In this document: one piece after another, positions 1-64,000 of the stretch
Layout of the letters: the number at the start of each line of letters is the position of its first letter
How positions within the stretch are numbered: the stretch's first letter is position 1
Assembly (NCBI GenBank): GCA_964199315.1
Contig: OZ116701.1
Location: 4,526,001-4,590,000 of the forward strand
Length of the DNA stretch: 64,000 nt
Source of the DNA: Orbicella franksi
Taxonomy: Eukaryota
Direction: 5' to 3'
Position numbers and translations under genes: made by a program
Notes under the pieces: generated by a model
Seen by the model: the letters and a program-made list of their open reading frames with translations, nothing else
What the model was told of the DNA's origin: nothing
Database searches by the model: none

Positions 1-430
1 TTCCTTTTGATCAGTTATTGTAGGAGTTATCTTTTCTCAAGTAAGCCCTGGCATTCCCCAGCAGGTGGCAGATTTAATCAGGCGGTGTCAGGTTACAATA
101 CAGTTATAGGGTACATAAATATTTTTTTGGAGTTAACTCATAGCCACGAGAAAATGTTTGAAACACGGTGTGTTTTTAGGTTAAGTCCCACCTTAAGCGC
201 GCAGCTTTTTAGTGCTCGGTACTGTTTATATTCGTGGAAGACTTCTAATTTCTTGTTAATACTTGAGACATTTTTACTAAGAACTTAAGCTTTGTTATTG
301 TATTATACGTACAATTTTACAATTGCCGTCTACTCGGTTTTCAATTAGGCAGCTAAGTGACCGGTCTGCGGTAATAATACAGATATGCAAATACCGTGAA
401 GCACTGACATAGCCAGATAGTTTAAAATGA

Positions 431-485
431 AAAATAAAATAAAATAAAATAAAATAGAATAAAATAAAATAAAATAAAATAAAAT
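431..485. repeat. (AAAAT)n pentanucleotide microsatellite
   Basis: About 11 tandem AAAAT units with one AGAAT variant; it explains the FYFIL-repeat ORFs in the track. Confidence 0.95.
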
Positions 486-698
486 GATATTATTATCATT
501 ATTATTAATGGTCTGCTCATGCGTGCTACCGTCCAAATGTGTTTTGCTACGAATAATGTTCTGCTCATACGTAATTGTAACCACGTTCTTGTGTGAAAAA
601 TGGGAGATCGGTTCCCTGAGCTGTGAGAGAGTGATTTAAATATGAAGACAAACTTGATTTTCGAATGATAAAACAATCATTGAACTCAGTTATCGCAA

Positions 699-784
699 AA
701 TATCGTGATTTGTCAGTGTCTCGCTGATCAATTATTTGTCTCAGCCTTCGGCTGCTCGCCAATGGTAATTCAAATCATGATATT
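699..784. repeat. Degenerate palindromic interspersed repeat (MITE-like)
   Basis: AATATCGTGATTTG (699-712) pairs with CAAATCATGATATT (771-784); the interior resembles a hairpin repeat family I recall from coral genomes. Confidence 0.5.
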
Positions 785-842
785 TCGCTCATCCTCGTCC
801 AATAATTGTTAATTATTTGGTAAGAAATCCTGTTTATATTAA

Positions 843-1080
843 AGGAGCCCAGTCACGGTTTGCGCACATTGAAAAGTTTAGCCTCAATTTTTCAAATTCG
901 TCGTTTGTAATCCGTGTTTATCTTCTCCATCCTTAGCCATCCTTGTTCCTTTATGGTTTATCATTATCTCTTTGGTGTTTTTCTATCTTATTAAACTGTT
1001 ATTTTCAGGTTTCCTACCGTTTAAAGGTAATCAGTTTTGTACGTGACCAAAATAACTCAAAATACCGTGACAGAGCCCCT
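843..1080. mobile_element. Non-autonomous TIR element (MITE), Kolobok-like
   Basis: Left end AGGAGCCCAGTCACGGT matches the reverse complement of the right end (AGGGGCTCTGTCACGGT). TTAA lies on both sides (839-842, 1081-1084). A TTAA target with purine-purine termini is typical of Kolobok. Confidence 0.75.
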
Positions 1081-1867
1081 TTAAAATGAAGACGATTGAG
1101 ATGAAAGAACCAAAGTTTTTTTTGTATGATATATTCAATTTATTTTAATTTTAACATCCTATCTCTAACCAAACCGAGTAAATTTGTAATCAGCACTTTT
1201 ATGCGATACTGTTTTGAACTTAAACCTTAGTTTGTGAAGATTCAAATGAAAGCTAGTCTGAAGTTCTTTTCTGGTTTATTATGTGATTGTACAAGGCGGC
1301 AGTTCTTATTTTTGACCGTGGGCGGGAAACTTGTTAGTGACCTTTCAAATGGAAAATGTTACTTTTTAGTGATACTGTTTTTATGTGAGCGAACTAGCAA
1401 GTTTTAACCCGTAAGAAGACCATTTATGTTAGAGCTATCAAGCAGTCACGTTATTCGTCCGATAATTTGCAAAACGGGTTCTTTCTTTTGTGCAATGTGG
1501 CGCCCTTTGGCGGAGAGATTTCGCTTGTAGTCAGTGCAAGCTTACAACGCAACTGCTCTACAACAGCAGTAGTTTGGACCACATTTGGACACAGTGCAGG
1601 AGTGGTGACGAAACACAGCCAAGCCTAGTTTGTGAGAATCTGTATATTCATCATAATTATCTGCCAGGGCAGGTTGCCTTTTATACACATGTAATGACTC
1701 AGTACAATCCCATGTTAGGTTTCGTATTTCCTTTGGTCCTTGCTGCCGTAATCTTTTCTCTGTACAGATGTGCTTGCAGTCTGGTTTCTCGCCACAGGTC
1801 CTAAAAGAAGACAAGACTTAGGTAACGATTATAAAACAGTCTGGTCATAAGAAAGGGCGTGTATGGG

Positions 1868-2335
1868 AGGGAGTTTACGTAGCCACGACGGCAACGCCGA
1901 GGACAACGTCGGCTTATCACTGTCAAAACTATTATAAAACTAAATCTGGAACACAGCGATAAATTTGAAATAGAAATTTACAAACTGATTAGCCGTCGTG
2001 TTTCACGTTCTCCAGACAACATAGAATTTGATCATTTCACGTTGTTGTTTTGCAGAGGACGGCAAAAAAATGCACTGAGAATAGACCAATTTCGATATAT
2101 TAAAATTCAGCCTGAAACAATAAAGCCCAGTACGAGGCTCTGGTGAATAACTACAGAGAGTTTGTGGGGTTTATTTCCCAGAGCCTCGTGCTGAGGTCTA
2201 TTGTGTTAGGCTGAATTTTAATATATCGAAATTGGCCTATTATCGCGCTCTTGTACAGCCAATGTCCTGTTCATTAAATCTTTTGTTCAGCGACGTTCCC
2301 GTTGCCGTTGCCGTCGTGGTTTTCTTAAACTCCCT
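1868..2335. mobile_element. MITE with AGGGAGTTT...AAACTCCCT termini (host of a nested insertion)
   Basis: Imperfect TIRs of about 40 bp: AGGGAGTTTACGTAGCCACGACGGCAACG versus CGTTGCCGTCGTGGTTTTCTTAAACTCCCT. Confidence 0.8.
2083..2238. mobile_element. Palindromic MITE nested inside the 1868-2335 element
   Basis: AGACCAATTTCGATATATTAAAATTCAGCCT pairs almost perfectly with AGGCTGAATTTTAATATATCGAAATTGGCCT; an internal IR CACGAGGCTCTGG/TACGAGGCTCTGG is also present; AT flanks both sides. Confidence 0.85.
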
Positions 2336-2693
2336 AATATATCTTAGAACGCGGTTGTTCCGTCGAAAACAAATGCAACGGACAGGAAACTTTACCCAGT
2401 CACTTGCCCATAAATAACCCCTTCAAATTTCTTGACCTTACTTTTTATTTAGGAATAACTATGCATCAAATTTCCCTACCAGTCGTGTCGTCGTCAGTCC
2501 TGTTTTATAACTTATTAGAACATTAGTTACCTTCTGACTGCGTATATAAGGCCTGGTCCGTTGCTGGGAATGGCTGCACACGTTGCCATGGCAATTTCAT
2601 CCAAGTAATTGTAAAAGTATGAGCGGAATCCTCTTCGCACACGGACGTGATCTGGGGAGAGAAAATGTCAGAACCTCTCGGAGTTGGTATTTA

Positions 2694-3197
2694 CACCCGC
2701 TTTCAGTGTTACCTGTATAGGCGACATCTTTCGACCATCTTTCGTCATGCCATCTTTCGACATGCTATGAAAGACCGTTAAACTGTGAAACTGGCAGTTT
2801 TTCCGGTTATTAGCGGAGGAAATGACAAGTAAATGATAATTACCTTCCTCAAATGGCTGAAGAAGATTTTGGACTTTGCATGCTTCCCTATTTACGGGAT
2901 AATTCAAGCGATTTAGTGTAGTCGATCGGTTCTCAATAGTGACTTCCGGTAGAATTGGGCCGCTGCCGCTTTTAATATTCGCAACGTGTGGACATTCAAA
3001 ACAGTCGACTTATTTCTGCCAGAATGACTTCTTGATACTCCTAACCTTAATTTGATGTCAAATAAATCAATCTTTTATCATTCATTTCGTAGAGAAGTCC
3101 GTTGTGCTTACATTTTTAACTAGGCCAGGTTACATAGCAGGTCGAAAGATGGCATGTCGAAAGATGTCGCCTATGCACGTAACACTGAAAGCGGGTG
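2694..3197. mobile_element. Non-autonomous TIR element with TA flanks (Tc1/mariner-type MITE)
   Basis: CACCCGCTTTCAGTGTTAC...ATAGGCGACATCTTTCGA pairs with TCGAAAGATGTCGCCTAT...GTAACACTGAAAGCGGGTG; TA at 2692-2693 and 3198-3199. Confidence 0.8.
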
Positions 3198-4867
3198 TAA
3201 ACTTGTCCCGTCCAAATTATGGACACTTTTCTCCGCTGGGATTACATTTCCCATTCGACATTCCATAGTGATCCGACAACATCTCATTATTCCTTGCATG
3301 ATCGACATATTTTCAGAAATAAAAGAGAAATGAACTATGGAAAAATACTGTGGCAATGTACCTATCGTTCTTTGCGGCTTGACAAATCTTTGGAGATTGG
3401 AGCAAGGAAAATGAGACAGAGGGACTTCAAAATTTGAGCCGTACGCTCTAGTTTCTTCGTGCATTCTCCACAGAAGTTTAAAATAAAGGAAGAAAAACAG
3501 CTCCTCTTTTTTCATAATTTGGAAAGAAATACAGCATGAAACAAGCAAATAATAATGTCTCTGAAAATTCGACTACAACCGATATCCATAAACGGTTCTG
3601 ACAAAACTTGGACGCGGGGAAACAGGTCAATGCAACCGGTGTTGTTTTCATTTTGAACATGTGCCTTCGCATAGAAATTAAAGGGGACAATAGACACTGT
3701 TTGACATGCCCGTCAACGTAACAATCATTTTTTTTTTTTTAATATTTAACACATTTTGTGATCCATCCTACATTTCAAAGTCTCTTTATATTTGTGAGGA
3801 GAAATTTCACTTCTTGTAACAAATATAAACGAGGACGCTTTTGCCAAAACATTGTTTACAGCTTTGGCAAAAACTTTGAGATCAACACTTTTTATGACAT
3901 GATTTAGTAACAAATCTCGTGCAAATTTCCACGTTCAGGTTGTGAAAACAATCGCTGGAAATCACAGGCGTAGATTTTTCTTACCTTTATGATTATTTCT
4001 ACTCAGGGAGCCTGCCCTGAGAAAACTGATGTCACCAGCAAAGCCGACGAGCATAAAAATTATTTTGACAACAACCATGGCTCACAATTGAAGTAATCCG
4101 GCTTTTAAACGTTTCTTCCTATGAATCTTTCTCAATCGTTTGGGGAAATTGTAGATTTTGAAGGGTACAGACGATGATTTCACCGTCTGTTGTCACCCCG
4201 GAGTTGTCAGCTACTGCTAAATCAGCCGCCATTTTGCTGTCGAAAATAGCGGTCACATTATTTCCGGGAATTTTCTGTCGTGATCTGCTGACCCCGGGCA
4301 GCAGGTGGATTGACACTTCAACGTGCTGACTGAACAAGTCAACTAATCAAAGTGGTATTTCTCCTAACACAATCAACACATGATTCACAAGTAAGGCAAC
4401 GAGAATATTCAAAATCATCAGTTTAGGTAATCGCTTGATGCAAAATCAAATTCCCACAACTTATGTTAAAAGAAATTTGTCTAAATCAGTAGGAAGAATT
4501 GAACGATCGATCAGTTTTATTATTACTAAATGTGGGTTCTTTTATTGGGTGAGGAGCTGATCTTAGCCAAGTTCCCTCGATCTTCTCCTGGTTACTTGTT
4601 TAGTTTCACCGGATGCAACCGAACATGACTGAACAGCAATGTCTATTTTCTAGGGTTGTTGACGTACGAGTTTAGACCAGACCAGTGAAAGATGTCAAAT
4701 ATCAAGTGATAGTATGCGTGGTTTCCTGGCCTGTGATTGGGTGAAAAATCCTCTATATTAACAAGACGGTCGGATACATGTCAAAATTCAAAAAAGTTTC
4801 TTCAAGTGGCAACTGGCCGTTTTTACATGGGATAAAAAAAAAATCCACTCTGATTTCAACATGCTAT

Positions 4868-4979
4868 TAGCCTGCGAACAGGCTCCCGGCGAGGAAGGAA
4901 AAAAATTTCGGCGCGCGCGAAACAGAAGAATTCGGAGAGCAAAGCTATCGGGGCTCACCGGGAGCCTGTTCGCAGGCTA
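4868..4979. mobile_element. 112-bp MITE with 9-bp target-site duplication (Mutator-like)
   Basis: TIR TAGCCTGCGAACAGGCTCCCGG / CCGGGAGCCTGTTCGCAGGCTA; ACATGCTAT directly flanks both ends (4859-4867, 4980-4988). Confidence 0.85.
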
Positions 4980-6286
4980 ACATGCTATAGATTCCTGCGT
5001 GTGAGTCTGATGTGAACTCCGTGTAGCCCTCAATCAACGCTCAAGGATGAATTTGAAACAGGCCATTTGTTGAATCCATTTCAAAAACTGGTACCAGTAC
5101 AAAATTAGTTTAACTGTTTCCTGAACGATAAATAGACATTGATGACGAGCTTTACCCTCTGAAATAATTCTGTCCAGGAAGTCTTTTAATCTTGTACACG
5201 ACTTGTCATCGCATACCAGGAAACGTAACATGAAACGGGACCCAATTCGCGCTTTGTCACGCAGTTTTGACCAGTTTTGCCTTGGTAATCATGCTTGAGG
5301 CCTATCATGCGTTCGTCGCATCTTTATTTCGATATTGTCCGTGCAAAACCGCCAGAATAGCTCACTGCGAGGCTAAAAGAGATGGTTATGATTCCATGAG
5401 AGTTTTCTGCATGGAACCACTGCCAACACCGTCGCGTCCGGGGAAGCCGGTATGTATTGTGCTATAAGAATTATGACAATTATGGCGGAACCCGCGTGTA
5501 GAAATCTACTGTGGTAAGAAATACTAGGATGATAGCCGAGCAAGATTCAAATCAGTAATAACTAGATCATTAGAGTTAATTTTCACCTAACAAAATCAGG
5601 ATATACAGTCATGGAGCATGGCGCTTTCGATCGATGAACCCCAATGAACATGACTTTGAGTATAATCTATGTTTTTAGTTGAGGCACATTGTTATCTTGC
5701 AACGATGTCTAGAGAGGAGTTTGCCTTGCAACGTTTTCCTAGCTTTATAGAAAGTATAGACGATCGTGAATCGTAAAAGTCCCGTCTTGGAATAAGCGAG
5801 GTTGTTTTTGTGTCTCGGCGATCAATGTTCCTGTCGGAATAAATTATTTTTGGCGGGAAATACGAGGTTGCGAAAACCGCAGACATAACCATCAATCTTC
5901 CGATACACGATGCCATGGAACAAGGAGGAGACTGTAATGGTAAGTCTTAAATATGCTGTAATCAAACATCTTTCGTATTTGTGTAATTATCAACCCTAAA
6001 CCGGATCTAGAAGAGAGAGTTCTGTACGGTAGAGAACTGTTGTCATGTGTCGCAATCAAGCGAATTATCATTCGCTTTGCGCTAAGTACAGCTGAACATG
6101 TTCTGCTTTTACTTGGGTAGTCAGTTCTTTTTTGAACTGTTGTTATCTGTGGAGCAGAATATTAACTTCGCGCCCTAGTGTTATATGTTAACCTGAGACT
6201 TTAGGACATTTAATAAACATTATTACGGCCATTTTATGGAAGCTCGACAATAAATACAAAGCTGCGCGGCCCGCGTTAGAAAATTT

Positions 6287-6468
6287 TGTGTTCTTGGGCA
6301 AGACCGGCGACTTCAATGGGTACCGGCGAATTTAATGCCGGGGATAACCCTGCGATGGACTAGCAACCCATTTAGGGTGGGAGTAGAATACTCTAAGTCG
6401 CTCCATGCTACAAAAACCGGGATGAGCTCCGGCCTGATGGGCCACTTGTTCGTATGCAGACTTTACCT
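6287..6468 (+). mobile_element. 5'-truncated, internally deleted tRNA-derived SINE
   Basis: Body (GTACCGGCGAATTT...CCCTGCGATGGACTAGCA...AGCTCCGGCCTGATGGGCCAC) aligns by eye with the full copy at 50029-50368. Confidence 0.8.
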
Positions 6469-6732
6469 TGTACAAAACACCGTACAAATACTTGAAGGGG
6501 ATAAGCTAGGGCGACCGGACAAAAAGTTCGATAAAGCAATCATCTTTTTGAGGCCGAGCTTTGATTTTGTTAACTTCATTTTCATGAAGCTTTCCGGAGA
6601 AAACTACATCAGATTTTTCTGTTGTTTAGTTAACCGACAAGCAGGCGCAAAAGTTAAAACGGTCAGTAAAAACACAAATTTTCTGTCTTTCACGTCATTT
6701 TAAAACGTCAAACGAGTCCTGATACTAAGCCA

Positions 6733-6738
6733 TTTATT
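6733..6738 (-). promoter_or_regulatory. Candidate polyadenylation signal of the downstream DMRT gene
   Basis: AATAAA on the minus strand about 200 nt after the stop codon at 6941. Confidence 0.45.
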
Positions 6739-6940
6739 GGAAAATAGTTTATTTTCTGCCAAATAATCAAACTTATATCCCGGGAAATGATGATAGATGC
6801 GAATGCAGCCGTAACACTACTGGGAAACTTTTCCACCAGGACTCCTACTGGCACAAAGCAAAAGGCAAAAAAGAAATGGATTTAAAATATGATATACATG
6901 TAACGCTAAAAATACCTTTCAGTCTAAAAGTAATTATTGA

Positions 6941-9900
6941 TTATGTCTCTTTGAAACATTTTCCACACGAGCTACAAAAGTTGCTGGTTGGCGAACATTT
7001 CGTTGAACATTCCGAGCAAACCTTCCCAACAATATTTGTTTGTTCAGTGCCTGGAGCCACATTGTAAACATGCTCCTTTTCACTTGCTGTACAGTTTGGT
7101 CTTAGGCTACAGTTTTGTTGGTGCATGTACTCGACCATGGGGTAAGAGAAGCCTGGTGGCGAACCGTAGATAGGGTAGTGCCCAGACCTCATGGGGCCTT
7201 GATAAGGCGGTCGGGTTTGGCGAGCAATAAAGCCTGGATGCACGCCTGGGTTATAGTGCACTACAGGACTTTCAGGAGATTTCAGAGAAGCCATGGCCTT
7301 TTCGTGACTAGGTAGAACGCACTCTATAACTCTTAACACGTCCCCATGACAACCTTTTAAAATTAGTTCCAGTACACTTCGCTTCTGAGTTGGAAAGAGT
7401 CTGGTGAGGAGGTCTAGAGGATGCAGTCTTGCACGATAGCTGGCAATGTGATTTCCAGGACTCTTGAGTTGCTCGTCGGCGGTTTCATCAGCAGAAGCGC
7501 GGGAATCTTCTCTTTGCTTATCTTGATCGACCGGCTGTTGATATATCTGGCAGATGCTACCATTTGTTTCGCCATTTGTCTCGTCACTGTCATAAAACAC
7601 ACTATCATCTATGGCCTCGGGAGGGGAAGGATAAGATGATCCCACTTCTGAGAATTTGCGCTTTGATCCTACAATGATAAATACAAAGTTATAATGCAAT
7701 TGTTTACTAAATCATTGCAATCGAAATTAGTTTCTTTTCACAAAATCAAGTAATCAGTAAGGTGACGAGAATAAGGAAAATTATCAATTGGAGAATGTCG
7801 GGCTGATTGACGCAGGACTGAAAAATTAGAAACAGTTTGGGGTGGATCTCAACGGTTTCCAACATTTTTCAGTTCCCCCTCCTTTGTAGTATAGTGTGAA
7901 TATCTTCCGATCATTGACAAACTAAATATGGTCAATCTCGTGACTCAAAAAAGGTAACCATAACAACAGCAGAGCCCGTTTAACACCATTTGACTTTGCA
8001 TTAAGTGTTTATAACTCAAAAACAAAACCTTTGATCCCTGTTTTTTTCATGGAATTGTAGCACGCAATTTAAAAAAACAACCTTTTATCAAGTTTTTAAA
8101 AAAAATCATGGGAGGTGGTTCAAAAACCTCGAATAGCAGATTTGCACGATAGCGCAGGGGGCAGCCCCTGACGATACCGTCATTTGACTACAACTACCAG
8201 AATTCCTTTCGTTTTTTCTTTATTATTTAAATTTTGAATTCCCAGATGGGTTTAAATAACAATTGCCCTAATTAGCACGAGAAACAGAAAAACTGAAAGG
8301 ATTCCGGTATTATAGCCAAATGACGCCATCAAGCAAATCGCCTATCAATGTTTCTTTGCTGGAAAAGAACACTGAAAAACAAATAGATTCCATGTTGCCG
8401 GCGTCTGTTCAGTAATTGATCACAGAAGACGTCAAAATGTGGTATGAACATGAGTGACACACTTGGCTATCACCTCGTGTGCCACAACAACGTGGAATCT
8501 ATTTGTTTTATATAAGAAAGAAACAAAACAAACACTTAATGACGTCATGTATGCGTCTGTCCTCCAGTTGATCATGAGTAAGAGCAAGAGACGATGGACC
8601 AATCAAAATGCGAGAACTAATTTGACTTATTATATAAATAGTATTAACACTGTTAATACTGTTAAGTCTTTACAGAGCTGTTGATTTCTTTTTGAAAGAG
8701 TTGTGGTGATTGATGGCTTTCAAACGAACTTGTGAAAACTGTCAATCTAATTAAAATCGAATAGAGGGAGTAAGTTTCTAAAGGAACTGTGGTGCTGCTA
8801 ACTAAACTCGAGCTGTCTTGCCTTGTCTTCTGTTGAAACAGAAATTACTAAATGTTTGATCTATCAACGAAAATTGAGAAAATTTCCTTAACTGGGGTTG
8901 TGAGTCATAAAATGAAATAACTTTTTCATTCCAACAAAAACCGAAGATTGTTGAATATTGTATTGTATTCGGATAAGAGACTTCCTTGGTTGGGCATGTC
9001 TAGAAAACCAGCATAGCGAGTAGTGTACTACGATTATAGGAAGAGGCAAAACTCAGTATGGATCAACTCGATCGCGTATTTGCTCGCATCCCATTGGCTA
9101 AGATAAACAATGGTTGCTGTTCTTATCCAATAGGATGCAAATCAGCGAGTTTCTCCAGTCCGGTCGAGGTTTGTCCCGAAAGCGAATAAACGCGACCGCA
9201 AGCATTGCGAGAAGTGGCAAATAGTTCCCGATCAGCCTGAAAAGCACTTCGGTTAGCCTAAATGGCTCGCGGGCTGGCCTAAATAGTCCGCTATATAATG
9301 ATCATGAAGAGGGTAACATAAAGTTCTGTTTAGATTAGCCGCGACTGTTGGACACTATTCCCTGTTCGGCTGGCATGATTACAGCTATCAAAAAGCTCTT
9401 AAGGAAATGTAGGAAGAGATAAAAACGTTTGCTGAGCCGAAGCAAAAGGATAAGCGACTCTAAATCGGTCTGCAATAGCGCAGCCTGATGTAACAAGAAT
9501 TTCCAACCAAACACTCCAAAAAAACTGACAGCTAACCACAATGGATACAAATGTTGTTAGTAACTGTATAGATTTACATTTAGGAAAGTAAACACTTTTT
9601 AGAATGCCGCAGATTTTTTGTTTGCTAATCGAGAACACCTTTCAAACGCAAGTTCAATAGCGTGTTTTCCCAGCGCTTTCAGTCAGTGTCCGTTTGAGTC
9701 TAGCTTAAGACTTCTTAGACTTCCACACTTTTCTTCTTGAGAGCTAAAACAACGCTGTTATGAGAACTAAAAAAGATACGCTTTGAATATACACTTGGTA
9801 GATTGTGAAGATGCGAATCAAAGAAAAAGAACTCTGCAATCATTTAGTAAATATTGCTTTCCAATTTCTTTACAAATTGTTCCCATCCCAAACTGATCCG

Positions 9901-10404
9901 AGAGTAGCCGAGCTACCCTATACCCCATTTATAAAAGCAAGCGAAAAGTCGCCATGTTAGCTGAATTTTTTTAAGGAACTATTTAATTTTCTCACCTTGG
10001 CCTGATGAAAGTGAAGCGTGTTTGGCCCTTGCTTCAACCATGATATCCAGCTTATCTGGAGTCGTGTTGTTATTGTTTGTATCAACTTGTAACGTTGCCG
10101 GACAAATAATGTTTGAAAGTGACTCACTCGAAGGATGCGGTGACCTGTAAACAACACAAGCGGGTTCAACGCTAACATCATCTACAAACTGGCTTCTCGG
10201 CGGTTCGTCGTCATCTTCTCGCTTGAGCGCTATTTGCGCCGCCATAAGCCGCTGCCGTTCGATGATCAAGCTGCATTTTGAACATGAACAGTCTTTCCAC
10301 GGACACTCGTTCTTGTGTCCTTTCAATTTCTGCGTTATACCGTGATTCCGGCATCTCGCACAGCGCGGTCTCGGTTGAGAGCGACCGGTATTTTCATCGG
10401 ACAT
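6941..10404 (-). CDS. DMRT: DMRT-family transcription factor (DM + DMA domains) with C-terminal zinc ribbon; 2 exons, 378 aa
   Basis: Exon 1 10404-9996 (ATG in AACCATG context; DM domain CARCRNHG...GHK..C.W.DC.C.KC...ERQR.MAAQ; donor G|GTGAG). Exon 2 7668-6941 (acceptor TTATCATTGTAG|GA; DMA domain [34 protein letters not shown] at about 7423-7304). The phase-1 junction is in frame; total 1137 nt. Confidence 0.93.
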
Positions 10405-13400
10405 GGTTGTTCGAAACAGTTGGGTTTCCTCTCTTGGTACTTGCGACAGCTTGGACTAAAACTGTTAGTTTTTCAATTTGTGCTTTTCCAATTAATTACC
10501 GTCAAACAGTTGATATATCACCTCTGGTATTTCTACTGTAAATGAGTTCTATTGTTTGCGTTGCAATTGATTCGCTTCGTGATTGGAGGAAGTCGGATTA
10601 GCGCCATTTTCTTTCAGCAATAGCTTGGTGCTTTTCATTAGCTAGGTGCTTGTATTAGTAAGAACAAATCTATTTTTATGGTAATATGCAAACAACCCGA
10701 TAAAGTTATTCTTTCATTTTATTTTCTCTTTAGACCAACTGGATGTTGCGACTTATAGTTGTCTTGAGGCGAGGTCTAACCTATAGATTATAAAACTTTC
10801 ACAAGCAGAGTAACGATCAGTCGGTCAGAATAAAACGAAGATCTAAAACCGACTCTCTTAATTTTCTTGTCATTCTGTGTTTACCTTAAGCTTTCTTTCA
10901 ATTTGAATATAAATAGCGCTTCCTCTGGGTATTGCTTTTAAATATCAGAAAGATATTTTTATTCAAAAAATGCGACAGCTTTTAGACGGTGTCTTTGTGC
11001 GAAGAGTAATGACCGTCTGCCTTTTGTCTCTTCCACTCGCATTATTTCGCTGCTGACGGCAGACCTTTACTCCCTTCCACTTGTCTTTCAATATATAGTA
11101 AATGAACTTCACTTAGTTGCTGTCACTTAGGCTTTGTTTAATTTCCGTTCAATAGTGAACACGACCTACTTCAGCTTCAACTTCACTCGGAGATCACGCG
11201 CCATGTCACAAGAGCAACATTGAAGGAAAACAAAGGACTTACAGCCATATTAAAATCTTGTCCATGGCGTTATGTTTTCGGATAGTTTTTATCCCTTGAT
11301 GTATTCTTTGGCGCTGACAGCAAAAATTGAGGATAGCAATTCAATTCGTTCGGGTAAAAACACTATGCACACCTCACGCAATGTTAGTTGTTTGTTTGTT
11401 TGTTTTTTTCCACGATGTTTGAAGTTTTAAGTCCCTCCCTTGTGCCGTGAACAACGTGTCTTACACGCGTTAAAAATAGTGCAGCGGCTTGAAGTTACAA
11501 TCTTTATTGCATTATTTTTGAAGAGTGAAGACCTACGACGATACAAGTTTTCATCTAGACGAATAAAATCTATAAATACTCTTTTTAGAATACTTTCTAT
11601 ACTAATACTAGTTTGCTTGAAGATAGGACGTGACTACAATACTAATGTACTTCTGTCTACAAGATTAACTGAAAGAGAAAGTTGCTTTTATCGTAAAACG
11701 CGCGCTCCGCTGAATGCCATTGCTAGAAAAAGTCCATAACTCATAACAGCTTGTCTATGTTATAGTCGCCGGTATTGTCCAATATTACAGTATAGATTAG
11801 AGAGTTTTCAATTATCTCTTGCATTATTTTGTTGATTTTACCGTTGCTCAACCGTGTTTTACAAAGCTCTTTTAAACAAGCCATTCAGTTTTAGGAGATA
11901 AGAAAAGCATTGACAACAATACCTTTTTATACCAAATAACTGCATTAAATCGGCTGGACTACATTTTCGAGATCCTGAGCTGATTCATCTGTATTAGTTA
12001 ATGCGAATTTATGATTATTACTTTATGCTATTTTATTATATATTCATCTATTTACCAATATTTATGTTAACCCTTTAACGTGCCGACTCAAGTAGTCAAT
12101 GTTTAGTTCCTCCTTACTGTTTCAAGATGTTATCAGGTAGGCAGGTGATGAGATAAATTCATTAACTGATGTCTTGGTGTAGTCACCAAATTCTCCCAAC
12201 ACGGTCATTGAAAGAAATAATTGGCAATCAGAGGGAGAAATGAAGTTCTGATCTCATGACTACAAGAGTTAACACGTGAACCTAAGAGACTCGAACATTT
12301 ACCTTGAAATAGAATATTTCCCAGGGATTTTACACTACACTGTATACTGAATTACCTTCATCAGTAGATTACATCATGAATTTACTCCAAGGCGAATGCC
12401 CGGGTTCATTTCACGGTTTATATTTATTAAAATAAAGAAACGACAGAATGTCGCCAAAAAAATATTTCACAAAACTAAATATATTACAAAGCCTTTTTAA
12501 AGTCATTTATGGTGTCACGAATTATTTTCACTACTGTTAATTTTACCCAACGGCAAAAGAAAAAAACTACATCTACGCTAATTACCTATCAAGCTACAAG
12601 ATCTTACAGAAGCAGGTGTCTGGTCGGCCTGTCCATAGCTCTCTAAGACAGGCAGCTTACAATGTCTTGGACCGGCCTGTCTATAGCTCGGCCTAATCAA
12701 CTATTTCTAAGACAGGCACGCTAACTACCACGGTGCTATTTACTATTCTAGTTGAGTAAGAAAATAGTTTTATGGTACAAGCTCGCATTTTTGTCCAATT
12801 AACGTTTCGGGTTATTTACATGCACTTTACTGTTCGTTCCATAAAGGCTTTTTTACATGTTGGCTTCGTAAAACATAAGAAAAGATTTAATTTTGTATAA
12901 TTAAATGGCAAAAAATGAAATCAGCCACTGCAATTTGTATGTACATCTCAAAAAAGACTACCACTAATGCTCTCTTTCCATAGCATTTTCTACTCCCATC
13001 AGTCAGGTACTTCAGCTGACATATTACGGGTAGGAGGGTCGTTATTCTTACTACAACGTCTTGAAAGCCTTGAATATTTAACGCGGTCTACCGTGCATTC
13101 TGAAGACCATCACTGAACAGGGTATAGCTAATCATATCATCTCTATTCCTATGATTTCATTTCTTTGCCACATAAGACTGAAGTAAAAAAAGCTTAAAAA
13201 TTATAATACAATGTTGTAGAAATATATCTCTAAGAAGCATTATGAAGAAGGTACTTGAGTACTTCATATGGGAAAGAATGATATTTACATGTTCTACAAT
13301 TCGTACTATCTTTAGGCAGCTTGGCTGATGGAACTGGATCGGAGCTCGAGTGAAAGGCAAATTCAGAAGTCGCTCTGATACACTCGAGTGTATATTGTTT

Positions 13401-13638
13401 TAGTCATATTTTAGCGTATAAGACTCCTAACTTACAGCACTGACAAGTCTTCAGTCTACAATGCCATGCTGTTTCAGCGTTAGCTATTCATGTTACTTAC
13501 GTCACTAGAGGGTAACATCAAAAATAACATTCGTGTTTCTAATAGCATCTATTCTATTAATTTTTATCCAGTCTTACTGGGTACCTCAACTACTGCATCT
13601 TCGTATCTCAATTTCATATCGTCTGGATAGAACTAACT

Positions 13639-16600
13639 TCAAGCTTTTTCGTCAGCCTCACTTTTTGGAGAACCGCGGGGAGAGAGGGCCGGTGGGCTGC
13701 GGTTATTTCTTGGTAGGACCCGGTCCCCGGAAAGGACTCGTCCAGGCGTGCTCATGGTCATTAAGGCGGCAGTTGCCGACCGCATACTTTGACTGTACCG
13801 CATGTCTTCAAGGTGGGGTATTTTTGCCAAAGCTGGAATCGTCGACATCGGTAGCGAGTTGTGCTCTGAGATGGACGGTATCAGCGGAGTTGGCAGGTCC
13901 GGGTTTTGCCGCTTTGAGGGATCTTTCAGTACAGGCATGGGAGCAGTTCCCGGATAATAAACACATCCGGGGCATTGGCCACTGGCACACTTGGATGCCG
14001 CATGGTACTCGACAGCGCTTAATGGTATGCTGTGAGGAATTGTGGGAGAGAGAGGTGAGAAAGCCGAATAGCTAGAAGGTGGCGGAGGGCCTGGGAAGAG
14101 GCCGCGTGGTACACTGGCAAGTATTTGCCCTCGGGCGAGGGCTTCCTCATGACTTGGAAGAACGGTCTCTATTGTTTGAATCACATCACCTCCGCACCCC
14201 TTTAATATCAGCTCCAGAACGTTTCGTTTCTGCTCCGGGAAGAGCCGTATTAAGATGTTCATGTACCTTGAATGGTCCGAAGTTGACATCACTTTGCCGT
14301 GTTCGCCATTGTTCAGAGAAACCTTCTCATTTCTTTGCCGTTTTGTGTCTGGTGACATTCTAGGCCGTCGCTCGTCCTCTTCTTCGTCTCGTTCACGTTT
14401 CCACCTATTGGGCAAAGCTTCACCGCTGTTTTCCATTTGAAATTCTGAAAAGAAAAATGATGATTATTTGAGAGCTATTATCAGAAACTACTGGCGAAGA
14501 CACAACGAAATATTCTCGGCTATTACCAATAATCGAATCAATTTTAACAAATGGCCATATTTGCGAAATATAGTTTATATCATCCTCTCAAAATATCCAA
14601 CATTTCTGAAACGTTACACGCCAAGGTTTAACTTAAAACAAGACGTTTTATCTGTTGCTTAAAACTGACCACCCTTGAAGTTGTCAGGTTGCTCGGAGAT
14701 TGAACGTAGTTTGTCTCTGAACATGGCATGGGTTGGCAAAATAAAGCTAAATTGAGCAGAAAAGCGTCGAACGTTCTTCCTTCAAACGATTGTGATAAAT
14801 GATGGTAATAAAAAATACAGCCTACAAGATTTCCAATCTACTTGTTAAATTAAAGCAAGCAAAAGCTTGAACTAAGCCATCCATTTGAATTCTAATCTTT
14901 TACCGTCTGATAAGATCTTCATAATACCGGATAAAAAAAATATCCAAAACTAGACTACAATGACCAATGACTCATTCACATACAGAGTAATATCGGACTA
15001 CAGAAAGATTACCTTCAGTGCACTAAGATTGGCTCTTTTTGGTTTCGTGCAAGTCTGCGGAGGGCGCTTTTGCTTTCGTGACTGAACGCGATCCGATGTT
15101 AAATGACGATTAAGTTTCCTTTTTAATATATGCAAATGACCAGTATAGGCTTACAAGAAAAGGCTAAATCCACGGTCCCATTATTTATGTTTTAAATGTC
15201 TTTGAGAACTAAGATGGAACAGTTTGAGATCTATTAATTTTCTCTCAAGTTTAAACTCTCTTGCGGTCCATCTCCATTTTGAGCCAGCTTGACACAGAAT
15301 ACAATTTCCAAAAAAATAATTTGTCTAAATCCTTTGGGAAATAACTCAAACTCTTACAGATTACAATTTTGGCCTATTCTAGATGCTAGCATTTAATTTC
15401 AAGAAGTTAGATAGAACCTGGTTTTTCTCCTTACTTGCTTCACCCATGCAACCAACCAACTAAACAAAAGGTAGCTTTAAATTACCTGCCTTGACGTGTG
15501 GCAAGATTCTGTTTAAGTCTTTTGTAAGCACTGTTGGGGTAAATGCTCAGCTAGAACTTCCTGATTCTAAAGACATTTTGTCAGAATGCGCGGTGAAAGT
15601 AGGCAGTATTTTGGAGACCACTGGCAGCGTTTACAAAAAGGCGGTCTACAATAAACAATGCAAAAACTGAACATTTTTTTCATTAGGATTGACACACTGC
15701 AAGCGGTGTTTTTCTGCCATTGATTCAAAAAGCCTGTCAATTTAAAACACTTCCCTTTGGTTTAGAGACGAAAAGAAATCAGTGCAAGTTCGATAAAACC
15801 CAGCGGAAAAAAAAAAAAGAGATTTAAACAGTCGAGTTAATGTAATAACCAACAAAAATGGTGCAAAGAGGGGAAATCGGTTATTAACTTAATGGTTGAA
15901 AAAGGATAATTTTCATATGAATTATAAAATTGGAACTTGTTCCAAAGTCCAAACTTATAACTGGCAGTCATTCGTCCATAGCTTAACACTCAAATGGTTT
16001 TCTATGGCTTAAACATCAACCAGCTTTAAACTAGTAGCCTTATTGAGGTAATGAGGTAATTAGCGATAAAATTGATAAAGAAATCGCAGCTGGCCTTAAG
16101 GCCAAGAAGCAACTATAAGCTCTATGGTTCAGCCTCCGCATGAATGAATGCTTTCACTAAATCAACGACTGAGTTCACCGCAAAGCCTGATGCAGGCTAA
16201 GTTGTTTTTCTTTTGAAGGAATATCGTATGCAAAAATAAGGTTCATTTTCCGCACGACAGAGCAAATACTCGAATGGAACATACCGTATTCCCTGACGAC
16301 CGCTTACAGGTAACCAAGCTCAATATGCTGACCCACTGTTTTGAGGAAATTGGAAGTGATAGCAATAGAAATTAAAACGTAAACCAAAGAATTTCTTCCC
16401 TCAAATTTCTACCGCATATAGTTTGACCTTTATCCTTTTGTAGTCGAGATTATCTAAAATTTTGCTCAATGTCGCTTTGTCTTTTGCCTTGTGGTCAGTA
16501 CGAGTGCAGATGTACCGTGCTAAACGTCAACAACATTCCGTTCTACATAATAACAATAATAATAAAAATACATTAAAGCGTTCTCTGGTTAACATATTTA

Positions 16601-19600
16601 AAAACTATAATGATAATAATAATAACTACAACAACAATTTTCTGTAAAATAATTCGCTTTCTAATTTTTAACAGTCAGCTTCGAACAACTTTGGCACAGT
16701 TACTGAACATTATTCTGTTGGCTTCCAGACAAACTTCATATAGTCTCATAAAATCAATATCATGTGTCCTTATTGAGAAAACATCGCACAATCTTTAATA
16801 ACAATATATTAGTCGACCATTTTGTTTTTCACCCTGGGTTCAAATCTTCACTACAGGCAACATCTTGCTATAATTACTTCAGTTTAACTTCTCGACAATA
16901 AGAACTTATAAATGGATACAGACCTTTAAAATATCAGTTGTACTCCCGCCAAGTATATGGCTCAAACCGAGGAAACCCTTCGAAATAACCAGATTAAGCT
17001 GTTGATTTTCCATTTCGCCTTATGTCAGTTATTTTGACATTTTATTGTTAACTCTCTATGGAAAACGGCGACGAGGTGTATTAAAATCAAAACTATTTAA
17101 CAATTCACACTCACCAACGGTGAAATAAACGGTTTTGTGGCTGTTACAGGACGGCTCCTTGTCTTAAAATGATGTCTCGATCCAGCTTAATGAGGCCGAT
17201 CGAGCAGAGCGGTGACTGCTCCAGTCTGGCAGAGCAAGTTCAACTCGGTACCAGATAAACTTGATAACAATCATGAAATACCACGATCTCTGCGAGTGTT
17301 TTTTTCTTTTTTTTTTTTTTACACTTTAATGCAATAACTCAGTAGGACCATTCTCACCACCGGCAATTGTTTTCAAGTAAACATGATGCCCTTGAAATTT
17401 TCGGCCCCGTGATTGGCTCCGCAGAAGCATCTGCATGTAACGGCATTAATTTCTTATAATTGTAAATAAAGAACAACGTGGCTTCACTGTCCGTTTCTCT
17501 GTCGGCTTCACTGAGTCTCAGTCGCGGTTAAACTTTTTTGTGGGCTTCAGCTGTCTCGCGATTAAAGGTCAAAGTGAGGTTTAGATCACATGTGCCTGTC
17601 ATAAATTGAAACTTTCCGAGAGGTTCGTTAACCAGCTATAAAGAAACTTTAGGAACGTGTTTTAAATAAGACACTTGCAGCACGTGTTGGAAACAAGGCC
17701 GTTTGCACAGTGTATTGTTAAAAGTTTAACAATTTTTCAGTTTGACTCTTAAATATAGATCGAAGATTAAAGATGTTTTCCTTTTTGCAGCTTTCCCCCA
17801 GTTACATTTAAAAGACAGTCTATGTCAAAATGTATCTTGGAATCCTGTTTTTGATATGATATAAATCTTACAAACAAAATACCTCTAAATTCCTACCGGT
17901 AAAAAATGTGATGTGAACTTTAATTCACGTTAAAATCTTTAAGAGATTGATAAAAATGGAGAGTGCAACTGAAGATGTATCTTTTAGAAAAAATGATCAA
18001 TGGCTGATTGAATAGCATAAAGCAGGCTTCTAACTGAACTTATTCACAGAGCAACAGCCAAAAATAGATTAAGTACCTGAAGCTGCTTAGAAAATAAACA
18101 CAAAACTTCCCACGGTTTATAAATAAAACCATAAAAGACTGTGAAATAAAAACATCGCGGTTGAGACATAAACACAGGTTTCTATTTTCAGGGGATCAGA
18201 GTATAAACATGCAACACTTCTTAACCCATAATGCACTTCACTGAACGTTACCAGTTGTTTCTGTTAGTCTTCAAAATGTGGCACGTGTTTTTGGTTTGCA
18301 GTTTTTGAAACGTTTTACCAGAAATACGCACAGGTATTTTAAACTAAGTACTTCCATAGATGCAGACAAACGAATCTTTCTTATCGATGTCCTTCTGAAA
18401 TCAGAACTACTTATCCAAGAAAGGAGATAAATTTACATATTATATAGCCGCAAGAACCATAAATGCAAATGTCTATGTCGATACAGTGTTTTATTTTATA
18501 GACAAACAGTTCTCAAATTTGTGATTACCTCGCTCAGTGTGTCACTCGAACGTCTTGGGAAAAAAAAAATCAGTGTTTTCGTATTATTTTTAAGATATTA
18601 GTCCAGATAAAATCTCAACTTCATTTACCGCAGTACTTTGACTACTATGTTTGTGTATACATCACTCGCTCTTTTCAAAATACATCGGTTATTAATAAAC
18701 GCTTTATTAGGACTAAAATTTCTGTCCGTGATTTTTTCATCTTTACTAGTTGTACTCTATCTGTTCACATAAGTTAACTGAGGAATATTGATGTGAGCGC
18801 TTCGACAAAAAGCAAAAATTAAGTTGGAACTTTCCAATTTTTAACAAGCTACAGTTAGATTTGAACAAATATGTTCATATAAAAAGATGATTGCTTTCCT
18901 TCTCCAACAAAATCAATCAAAAGTAACACCAGTGCATTTTGTTAAAATTTTCTCGATTTCTAACTGTGTGCCTAGTTTTTGTGCTGACTGAGTTTGAATA
19001 CTAAATTTCGGCTATGCTCAGACAGGCAATTTTTTCAAACTCCAACACTTTTGCTCATATGAGGATACTTGATTGGAAATGTTTTGTTTACACATGCTTT
19101 CTATTTACAAATAAACAAATAGAGAGCAACTGCTTTAGACGACTAAGTATGGTGACAGTTTAACTATCTTAAAATCAATTACAGCCCGAAGGCTGACGAA
19201 TGTTCGTACTATTCTTGCGTTACTAAGACGGCGATAAGCTTTCTTAGAAATTAACTCAACTGACCATCCAAAGTGTACTATTTTTTGTGAATGTGAACTG
19301 TAGTTTTTCAGCCATTCATAAACGCAGCACTGATCGATAGAAGCACGGAAATAAACCAATGTACATTGTATAGATTATAGACTTCCGCATGAGACTCATG
19401 GCTCAAATCAGCCTAGAACAGTTCAACATGTTATTATAACTTAGCCGCAGGCATATTGAAGCTAACCTCCCATTAACGCTTTAAACAAAGCCAGGGCAAG
19501 CCAAGACTTCACTAGTGCCGTTTTCGTGCCGAATGTGCGCGCGTACAAACCCCGGAGCCAATCAAAAGATTGCAAGAGCATTAAGCATTCCAAATGTTTT

Positions 19601-20255
19601 CCACCCAGTTGGAAACTTGGGCCTGACTTAAATTCCATTCGAAAAGAACGATTTTTCCTATTTGGGACGTGAAGGAAAAGGCGGCTAAAATAATAAGCAG
19701 TTTATCAAGCTTACCTTCGTTTGCACTACTTGTAGGAGATTCAAACTCATTGCTGACTTCGTCGTTTGGCGAACTTGATCGCGAAGATAAACTTGCGCTT
19801 CTCTGAGTGATTTGACCTTCTCGCGGAGATGTTGGCGAAGGAGGGATTATTCTTGATGCCTTGTGCATATTTGGATTAAAACACAACTGCATCGAACCAT
19901 AAGAAAGATGGCTCGCCGCCTCGTCGCTTTCTTGCTGTCTTCTAAGCGCCACTTGCGCGGCCATTACTCTTTGTCTCTCGGCTATAAGATTGCAATCAGA
20001 GCATGCACAATCTCGCCATTTGCAAAATCGTTTGTGTCCTTTGAGAATAGAGATGACGCCGTGGTTTCTGCAACGAGCGCACTTTGGTGAACGTTGTGTT
20101 ATGGACCCCATTGGAGGCATCGGCGATGACTTGATTTCAGTTGAAGAGGGCTGCAATAAAAATAACATTACGTTAGCTTACCCAGTTAAATTCCGAGTCA
20201 ATCTCACCGTACTAGTGGGTCGAGTTGAAGCGACCTCGAGGACTTCAGCGGACAT
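13639..20255 (-). CDS. DMRT: DMRT-family transcription factor, DMRTA-like (DM + DMA domains); 3 exons, 429 aa
   Basis: Exon 1 20255-20208 ([16 protein letters not shown], donor |GTGAG), then a 57-nt intron. Exon 2 20150-19715 (canonical DM domain [54 protein letters not shown], donor G|GTAAG). Exon 3 14444-13639 (acceptor TTTTTCTTTTCAG|AA; DMA domain at about 14268-14149, then SAFSPL). Phases 0 and 1 are consistent; 1290 nt. Exon 1 is less certain than exons 2-3. Confidence 0.92.
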
Positions 20256-23200
20256 TTATTTTACCACAAGTAAAGTTTTAAAGAGCCTCTTTAGTTTGCA
20301 TGTCTAGAATCAAACACAAAAGCTTCAGAGGAGTTCGGATAATTTAACGCAAAATGTGCATTGTGATTGATTGCGAAACTTGTCAGACAATTTCCATCTA
20401 CCTTGGCCCGTTGCTGTGAAGTCCGTGAGCCAAAATTACTGTTAAGCGTTAGAGAAAGCTTTTCAAACCAAGGAAAACTAGCTAGAGGCAGAACTACAGC
20501 AGAGGTGTCAATTGCTATACATCAAAGACACTTTTTAAGTGAGACAACAAACTGAGCTATTTCGGTTCGAGTGGCTGACTAAATTTAGCAATCTCAATAG
20601 AATATATTAAGCTGAATTGGCGAGAAATTTGCCTATTATTGTTCACGGGCACCGTCCGTAACATATTTGTGACAAAAATGTCTGGGCTTAATTTAATAGT
20701 TGAAGTATTAAAATAGAAACTTCTGGAGTAACTTATCAAGGGTGATTACGTCGCTAACGTGAAAACGTAATTTAATCTTGACTCTTGACGGAAATTTCTG
20801 GTAATACAATGAACGTGACAGTCTAGGCTTTCTTTTCAAATCAGCATATCATTTCTTTAAGCTGAGATATTTTTTGAAAACAAAAGAAAATGAAATTATT
20901 CAACGAGCAAAAAAAAAAAGTAAGAACGATCTTTCCCAGTTAAGATTTACAAAGCCTGGGCTCTATATTAAATGTTACAACTCTTAGTGATTTACAATTA
21001 CTTATTAATAAAGAAAATGACAGATAAGAATTACTTTATCAGAAAGGAAACTATATGTACAAAGTCAGAACACAAAATAGAAAAATCCTGTTTAGATTTC
21101 CTACTTCCGTTGGCAATCTTTGTTTTAGCTTCGTTTGATAAGGAAAGACAAACGTTTAGAAGAAACTTGCCTCTTTAAAACAACACCAAAGACTGTGATA
21201 CACAGAGGAGCACTCGAGCAGAACAACAAAATAGCAGAATTTTACACAATAAATCAAATCTACAGAAACAAAATACACTTAACCAAATCCACCGGGTAGA
21301 AATCTACTTACTTTAGCGTCACTGAGGTTTACAGCTTTCGTCGTTATGTTTTACCAAAAGATTAATCTACTAACTGTTACTAATCACTATTCTATACCGA
21401 CGTCAGAGGTCAAGGTTGTAGGTATCTTTTCTAGCACATTCCTCAGCCTAAACAAACAGGTTTACTGCTCGGTGTTGTCATGGCAATACAAATAACCTGT
21501 CAAGGTACAAGTGAAACAATTCGCCAAAAGAAAGTCGCGATTTTTTATAGGCGGATTAGCACAATCTGTTATATTATCTAACTCCAAAGCTATGTTAAAC
21601 TCATGGTCATGTAAATCAAAACAAGGGGCGGTGCGTTTTCTCCAGAAGGAAACAATTTAAAAGTTACGTATTGTGTTTTGTAATACGTTTTAACGCTTCA
21701 GCGAAACCAGCAAAAAAGGTGGCATAAGAAATATTTCATTCTGTTGTAGAGAACCTAGGTTTAATTGATCATTAGCCTGAATGCCGAGCGAAAAAAAACA
21801 CTAAGAAAAAAAAAAAATTACAAACTGGTTAATCTCGAGAATTCAGTTTCCTTTCACAACATGGTTTACCTGGGTTTGCTCAAGTTATTCGAAACAATTT
21901 TTTTACCGCGGCGAAATAATACAAAATTTATAAGCCCGTGAAGTGTAAATAATACTTCAACAAAGGTCAACAGGTAAACGACAAAGGAACGTTATAAATG
22001 AATATCTTATATAAACCTCTTGTAGCTCTGCGGGACATAGAAAGGTATTGATAACTTAGTTTACCTTCATAAAGTTTTGAAACATTTCCACGTGGCCCCC
22101 CTGAAGAGTTCGAATAACAATGAACGGTTTGTTGTTTTACAGACCGAAAAACGTTATTAACTTCGTCAATGATATTCAGGAAAACTCTATGATTACCCCG
22201 TCGTATTTTTGTTGGATCCATTGTATCAAGAAAAAAGCCAGCTGCATTACTAGTATCGAAGAACGTTTTAAATAGAAAACGTTTTTAACTTGAAACAGAA
22301 ATTAACACAAGAAAACAGTCTGTCTGTACGTGGTGTATTTCCAATTGAGCTTTATGTTTCAGAAAACAATCTTTTATGTCTTTCATGTCTTTTTAAAAGC
22401 TGTCACTAATGTCATGACATGTCTGTCATAGCTATTTAGCTAAAGTCAAAACTCCAAACTCCAAATGCCTTGGCAATGAGGCCGGCAGAGTTTCCTCAAT
22501 GATAGGTATTTCGCAATCGCACCTTTACGGGCCTCAACACAGTTGTTCTCTGTGAGTCCGTGCGTCATTTGGACCCTGAACAAATGGATCAACACAGCGT
22601 GAACTAAATGCGAACTGATTAACTTGATTGGGATCACATCGCCATCATTATTCAAGTTCAAGAGATTCTTTGTCCTTCTTGAAGTTATCCAACGCCACAA
22701 AAACCTCCTATCGCTCTGTAACTAAGTGATGACCTTTCTTTGGTGCGACCACATGACGGGTGATTATCTAGCGTGTATAATTTTAGCATCTCAGTCTAAA
22801 CTTGTATCCTCTATTCAGTATTGTGGTATCACACACTATACAGAATCTAAATTTAACCGTTTAGTTATAGTTCGTTTCTCGTGGGAGCTGTGTGCGGTAG
22901 CTGAACATTGCTCTTCCTACGTCACTGCACGGCTTGAGATTGTTTAAACTCCATCTTCAATGGAGGCCGCCTAACAACAGCAAGGCTTCTAGTCTTAGTT
23001 AAAATATTTATATTGAGACGTAAGACACGGCGTTGCCGTGAATTCAATAGCTAGTTTCGTTTGTTAATTTAAGGCTTATCCTTGCTTGAGTGTATTTACT
23101 CTGTTCTAGGACCGGGTGTCTGATAAGTTAAGATTATTGACCAGTTGTGTTGATAAGGCACAACTCAGTCAAAGAATCCACTTGTACGACCACCACCGCA

Positions 23201-24399
23201 GTGTTACAAAGGGAGGCTACAACAGCATTTCTTCGCATTGTCATCTCAACTATTCAGCCGTATTGTATGAATTCATTGCTATTTATAGCTACAGTTGTTG
23301 CCGAATTGAAAACTCCAGAAACTTGAAGGAATGACGGGGTAATTTGTTCGGAAAATCGGATGAGATTCGGATTAAGTGTCTGAAAAACAAATTATCAAGC
23401 TCTTTCCGTTTCCGCTTCTTTTTTTTTTTCTTGCTTAAAATATAACTGCTTAACTACCACTGCACAAACATTTTTCTAACCCGCCTTTGGCCCTTACTCC
23501 TCGACTAAATTTGATCAATTGACAAATAGACTTTAGGCGTTTAATTTCAGAGATTATCGTGATCTATTTTAGGATTGCAATAAACTCGCTCAGGTCAAGC
23601 CCAAATGTGAAGACATTGGCTGTCACCATGTTATAGACAGACTGTCGTAGTGAGAATCATTGCTCAACAAAGCTACAAAAATGATCGATCTATAACATCT
23701 GAACATCTAAAAATCAAGAAGTGGCATCTAAACCTGAATAAGGATGGTCTGGACAATCGAAATCTTGTTTTAAATATACTACGTTGTGTCAGCCATGCAG
23801 TAGTCTTTGACTTCTCATCGTTTTACTTTCCAAGTTTGGCTGATTAAATCTCCTGTGAGATCCAATGTTCAATCAAACAGTTTTGTTCACGGCTTTGCAG
23901 TTTATTTAGTTTGTTTTCAATCTATAAATATTGCAGTTACATTTCTATGGTTTAAAGCAATCTATAACAACCCGGTCTCACGATTTTTTGCTATTAAGTC
24001 TTCCTAGTTATTTTTCTGCTTTTTTTTTTTTTACCTCCACACGAAAGTAGTTGAAGTTAGCAATCACAACTCCTTGTTAATAAGAAGATACCTTGGTCCT
24101 CTCAGGTCAGTTTAAAGTCCATTCTCTAAGTTTAACAGCCAGGAGTAAATGTAATATTCCAGGAAACATCATGGATAGGAAAAAGATTCTCAAACTCCGT
24201 TCGGTACTTTTATATTATCTTAGTTATGTTGCGACTGACTTAGTTATGTTGCGCACTCGTGTGCGTCTTTTTTACTAAATCAATTCATTTTACACCATCC
24301 ACAGTGTTTCTCAGGCTTGCCCAGGATATATACGAATAAATTATGTAAGGGAGGAAACTTAACTACTGAAATAACTAGAGATATCCTGCAATCGACCAG

Positions 24400-25694
24400 C
24401 ATGCATCGCATCTAGAGCAAATAAAATACTACTAGTATTTCTACGAGTTTCAATCTCGCACACTGTCACTTTAAATTTGGTGTCGTAGCTCAAAATTCCT
24501 TGACTGCAACAAACGTCCAGCTTTTGAATGGTAAGCTCGACTTTTCCCTGAATGTTACTCTAGAGATTAAATTCCTCTTTATCTTAGTTCAGTTCTCTCA
24601 TACTCCTAGTCACTTTATTATGCAGACGCTGGTGTTGATTACCAGTTTTTGTGTACAGCCAGGCTGATGAAGTCTGTACCTTAAAATATTTCGGTACTTG
24701 AATCCTGAGGAACAAACCTTGAACTCCCATGCTTTGATCAGGCGCTTATTTGTTGCAATATAAATGCATTTGCTGTCAAGCAGACATGTTACCCAGCAGA
24801 ATTGCTGGAAGATGTGCATCGCGAATAAGTGTGCATTGTGTACGGCAGTCAAGAAAAGCAATTTATATTTCTAGCTGGCGACTAAAACAGTTAATGCAGT
24901 CCAGTACTATGCACTGACGGAGAAATTAAATGCTCACCATAAAGGAGCTCTCCCAGTTATAAGTTTAAAATACTGAAACATTACAGAATTGAAGAGACAA
25001 CAACAAGCTTAATCAACACTAAAAATTACCTTCCTCATTAATCTACAAGAGAGTGAAAATCATGCTCAAAGAAGGGTACTTACTTTGCCACCAGAGATGT
25101 GGTACATGCTTGCTCGCGTGAATGTCAAGAGTTATTCAAAATGATTTGCCGACAGTTTATCCAAGATAATGAAAACAGAGTAATTACACTATTACTTCAA
25201 CTGCAGGACAATCGGTCTTAAATAAGTTTAGGTGACTGGTGGTGCATCTTAACCTCTCAGTTTCGCTGTCGTAAAATTTTTGTTCACCATCCAGCTCTTT
25301 GCAATATAAGCCCGCCATTATATAGGCAATTCTAGAAACTGTGCGCGCCCTCACCCAAATCAATCACTGACGTTATGTGACACTAGCACGAAAAGTCGAC
25401 CTTTTGATCTTAAAACAACTGAAAATGAGTTTAAAGATACTAATTGGATAAAGCAGACAGATTAGGCGATAAGTTGAAGACGCAGACCGGAATTCCAAGA
25501 ACAATAACTGTTATTGACCTGTTGCTATCGTATTGTAAATTGTCTCTTCTAAGTTCGTCTGCCACGCCGGCGATAATTCGCCCATAGTTTATCACTCGTG
25601 TTTTGCCGCGAGACAGGACACCAAACTCAGCTATAGAGTAATTTAGCAAGTAAATTAATTTACTTACTATGGGAAAATCGTCCGAATCAGCCAT
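24400..25694 (-). pseudogene. Possible decayed multi-exon coding remnant of unknown family
   Basis: An ATG micro-exon MADSDDFPI|GTAAGT (25694-25668) is followed by protein-like frames interrupted by stops (MAGLYCKELDGEQKFYDSETERLRC...; ...GKVELTIQKLDVCCSQGILSYDTKFKVTV...). No family recognised. Confidence 0.25.
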
Positions 25695-27788
25695 GAGGTA
25701 CGGTAAACAGACAATAAGCGTCGGAATATCTTACGATGCTGTGCGGATTCAGCCTCGCTGAAGTCGAACGGCAAGCTTTGCTGAGATGATTTTTAAATGT
25801 ATCACTAGCCGCGGAAACGCTTCCTCGCCGACAAACATCTTCCGCTAAATTAACGGCGTAACTGAATATTGGCTACATTTATAACATATAACTGCAAACT
25901 TATACTATAATAGCAACGATGGAAAGTTACGTCAGTTCCCACAGTGGAATGTTCTTGAATGTGTCGCTCCAGTCAACACGCGGGCTCCAAATATTTGCGG
26001 ACGGGCAAATCACTCCACGTAATCCTTATTAAAAACGTCCAAATAAACCAGAATTTACTCTATTGTGATCTGGGCAGTTTAAAGTGAAAAAACAAAATAT
26101 TACCTTAAACATATAGTCGTGAAGCTATAAATTACTGAGCATAATCCTCATTTAAGATACAAAGCGTAAATAAACGAGAATTTGCTGTATTGTATTCGCA
26201 AATGATTTAAGGTGTTTAACATGAAAGAGCCTGAAAATAGCACTTTAAAAACGTGGTTGTAAAGGCATAATCCGTATAAAAATTTACTTCTAAATAAACG
26301 AGAATTTACTCCATTGTATCGGTAAACAGTTTAAAACAAATTCAGTCGCGTTGTTATAAATAAATTCATCGTCATGAATGATTAAAACACGAACGTTAAA
26401 TGATTCTTACTGAGATAGAGTTAACAGCAACGGAAATTTGTTGATGATGTAGGGCGTTTAAAATGAAAAGCTATATGTATTGCATTAAAACACCAGTTCT
26501 TTCTACCTTCGGCTTTAACTGCGCATCACACACTCATTATTTATTTTTTATTTTGTTTCACTATAATTACGTAATCATGTATTGCTTTCTTTCAGCTAAA
26601 CCCTTCAACAAGATACAAATTAGCGTAAGTAATATCTATAGTAAAACATGAAAACTTAATACACGAAATATAATTCAATTTTTTTTCGCTAAAAGGCGTG
26701 GTACGATGACAAACAGGTTAAATGAAAGGAAACAGCGGTCTGATATTTGCTTTTGTCATCCGTCCCTCTATAAAACGAATCTGAAAGAGTTATCTTCCTT
26801 TACCCCCAAAATTAAAAGAAATATAAGTTTTTTAAATAATGTCTAAGCCTTGAATATCGGATCTTCCAGTCGTCTTTACATTTTATTGAAGATTGGACTG
26901 AAAACTGGGGAAACGGAAATTTGAGATTCTCGAGTCGATTTACTTACTAAGGAATGCAACTTTCCCGGGTCAACATTATTGTACGGCTTAGTGAATGTAG
27001 CCATACGGAACGACTCAGTTCAGTAACACCCTGTCTGATGATGTGTGGACATAAGCATGTATGGAACATTGAAGACCTGCAACAATTAATCACAGACCCA
27101 CCTTAGGACAGCTGTCACTCGTTGAAGTTTTAAATTTGCAATGCGCGACAAACAGAACTATGTCCGCATATCCATGAAATGGACAAAAACCGCCCACGAG
27201 CAAGCTTGTCAAATCTGGCCCACTCGCCGGAAATTCATTGTTACCAAGCTTGACTCATATTTTCTGCATAAAATATTATCACGCTAGGTTTGTTTCTCTT
27301 CTCTTAGCGAATTTGTCAGCTATAAGCTATGCTCACATCTCTTGCACTCGATTGTTCGAACAGTAGTGTGGTTTACAACACTTTGTCGTGTTTTAAGAAA
27401 ACTTTAGGAATCAGTGAAACAACCTGTAACGAAGAAAAAAATCATTAAACACCCAATATGACCAATTTATTTCTCTTTGCATGTTTGAAGCTCAAGTGCT
27501 TCAAGTCCAAGAATACTGATGTGAACTAATATGGCACCAACACAGCTCAGAACAGATTAAAAAAAAAGAGTTCAAATTGTGAAAGCAGGAAAAGAAAAAT
27601 AAACTGATAAGTTTTTTCAGGACCTTATCATTAAGTCATTACATGAATGGCGTGAGTACAGGTTTCTTTTATCTCTCCAACACTCTTTTACTCAATGAAC
27701 TTAGTAACTGTAAACTCATCTTTCGTGTTTTCTTGGTCTAAGCAGTATTTCAATAGACTTCTTACAAACGAGGGAGAGAATGTGACTG

Positions 27789-28875
27789 TAATCAGTCAGT
27801 GTTTTGAAGGTTGAGTCCTAAGTCTATTACTTCAGTGTATATGAGCCTCATCGCATTAAGATCTAACGTCACTCTCCGCCTACGTAAAACTTTCCAAATA
27901 AGATAGAACGAATTCAACAGCTAAATAAGTTTACCAAAAACCCAAAAGAAAAATGTAAATGCACATTCCTGTGTAGAGACGCTTTCGATAGGTTTTATGA
28001 GATTGAGAATCACATGGTTTATGGGCTAACATGCAGTAATCCAGTTGCTGTGAATGGCAATATTGGACAATCACCTCTCGAAAGAAGGAAGGTGACATCA
28101 GATTTAACTGTTAATGAATATCACTGAAGAAAACAAAATGCTGTAACAAGGTTATATGGGAAATTTAACTCTCTTAATTGGGTTCCTGGCAAACTATTGC
28201 TTGAACTTTCTGTACTTCAGAGTTAGCTGTATAATTGTTTGTGGGCGTCGCGCTGAAACACCGCTCAGAACCTTCGGTGTAAATCATTACCGCGTTTCTT
28301 TTAACTAGCAGGGATCGCAGTCAAACAGCAAGTTATAATCAGTCAGTGTTTTGAAGGTTTAGTCCTAAATCTATTATTACTTCAGTACAAGCCTCATCAC
28401 ATTAAAATCTAAGGTCACTCTCCGGCTACGTAAAACTTCCCTGATAAGATAGAATAAATTCAACAGCTAAATAAGTTTAACAAAAACCCAAAAGAAAAAT
28501 ATAGATGCACATTCCTGTGTAGAGAGGCTTTCGATAGGTTTTATGAGAATGAGAAACGCAGGGTCTATGAGATCTTGTGCATGGGAATATTAGACAATCA
28601 TCTCGGAAAGAAAGAAGATGAAAACAGATTTAACTTTTAATGAATATCTCTGAAGAAAAACAAAATGCTGTAACAAGGCTATATGGGAAGTAAAACTCAG
28701 TTAATTGCGTTCCTGGCTAACCAGAGCTGGAACTTTCTGTACTTCAGAGTTAGCTGTATAATTGTTTGTTCATGTTTGTGGGCGACGCACTGAAACACCG
28801 CTCAGAACTTTCGGTGTGAATTCTTACCGCATTCCTTTGAACTGGCAGGGATCGCAGTCAAACAGGAAGTTATAA
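27789..28875. repeat. Head-to-tail tandem duplication, unit about 547 bp, two copies
   Basis: TAATCAGTCAGTGTTTTGAAGG begins at 27789 and again at 28336. The copies are colinear to ...GGGATCGCAGTCAAACAG(C/G)AAGTTATAA with scattered substitutions and short indels. Confidence 0.92.
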
Positions 28876-30823
28876 AAACAGTTGCGTTATTTGCGGAGTA
28901 AACATGGTGGTTTATTAATCAGCTCAAACCAAAATCCAACCAACGAAACTGGCGCAGTTTTGAATCTACTCGTCTTAGCGTGTCTTAATCTAGTCTGCAT
29001 GTAACCGCTTCATCAGATATAATATCTTAGCCTGTTTACGATAGGTTCAGTCTATTTTCAAGGAAAATGTTTTAAAGAAAGATCGACACAGAACTGAAGT
29101 GACATTGATTGAACTAAGCTGTTTTCGACCTACTCACAACTGAATTTATGTTCTATTCAGCAAAGTAGCCCACAACAGTAAGTTGCGAGTCTTTAATAAG
29201 CCAAAGAAATGGCGCTTAATGTTCCTTCCAGGATGCTTCTCTGTAAAACTAGTGTTCTCAAAACTGACATGTCAGGCAAACAAATACGTTCAAATCTCAA
29301 TTGACATAAAATGCAGATTTTTTTTTTTCGGTTTGACCTCGAGTTGTTGCTCAAGATCAAACGCAAGTATAGCACCAAATTTATCACATCAAAGACAATG
29401 TTACATGTTAAAAGACTGACATGATAATATCGCTACATTTGTCTGTGGCTGATTCTTATTGATAAAAAAAAGCACATGGGAGCTCCATTGAAGTCTGTGG
29501 CCATTAATCGTCTGAAGTTATTTTTTTATAAGTTTGTTTTGTGTATGTTACTTTATCTTCACGCAATCTTTACGGATCATCTGTTTAAACCACATGAATT
29601 GCCTGGGGTTTCCGAAAAAAGGAAAACACATTAGTGTCGGAGATATTAGGCTTGAATATTTTTCATACTGAATCTCTGCCGACCTTACACCAAATAGAGT
29701 CTCTCGTTTTATATAAAAAAAAGACCAGGAAAGTGCAATCAGTTTTGAAATCTGTGATGTGGTCTTCAACCAAGTGAGTTACCAGAGGAGTCAGGATTAG
29801 CCAGGTCAGTTGAGGGTTGAGCTCTGGGAGTACAGTTTCGATCGTAACAAATGAAATATTCCCAACGTAAAATCAAATAATTCGAAGGTGCGATATTTTT
29901 CTAGCAATTCCAATCTCAGAAGTCATTTTGTCGGCAGAATTAAGACTATACTTCTCTTCGCCTGATAAATAAACTCAATTCTTTGGTTTATTATCCAGTA
30001 CAAATGAAGAGGTTTCCTGTATTTGTTTCTTTAATGTTTGACCTTAAATCCGCGGAACATATACTTTAAGTTATGTCATGTAACTCGCGAATTATGCCCA
30101 AAACGTCCCTTTAGGAATTTGACTTTTCGTGAGGTTGTTTCGAAGATGACATCTCGTTTTCGCCGGCTCTTTGTAAACCGGCGGAGGCGGTGAGACTGGA
30201 GAAGGTTCTTAAGTTTCTGGGCGTGAAAGAGGGGTAACTTAAAGCCAAAGTTCGAATATTCAATGAAATATTTCCTCCATAAAATATCTGCTATTCTAAA
30301 GCCTTTCGAAACCGAAAGTTGATGGCAGAACTTTGTTTGATTTCCGCCGATAACGCGTGCTCGACAAGAAAACATTTCTTTTCGACATGATGCACGGTTT
30401 TCAGTCGGTCGTTAGTTTTGGGTGGTTTTGCATAATAATTAAAACAAACTCTGTCTTGTTTTTTTTTAATTACAATGATAAATCTCAGACAAATGTGGTA
30501 TCAAACAGTTCAATCAGTCCTAGAATTGCCGTCATAATCAGGTCGATGACACTACAACATGCGGCACGAGGCGATCAAAGTGAGCAATAGCAAGCCGTCA
30601 TGCCTTGCCAATAAGTGTTGTCTACCTCAGCGCAAAACACAGACCACGAAACAAAACTACATCTCCAAGAAATAAGAATGAATACGCTCTAAAGTTTAAT
30701 TAGCCGCAATATTGAACTGTAGTAGTTCATTGGAGGACTATCAGTTCTTCTTCGGGAGCCTTCTGGCGCGAGCAGTGAGTAATCTTAATAGCTGAATAAA
30801 AAATAAGATCAGATTAACCTTAC

Positions 30824-30895
30824 CATTGCGGAACTGGTCGCTGTGTCAGCCGAGGCTTCATTAGCAGATTGTGATGTTCCCTCTTCAGCAGCCAT
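30824..30895 (-). CDS. Orphan candidate first coding exon (MAAEEGTSQSANEASADTATSSAM, phase 0)
   Basis: ATG in GACTATGG context, 24 open codons, strong donor ATG|GTAAGG, GC-richer promoter-like sequence upstream. The downstream partner exon is not established. Confidence 0.4.
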
Positions 30896-33109
30896 AGTCG
30901 GTTTGTAACTTGCTGACGTCTCCTTGGACACGCTGACTGCACGCCCGACCGCGCTGTCAGCTCCTAGCTACATTGAGGTCACTTACAGCTATTTTAAGCT
31001 CAAATCTAATTGTTTTCTGAACTCCTGTGGTAGTTTTTTCGTTGTTCTATTGTTTCACGTACAGCCTTACAAAAATAAAGTCGCTGCTATATTGGGAATA
31101 GAAAGGCGGTCCTAAATCATGCCCTTCTTTTTGTCAACCGTTTCACGACTAACATTTCTGTATTTGTCGTGGCGTGCGGGTGCGAGCTAAATACCGCAGT
31201 ACATGAACTGTTTATGGCACCTGACTGAGACATAAGACCTAACAGCCGGCCGGGCGTGAATAAAAAACGCTCTCCACCCACGGTATGACGCGAGCTCGAT
31301 GAATGAGTCATTCAACGGGCCAAGTATTAAAACAAGCCAGAAGTCTTTCCAGAAAATATTATTTAACACGCTCAGATATTTGCAATGATAAACAATTCAA
31401 ACTGATAAGTTGCTTGGCAGCTAAGTTCTGTTCCAGCAGTTACTTCATTCTTTACTTGTTACAGAGTTACTTTTTTTCGATACAGGAAATCTACATGATA
31501 TTAGCGACATGTCGCAAGGCTGCCCGGCTCCCGGGCTAAGCCTCTGAACGTTGCACTACATAGAAGTCACGACAACTGAGTCTCTTTTTTACTGCTGAAA
31601 TATTTCATCAGATCTTAAATATATTTGAGGCAGCTAGAACAGTGCTTGATTTCAAGAGGCATCTTTCGAGCCGTCAGTGTGGGCGGCTTTTGTTATTATT
31701 TTTCATGGAGAAAAATTTACGTCTTTGGGTTAGCGTGACGGCTAGAAACATGTGGAATGTTCTGTCTCGCCGGCGCTCGCGTGATTTAGTCAAAATAACG
31801 TGATGGGGCGAAAGCACGCGATGCTAATATTAAAGCCACAATTTTACAATTTCATGACCCACGAAGTCTGCATTTGTTGTGTTCAAATCTTGCCATTTTT
31901 AGCTTTGTCTTCAACATTTATAAACTCTTAGCGTGCTTAGCTGATTGCCATAGAAACGAGAACCATTTAACGTTTAGGTAGGGTTTGTTTTTCGGAAGTT
32001 TGAAGTCTAGGAAACGTAATAATGATCTATACAAAGTATTGTTGACATGTTTTAGCCTCAAGCATGTCTGGCACACGAAAAGTAAATCACATATCGACAC
32101 CGCTGCTAATGATATAGAACCATTCAAAGCTTAACACTGATATTATTTTATATCATGATTTTGAATAATAGTGGATGGACCCTGGACATAACGCTCACAG
32201 GTGTTTATAGCATATGCAGCAATTGTTTAAGGTGAGGAAGGGTCTATTAAATAACCATGGTTATTCACTCCAGTACATTCTCTACTTCCGGTTTTTCTAG
32301 ATCGCGTGCGTTCAGTTAATGTCCTCTTTTCTTCAAAATTCTTCCAACTAATTAATCAAGTTAATATTGGCAGAGAGAGTCGTTTCAGATCAGTTGGGCG
32401 TCACATTTCAGTTCAGCCCAAGGGCACATTTTCTGACGTTAACATTCCTCTAGCTAAAAGTACTTAACTTTGACGTTATCATCGATTATGAGCCTTAAGA
32501 ATTTCTTTATCTGCAAAACGTGCATTTATTGCAATTACGTTATAGTAATTGTTTGATTTTAACTGTATTTTCATCGCCATGGAAAAATAACAAACATCGT
32601 TTACTATTTTCAAAAAACCTATGGATTGTGACGACCCAAGTCGAATACAACACCTTCGCTGAAACAGTGCCGTCAGACTGACATAAATTTTACGATCCAT
32701 TAATTTGTTTCTGGGCTAATGATGAACTCTAGAAGAGAGATTATGTAAATTCTATAATACAGTGAGATACATGTATATTTTTTAACTTGGCTCACACGAC
32801 GTACGTCAATGCAGTAGAGGTATACCAAAATTAAAATGCGTCTCACTCCGATTACGTCATTTCTATTCGCCTGAAATCGATAACACGTGTTTATTGAAAA
32901 AGAAAAAAAAAATGTTTTTTTTTTCCTCGTCAGTTTACTCTGCCAATCCGCCACAGGTACCATTTACGATCCTCGATAGAGATAAGCACTATCTCCATTG
33001 TCACCAACTGAACAAGAACGCTGTGGCGCGAACTCGAATCCCAAAAACCCGAATTAATGATCGACTTCATTAAAAAGAGGAAGCGATTTTAAACAACTCC
33101 GGAAACAAG

Positions 33110-34260
33110 GGGAACAGTTAGCTGAAATTAAACGGTTCAACCTTGCAAAAATACTTGCTAATCAAACTTATGCAATACTAACAGAGGAAGTCTTTATCCA
33201 TCTGGCAGACATTCTGTCTCAGTCATGCTGGTTGCACTTGCTCTAGCAACTGTGTAAGAAGTGTTACCTTACTTACTGCGTTTCACTGTTTCTTTTTTTC
33301 TGCTACGTTTTGAAGATCAACTACGTAGATAAGGAGGCTAGAAGGTTCGCGTTGTTCTTCCCTTTGTCATCGTTGATTTAGCTGACCGATCGTTTTGTAG
33401 GGGCACTTTTTTACGGATTGTTAACAGCCCAAGGTGAACTATATTCAGCAGCTGACAAACTGCTATCAAATTTAATGTCACAGTTTTACATAACTGTTGG
33501 GATTGTATAACTTTTTACCATGTTACTGGTCGGCCAGTACGCATAAATTAAATGAAGAGATTATATAGCCTCCATGATAGATTTTATGAGGTGAAAACAC
33601 GTGAGAGCAAAGGAAGGCTGGAGAATAAGTTTCTGTAACTACATAGTAAAGAAAAATTGTTTCAAAAGTTGCCAGCCATGCAGCTTGGTTATTATGTCTC
33701 CCCCAAAGGTATACCCACAATTCAGTGCGTCTTACTCCAGTAAGATATAGTGTAATTTCTGTTCATTTGTCCGATTATTAAAAGAGAAAGGATTACTGGG
33801 TAATTTATCAAGGTTATACCCTTGCAACTCGCTACGGGTCCCGTTTATAATCACCGGGGAGAAATATAAGGCGCGCGCTCTCTCTCTTTCTCCATTGCCA
33901 AGTGGACCTAAACATGTCTAGATGTGAACTCGCAACATCACCCAAGATCCAGTTATGGTTAAATCAAGATGGACTTCATCAAAAAGGAAAGCTATTTTAA
34001 TAACTTCGCAAACGGAAAACTGTTAAGCTCAAATTAAACTCAGCGTTGCAAAACTAATTCCTAAGCAAACTAATGCTGCATTACTAACAGTCTCAGTCAT
34101 GCTGGTTACACTTGCAGTAACAGCTGTGTTAACAAGAGTTACCTTACCTACCGTTTCTTTTTTCTGCGGCGTTTTGATAGTAAGTTACTTAGATGACAAA
34201 CTATGGCTCGCCTCGTTTCTTCCTTTGTACTCCATTGTCATCAGTTACACTGCTCGGCAG
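33110..34260. repeat. Dispersed direct duplication (about 33110-33420 and 34015-34260)
   Basis: Shared blocks such as GTCTCAGTCATGCTGGTT(G/A)CACTTGC and GTTACCTTAC(T/C)TAC occur about 900 bp apart in the same orientation. Confidence 0.7.
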
Positions 34261-35408
34261 ATTCCCTTCTCTTTGTGATTTCCTTTTCTCGCATGTGCCG
34301 TACTTCGTCATGCGAAAGGTTTGCACGCAAATAAATTTTTTGTTTTTTTCGACGAATATTATTTTAAGACTTCAAGCGTCAAGCTTCAAGACAACACTGT
34401 CCAGCGCGTGCTTCAGCAAACTTCAAGCTTGCTGCCTGAGATCAACACACTGTTTTGGAATAAGCTCAATAGCCCGCCTATCGACCCTCAAATAGTGCTT
34501 TGACAATGAAGAACTTGTTAACGTGAACTACTGTACAGCAATAGTTTCTGGAACTGTGCAAACAGCAAAAGATCAAAGATTTATCGCACAAAAGTTTTGA
34601 ATTTGATGCGTAAGTGACGAACCCATGTCAGTGCAGTGTTTCCAGTTGTAATTTTACAGCCAATCAGATGTTCGACTAGTTGTGGACGGGGGCTGATCAA
34701 ACGATCGAGCGGTTGCGAGGAGATTCCCATTCATCTCTCACCGAGCAGAAAGAAAAGGGAACCTCCTATTGCAGAGTAGTCATCACTGCGTTGTCCGACC
34801 GATCAGTATTTTGCGGGACAGCGCTTCGCTATCGTAATGTAAGCATCGCAGGGTGAACTTAAGTTAACAACAGGCAAACTGCGCATACTTTCAAACCAGA
34901 AGTCACACTATTAGATTCATTGCTACTGTATAACGTAAATAGCTGAAGAAGTAAAAATCCGAGTGCCGAGCTCGTAACGCTGAGTACAAATCCTGTTAAA
35001 TAATAATGAAGATGAACGGGCTTGAACTTTCCAGTTAAGTTTGCCTTTTAAGTGATCGGAAACTAACTGTTTAACAAAGTAAAGAAGTTAAATTACATAT
35101 TTCACCCATAAAACGGTTCCATAAGGTGCTACTGAAAATATCGCTCTAGCTGCGATTACATAACGTTCATTCACATGTTTAATACGTGTTCACATGTTTA
35201 ATACGTGTGAATGGAAGTGTTCATTGAAAGGAAGGAATTTGGGAAGGTCATTTTGAGTAAAGCTCACACCAGATTCTCTCCTCTCACTCTGTTTGTCGCA
35301 AGAAATCTAGCTAATGATGTCAAAATCACCCTTGCCTCTACGACGCCGACACCATTTTAATGGTTCGCACAAAAAAAAAAAAAAAAAACGGGGGAAGAGT
35401 TTAAAATG

Positions 35409-35518
35409 CTCGTGTAACACGTGAGTTCAGGAAGTAATAACACGTGAGGTCAATTTTTTTTTTTTTAAAAAAAAAAGCAAAACACGTGAGTTTAAGTACT
35501 GTGATTAAAGTCAAGGTC
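35409..35518. promoter_or_regulatory. Homotypic E-box cluster (3 x AACACGTGAG) with nuclear-receptor half sites
   Basis: CACGTG at 35418, 35441 and 35483, each within AACACGTGAG; AGGTCA overlaps the second copy; TCAAGGTCA follows near 35511. Function is inferred only. Confidence 0.4.
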
Positions 35519-37199
35519 AGTAGTCTTCACCTCCTAAAAATTAATTTGATAAATGAGAGCGTGCACGAGGTGCAAACTTAGTCCGTCTGTGGTGTGTCAT
35601 TGCATGACCCAAAGCCACGAAAATGATTTCCAGTCTTTGTAAATGGAAAATAAATCATACTGGCTCACTTCTGACCGAAAAGATCAAACCAAAGAAAAAG
35701 AAGGCAGTTTCGTGTAAAATGTGACACCTCAGTCAAGTAGGTGTCTGATCAGCGTCCAAATTATTTGCCCTCGTGCGCACACAGATCAATATTGACGATC
35801 CATTGGTCTGCGGCTCATCGGAACATTTATGCAAGGTAACAAAATCTTCAATTGTCCATAGACAAAATGTTGCTTAGAAACAAATGTAACCCCACACTCG
35901 TTTCGTTTCCTCGGTCCTGGGAGAATTCGAATCGGAAGTTCTTCTTTAGTGCACTTACTATACACGACTAATCAGTTTTAATTGGCAGTACTTGATTTAT
36001 CTGTTTCAAGATTGTTGAGTTATTTTTCAGTTCTCGAGTTGGTGGAACTTGATTGGTTCACAAGTGCAATTATAAACGTAGAAGGGTTCAGTTCAGTTCC
36101 TATCGCTTCCCACGGTCACGGCCGGATATATTCCGCCAGCTTATTCTTGAAACAATGATTCAAAATGATTTTGTCGTCAAAAGATCCCACGATTTACGAT
36201 TTGCGATTTGTGAACCGAGAAGTGTCGAGCTATAGATTGATATAGACACGGTTCAAACTGACATAGAAATAACGCTTCATTTCTGGTCTCTAGCTTCCAC
36301 GCTTAGTATCGGCAAGAGATTATCAAGGTACGGTAAACTCGACACGCCCTCTTGTGGCCAATTGTTTCGTTCAAAATCGGCAATTAATAGTGTGAAAGAA
36401 GGAAATCGCACCCAATGTTCGTAGCTTAGCAGTGTTTACAGCGGTAAAAGGAACAATTCGACTCTATAATGAAGGCTTCAGGTTACTAACACTCGCTAGG
36501 GTGGTGAAAGGATATATCAGCATTGAGTTATTCAATGGAAACGTTAGATATAGGGTGACGAAACTGTTCATATGACCTTGTTGAAAGCCTTGGGTTTCTT
36601 ACTTTGAGGATACGGGAAATAATTTCTGTGATGACACGCAAGTTAAATCTAACAGATCACCGTGATTGTCTTTGTTGTAGCCTTGTTACATCTGTTTACC
36701 TTCAACTTTAGAAATCCGGATGTTAAATACAGGTCCGCGTAGCGTACAAAACTTTGCGTTCCGTGCTTAGACTCTTCCAACGGGAAATATAGCTTCTGAC
36801 CTCACATAAAAAATCTTTTCCTTTCTGCATTACTTAACGCCTTCGCTTTCTGTTCTAACTTGAGAGGAGGTGATACGGGAATTTAAAACCTTGAAGGATT
36901 TTTAACAACGTGTGTTTGAAAAGATAGTATTCGAAGGTGTGGTCGATATCAACTAGGCATTGCAGAAGGCCGAACCGATTTCTTGGTAAAAAAAAAAAAA
37001 AAAAAAAAAACTTATGGTATGCTTTGCTGGTTGTGGTTAAATGTAGACAGGCAATACATGTACGGCTGGTTAGCTGCCCACGCGACGTCAGTTATTTAAT
37101 TTAAGTGTTGACGCAAAGCTTTTTCACCACAACTTAGTTTAAGTGCGATCACTGGATGTAATACACGAAAATATCCCCGCAGCTTCCAAGTCTTTTAAA

Positions 37200-50368: not shown

Positions 50369-50995
50369 ACAACAATGGCAGCAAATGACGCCCACAAATT
50401 TGTTTTTAAATTGTTTGGCCAATCCCCTTGTAACCTGATGTGTCTATGGTAAGCAGTGTTGTATTCAAGTTTAGTGTTTCAAAATTTTAAATTTATGTTC
50501 TGGAGAGATTTTAGATTTTGTAGCGATTTTAATGATCAAATCTTTCCAGTTTGTTGAATTTTCATATTCTTTTTGGATTTTTCTATATCAGTTTTTTAGT
50601 TGTTCTTGCATTTCTGAAAAAAAGTATTGAAATCTAACATTTATTAAAATCTAACAATTTACCTATTTCTTTAGTGTAGAAATAAAGAAGTAAACAAGAA
50701 TTGAAATCTAACATGGCGGATCCAAGATGGCGGATATTTTTAAAGATGACATCATTAAGGTGTATGAGAACGAAAATGTCACGTGATTATTTGCAAGTCC
50801 GGGTGCCTTACAAGCCTATTGAGTGTACTCTTTTGGAAATGCATATGGTCGGCTAAAAGAGTCCCATCCCTTCAGGCTCACGGACAAAACTAAAGTCCTA
50901 AATGTGGTTAAAAATATGGAACTGACGTGATTTTAATGTGTTTTGAGTAAACTGATTTAGGTAGTGGATATTGACTTCATATCATCAGTTCCTTC

Positions 50996-51272
50996 TTACT
51001 GCACTAATATGTAACCAATAGCTTTGATGTGTTTGTCGCCATTGTCTGGTAACCATGAAGCTTCGTTTCCACAGGTGTTGGAGTCATCACGATACTCTCC
51101 TGTACCAAACCCGATTCTGGAGTTACAACTGGAGCAGTGATTCTGCTGGTCACTAATGATACCTATTCTTTTTTTGGAGTAAATTTCGGCAGGTACAGCA
51201 TTGAACCCCTCCTTGCCACAGTTGAGCTACAATGAGGCATGAGAACCAATGAGCGTCTTCCACGTGTTATTA
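50996..51272 (-). pseudogene. Partial duplicate of the last exon of the USOMP5-like gene, with a premature stop
   Basis: NTWKTLIGSHASL*LNCGKEGFNA...[41 protein letters not shown] parallels the intact [24 protein letters not shown]...[14 protein letters not shown] at 51229-51227; the 5' half and the acceptor are missing. Confidence 0.85.
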
Positions 51273-51372
51273 CTTTTTATTTCATATTTGGTCTACAGTA
51301 CACTTATTCTCTAAAAATGGAAGCTTTTATGCGAACGATTCCTTGATAGGACATCATCAGACAGTGTTCTCA

Positions 51373-54300
51373 TCACTGGACTAAGATATAACCCATGGCT
51401 TTGATGTGTTTGCCTCCATTATCTGAACTCGAGTGAGCTTCGTTTCCACAGGTGTTGGAGTCATCATGATATCCTCCTGTACCAAACCCGATTCTCGAGT
51501 CAGGGGTGTCGCACTCGTTTCCATTGTTACCTAGGAAACCGATTCTTGCTTTAGACGAGCCCTGAATGCTACCTGCAGCATTGAATCCTTCCTTGTTACA
51601 GCCGACCTGCAAGGAGGCTTGTGAACCAATCAGTGACCTCCACGTGTTACGACCCAGTGAGGTGTTGCGGTATTGCCCGTCAGCGATCAATGAGTACAGA
51701 GAGATGGCCTTCTTGTTGATGACAATGAACTTGATCTGATTGCCGATCTTCATACCAAGACAGATCTTGGAGATGGATGTGTTCCAGTAGGTCGGTAACT
51801 TGGTCTCTTGTGAGTCAAACCCAGTCTCCCCTCCAGGAAGGTTGTATTCAGTTTTATTACTCCAGTACCCCGAGTCGTAATGAAAGGTACTCTGAGGAGA
51901 AAAAGTAAAAACGTTCTGTTCATTTTAAAATATGGATTGCCTCTTGTATATAAAGTATGATGCTCATTTAATCATCTAACTAAGGAATTCTTACAGAGTA
52001 CTGTTTTGGTGACTTCGTAAACATAACATTTTGTTGTAAACAATTTTCTTGTCCAAACGAATCCGCAAAACCAAAGGATTGCGTGAAACATCAAACATTA
52101 TGTTGAGAATCTCGACTAACTGAGCTGAGTTACTCCTGCTAAATCCCATCAAGAATAGCGAGTTCATTTCATTCCACCTATTAGTAGCCATTTTAGTTTT
52201 ACAGATAATGATTCTTGGCCATGGCCTGTACGAGTAGAGAGGTGATTTAATGTAACACCTTGTTGCCGTCAATCTTCATGACCGGCGTCCATCCTTCATC
52301 TCCACATCCAAAATCTCCCATGTGACAGAGAACAGGAATTGGTTTTGAGTCAATGAGGAGCGTAACCAGCTGACTCACGCTGGACCTGTTGGATGTGAAT
52401 AATAACGAAAGCTATTGAGTTGAAAGAACTTGAGATTGAGTTGAAATAAATGTTTACTGGTTTCAACACTGCTTACTTGTTAATATAATAGTTAAAGCTT
52501 AAATAGATAATTTGCTTGTTTTGTCTGAGAACTCTTCTAAATATGACGGCGGCAATACAAATTCTATGTTCATTCATCTGAACTTGAAGTTGATAAAGGG
52601 AGCGAGTTAACGCTGATGTTTAAATCGTTAGTCCTTCCATAGTTAACAGGGGGGAATGGTTATGAAACCCGACAAAGTTCTTTGTTCACTTTTTTGGCCT
52701 TAACCATGCACAAAACACAATAGTTGTTTACTCCGTACTGAGGAACTAACCAATAGAAACGTTACGTAATTGATGCATAGTTTATGAGCGCAAAACAAAA
52801 GATTGTGCACAGTCGAGGACCTTCCAACATAAATCTTGGCATCTCTGTTTGCTCCTTTGATGTTTGTCGGGCTTCATAACCAATCCTCTCTTTTAACTAT
52901 GATCCTTCGTCTTAAAAAAACGCTTTATTATCATATGGCTGTGTCTCGCAAGGACTGGAAACTACCAAATTCACGCGGTGCGAATATGATTGGCTCAAAT
53001 CGATAGTGATCACAGTCCAGATTTTCCCTTCTAGACCGGTATCTAGATCATTCTACCTTTTGCTTTCGTCGTGAGAAAGCTACAAACAATAAATACGAAT
53101 CATTTGCTTAACAGGTGGCCACGTTTTGTGAAAGTTGGTCTGTTTTTGGGGCTGTTTTCAAAGTTTACCTCAACGCTCTAATTAGGAACAGTTAAAGGTT
53201 AGATTTAAAACGTAGTGCTTAACAACCACCTTCAAATTCGATCGTTGGTACTTGACTAGAAAGTTACTTAATCGTGATTGGCTGGGAACAGGCCAATCGA
53301 TCGTAAACTTTTAATTTGCTCCGCAGTGCAAATAAACGCGCGCGAGTTAGAAATTTTCTTAGTCAGATAATTAATAAGTAATCGCACGAAACCTTGAGTA
53401 ATCAGAAGGATTTACTCTAGCTACTCGTGATATATTTCAAAATTCTTACAAATTGCGTTCGCCTAAAGGCTCGCACAATTTTGGGAGAATTTTCGAATAT
53501 CACTCGTAGTGTAAATGCTTAACTGAACACGCATTCATATGATTACCTAGAATGGGAATAAGGAAAATAAGAACTAAAATAAGGACTCTTGACCAATGGT
53601 AATCATGAGAACTTTTTTTAACATATCTAACATTTATAATTATTGACTTACTTGTATGCGTTGTACAGTTCTTTGCATGACGTCATAGCTGAAAACGAAA
53701 AAAAAAAATAATGATATTTAACTATTAGTACAACTGATGCTTAATAGTTGGTTTCCATATCAGGCAAATGATCGCTACGATCAATAAAAAAAGGTCAGCT
53801 GATCATTGCTCGGACCATATGGCAACAACCCTTCAGCAAACGTACTGATTGTTGGGATGAAAACTTTAATGAAATCAGTGCACCGTTGGTTGATCCAGGT
53901 CCTCTCAGACAGTATTTTTATACTGCAGCGATTGAAACAGTCATAAGCACACTGGTAGTCGGATGTAGTCGTTCAACCAATTCTGGAGCAATGTCAACGT
54001 TCGTAGCTATCGCATGGAGGTGACCACCTTAAAACAGTTCAAATGAAACAAATCCAATTGAATAAAGTTGGCAGTTTACCTTTCTCACAATATTTACCAA
54101 TGAATCCTTTGTCACAATGGCATTCAAAACTGTCATACTTGTAATTCGTCACACAGGTACCTCCATTTTGACACGGCATGGAAGAACAGGGCGACTGAAA
54201 TAAGAACAAATGATTCATGGTTATAAACGAAACTTGGTTTGATGATTTGGAGTAAAGTAGCAATATCAGTGTGGTAAAGAAACGTATGTATCAGAAAGCA

Positions 54301-57300
54301 GGCCCTACCTTAGTGAAAAAGTGATGCGAAGTCATGTTTTCATTGTACTCTCTGAAGTTTCTGTACCTATCAGAAGACAGCAGATCGCACCAAAGTTTTC
54401 CATCTTCTCCTTTGGAGGCAGCCAAGTTAAAAGAAAGGCACGAGGGACTGCTGAGGCATTCAAAGATGCAATCAAAGATGTCGTACACGGTGAATGTTCC
54501 AACTCGAGTCACATTCAGATAATGGAACTCGTCCTTTGAGAACTGACGCTGTTTAAAAGTCTGACTGAAAGAAGAGTCATCTGGTTGAAAAGCATTTGTT
54601 CCTGGGGAAAGAACAATAATATATGTGCATTGTTAAGAGCAAACAAGTGAATAGAGCTCACATCTCGTTCGTTGTTTTACCCGGCCCTAAAAGAGCGCTA
54701 TTAGAAAACTATTATAACCGCAGATTACCTGAGTAATTCGTCTACAAAAAATTAACATTGAGGACAAATTTGTTACAAGTTTGAGCGGATTAAAGCTTTC
54801 AAGTATATAAAAAGCATCTTGCTGTTGAATTTTAAAACATTCACGACAGTGCCAAAATAGAAATCATTTAGGTTTTAATGACAAATTAGTAAACTTAATT
54901 ATTTTAATAGCAGATAACTGGCTGAAGAAAAGTCGACTCACGTGAAAAATATTAACTGCTATGGAATGCTCTGGTCAACATGTATTTATCTTGGAAAACA
55001 ATATTTTAGTCGCTTGTGGATTTTTTCCCCAATTTTTAAAAGAATGTGTTTCCTACAAACAGTGCACATAAGTTTTGGCTATTATCAGGATTCATCCATG
55101 GTTCAGAGTTTTTAGGTTACAATATTACACTCACCTTCTCTTGTTTTGCGGTTGGCAAGTAAAAATGTAACAATGAAATGTTGTTGTAATTTGTGTTCTT
55201 TCTCAACTTAGCCGTATTAAGTCTGATGCGGTCTTAGCTTTAAAGTGCCGCCTGCCCAGCTGCCTGCCTACCTGTCGAAGCGCAGTTTCAAAACCCGAAA
55301 CGCTAGCTGCTTTAAGGATTCTTCCTATCGTGCGCTTCGAAACATTTAGTTCAGATTTAATTCTGTAGCATTTTGCTTTCGTCCGAGTAAAAAGAAAAGT
55401 TACCCAAAAACTAAGGGAAGTCTTCAACTTGTAAGCAGATGTGGAGTAGTAACCCCACAAGAAAAGTAAACTGAAGACACTTCGGCAGATGGAAGGTAGA
55501 AGAATCTTTATGAATGTAGTTTTAACGTAGCATGAAGTCGTTAATTTGTTTCACGAATAACCTTGTTAGCTGAGTCATTTTGTACCCCGCGAATCCAACA
55601 GAGCTTGTCGGCAGGCGAGTCACCCTGCCTCGAAGCATGCATGGCATGGTTCTGGCAAACGTAAATCCCGAATGTTTCGACGCGCGATGGTCTGTATTTA
55701 GTTTGCACTGAAAGTCGAGCGTTTGAACGGCGGAGAGTGGCCTCGTGATTGTTTAGTTTTAGGCAGAACAGTTTACTCTAGATCTCATGAAATACAACTG
55801 TCAATCATTCGTAAGCGAAACTGCAGCGATAGCAATGCTCATTCGATTTCAACTTTATGAAAGACCTTAACAGTCGCTTATACATCGGAAATCGTAATCA
55901 AGCGTCAACATTGCATGTTCCGAAAGACTCGGCTGACACAGCATGCAAAGTAAGATTGCTTTTCCTCTCTGAGGACGGTTTTGTTAAGAGAAGAGGTTTA
56001 AGAAGAAATCAAACCTCCGAAAAAAGAATTCTTTCATTAATCATATCTTAATCAGTGGCGGATCTATAGAGGGGCCCGGTGGCCCAGCCCTCCCCTTATT
56101 TTGGGTATAAAAAGAAAAAACCACAGAACGAAGAAAAGCCGGCAGGGCAAACAAAACAACAACGCCTCCCCCCATCTTTTAGCTCAAGGTATGGATTCGC
56201 CACAGTTCATGAATTGTGTAACACCTCAACTGTCTTTGAGCATTTGTTTTTAATTAAGCAACTAGCGAGAATCTAACCCGTGTATTTTTTTTGTAGACAA
56301 GATACTTTACTCTCACAGTAACGGTGGAGATCACTTCGTAGTAGAAAACATACAAAAGTCACACAGCTTGGTGACAGTCTTCTTTGAACCACAAAAAAAC
56401 AGATTAATAATGCATCGCGCTTTGACAAAAGGACTGATTAACTGCGTCTGCCGAAGGATTCTGAGAGACTTCACCGACTCAACAGACAAGTGTATAGCGT
56501 CGAAGTCTCGTCATAATTAAGACAAAGCAAAGCATGTTCTCTTGTAGAAAAGGTTAATATTCTTTGCCACATATATAACTTGACTTTAAAGGGTACTGAA
56601 CACAACATCTGTCTTCAAACATAAGAGTTTTATTAAGCGACTAAAGATCTAGCATCTAAACTGAGGAACAATTGGCCCTTGTTATCAGAGAAGACAGAAA
56701 GAGAAAAACACAATAGATGGAAACAGTGGACATGATCAATAAGACGATTCATTTCGTAGGCTTTAAAATTTTAAGCCAATAGTTATAATTGAATATGATA
56801 ATGTTTCGTTATTATTAATAATTTATATAAAGAACTGTCTAGTGTCACGGCTGGTTAGTTAAATAAAACAAAATGAGCGAGTTTTTATAAACAGGCCTTT
56901 GAAAATTCATTAAATATCAAGGGATGTACCGTTAATATAGAACCAATTTGGTAAAATGTGTTATTGATATTGAGGTGATGTTCATAAATTTCTGTTCGTC
57001 AGTTTGCCTAATCGGGTGTCAGTGAAGACAAATGCGCCGCCATGGCTTATTTCTAGCGTTATTCCTTGACCTGAAGTTAAAATTTGGTCAGAGTTGGTTT
57101 GTTATGTTATCGTAACTTTTATTCAACCCTGGAATAACATTCGAAATGAACATTCCTCTTGAATTTCTGTAGTCGTCCTGTGATGTGTTTTATGATTGTT
57201 TTCCCAAAATAATTCCATAATCGCATCCCTAACACGAGAAAAGTTCACGAATCGTAACTTTTCAATAAAAACCCGATGTGTTTGTAGTTTTCATTTGCAA

Positions 57301-59949
57301 AACAGTTCTGCGCCAATTTTTAACTTGTTGGTGAATGAATATTTTCCAGTTCCGTAGGTTTTACTTCGCCAATAATTATCATTTAGCTGATGATATTTCG
57401 ATCATCATTAATAATTTAGACAAAGAGCTGTTTCTAGCGTTGTGGCTGGTTTGCTATATAAAACAAAATAAATGTCTTTATAAGCAAATGATAATTCATT
57501 AACTATCAAGAGGTACACTGTTATTTGACCAACTTTGGTAAAATGTGTTTTTAATATGCAGTGATGAAGTGCTTCAGAGGATGTAAATTTCTGTTCTTTA
57601 GTTTATCTCAATAGGCGTGAAGCAAAATGTACCGCCATAGCGTAATTCCAGCGTTATCCCTTGGTCAGACCTTAAAATCCTGCTGGGTCAGAGTCGCTTT
57701 TAAATGTTATCTGAACTTATAATCAACCCTGAAATCACGTACTATCACATTCGCACTCAACGTTCCTCTTGGAGTTCTGTAGTCTTCTAAAAAACCGTCT
57801 CACGATGTTTGTTGTGATGGTTTCTTCAAAGTAATTCCATAAACGCTCGCTCGGATACCCTTGTTCCAGGCCATCACTCTTTTTTTAAAGTGAGCTATTG
57901 CGAGTGTTTCGGAAGCTGTAAGTCTTCTTATTTTCCATGCGGGGAAGTTACATTTAGCAGGACGTTGTTTAATACGGCTGATGGGCATTTTTTTTCGCTT
58001 GTAAGTTTATAATTTTCGAGCCTGGCGAGTGAGAAAATGGAAGCTTATGTTATTATACAAAATTGTTAAACAATGCTATATCAGCGGTATAATAAAATGA
58101 TTTTACGGTATTTTATTTTCGATGGAAATTAAAAAAAAATAAAGCGCTTTTCAGTTAATTCCAGCCTTGCAGTATATCGTTAGCTCGCTCAAATTAGCTT
58201 TCAATGGAAAGCGGAACTTTTTCTTATACAGGTGACTTCGATTGTTAACGTCGGTTTTCAAAGTTGTCTTAAAGCACCAGGTTCTTCCTACTCCTTTGAA
58301 CGGCAGGGACGGTATTTACCAGATAAATCGCTATCCAGTGAGATAAGTGTTAACAAAACAACCCGCGCTATCTACCGCATAGTGAACTATCTGGTGGATA
58401 GCGTTATCCACCTTTCGAGCAACCCAGGCCAGGAGACTTACTTTGTAGCTTGCAAGGAAAGCTTGTTGGCAGGCGAGTCACCTATCCTCCAAATAAACGG
58501 AATATTGATCACGGTGGTATGGTTCTTTTAGACGTACATGTATGTACGTAACGTTTGGCTCGTGAAAGCTAATGGAGTGTTAAGAGAGGAATCGTTCGAC
58601 CACACGACCAAGCTAAGGTTGTTTAAATTAATAAGATTGCTACAATCTTTGTATTGCGCGGGAACTGAAAGGTGAGACTTTAAGCGAGAGTGGCCTCGCT
58701 CGTGATTGTTTCTTTAGGTTGTTTCTGCAGCGGTAGCAATACTTACTCACCTTTATAAAGATTTTAATAGTCGCTTACACATCGGAAATCGTAATCAAGC
58801 GCCAGCATTGCATGTTCCGAAAGAGTCGACGGACATGGCATGTAAAATATGATTGCTTTTTCTCTCTGAGGTTTTCGAAAGAGAAGAGGAAAAAGAAGAA
58901 AACAAACTTCTTCGAAAAGGGATTCTCTCTCAGTGAATTATGCTTAAAAGTATTGTCTGACATATGTTTGCTTTTTTTTTTATACAGTTGAATGCTATGA
59001 AACAACTAGCAAGAATGTGGTCCGCGTTTTCTATTGTAAACAAGACACTTTTAACACTTTTCTCTCACACTAACGGCGGAACACTTGTAGTACAAATCAT
59101 ACAAGATGTTTGGGTGTGTAGCAGGATTCTTTAAACTAGAAAAGGGGATTAAAAATGCTAACTAAAGCTCCTCTCAATTTACTTCATTTCCTTCAAGCTT
59201 TGAAACAGGACCGATTCAAGGCGCCCGCCAAGGGACAACTCCGAAAAAACTCAGTCCACGGAATCAACAGACAAGTGTATAGCATTGATAATTTCCCTCG
59301 TCGAAGCCTCGTCATAATTAAGACAAAATAGGACATTCTCTCGTGGAAAAGAGATTTATCCCTAACCATTTCTATATAACTTGTTTTTAAAGTGTGCCGG
59401 ACACATCACCTGCTTAAAAGCATTAACAGCTAAACATTATCAAGCAACTAAAGTTTTAGAATCTTACCTGAAGAACAATAGGTCCTTGCTATCAGAGAAG
59501 ACAGCAAGAGGAAAACACAAAAATAGGTAGACATGATCGTTTCCTGAGGAAAGACGAGGAAAGTCGACAAATTGCTACAATGGACGGAACTGCGATAAGT
59601 TTGTGTTTTCCAGTTTCAAACAGATCAGTGTCAATTTTAACGCGTTCGTGAATAAGCTTCGGCTTACGTAGGTTTTACTTAGCCAATTATCATTTAGCTG
59701 ATGATGTTTCGATTATCATTGGTAATTTATATCTGTCTGTAGTGTTGTGGCTGGTTATTTGAATAAGGCAGCATATGTCTTTATAAACAGGTGAAAACTC
59801 ACTAATTAGATATCATGGGCTGTAGCTTTATATGACCAGTTTTTGTAAAATATGTTATTACTCACCGGGTATGAATTGCCTGAGGTGATGTTCATCAATG
59901 TCTGTTCTTCAGTTAATCTTATCGGGCGTGAAGACAAATGAACCGTCAT
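51373..59949 (-). CDS. Secreted PAN/Apple + EGF + USOMP5-like (uncharacterized skeletal organic matrix protein 5-like) protein; 7 exons, 416 aa (385 aa from the signal-peptide ATG)
   Basis: Exons: 59949-59866; 59543-59468 (signal peptide [25 protein letters not shown] 59534); 54601-54309 (PAN/Apple-like C-x3-C-x5-C-x-S-F-N...C); 54194-54080 ([17 protein letters not shown]...CHC...G.YCE); 53688-53652 (TSCKELY); 52385-52259; 51891-51373. All introns are GT-AG with matching phases 0,1,0,1,2,0. The C-terminal domain ([10 protein letters not shown]...TKLPTYW...KICLGMK...RIGFGTGG...CGN...[11 protein letters not shown]) matches, from memory, the coral USOMP5-like family. The last five exons are firm; the two 5' exons are less certain. 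Confidence 0.85.
52930..53552. repeat. Interspersed repeats within an intron of the USOMP5-like gene
   Basis: The block at about 53275-53350 recurs at about 59995-60070 (TTTTAATTTGC.C.GCAGTGCAAAT...GCGCGCG); the 53400-53550 part has inverted-repeat character. Confidence 0.5.
56053..56205. mobile_element. hAT-type MITE remnant
   Basis: Termini CAGTGGCGGATCTA and ATGGATTCGCCACAG are imperfect TIRs. The element is absent from the paralogous block near 58900, so it inserted after the duplication. No clean TSD. Confidence 0.65.
56661..57043 (-). pseudogene. Dead duplicate of the USOMP5-like 5' exons
   Basis: The signal exon copy [24 protein letters not shown] (56733-56661) ends G|TTTAGA instead of G|GTAAGA. 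The exon-A copy (ATG 57043) has a frameshift, a stop and no donor. Confidence 0.75.
58277..58432. mobile_element. Degenerate palindromic MITE (GGATAGCG/CGCTATCC family)
   Basis: CCAGATAAATCGCTATCCA pairs internally with ATAGTGAACTATCTGGTGGATAGCG; right terminus CTTTCGAGCAACCCAGGCCAG; the left terminus is decayed. Confidence 0.55.
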
Positions 59950-60480
59950 GGGGTATTCATAGCGTTATTTTGAGACTGAGAGAATTGCTTCAATTAAGTG
60001 GCTGTGAGCAGGCCTGTTAATCGTTAATTTTTAATTTGCCCTGCAGTGCAAATTGGCGCGCGCACATTTGCAATTTTTTTTTATTTATCCTACAACTAAG
60101 ATACAGTGCAAAAGTACTGAATTATGATTGGCCGAGACAAAAGAGATTTTTTTCTTAAGTTTTTGTACCTCGAGGGCAAAATTGATTGAAAATGATTGGC
60201 CATCAGGTTGCTAGGCAACGGTAAAAAACTGCTTTGATATTGTTTTGCAACAATGGCGTCTCTTTTCGAGAAAGTTGAGCCGGGATTAATTTATTGAAGA
60301 ACTAATGGAAGTGAGCGAAAATGTAAACACTAAAACGAAAACATGCAGACTGAAAGAACATTTCTATGAAGTGGAGAAGTTGAAAACTGACGGAAAAAAG
60401 ATAAAAACGAACAGCCAGTTACCTTTGCGTAATCGATCATTTGTCCCGCCTCCCCAGGGGGAAGCTTATAAATAAAAAAA

Positions 60481-60990
60481 TATATGCACGGATATTTGTC
60501 CGCGGACATTATCTGTTCCGAGAAGCGAACAGTTTCCCGAGAGCGTAGCTCGAGGACAACTATGAGCAGTTGAGGAACAAATAATGTCCAAGGACAAATA
60601 GCCGAGCATATTTTCGCGCCAAATGGAGGCTATTGTGTTTATTATCCTTCAAATAATTTCCACAACACGAGCGGTTTTGAAAATTGGGGAATATCACCCA
60701 GATATTCCCCAGTTTTAGCTGGGGAATGCTCAGTCACGTGACGCGTTTAGACCAATCGGGGGCGAACAAAAATGTTTGATGGATTATAATGTTGGTTAAC
60801 CTCATTGCAGCAGTGTTCTTAAGTAGGTATGTCAAAGGGGTATCTTTTTTAAAAAATGAAAGGTAAAGGAGTCGCTTTTCTGTCAAAATGGTGAACAAAG
60901 GGGGTAGAGGTTGAACCTCGGGGTGGAGATTCCCGATATGAAACTTTCCAGAGTACCTCATGGGTCATTTGTTGATCTGGTACAAGAAAC
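60481..60990. repeat. Cluster of interspersed repeat fragments
   Basis: Internal inverted repeats GGATATTTGTCCGCGGACATTATCTGTTCC / GAGGAACAAATAATGTCCAAGGACAAATAGCC and TGGGGAATATC / GATATTCCCCA. Confidence 0.55.
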
Positions 60991-61436
60991 CTCAAATGCG
61001 CAAAACCACCCCCAGCCTGATAGGGCACTTGGCTCGTATGCAGGCTGTAATACCATGTTTACAATTCGTCATGCATGTACGGAAATTTACTTGTGGCGCT
61101 ATTTTAATGCCGCTTTACCTGAGATTCGGAACCAATTACATCTTTTACAAAATTGCATGTAGCTATCGGTTTTCCTTCGAGTGGAAATAATTTAGTGTTC
61201 AGTCGGCTTGCAGCTGGTTGAGTACGTTACACCAAGAGAAAATGAGGGTCCCTCATTTTCTCTTGGTTACACTTATATTTAAGCGTGTGCTGCAACAATA
61301 TTCAACTTACATTTTATTACAGCCTGATTGTTGCAACACGTTAAAAAGAAATTACGGCATTTGCGACATTTACAGTGGCGATAAATTAGGGCTTGAAATG
61401 TTAATTGTTTTAAAAAATTTTACGGCCATTACCCTC

Positions 61437-62381
61437 ATTCGCCTTTATCGCACAGCAGCCATCTTGGATTGACGTCATGTACTTTTGACACCAATGCGAG
61501 GCCACGCGTGTAAAGTCAGCTTCCGGCGATCGAGGAGACAAGGCGATCATCTGCAATCATGTCCAACGGAGATCACTGTTGCGTGCCGCAATGTAAAAAT
61601 AATCGCGCTAGAAATATTCCAAATCATACCTTTCACCAATTTCCCAGTGATGAAGCCATTCGAAAGTAGTGGGTTGTCAAAATACGGCGAGACGTGGGCA
61701 AAAGTGTCCAGGTAAGTTGGTTAGGTTATCGATGTCATTGTTGCGCACATGTATTTACATTAATTATTATGATCTGGTCCATCTACAGATAACAAACAGC
61801 ACAAGAGTATGTTCTGTAGACTTTAAGGAAGCGGATTTTCAGACAACTTTAACAGGGAAGCGTGTTCTGGAGAAGCATGCAGTTCCGAGTATTTTTTGCT
61901 GGTCAAGATCACCCAGGAAAAGAAAATCTCCGACAAAGCGAGAACCACCGCGTGCACGAGTGCGATTGTTTGATGTAAGCGTGCCATCGTCCCCTGTCAC
62001 TGTGACAGGTACATATTGTTGTCGATATTTCTTTAAACATTCCTTGGTTAAAATCGTAAAATAATCAGAAGTATTTTTATGTTTTTCATTTTAATCCATA
62101 GCATCAACTTTTGGCCAAGCTTCTGGTGAGGAAAGTTCTATGGAGGTCCAACCGGAACTGTCATCCTCTCCTGTTGTTGTAGACTTCTCGGAGCCAATAT
62201 ACACTGTCACTGTCACAGGTAAATATTGTTGTCGGTATGTCCACCAGATTGCAGTACCAAAACTCTGAAGAAATCAAAGTACTCGCTGACTCAGCCATGA
62301 TGTTTCAACACGCGTGGCCTCGCTTTCATGCGAAAAATGGTGACGTTGCATCCAACATGGCGGACTGTGATTAAGGCGAAT
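61437..62381. mobile_element. Internally deleted TIR DNA transposon carrying a THAP gene (superfamily undecided: Harbinger, P or Kolobok)
   Basis: Left ATTCGCCTTTATCGCACAGCAGCCATCTTGGAT...GCGAGGCCACGCGTGT matches the reverse complement of the right end, ATTCGCCTTAATCACAGTCCGCCATGTTGGAT...GCGAGGCCACGCGTGT. No transposase catalytic domain is visible. Confidence 0.7.
61559..62218 (+). pseudogene. Disabled THAP-domain gene, 3 exons
   Basis: Exons 61559-61711, 61789-62008 and 62102-62218 (GT-AG, phases 0 and 1) give MSNGDHCCVPQCKNN...FHQFPSDEAIRK*W...RVCSVDF...AVPSIF. THAP hallmarks are present, but with TAG at 61667-61669 and the zinc-ligand His replaced by Asp. Confidence 0.85.
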
Positions 62382-64000
62382 TTACTTTATCCTTTTCAAG
62401 TTAATTATGAGTTAAAATTTCTCTTTAACACGGCTCAGCACAGTAAAATGGCGTGATGTAACGCTTAATTTGTTTTAAACTGCAAGACGCGTGTCTTAAA
62501 GAATTAAAGGAGACGTATGGCCAAACTCGTGGATTAAGTAATCTAGAGATGAAACATGTTGGCGAACTTGCAATTATTGGTGTATTATTAAAGGTGTTTA
62601 AAACATGTTGGGTCGCACTTATCTCACAAAGCATAGGCTTTTTTCGTTGGCTTTTGTTGCACACATACTACAAACACATACGTCCAGAATAGCTAGGGTG
62701 GCAAAATTGCAGCTGAACATGGAATGGTAAAGGTTAAGGGTTCTTGGGTCACAGAGGACACTCCTACCAAAACATTCATAGAGTACTCTTTGTCTACCTG
62801 CTGGGAAAATTTCCATGTATTCAGGCCGTACGAGCTTACAGACCTTTTTCATTGCATTTCACTCAAGGCTATAGGTAAGGTTTCTTATGAGACAGCACTT
62901 CTTTTCCAATGTGGGACTGCTTGTCTCTATATATATTGCATGTAAAATACATCAAAATAAGTAGCCTCTTTTACAAGCATTTTCAGTGTTGATCCAAAAA
63001 ATCTGTCGACCCATAAATATGTGTTCCAACAAGCTCACAGGGGGTTTCTTTCCCTTTGTTATCTTTTCAATCAGGAAGCAAAAGTGTAATCAAAAGAAAG
63101 CGTAAAAATAATTTGAGCTTACCACAATCAAGTATTTGTTTATGCGCATTTCACATCCCACTCAGAGTTCAGATCAATAACAGCAGCTACAGTGTAGCGA
63201 CATGGTTAAACAGATATATCAAAGTTACCTCCCAGTTTACCGTAAGCTAAACGTTAGCACCAAATTTGGTCAAAAGTACGATAAATGAACTGACTTTACT
63301 TCGTTTTTAAAATCTCCCGCGCCTTCAGCAACATCCTTCATCTTTTCTGCTACCCAGCGTGCCCCGCGTGAACGCGTGCTCAGTCTCATTTGTCAGCGGT
63401 TTGCCTAAAGGAAAGAAAAATAGGCGCACTTTGTTCCCCTTTACATGACGCAATTTTTTTTCCCGCTTTGTTCGAAAACTGTTTGCGTCAGTTCCGATCT
63501 GGCGCGCGTTGCTCGTCTACAAATCTTGAATTTGCTTGTTTTTCTTTCTTTCTTTTTTTTTTTTTTTTTTTAGCTCTGGGCCTGCTATATTATAATTTCT
63601 GGTGGACAAATGCAGCAGGAAAGGCAGGGGGAAATTGAACAGATTGAACATGAGGTCTCGATGGAAGAAAATTCTGGACCAGTGCTTTTATTTATTTTAT
63701 TTTTATTTATTTACTACAATTTATGGCATACAAAAACAGAGGCCAAGGGATAAAATGCAAAAGAGTCAAAGACCGCAGATTACCAATGGTGCTAAAATGA
63801 AAAATTATGTAAATTAAAACATGGTAGTAATAAATATTAAATATTAAATATTATGATAAGAAAAACATTTAAAGAATGTATTAATCCAAAAAAACTTTTT
63901 GACCAAAGCTTTAAAAGAATTTACACGTGAGTCCACTTGCGTTGCGTTCAGCCGTTCGAACAGATACCGCGAGGAACGTTTTCGCGTGAGAGGTCAAATA

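What the first reader, a model, noticed from the sequence alone, without database searches (positions are those of the whole stretch)
6941..7030. DMRT protein ending in a CxxC-x10-CxxC zinc ribbon
The downstream DMRT terminates in [29 protein letters not shown], which fits the zinc-ribbon/DZR pattern (C-x2-C-x10-C-x2-C-G with F before the second pair). DMRT proteins are normally described with DM, DMA and Dmrt1-type regions, and I know of none with a terminal zinc ribbon. The neighbouring paralogue lacks it. It lies in the same uninterrupted exon as the DMA domain, so it is not a mis-splicing artefact. DMA belongs to the UBA/CUE-like fold group, so DMA plus a zinc ribbon could form a new protein- or ubiquitin-interaction module (inference).
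Basis: partly seen in the sequence, partly recalled or inferred. Interest (0 to 1): 0.8.

Follow-up and report, generated by a model that had tools for sequence, protein, structure and literature searches.

The report
Zinc-ribbon tail on coral DMRT genes
This coral DMRT transcription factor really ends in a small, strongly conserved four-cysteine zinc ribbon, but so do most DMA-type DMRT genes of corals, anemones and jellyfish, so it is an overlooked third domain of cnidarian DMRTs, of unknown function.

Summary
On the minus strand, a two-exon DMRT gene (378 aa) carries a DM domain in exon 1 (10404-9996). Exon 2 (7668-6941) carries DMA and ends in VCSEC-x10[12 protein letters not shown].

RNA contigs show the GT..AG splice and cover exon 2 unbroken through the stop codon. 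The four ligand cysteines are conserved in 49 anthozoan orthologues (three invariant, the fourth in 48 of 49), including octocorals. dN/dS of the tail is about 0.016, against 0.10 for DMA and 0.26 for the linker.

The tail is not unique to this gene:
- Six of eight DMA exons in this genome end in the same CxxC-x10-CxxC ribbon.
- So do Nematostella DMRT C, D and E, and Clytia, Rhopilema, Porites and Exaiptasia proteins.
- About 100 named bilaterian DMA-DMRTs lack it.
- Traylor-Knowles et al. 2015 noted a "zf-ribbon-3" in NvDmrt F only, in passing.
- The scan flagged a second DMRT ribbon elsewhere in this genome (s1-207906).

By sequence it is a generic zinc ribbon (DZR/Zn_Ribbon_1), below the Pfam cut-off here. 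Its predicted fold ranks closest to RanBP2/NZF fingers, but it lacks their signature residues.

Function is untested. Acting as a binding module beside the ubiquitin-binding DMA domain is inference.

The parts
9996..10404 (-). Coding exon 1 (ATG at 10404-10402). The DM DNA-binding domain is at about 10371-10234. The exon ends in phase 1 at G 9996.
   Evidence: Pfam DM 80.3 bits, E 9e-23; sequence; RNA contigs cover 9995-10491.
7669..9995 (-). Intron of 2327 nt, GT..AG on the minus strand. It contains a multi-copy, highly represented element at about 8178-8640.
   Evidence: Splice joint 7667/8 to 9995/6 in one raw polyA read (X23) and two RNA contigs (X1, X2).
6941..7668 (-). Coding exon 2: acidic/serine-rich region, DMA, linker, zinc ribbon and stop codon (6941-6943). 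The spliced product is 378 aa.
   Evidence: ORF. The X1 contig of 904 nt is collinear over 6794-7667, with no joints inside. Spliced translation is in frame.
7316..7420 (-). DMA domain (CUE/UBA-like three-helix bundle).
   Evidence: Pfam DMA 62.5 bits; genome search hit at the same place; AF2 helices with pLDDT above 90; nearest PDB folds are CUE/UBA, weak E-values.
7037..7315 (-). Linker of about 93 residues between DMA and the ribbon. It is poorly conserved and predicted to be disordered.
   Evidence: Block identity 0.32-0.60 among 49 orthologues; dN/dS 0.26; pLDDT 44-58.
6944..7036 (-). Conserved C-terminal block [31 protein letters not shown], the zinc-ribbon domain. Ligand Cys codons are at 7018-7016, 7009-7007, 6976-6974 and 6967-6965. 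Two further, non-invariant Cys are at 6997-6995 and 6958-6956.
   Evidence: Ligand Cys conserved 1.00/1.00/1.00/0.98 in 49 orthologues and invariant across paralogues; dN/dS 0.016; AF2 pLDDT 83-91; DZR/Zn_Ribbon_1 hits.
6794..6940 (-). 3' UTR (at least this far). It overlaps a repeated element at about 6782-6922.
   Evidence: X1 RNA contig reaches 6794; high summed depth and loose ends at 6787/6820.

Best explanation
The tail is a genuine, expressed, one-zinc C4 zinc-ribbon domain. It sits at the C-terminus of the coral orthologue of Nematostella DMRT C. It is one copy of a third domain shared by most DMA-class DMRTs of Cnidaria. Shown: the sequence, the splicing, transcription through the tail, invariance of the four cysteines, very low dN/dS, presence in several paralogue groups and four cnidarian classes, and absence from about 100 named bilaterian DMA-DMRTs. 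Predicted: a two-knuckle beta-ribbon tethered to the DMA three-helix bundle by a disordered linker of about 90 residues. Inferred mechanism: the ribbon is a small binding module that works alongside the ubiquitin-binding DMA domain. Most likely it supplies a second contact to ubiquitin, a ubiquitin-like protein or a ubiquitylated partner, as CUE plus C-terminal NZF do in TAB2/3. It would thereby tune the stability or partner choice of the transcription factor. I put the reality of the domain at about 0.95, and the ubiquitin or ubiquitylated-partner mechanism at about 0.4.
For: Gene model and RNA. Conservation: 46 homologues all keep the tail. In 49 anthozoan orthologues the ligand Cys are 1.00/1.00/1.00/0.98 conserved, and ribbon block identity (0.63-0.80) is comparable to DMA (0.71-0.88), against 0.25-0.48 for most of the flanking sequence (one block 0.60). 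Nei-Gojobori dN/dS is 0.016 for the ribbon, 0.10 for DMA and 0.26 for the linker, with TGT/TGC synonymous toggling. Paralogues: six of eight DMA exons in G000 end in C-x2-C-x10-C-x2-C, and the four Cys are the only invariant ribbon columns. Taxa: octocorals, Montipora and Pocillopora; Nematostella D and E, Clytia and Exaiptasia; Porites, Actinia and Rhopilema. Fold: pLDDT 83-91. In an exhaustive search of 48,161 chains, the 15 best are all RanBP2/NZF-type fingers (Npl4 NZF Z 4.3, Nup153 4.3, TAB2 NZF 4.0). Foldseek gives the same families. DMA binds mono-ubiquitin at about 400 uM and controls DMD-4 stability (PMC7538159).
Against: There is no binding evidence. The NZF ubiquitin-contact residues (T-F after the second Cys, and a hydrophobic residue two positions after the third Cys) and the RanBP2 signature (W before the first Cys, N at +4) are absent here and in the paralogues (sequences). 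No tail hits Pfam zf-RanBP. Structural Z-scores of 3-4 and Foldseek E-values above 0.7 are weak in absolute terms for a 33-residue domain. The AF2 model gives no sign that DMA and the ribbon pack together (pTM 0.33). Residues outside the four Cys differ between paralogue groups, so one common ligand surface is not evident.
Confidence: 0.5

Rival explanations
1. The ribbon binds nucleic acid, either single-stranded RNA as in ZRANB2, FUS and RBM5 RanBP2-type fingers, or DNA as an accessory to the DM domain.
For: RNA-binding RanBP2-type fingers are among the top structural matches (RBM5 Z 4.1, FUS 3.6, ZRANB2 3.3; ZRANB2-RNA complex at rank 2). The protein is a DNA-binding transcription factor. 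Many paralogue ribbons are rich in Lys and Arg.
Against: The aromatic and Asn/Arg residues that read GGU in ZRANB2-type fingers are not present. No basic or aromatic position is conserved across paralogues apart from the core Phe. There is no Pfam zf-RanBP hit.
Confidence: 0.22
2. The ribbon docks a specific protein partner unrelated to ubiquitin. Possibilities include a co-regulator, Ran-GDP as for Nup153/RanBP2 fingers, or a ribosomal-protein-type ligand as for MDM2. Each paralogue group may have its own partner.
For: Within the DMRT C orthologue group almost every tail residue is fixed, with dN/dS 0.016, whereas paralogue groups differ outside the Cys. That pattern fits group-specific interfaces. 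Nup153/RanBP2-Ran and MDM2-RPL11 fingers rank as high as the NZFs.
Against: No candidate partner is known. It does not explain the constant pairing with DMA and the constant position 4-12 residues from the C-terminus.
Confidence: 0.23
3. The tail is not functional protein. It would be a chance cysteine-rich read-on of the exon, or real transcripts end or splice before it.
For: Pfam scores for this gene's tail are below the gathering cut-offs. RNA depth is low, at 2-8x.
Against: RNA contigs and raw reads run through the tail and stop codon with no internal joints. Full-length mRNA-derived models in Montipora, Nematostella and Actinia include it. The Cys are conserved across Hexacorallia and Octocorallia, and the tail has the lowest dN/dS in the gene. 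The motif is unique in the six-frame window.
Confidence: 0.03

Closest known systems
Nematostella vectensis DMRT C (NCBI 'DMRTA2', UniRef 'DMRT C'; P0026) and coral orthologues (Montipora XP_068682976.1, Pocillopora RMX45572.1)
   Same: Same architecture of DM, DMA and C-terminal C-x2-C-x10-C-x2-C ribbon. Exon 2 is 44-69% identical. They group together in the DM+DMA tree.
   Different: The DM domain of the window gene is more divergent ([14 protein letters not shown] where the orthologues have VVSYLKGHKRYCRW). None of these database entries is annotated with a ribbon.
NvDmrt F 'zf-ribbon-3 domain' (Traylor-Knowles et al. 2015, PMC4433094)
   Same: The only published mention found of a zinc ribbon on a DMRT. 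It is a cnidarian DMA-type DMRT, and its role was stated to be unknown.
   Different: It was reported for one paralogue only. The paper did not note that C, D and E carry one too, that it is cnidarian-wide, or that it is conserved. NvDmrt F itself was not retrieved or examined here.
Pfam zinc-ribbon families DZR (PF12773), Zn_Ribbon_1 (PF13240) and Zn_ribbon_3 (PF13248)
   Same: Two CxxC knuckles, a Phe before the third Cys, and a Gly after the fourth (FCxxCG). Of 53 DMRT tails, 51 hit DZR, 43 hit Zn_Ribbon_1 and 35 hit Zn_ribbon_3 at E<=0.01.
   Different: Those families are generic motifs of unknown function. The best solved-structure sequence match here is an uncharacterised 'putative regulatory protein' (9sfa_A). 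This gene's tail scores below their gathering cut-offs. Of the eight tails of this genome checked against the cut-offs, only paralogue L006 passes (27.1 against 25).
RanBP2-type / NZF zinc fingers (Npl4, TAB2/3, TRABID, HOIL-1L, Nup153, ZRANB2, MDM2)
   Same: Identical Cys spacing C-x2-C-x10-C-x2-C. They are the best structural matches in an exhaustive PDB search (Z 4.3-3.3).
   Different: There is no W-x-C, no N at +4 and no T-F/hydrophobic ubiquitin-contact triad. Pfam zf-RanBP does not match. This is a likeness of fold, not demonstrated membership.
TAB2/TAB3 (N-terminal CUE domain plus C-terminal NZF)
   Same: A CUE-type ubiquitin-binding helical domain is followed, after a long flexible stretch, by a C4 ribbon of the same spacing at the extreme C-terminus. 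This comparison rests on established knowledge of TAB2/3. The TAB2 NZF is structural hit 5.
   Different: TAB2/3 are kinase adaptors without a DNA-binding domain, and their NZF carries the T-F motif. The resemblance is architectural analogy only.

Membership tests
DMRT transcription factors, DMA subclass | DM DNA-binding domain | tested here: met
   Pfam PF00751 80.3 bits, cut-off 27.
DMRT transcription factors, DMA subclass | DMA domain C-terminal to DM | tested here: met
   Pfam PF03474 62.5 bits, cut-off 23. The exons are joined in RNA.
Zinc ribbon (Pfam DZR / Zn_Ribbon_1 class) | Two CxxC knuckles, about 10 residues apart, giving four zinc ligands | tested here: met
   C-x2-C-x10-C-x2-C at 7018-6965. 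The four Cys are invariant in paralogues and conserved 1.00/1.00/1.00/0.98 in orthologues.
Zinc ribbon (Pfam DZR / Zn_Ribbon_1 class) | Score above the Pfam gathering cut-off | tested here: not met
   This gene scores DZR 23-23.5 against 27.3 and Zn_Ribbon_1 20-21 against 25. Paralogue L006 passes Zn_Ribbon_1 at 27.1.
Zinc ribbon (Pfam DZR / Zn_Ribbon_1 class) | Beta-hairpin ribbon fold | tested here: met
   The AF2 tail model has mean pLDDT 83, with the core blocks at 90-91 and short paired strands. In the longer model the ribbon is at 84. This is a prediction only.
Zinc ribbon (Pfam DZR / Zn_Ribbon_1 class) | Binds one zinc ion | not testable with these tools
   Needs metal analysis of recombinant protein.
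RanBP2-type / NZF zinc finger | Spacing C-x2(4)-C-x10-C-x2-C | tested here: met
   Exact x10 spacing in 82 distinct DMRT ribbon cores found by a pattern that required x10.
RanBP2-type / NZF zinc finger | W two residues before the first Cys and N four residues after the second Cys | tested here: not met
   This gene has K-V-C and C-S-T-K-C. The paralogues have F/V-C and C-G-x-x-x.
RanBP2-type / NZF zinc finger | NZF ubiquitin-contact T-F after the second Cys, plus a hydrophobic residue two positions after the third Cys | tested here: not met
   S-T and S here. The positions are variable (G-R, G-T, Q-K ...) in the other groups.
RanBP2-type / NZF zinc finger | Pfam zf-RanBP (PF00641) match | tested here: not met
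   Not among the listed families for the 53 tails at E<=0.01, nor at E<=10 for this gene.
RanBP2-type / NZF zinc finger | Structural similarity | tested here: inconclusive
   The top 15 of 48,161 chains are all of this type, but Z is only 4.3-3.3 and Foldseek E is above 0.7.

The most novel reading that the evidence does not exclude
The ribbon is a divergent NZF-like second ubiquitin-binding site. Together with the CUE-like DMA domain it would form a bipartite reader of ubiquitin chains, or of a ubiquitylated partner, that sets DMRT protein stability. It would be ancestral to all cnidarian DMA-DMRTs, and possibly to the cnidarian-bilaterian ancestor with later loss in Bilateria.
Probability: 0.2. 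Interest if true: 0.7.

Novelty: new variant of a known kind. Interest (0 to 1): 0.45.

Why it matters
DMRT factors are the most widely shared regulators of sexual and neural development in animals. They are normally described as DM with or without DMA.

The evidence here points to a third, zinc-binding domain on most cnidarian DMA-type DMRTs. In this gene it is under tighter constraint than DMA itself. Standard annotation misses it because it scores below Pfam cut-offs.

DMA has recently been shown to bind ubiquitin and control DMRT stability. A conserved ribbon of NZF-like shape tethered to it therefore gives a concrete, testable handle on how DMRT proteins are regulated post-translationally in non-bilaterians. 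It also bears on what was gained in Cnidaria or lost in Bilateria.

It is a modest extension of a known family, not a new system.

Tried and rejected
- **Complex prediction.** Coral ubiquitin, the 40-residue tail and Zn gave score 0.00 and no verdict. This counts neither for nor against binding.
- **Foldseek against PDB.** With the 167-residue model and with the tail model, nothing reached E<=0.001. Only the ranking is informative.
- **ESM Atlas.** A feature search with the tail gave no usable hit.
- **Word-indexed search on the tail region of the Montipora orthologue.** It returned only DMRT orthologues, so no non-DMRT protein shares this particular tail.
- **Profile search of PDB sequences.** It found only generic ribbons (an uncharacterised 'putative regulatory protein' 9sfa, and bL32), with best E 1.6e-4.
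- **Naming unnamed DMA+ribbon clusters.** The attempt, made to test for non-cnidarian carriers, gave no further names. Presence in Placozoa, Porifera or Ctenophora is therefore undetermined.
- **DM+DMA tree.** Its backbone is unresolved (11 of 30 branches open), so it cannot decide between gain in Cnidaria and loss in Bilateria.
- **Rejected readings.** Chance motif is rejected. Mis-splicing or read-on is rejected. Canonical NZF or RanBP2 membership is rejected because the signature residues are absent.
Full report
**Observation**

The finding lies on the minus strand. A 252-codon ORF (7699..6941) ends in [31 protein letters not shown] followed by TAA at 6943-6941. The core C-x2-C-x10-C-x2-C occupies 7018-6965. 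A six-frame scan of the whole 64-kb window for C..C-x8-12-C..C without stops returns this site only. Pfam finds DMA in the same ORF (62.5 bits, residues 94-128, which is 7420-7316). On the tail it finds sub-threshold hits to DZR, Zn_Ribbon_1 and Zn_ribbon_3. On the 33-49-residue tail alone, DZR reaches E 6e-5 to 9e-5 and Zn_Ribbon_1 E 2.5e-4 to 6e-4. Both remain below the gathering scores.

**Gene model and expression**

- An upstream ORF (10404..9979) carries a DM domain (80.3 bits).
- The sequence predicts a donor at CAAG|GTGAG (the exon ends at 9996) and an acceptor at TTGTAG|GA (the exon starts at 7668), both in phase 1.
- Laying RNA data on 6500-10700 shows exactly this joint: a 2327-nt intron at 7669-9995 with GT..AG. 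It appears in one raw polyA read and in contigs of two independent RNA runs.
- One 904-nt RNA contig is collinear with 6794-7667, which runs through the ribbon codons, the stop codon and into the 3' UTR.
- No joint falls inside exon 2.
- In the stranded raw-read run (X21) the first mates over exon 2 lie on the plus strand, as expected for a minus-strand RNA.
- The spliced product is 378 aa.
- Depth is low (2-8x), so rare isoforms cannot be excluded.

**Conservation in orthologues**

A search with exon 2 returned 46 relatives. Every one from P0001 to P0035 ends in the same [30 protein letters not shown] tail (P0024 in degenerate form). P0036-P0045 carry CPxCxKDVPxTxRACDSCGHCF at the same place. 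Cluster look-ups name the first set as hexacorals and anemones: Montipora, Pocillopora, Nematostella 'DMRT C' and Actinia. They name the second set as octocorals: Paramuricea and Dendronephthya.

In an alignment of 49 anthozoan sequences the four ligand cysteines are conserved in 1.00, 1.00, 1.00 and 0.98 of rows. The single exception is P0024, a degenerate second copy on the same contig as P0018. Two further cysteines in the tail are not invariant (0.69 and 0.76). One of them is polymorphic, Cys to Phe at 6957, in one RNA run.

Ten-residue block identity is 0.63-0.80 in the ribbon, 0.71-0.88 in DMA, and 0.25-0.48 across most of the flanking and linker sequence, with single blocks reaching 0.55 and 0.60.

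Codon alignments of six coral orthologues give these Nei-Gojobori dN/dS values:

| Region | dN/dS |
|---|---|
| Ribbon | 0.016 |
| DMA | 0.10 |
| Linker | 0.26 |
| Pre-DMA region | 0.25 |

The Cys codons toggle between TGT and TGC. Synonymous sites in the ribbon are near saturation (pS 0.71), so the ratio is approximate, but the nonsynonymous rate (pN 0.035) is the lowest in the exon.

**The ribbon is not peculiar to this gene**

A DMA search of the window's own genome finds nine loci. Six of the eight long DMA exons end, within a few residues of the stop, in C-x2-C-x10-C-x2-C with the FCxxCG flavour: L001 (this gene), L002, L003, L005, L006 and L007. The tandem neighbour (L004, DMA at window 14161-14262) and L008 do not. 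Across these paralogues and the orthologues, the four cysteines are the only invariant ribbon columns, and the following glycine is nearly invariant.

An exhaustive profile search of 1.84 billion representatives gave 5127 hits. Pooled with the earlier homologue searches, it yields 82 distinct ribbon cores in DMA-containing proteins. They were collected with a pattern that required x10 spacing, and almost all lie 4-12 residues from the C-terminus.

Every named carrier is cnidarian:
- Nematostella DMRT C, D and E
- Clytia hemisphaerica (Hydrozoa)
- Rhopilema (Scyphozoa)
- Porites, Actinia and Exaiptasia
- the octocorals

By contrast, about 100 named bilaterian DMA-DMRTs returned by a full-length profile have no such motif after the DM domain. 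These include vertebrate DMRT3 and DMRTA2, bivalve proteins and crinoid proteins. Whether Placozoa, sponges or ctenophores carry it could not be determined.

A DM+DMA tree that excludes the ribbon columns places this gene with Nematostella DMRT C and the octocoral proteins. This group is sister to a scyphozoan ribbon-bearing group. Next to them lies the clade of the ribbon-less neighbour (SH-aLRT 85-92). That placement suggests the neighbour lost the ribbon after an old tandem duplication. The backbone is unresolved, so gain in Cnidaria and loss in Bilateria cannot be told apart.

**What kind of domain**

By sequence it belongs with the generic zinc ribbons. Of 53 tails, 51 match DZR, 43 match Zn_Ribbon_1, 35 match Zn_ribbon_3 and 9 match UPF0547 at E<=0.01. 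None of the listed families is zf-RanBP. Among the tails of this genome checked against the gathering cut-offs, only paralogue L006 passes (27.1 against 25). This explains why database entries show only DM and DMA.

AlphaFold2 models give three confident DMA helices (pLDDT above 90), a low-confidence linker and a confident ribbon: 84 in the long model, and mean 83 with the core at 90-91 in the tail-only model.

Foldseek finds nothing significant, but it ranks CUE/UBA domains for the DMA part and NZF/RanBP2 fingers for the ribbon. An exhaustive alignment against 48,161 PDB representatives puts RanBP2/NZF-type fingers in all of the first 15 places. They are Npl4 NZF, Nup153, RBM5, TAB2 NZF, MDM2, RanBP2, YAF2/RYBP, FUS, Mdm4 and ZRANB2, at Z 4.3 to 3.3. 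The Cys spacing is the same as in that family.

The defining W-x-C and N(+4) residues, and the NZF T-F/hydrophobic ubiquitin contacts, are absent here and in the paralogues. I therefore call it NZF-like in shape. I do not call it a member of that family.

**How it may work**

Published work shows that the DMA domain of C. elegans DMD-4 and of human DMRT3 binds mono-ubiquitin at about 400 uM and is needed for protein stability (PMC7538159).

A second small binding module on a flexible tether, always paired with DMA and always at the extreme C-terminus, recalls TAB2/3 (CUE plus C-terminal NZF). This comparison rests on established knowledge and is an analogy only.

My preferred reading is that the ribbon adds a second contact to ubiquitin, a ubiquitin-like protein or a ubiquitylated partner, and so tunes DMRT stability or partner choice (about 0.4). 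The rivals are nucleic-acid binding (about 0.22) and a non-ubiquitin protein partner that may differ between paralogue groups (about 0.23). The last fits the pattern of near-total fixation within an orthologue group but divergence between groups. None of these was testable here.

**Prior knowledge**

Full-text searches found one relevant statement. Traylor-Knowles et al. 2015 drew a 'zf-ribbon-3 domain' on NvDmrt F and called its role unknown (PMC4433094). No paper found describes the ribbon on DMRT C, D or E, its spread across Cnidaria, its conservation or its fold. The scan itself flagged another DMRT ribbon elsewhere in this genome (s1-207906), in line with the paralogues found.

**Verdict**

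The ubiquitin-module idea is plausible but unproven. This is a new variant of a known family and of moderate interest.

Noticed in passing
window 14161-14262 (DMA, minus) and about 20081 (DM, minus): This is the tandem paralogue upstream. Its DMA exon ends ...[10 protein letters not shown] without a ribbon, and no ribbon-like motif occurs anywhere else in the window. Its orthologues (P0220, P0187, Nematostella A2 isoform X3, Actinia P0278) also lack one. In the DM+DMA tree this clade sits next to the ribbon-bearing DMRT C and scyphozoan clade, which suggests an old loss.
   Followed up: partly
window 10362-10240 (minus); L016:1371, L018:328: The DM domain of this gene is unusually diverged in the segment after CRNHG: [14 protein letters not shown] where Montipora, Nematostella and octocorals have VVSYLKGHKRYCRW. 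Two other coral orthologues are also diverged there (VHNDLKGHKRKCEW; NHDEFSFLKGHKRYCRW). The ribbon is identical in all of them.
   Followed up: partly
window 8178-8640 (intron) and 6782-6922 (3' UTR): Summed RNA-contig depth is very high (up to about 1600 in the intron and about 140 in the UTR), with many loose ends and variant letters. These are multi-copy repeated elements, not part of the DMRT message proper.
   Followed up: no
window 6957: The C>A difference in RNA run X1 changes the sixth, non-ligand cysteine of the tail (KCF) to Phe. This agrees with that position being only 76% conserved among orthologues.
   Followed up: partly
P0024 (same 554,607-bp contig as P0018, another coral): A second copy of the DMA-ribbon exon has the fourth ligand Cys replaced (CSLNGKC), another Cys changed to Tyr, and a read-on tail. 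It is probably a decaying duplicate.
   Followed up: no
P0153 (Exaiptasia KXJ14735.1): This 505-aa protein is named 'Phosphatidylinositol 4-kinase alpha' but carries a DMA domain and a C-terminal DMRT-type ribbon. It is probably a misnamed or fused gene model.
   Followed up: no
P0095, P0097, P0098, P0103 and about 60 others: The DMA+ribbon profile also pulls proteins of 300-1300 aa with 5-19 tandem ribbons of the same FCxxCG type and no DMA. Their origin was not determined.
   Followed up: no
G000:C15:2384630-2501192: The ubiquitin search found a cluster of dozens of divergent ubiquitin-domain repeats in long open frames within about 120 kb. They are distinct from the canonical polyubiquitin at C3:8177086-8178441.
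   Followed up: no

Follow-up and report, generated by a model that had tools for sequence, protein, structure and literature searches.

Two neighbouring DM+DMA genes in the coral Orbicella franksi, probably an ancient tandem pair retained by stony corals

Gene content and gene models

The window considered here, the whole 64 kb stretch of Orbicella franksi DNA that was analysed (genome ca. 497 Mb), harbors two DMA-containing DMRT transcription-factor genes, termed gene A and gene B, which lie head to tail on the minus strand. With Pfam cut-offs of 27 bits for DM (PF00751) and 23 bits for DMA (PF03474), the DM domain scores 85.7 bits in gene A (ORF 19581–20168, minus strand) and 80.3 bits in gene B (ORF 9979–10404, minus strand), and the DMA domain 58.5 bits (ORF 13639–14436, minus strand) and 62.5 bits (ORF 6941–7699, minus strand), respectively. 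A six-frame motif scan of the whole 64 kb returned exactly two DM and two DMA motifs, those of genes A and B, and the strict zinc-ligand pattern C-x2-C-x2-H-x8-H-x3-C-x4-C-x-C-x2-C (intertwined CCHC/HCCC) is matched by both. Judged by family membership, both proteins are expected to bind DNA sequence-specifically as zinc-dependent regulators. Among the other long ORFs of the window, the sole Pfam match was a sub-threshold THAP fragment.

An earlier note on this DNA described two same-strand DM+DMA genes about 3.2 kb apart, which is borne out by the Pfam domains and by a measured gap of 3,234 bp between the gene A stop (13639) and the gene B ATG (10404). The common motifs that it listed were likewise recovered: the DMA extension VLPSHE(E/K)A(L/M)A is present in both genes, as is a VEY(H/M)...C motif (VEYH...C in gene A, VEYM...C in gene B), and these are kept in the orthologues of each. 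The common phase-1 intron is also present in both with GT..AG boundaries, but it is not diagnostic of the pair, occurring in at least five of the eight DM+DMA genes that make up the complement of this genome. The same number of DMA-bearing genes, NvDMRT A–H, is reported for Nematostella (PMC4433094).

With several promoters and a length of at least 27 kb, gene A would consist of a DM exon, a phase-1 intron, a DMA exon and a long 3'UTR, preceded by three alternative first coding exons. RNA read placement covered one 6 kb stretch, and the splice sites of gene A were read from genomic sequence and homology. The first coding exons, all on the minus strand and in phase 0, are predicted from homology to Oculina isoforms. 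Exon 1a (40269–40337; MEVTDEQSTHKETKEGSADQFTV; donor GTAAGA) was matched by tblastn with the N-terminus of isoform X2 (86% over 22 aa, E 7e-9) and exon 1b (30824–30895; MAAEEGTSQSANEASADTATSSAM; donor GTAAGG) with that of isoform X1 (71% over 24 aa, E 5e-5). Exon 1c (25668–25694; MADSDDFPI; donor GTAAGT) is a weak, possible third; its match to the isoform X4 start MADLYDFPK (75% over 8 aa, E 7.7) is not significant alone, the two being of equal length and the donor clean. The span of 6941–20255 given earlier for the pair therefore holds for gene B but not for gene A, whose outermost predicted first coding exon lies at 40.3 kb.

The DM exon of gene A (19715–20150, minus strand), which was aligned to RefSeq and transcript orthologues, follows the acceptor ttattgcag|CCC (20150) and carries the DM domain at about 19911–20096; an internal ATG (MPPMGS) near 20120 is the start in isoforms with a non-coding first exon. 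The phase-1 intron separating the DM and DMA exons spans 5,270 bp (14445–19714, minus strand; donor GAAG|GTAAGC at 19715/19714, acceptor TTTCAG|AA at 14445/14444), and the resulting junction ...SSANE^EFQMEN agrees with orthologous mRNA-derived proteins. The coding part of the DMA exon (13639–14444, minus strand; DMA at about 14125–14268, stop at 13639–13641) shares 77–95% identity with coral orthologues. Beyond it lies a probable 3'UTR of about 2.1 kb (11539–13638, minus strand), pieced together from assembled contigs and not from a single molecule. A polyA RNA-seq contig of 1,792 nt and depth 98 covers 11539–12699 and continues upstream, while 0.80–0.99 of the words sampled across 11540–14444 were found in RNA runs, several of them polyA. 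The few raw reads over this 3' region have their first mate on the plus strand, as for minus-strand genes. Gene A as a whole is strongly conserved, and its RNA is widely detected.

Gene B is compact and weakly expressed, with two exons encoding 378 aa that comprise the DM domain, the DMA domain and a C-terminal zinc ribbon. The coding part of exon 1 (9996–10404, minus strand) starts with the ATG at 10404 and contains the DM domain at about 10189–10377. Its 5'UTR extends to at least 10590, RNA contigs over the region lie at 9995–10261 and 10367–10590, and the upstream sequence is kept with other corals as far as 10555–11152. Less than 1 kb probably separates gene B from the end of the gene A 3'UTR. 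The phase-1 intron of gene B (2,327 bp; 7669–9995, minus strand; donor CAAG|GTGAGA at 9996/9995, acceptor TTGTAG|GA at 7669/7668) is seen spliced in RNA: one polyA RNA-seq contig (X5) and one raw read (X24) skip 2,327 bases at a GT..AG joint of the minus strand. A dispersed repeat is located inside this intron at about 8100–8700.

The coding part of exon 2 (6941–7668, minus strand; stop at 6941–6943) holds the DMA domain at about 7280–7423 and a CxxC-x10-CxxC zinc ribbon at about 6950–7030. The ribbon scores 16.7 bits against Pfam Zn_Ribbon_1, which is under the cut-off of that family, and it is kept in the Nematostella, Actinia, Montipora and octocoral orthologues. A dN/dS of 0.18 against the closest relative (locus L028), the only comparison from which selection was read because those beyond it are saturated (dS >1), indicates that gene B is under purifying selection. 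Both genes are most likely functional.

Orthology and age of the split

The best named matches are NvDMRT A (K4P607) for gene A and NvDMRT C (K4NS90) for gene B, and by the phylogeny these Nematostella genes are their respective orthologues, gene A being of the AmDM1 type. In three DM+DMA trees the gene A clade received support of 99/95, 99/93 and 98/89, and the gene B clade 99/91, 99/96 and 100/99. AmDM1 is a coral DM gene (Miller et al. 2003, as cited in PMC4433094 and PMC10194864) reported to be closest to NvDmrt A, and the label given to gene A is taken from that report and not from the AmDM1 sequence (PMC4433094). Apart from falling into one clade with it, gene A resembles NvDMRT A in its DM and extended DMA domains, a large DM–DMA intron, the lack of a C-terminal ribbon and several 5' isoforms. 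The DM cores differ at 3 of 50 positions, although whole-protein identity is about 54% and NvDMRT A does not adjoin DMRT C. Similarly, gene B shares with NvDMRT C its clade, two exons, DM and extended DMA domains, the VEY..C motif and a CxxC-x10-CxxC ribbon ending in ...CGKCFKE; it differs in an identity of about 53% and in DM changes specific to the O. franksi lineage.

The A and B clades are sisters, with support of 98/90 for 134 rows, 93/87 for 49 rows and 97/87 once medusozoans are added, in trees whose concatenated DM+DMA alignment has only about 110 columns. Exact-protein look-ups of Oculina A, Nematostella A isoform X3 and Montipora B matched no record, and the longest Nematostella isoform and metagenome-style contigs served in their place. 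This sisterhood, carried mainly by the DMA domain and its extension, sits inside a cnidarian-only group (support 93–98%, DM+DMA trees). A and B are thus each other's closest paralogues and do not fall in distant DMRT clades. In a tree of the DM domain only, to which DMRT1, dmd and mab-3-like proteins were added, gene A joined the D clade and medusozoans and gene B took no resolved position; resolution was too poor there to place the two genes among the DMA-less classes.

Since octocorals have both gene types (A-type in Dendronephthya and Paramuricea, B-type in Paramuricea), the A/B split is dated by these sequences to before crown Anthozoa. A duplication after the octocoral split is rejected by an AU test (p=0.004). 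With regard to Medusozoa, (B,(medusozoa,A)) is the best tree, though the data do not reject A+B as an anthozoan clade (p=0.065).

This age bears directly on a reading in which gene B would be a young, lineage-specific duplicate of gene A and a candidate new sex determiner comparable to DMY or DM-W, an analogy offered in the earlier note. Its position beside gene A and the unusual DM substitutions ITQK, KGHKN and CPW fit such an origin. However, gene B has one-to-one orthologues in octocorals as well as in Acropora, Montipora, Nematostella and Actinia, its identity to gene A is only about 40%, and it is constrained by purifying selection, which together leave this reading highly improbable; the analogy fails on the spread of gene B across corals, anemones and octocorals.

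The pair was also thought to bear on the vertebrate DMRT1-DMRT3-DMRT2 cluster, which likewise consists of DM-domain genes clustered through local duplication. Unlike the members of that cluster, A and B are sisters in a cnidarian-only group, while DMRT3, Dmrt93B and Dmrt99B/DMRTA form separate clades; DMRT1 groups apart from A and B in the weak DM-only tree. Because A and B are sisters within a cnidarian group from which the bilaterian classes are separate, their clustering arose independently; the pair is no homologue of the vertebrate cluster, and the proposed bearing on it is not sustained. A tempting but wrong link to this cluster and to young sex-determining duplicates is thereby removed.

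Gene order across Anthozoa

The order A-DMA exon, B-DM, B-DMA on one strand, with a spacing of about 3–5 kb, recurs at loci L024, L025/L026 (Acropora cluster) and L030, and a fourth independent assembly presents A-DMA followed by B-DMA. Locus L028 is cut at a contig end and one further synteny locus is represented by a gene table only, and the order is not visible at either. The linkage claimed earlier is accordingly real, since four other sources repeat it in assemblies made independently. A misjoin or collapse of the region, for which no supporting point was found, is practically excluded by this recurrence, by the complete lack of N in the window and by RNA and DNA runs from several studies that hold the stretch.

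Tight A–B adjacency was not seen outside stony corals, among Nematostella, Actinia and the one octocoral examined. In Nematostella, DMRT A and DMRT C lie 7.0 Mb apart on one chromosome, in Actinia the A and B copies are on different scaffolds, and at the octocoral locus L031 neither the 7.4 kb upstream of B nor the 10 kb downstream contains an A-type exon. At locus L029 no A exon was found within 10 kb, and a LINE reverse-transcriptase insertion occupies the intron of B. On a larger scale, A, B and the D orthologue are on one chromosome in O. franksi, and so are NvDmrtA, C and D in Nematostella.

The separation seen in Nematostella and Actinia, together with the lack of an A-type gene in the examined flanks of L031, would suit a secondary juxtaposition, in which old paralogues dispersed on one chromosome of the anthozoan ancestor were brought together in the stony-coral stem. 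Against this, sister paralogues in the same orientation and 3–5 kb apart carry the signature of tandem duplication. A further argument comes from gene X, a small, Cys-rich, conserved gene downstream of gene B that serves as a synteny anchor (1545–2643, minus strand; exons seen at 2530–2643 and 1545–1802). It matched no Pfam family. Counterparts were traced by tblastn and by a DNA alignment with a codon pattern at L024 (a coral), L031 (an octocoral) and L027 (Nematostella), the last with 86% amino acid identity over 65 aa. In corals and the octocoral gene X directly follows B, yet in Nematostella it sits beside NvDmrtA, which is most simply explained if A, B and X were ancestral neighbours. Gene order within anemone chromosomes is known to be extensively reshuffled, and such strong reshuffling also tells against juxtaposition, which is left as an unlikely explanation.

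Most likely, then, A and B are ancient tandem sister genes that were dispersed in anemones and whose tandem order was kept by stony corals. The old tandem duplication proposed in the earlier note is favored by the sister clades (93–98%), by the presence of both types in octocorals and by the adjacent same-strand order. Under this account one ancestral cnidarian gene with DM, DMA and zinc ribbon would have given rise to A and B by a duplication before crown Anthozoa, most likely a tandem one, with the arrangement retained in stony corals and broken in sea anemones by within-chromosome rearrangement.

A search of the published literature found no description of the A–B tandem pair or of a cnidarian DMRT cluster, and one of the papers names DMRT only in its reference list (PMC10735318). 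Annotations of both genes exist already in several coral RefSeq genomes, and as gene-family history the pair is useful without being surprising. What is added are precise models for both coral genes along with their orthology, gene A being of a type (AmDM1) proposed to be Y-linked in a gonochoric coral, as well as a split dated before crown Anthozoa and a microsyntenic pair kept by stony corals and broken in Nematostella.

Divergence of the copies and possible roles

The zinc ribbon and the altered DM domain that had been noticed in the letters were both found in gene B. A C-terminal zinc ribbon occurs in six of the eight DM+DMA paralogues of O. franksi (gene B and five others) and in the A-like relative of Hydra, and is lacking in gene A; this distribution argues that the ribbon is ancestral, retained by gene B and lost from gene A. 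In its DM domain, gene B of O. franksi has ITQK for VVSY, KGHKN for KGHKR and CPW for CRW. The CPW change is also present at locus L024, the DM changes being partly common to both. The altered recognition-helix region, with the KGHKN and CPW changes, may shift DNA specificity.

Rates differ with depth. Identity between the window and Acropora is 79% for gene A and 56% for gene B, and within Scleractinia the dN of gene B is about 1.3–2.1 times that of gene A, whereas at coral–anemone depth the two are equally diverged (ca. 50–55%). The description of one canonical and one derived copy is therefore partly apt: gene B evolves about twice as fast in stony corals and has extra DM changes in the O. 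franksi lineage, but it retains the ribbon that gene A lost and is no more diverged against anemones. Gene A would thus have kept the ancestral DM sequence while losing the ribbon, and gene B would have kept the ribbon while its DM recognition region changed, with acceleration in stony corals that is strongest in the O. franksi lineage. The pair offers a clean case of divergence between duplicated transcription factors, one having lost a domain and the other having changed its DNA-reading region.

Stony corals might keep the A–B pair together because it forms one regulatory unit; with the A transcript apparently stopping less than 1 kb short of the conserved promoter of its neighbour, read-through or interference would be possible. 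Since an AmDM1-type gene is reported as Y-linked in Goniopora, the pair might even lie at the heart of an old anthozoan locus controlling sexual or gametogenic processes, with B, through its altered DM domain, working alongside or against A on the DNA sites that they have in common. This is a speculative reading with a small chance of being right. The Goniopora gene, GddmrtC of Goniopora djiboutiensis, is reported to be sperm- and Y-linked and to resemble AmDM1 most, a 6.2 kb intron lying between its DM and DMA exons (PMC10194864). That paper groups GddmrtC with DMRT1, a grouping that the A clade in the present trees does not show. The DM–DMA intron of gene A measures 5.3 kb against the 6.2 kb of GddmrtC, and the two genes are probably orthologous, as judged from the published description (PMC10194864) and not from the sequences LC704528-30.

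Structure and transcription of the two genes

Pfam places two DM domains and two DMA motifs in the window, all on the minus strand, and a six-frame scan of the window, which contains no N, found no further DM or DMA motif. Exon edges, once read and joined, resolve these into two genes, A and B, each with a phase-1 GT..AG intron between its DM and DMA exons, confirming the earlier note's observation of two DM+DMA genes on one strand. The best named protein matches are from stony corals (Oculina patagonica, 86%; Acropora and Porites, 77%). The whole genome (497 Mb, 805 contigs) holds 13 DM and 9 DMA matches, which pair into eight DM+DMA genes. The three further paralogues for which close reference proteins exist have a phase-1 intron too, as a fourth probably does; because of this, the shared intron that had been read as linking A to B says nothing specific about them.

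Gene B begins with an ATG at 10404 (-) and comprises exon 1 (10404 to 9996), a phase-1 GT..AG intron of 2,327 bp and exon 2 (7668 to 6941), encoding a 378-aa protein that aligns end to end with its orthologues from Montipora and Acropora (380 aa), Nematostella (DMRT C, 371 aa) and Actinia. Two RNA sequences, a contig assembled from polyA RNA-seq (run X5) and one raw read (run X24), show the splice as a minus-strand joint with GT..AG borders that skips 2,327 bases. Raw reads on exon 2, at low depth, have their first mate on the plus strand, as for minus-strand RNA. A contig from another sample (run X1) spans the entire DM-coding stretch with zero differences, therefore its unusual sequence is not an assembly error. 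RNA contigs extend the 5'UTR to at least 10590, and conservation with other corals continues upstream of the start codon as far as 10555-11152.

Two stretches near gene B have an RNA signal of a different kind. Within its intron, RNA contig depth at ~8100-8700 reaches 750-1190 against ~5 in the flanks, a difference of hundreds-fold, with numerous loose ends at ~8378-8441 and 8583-8632; this looks like a dispersed, transcribed repeat. In another coral assembly, the orthologue of gene B has a LINE-type element with endonuclease and reverse transcriptase ORFs in its intron (L029:6217-9747). A 34-base piece at 6787-6820 occurs in raw polyA reads with unrelated sequence on both sides (up to 19 reads per side) and carries a G>A at 6811, mainly in reads oriented opposite to gene B. 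Either an abundant transcript encoded elsewhere has this fragment too, or a plus-strand gene uses it as a micro-exon.

For gene A, the earlier model stood in its DM exon end at 19715 and its DMA exon (14444-13639, -), and the junction ...SSANE^EFQMEN is that of orthologous mRNAs. The start of the DM exon required revision: the exon (20150 to 19715, -) begins at an acceptor, ttattgcag|CCC, and homology places alternative first coding exons upstream. Orthologues have variable N-termini of about 9-24 aa, and tblastn with Oculina isoforms located first coding exons on the minus strand at 40269-40337 (86%, E 7e-9), 30824-30895 (71%, E 5e-5) and, weakly, 25668-25694; all three start with ATG, end in phase 0 and are followed by GTAAG. 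A 1.8 kb polyA RNA contig (depth 98) runs from 11539 upwards, 3' of the stop, and RNA runs, including several polyA runs, contain 0.80-0.99 of sampled words across 11540-14444. On this evidence, a 3'UTR of ~2.1 kb probably belongs to the last exon. The coding regions of A and B are 3,234 bp apart. Since this 3'UTR and the gene B 5'UTR both extend into that gap, the transcripts, as judged from assembled contigs, are probably less than 1 kb apart.

Identity, linkage and age of the pair

Nematostella matches of gene A's cluster include DMRT A (K4P607), to which coral AmDM1 is closest (PMC4433094), while that of gene B is DMRT C (K4NS90). Trees were built with IQ-TREE (LG+C20) from concatenated DM and DMA segments of ~110 columns; sampling combined the eight paralogues with named proteins from cnidarians and with representatives drawn from 1.8 billion proteins by a profile search. 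The A clade, the B clade and A+B received 99/95, 99/91 and 98/90 in the 134-row tree, and 99/93, 99/96 and 93/87 in the 49-row tree. Once octocoral A types and medusozoans were included (62 rows), support was 98/89, 100/99 and 97/87, the arrangement being (B,(medusozoa, A)). The NvDMRT D clade is the next relative, with weak support. Named representatives identify the other large clades as Dmrt99B/DMRTA, Dmrt93B and DMRT3; the proposed relevance to the vertebrate DMRT1-3-2 cluster does not hold, A+B being separate from these clades, and neither does the analogy with DMY and DM-W. A DM-only tree adding DMRT1, dmd and mab-3-like proteins was largely without resolution, therefore it is chiefly the DMA domain, with an LPSHE extension common to A, B and medusozoan proteins only, that groups A with B.

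The linkage recurs in other genomes. Three other sources (L024, L030 and the Acropora cluster L025/L026) carry the A-DMA, B-DM and B-DMA exons in this order on one strand, the B protein of L025/L026 clustering at 90% with Acropora RefSeq proteins, and a fourth assembly has A-DMA then B-DMA on a single strand. RefSeq A and B proteins lie on equal-length records in three Acropora species and Montipora foliosa. In Nematostella both genes map to OW051991.1, one at 9.08-9.10 Mb and the other at 16.10 Mb; the NvDMRT D record equals that of NvDMRT A and C in length, and the orthologue of NvDMRT D in this coral is at 30.6 Mb of the window's contig.

Gene X (exons 1545-1802 and 2530-2643, -) encodes a conserved small Cys-rich protein matching no Pfam family, its last exon reading ...TWDCTESLHVYKRQPALADNY...CGPNYCCCRAVAL*. 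B is followed closely by X in this coral, L024 and an octocoral; in the octocoral, no A-type exon was found within 7.4 kb upstream or 10 kb downstream of B. The Nematostella counterpart of X, a 147-aa gene (86% identity over 65 aa), adjoins NvDmrtA in divergent orientation. Because X neighbours B in corals and the octocoral and NvDmrtA in Nematostella, the arrangement fits an ancestral A-B-X neighbourhood later broken in anemones.

Both types are present in octocorals: Paramuricea P0330 is B-type and has the C-terminal ribbon seen in B, and Dendronephthya P0375 and Paramuricea P0377 are A-type. A hexacoral-only A+B clade was rejected (AU test, p=0.004); the split may also predate Medusozoa (p=0.065 for an anthozoan A+B clade). 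The old tandem duplication suggested earlier is thus well supported by the A+B clade, the presence of both types in octocorals and the conserved pair order.

Other local DMRT pairs occur in this genome: on C14 (22.097-22.110 Mb) a gene with DM alone is situated 7 kb upstream of one with DM+DMA, and on C15 (7.447-7.511 Mb) a distance of 60 kb separates two DM+DMA genes that are closely related. DMRT family growth here seems to be largely by local duplication.

Divergence of the two copies

Identity to Acropora is 79% for A and 56% for B, and to Nematostella 54% and 53%, respectively; between Actinia and Nematostella it is 57% and 56%. Across three coral comparisons, dN is 0.108-0.248 for A and 0.198-0.322 for B, the B value being 1.3-2.1 times that of A. 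Comparison of the gene B DMA exon with its closest relative (L028) gives a dN/dS of 0.18, therefore gene B is constrained.

The 50-residue DM core of gene A is identical to that of Acropora, while that of gene B has ~10 differences from Acropora B. The gene B changes (10189-10377, -) include VVSY to ITQK, KGHKR to KGHKN and C(R/Q)W to CPW, the last shared with L024 (L024:7072), with all eight zinc ligands retained. In the L030 species, B has NHDEFSF in place of NHGVVSY. In some stony corals, the B-type DM domain shows unusual freedom to vary.

A C-terminal CxxC-x9-11-CxxC ribbon ends six of the eight DM+DMA proteins here (B and five others: L015, L016, L018, L019 and L020) and is found in a Hydra A-like protein (P0380), but is missing from A in both hexacorals and octocorals. 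Among NvDMRT A-H, all with DMA, a zinc-ribbon domain was reported for NvDMRT F only (PMC4433094). The ribbon seems to be ancestral among cnidarian DMRTs. Given its distribution and the DM-core comparisons, gene A is sequence-conservative with one domain lost, and gene B architecture-conservative with an altered DM region. The contrast of a canonical with a derived copy is therefore too simple: A is indeed conservative in sequence and the DM of B has changed, but it is B that kept the ribbon and A that lost it.

Functional leads and a further ORF

From family membership, A and B are predicted to encode zinc-dependent DNA-binding regulators. NvDmrt A is expressed from larval through juvenile stages (PMC4433094), and the AmDM1-like Goniopora GddmrtC is reported as specific to sperm and located on a putative Y chromosome (PMC10194864); as to the function of A and B, both serve as leads only. 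Both are known gene types, already annotated in other corals, and what is modestly new is their conserved pairing and mosaic divergence. At the far end of the window, an ORF at 61669-62064 (+) has a sub-threshold THAP match (22.1 bits, cut-off 23.9) and is probably transposon-derived.
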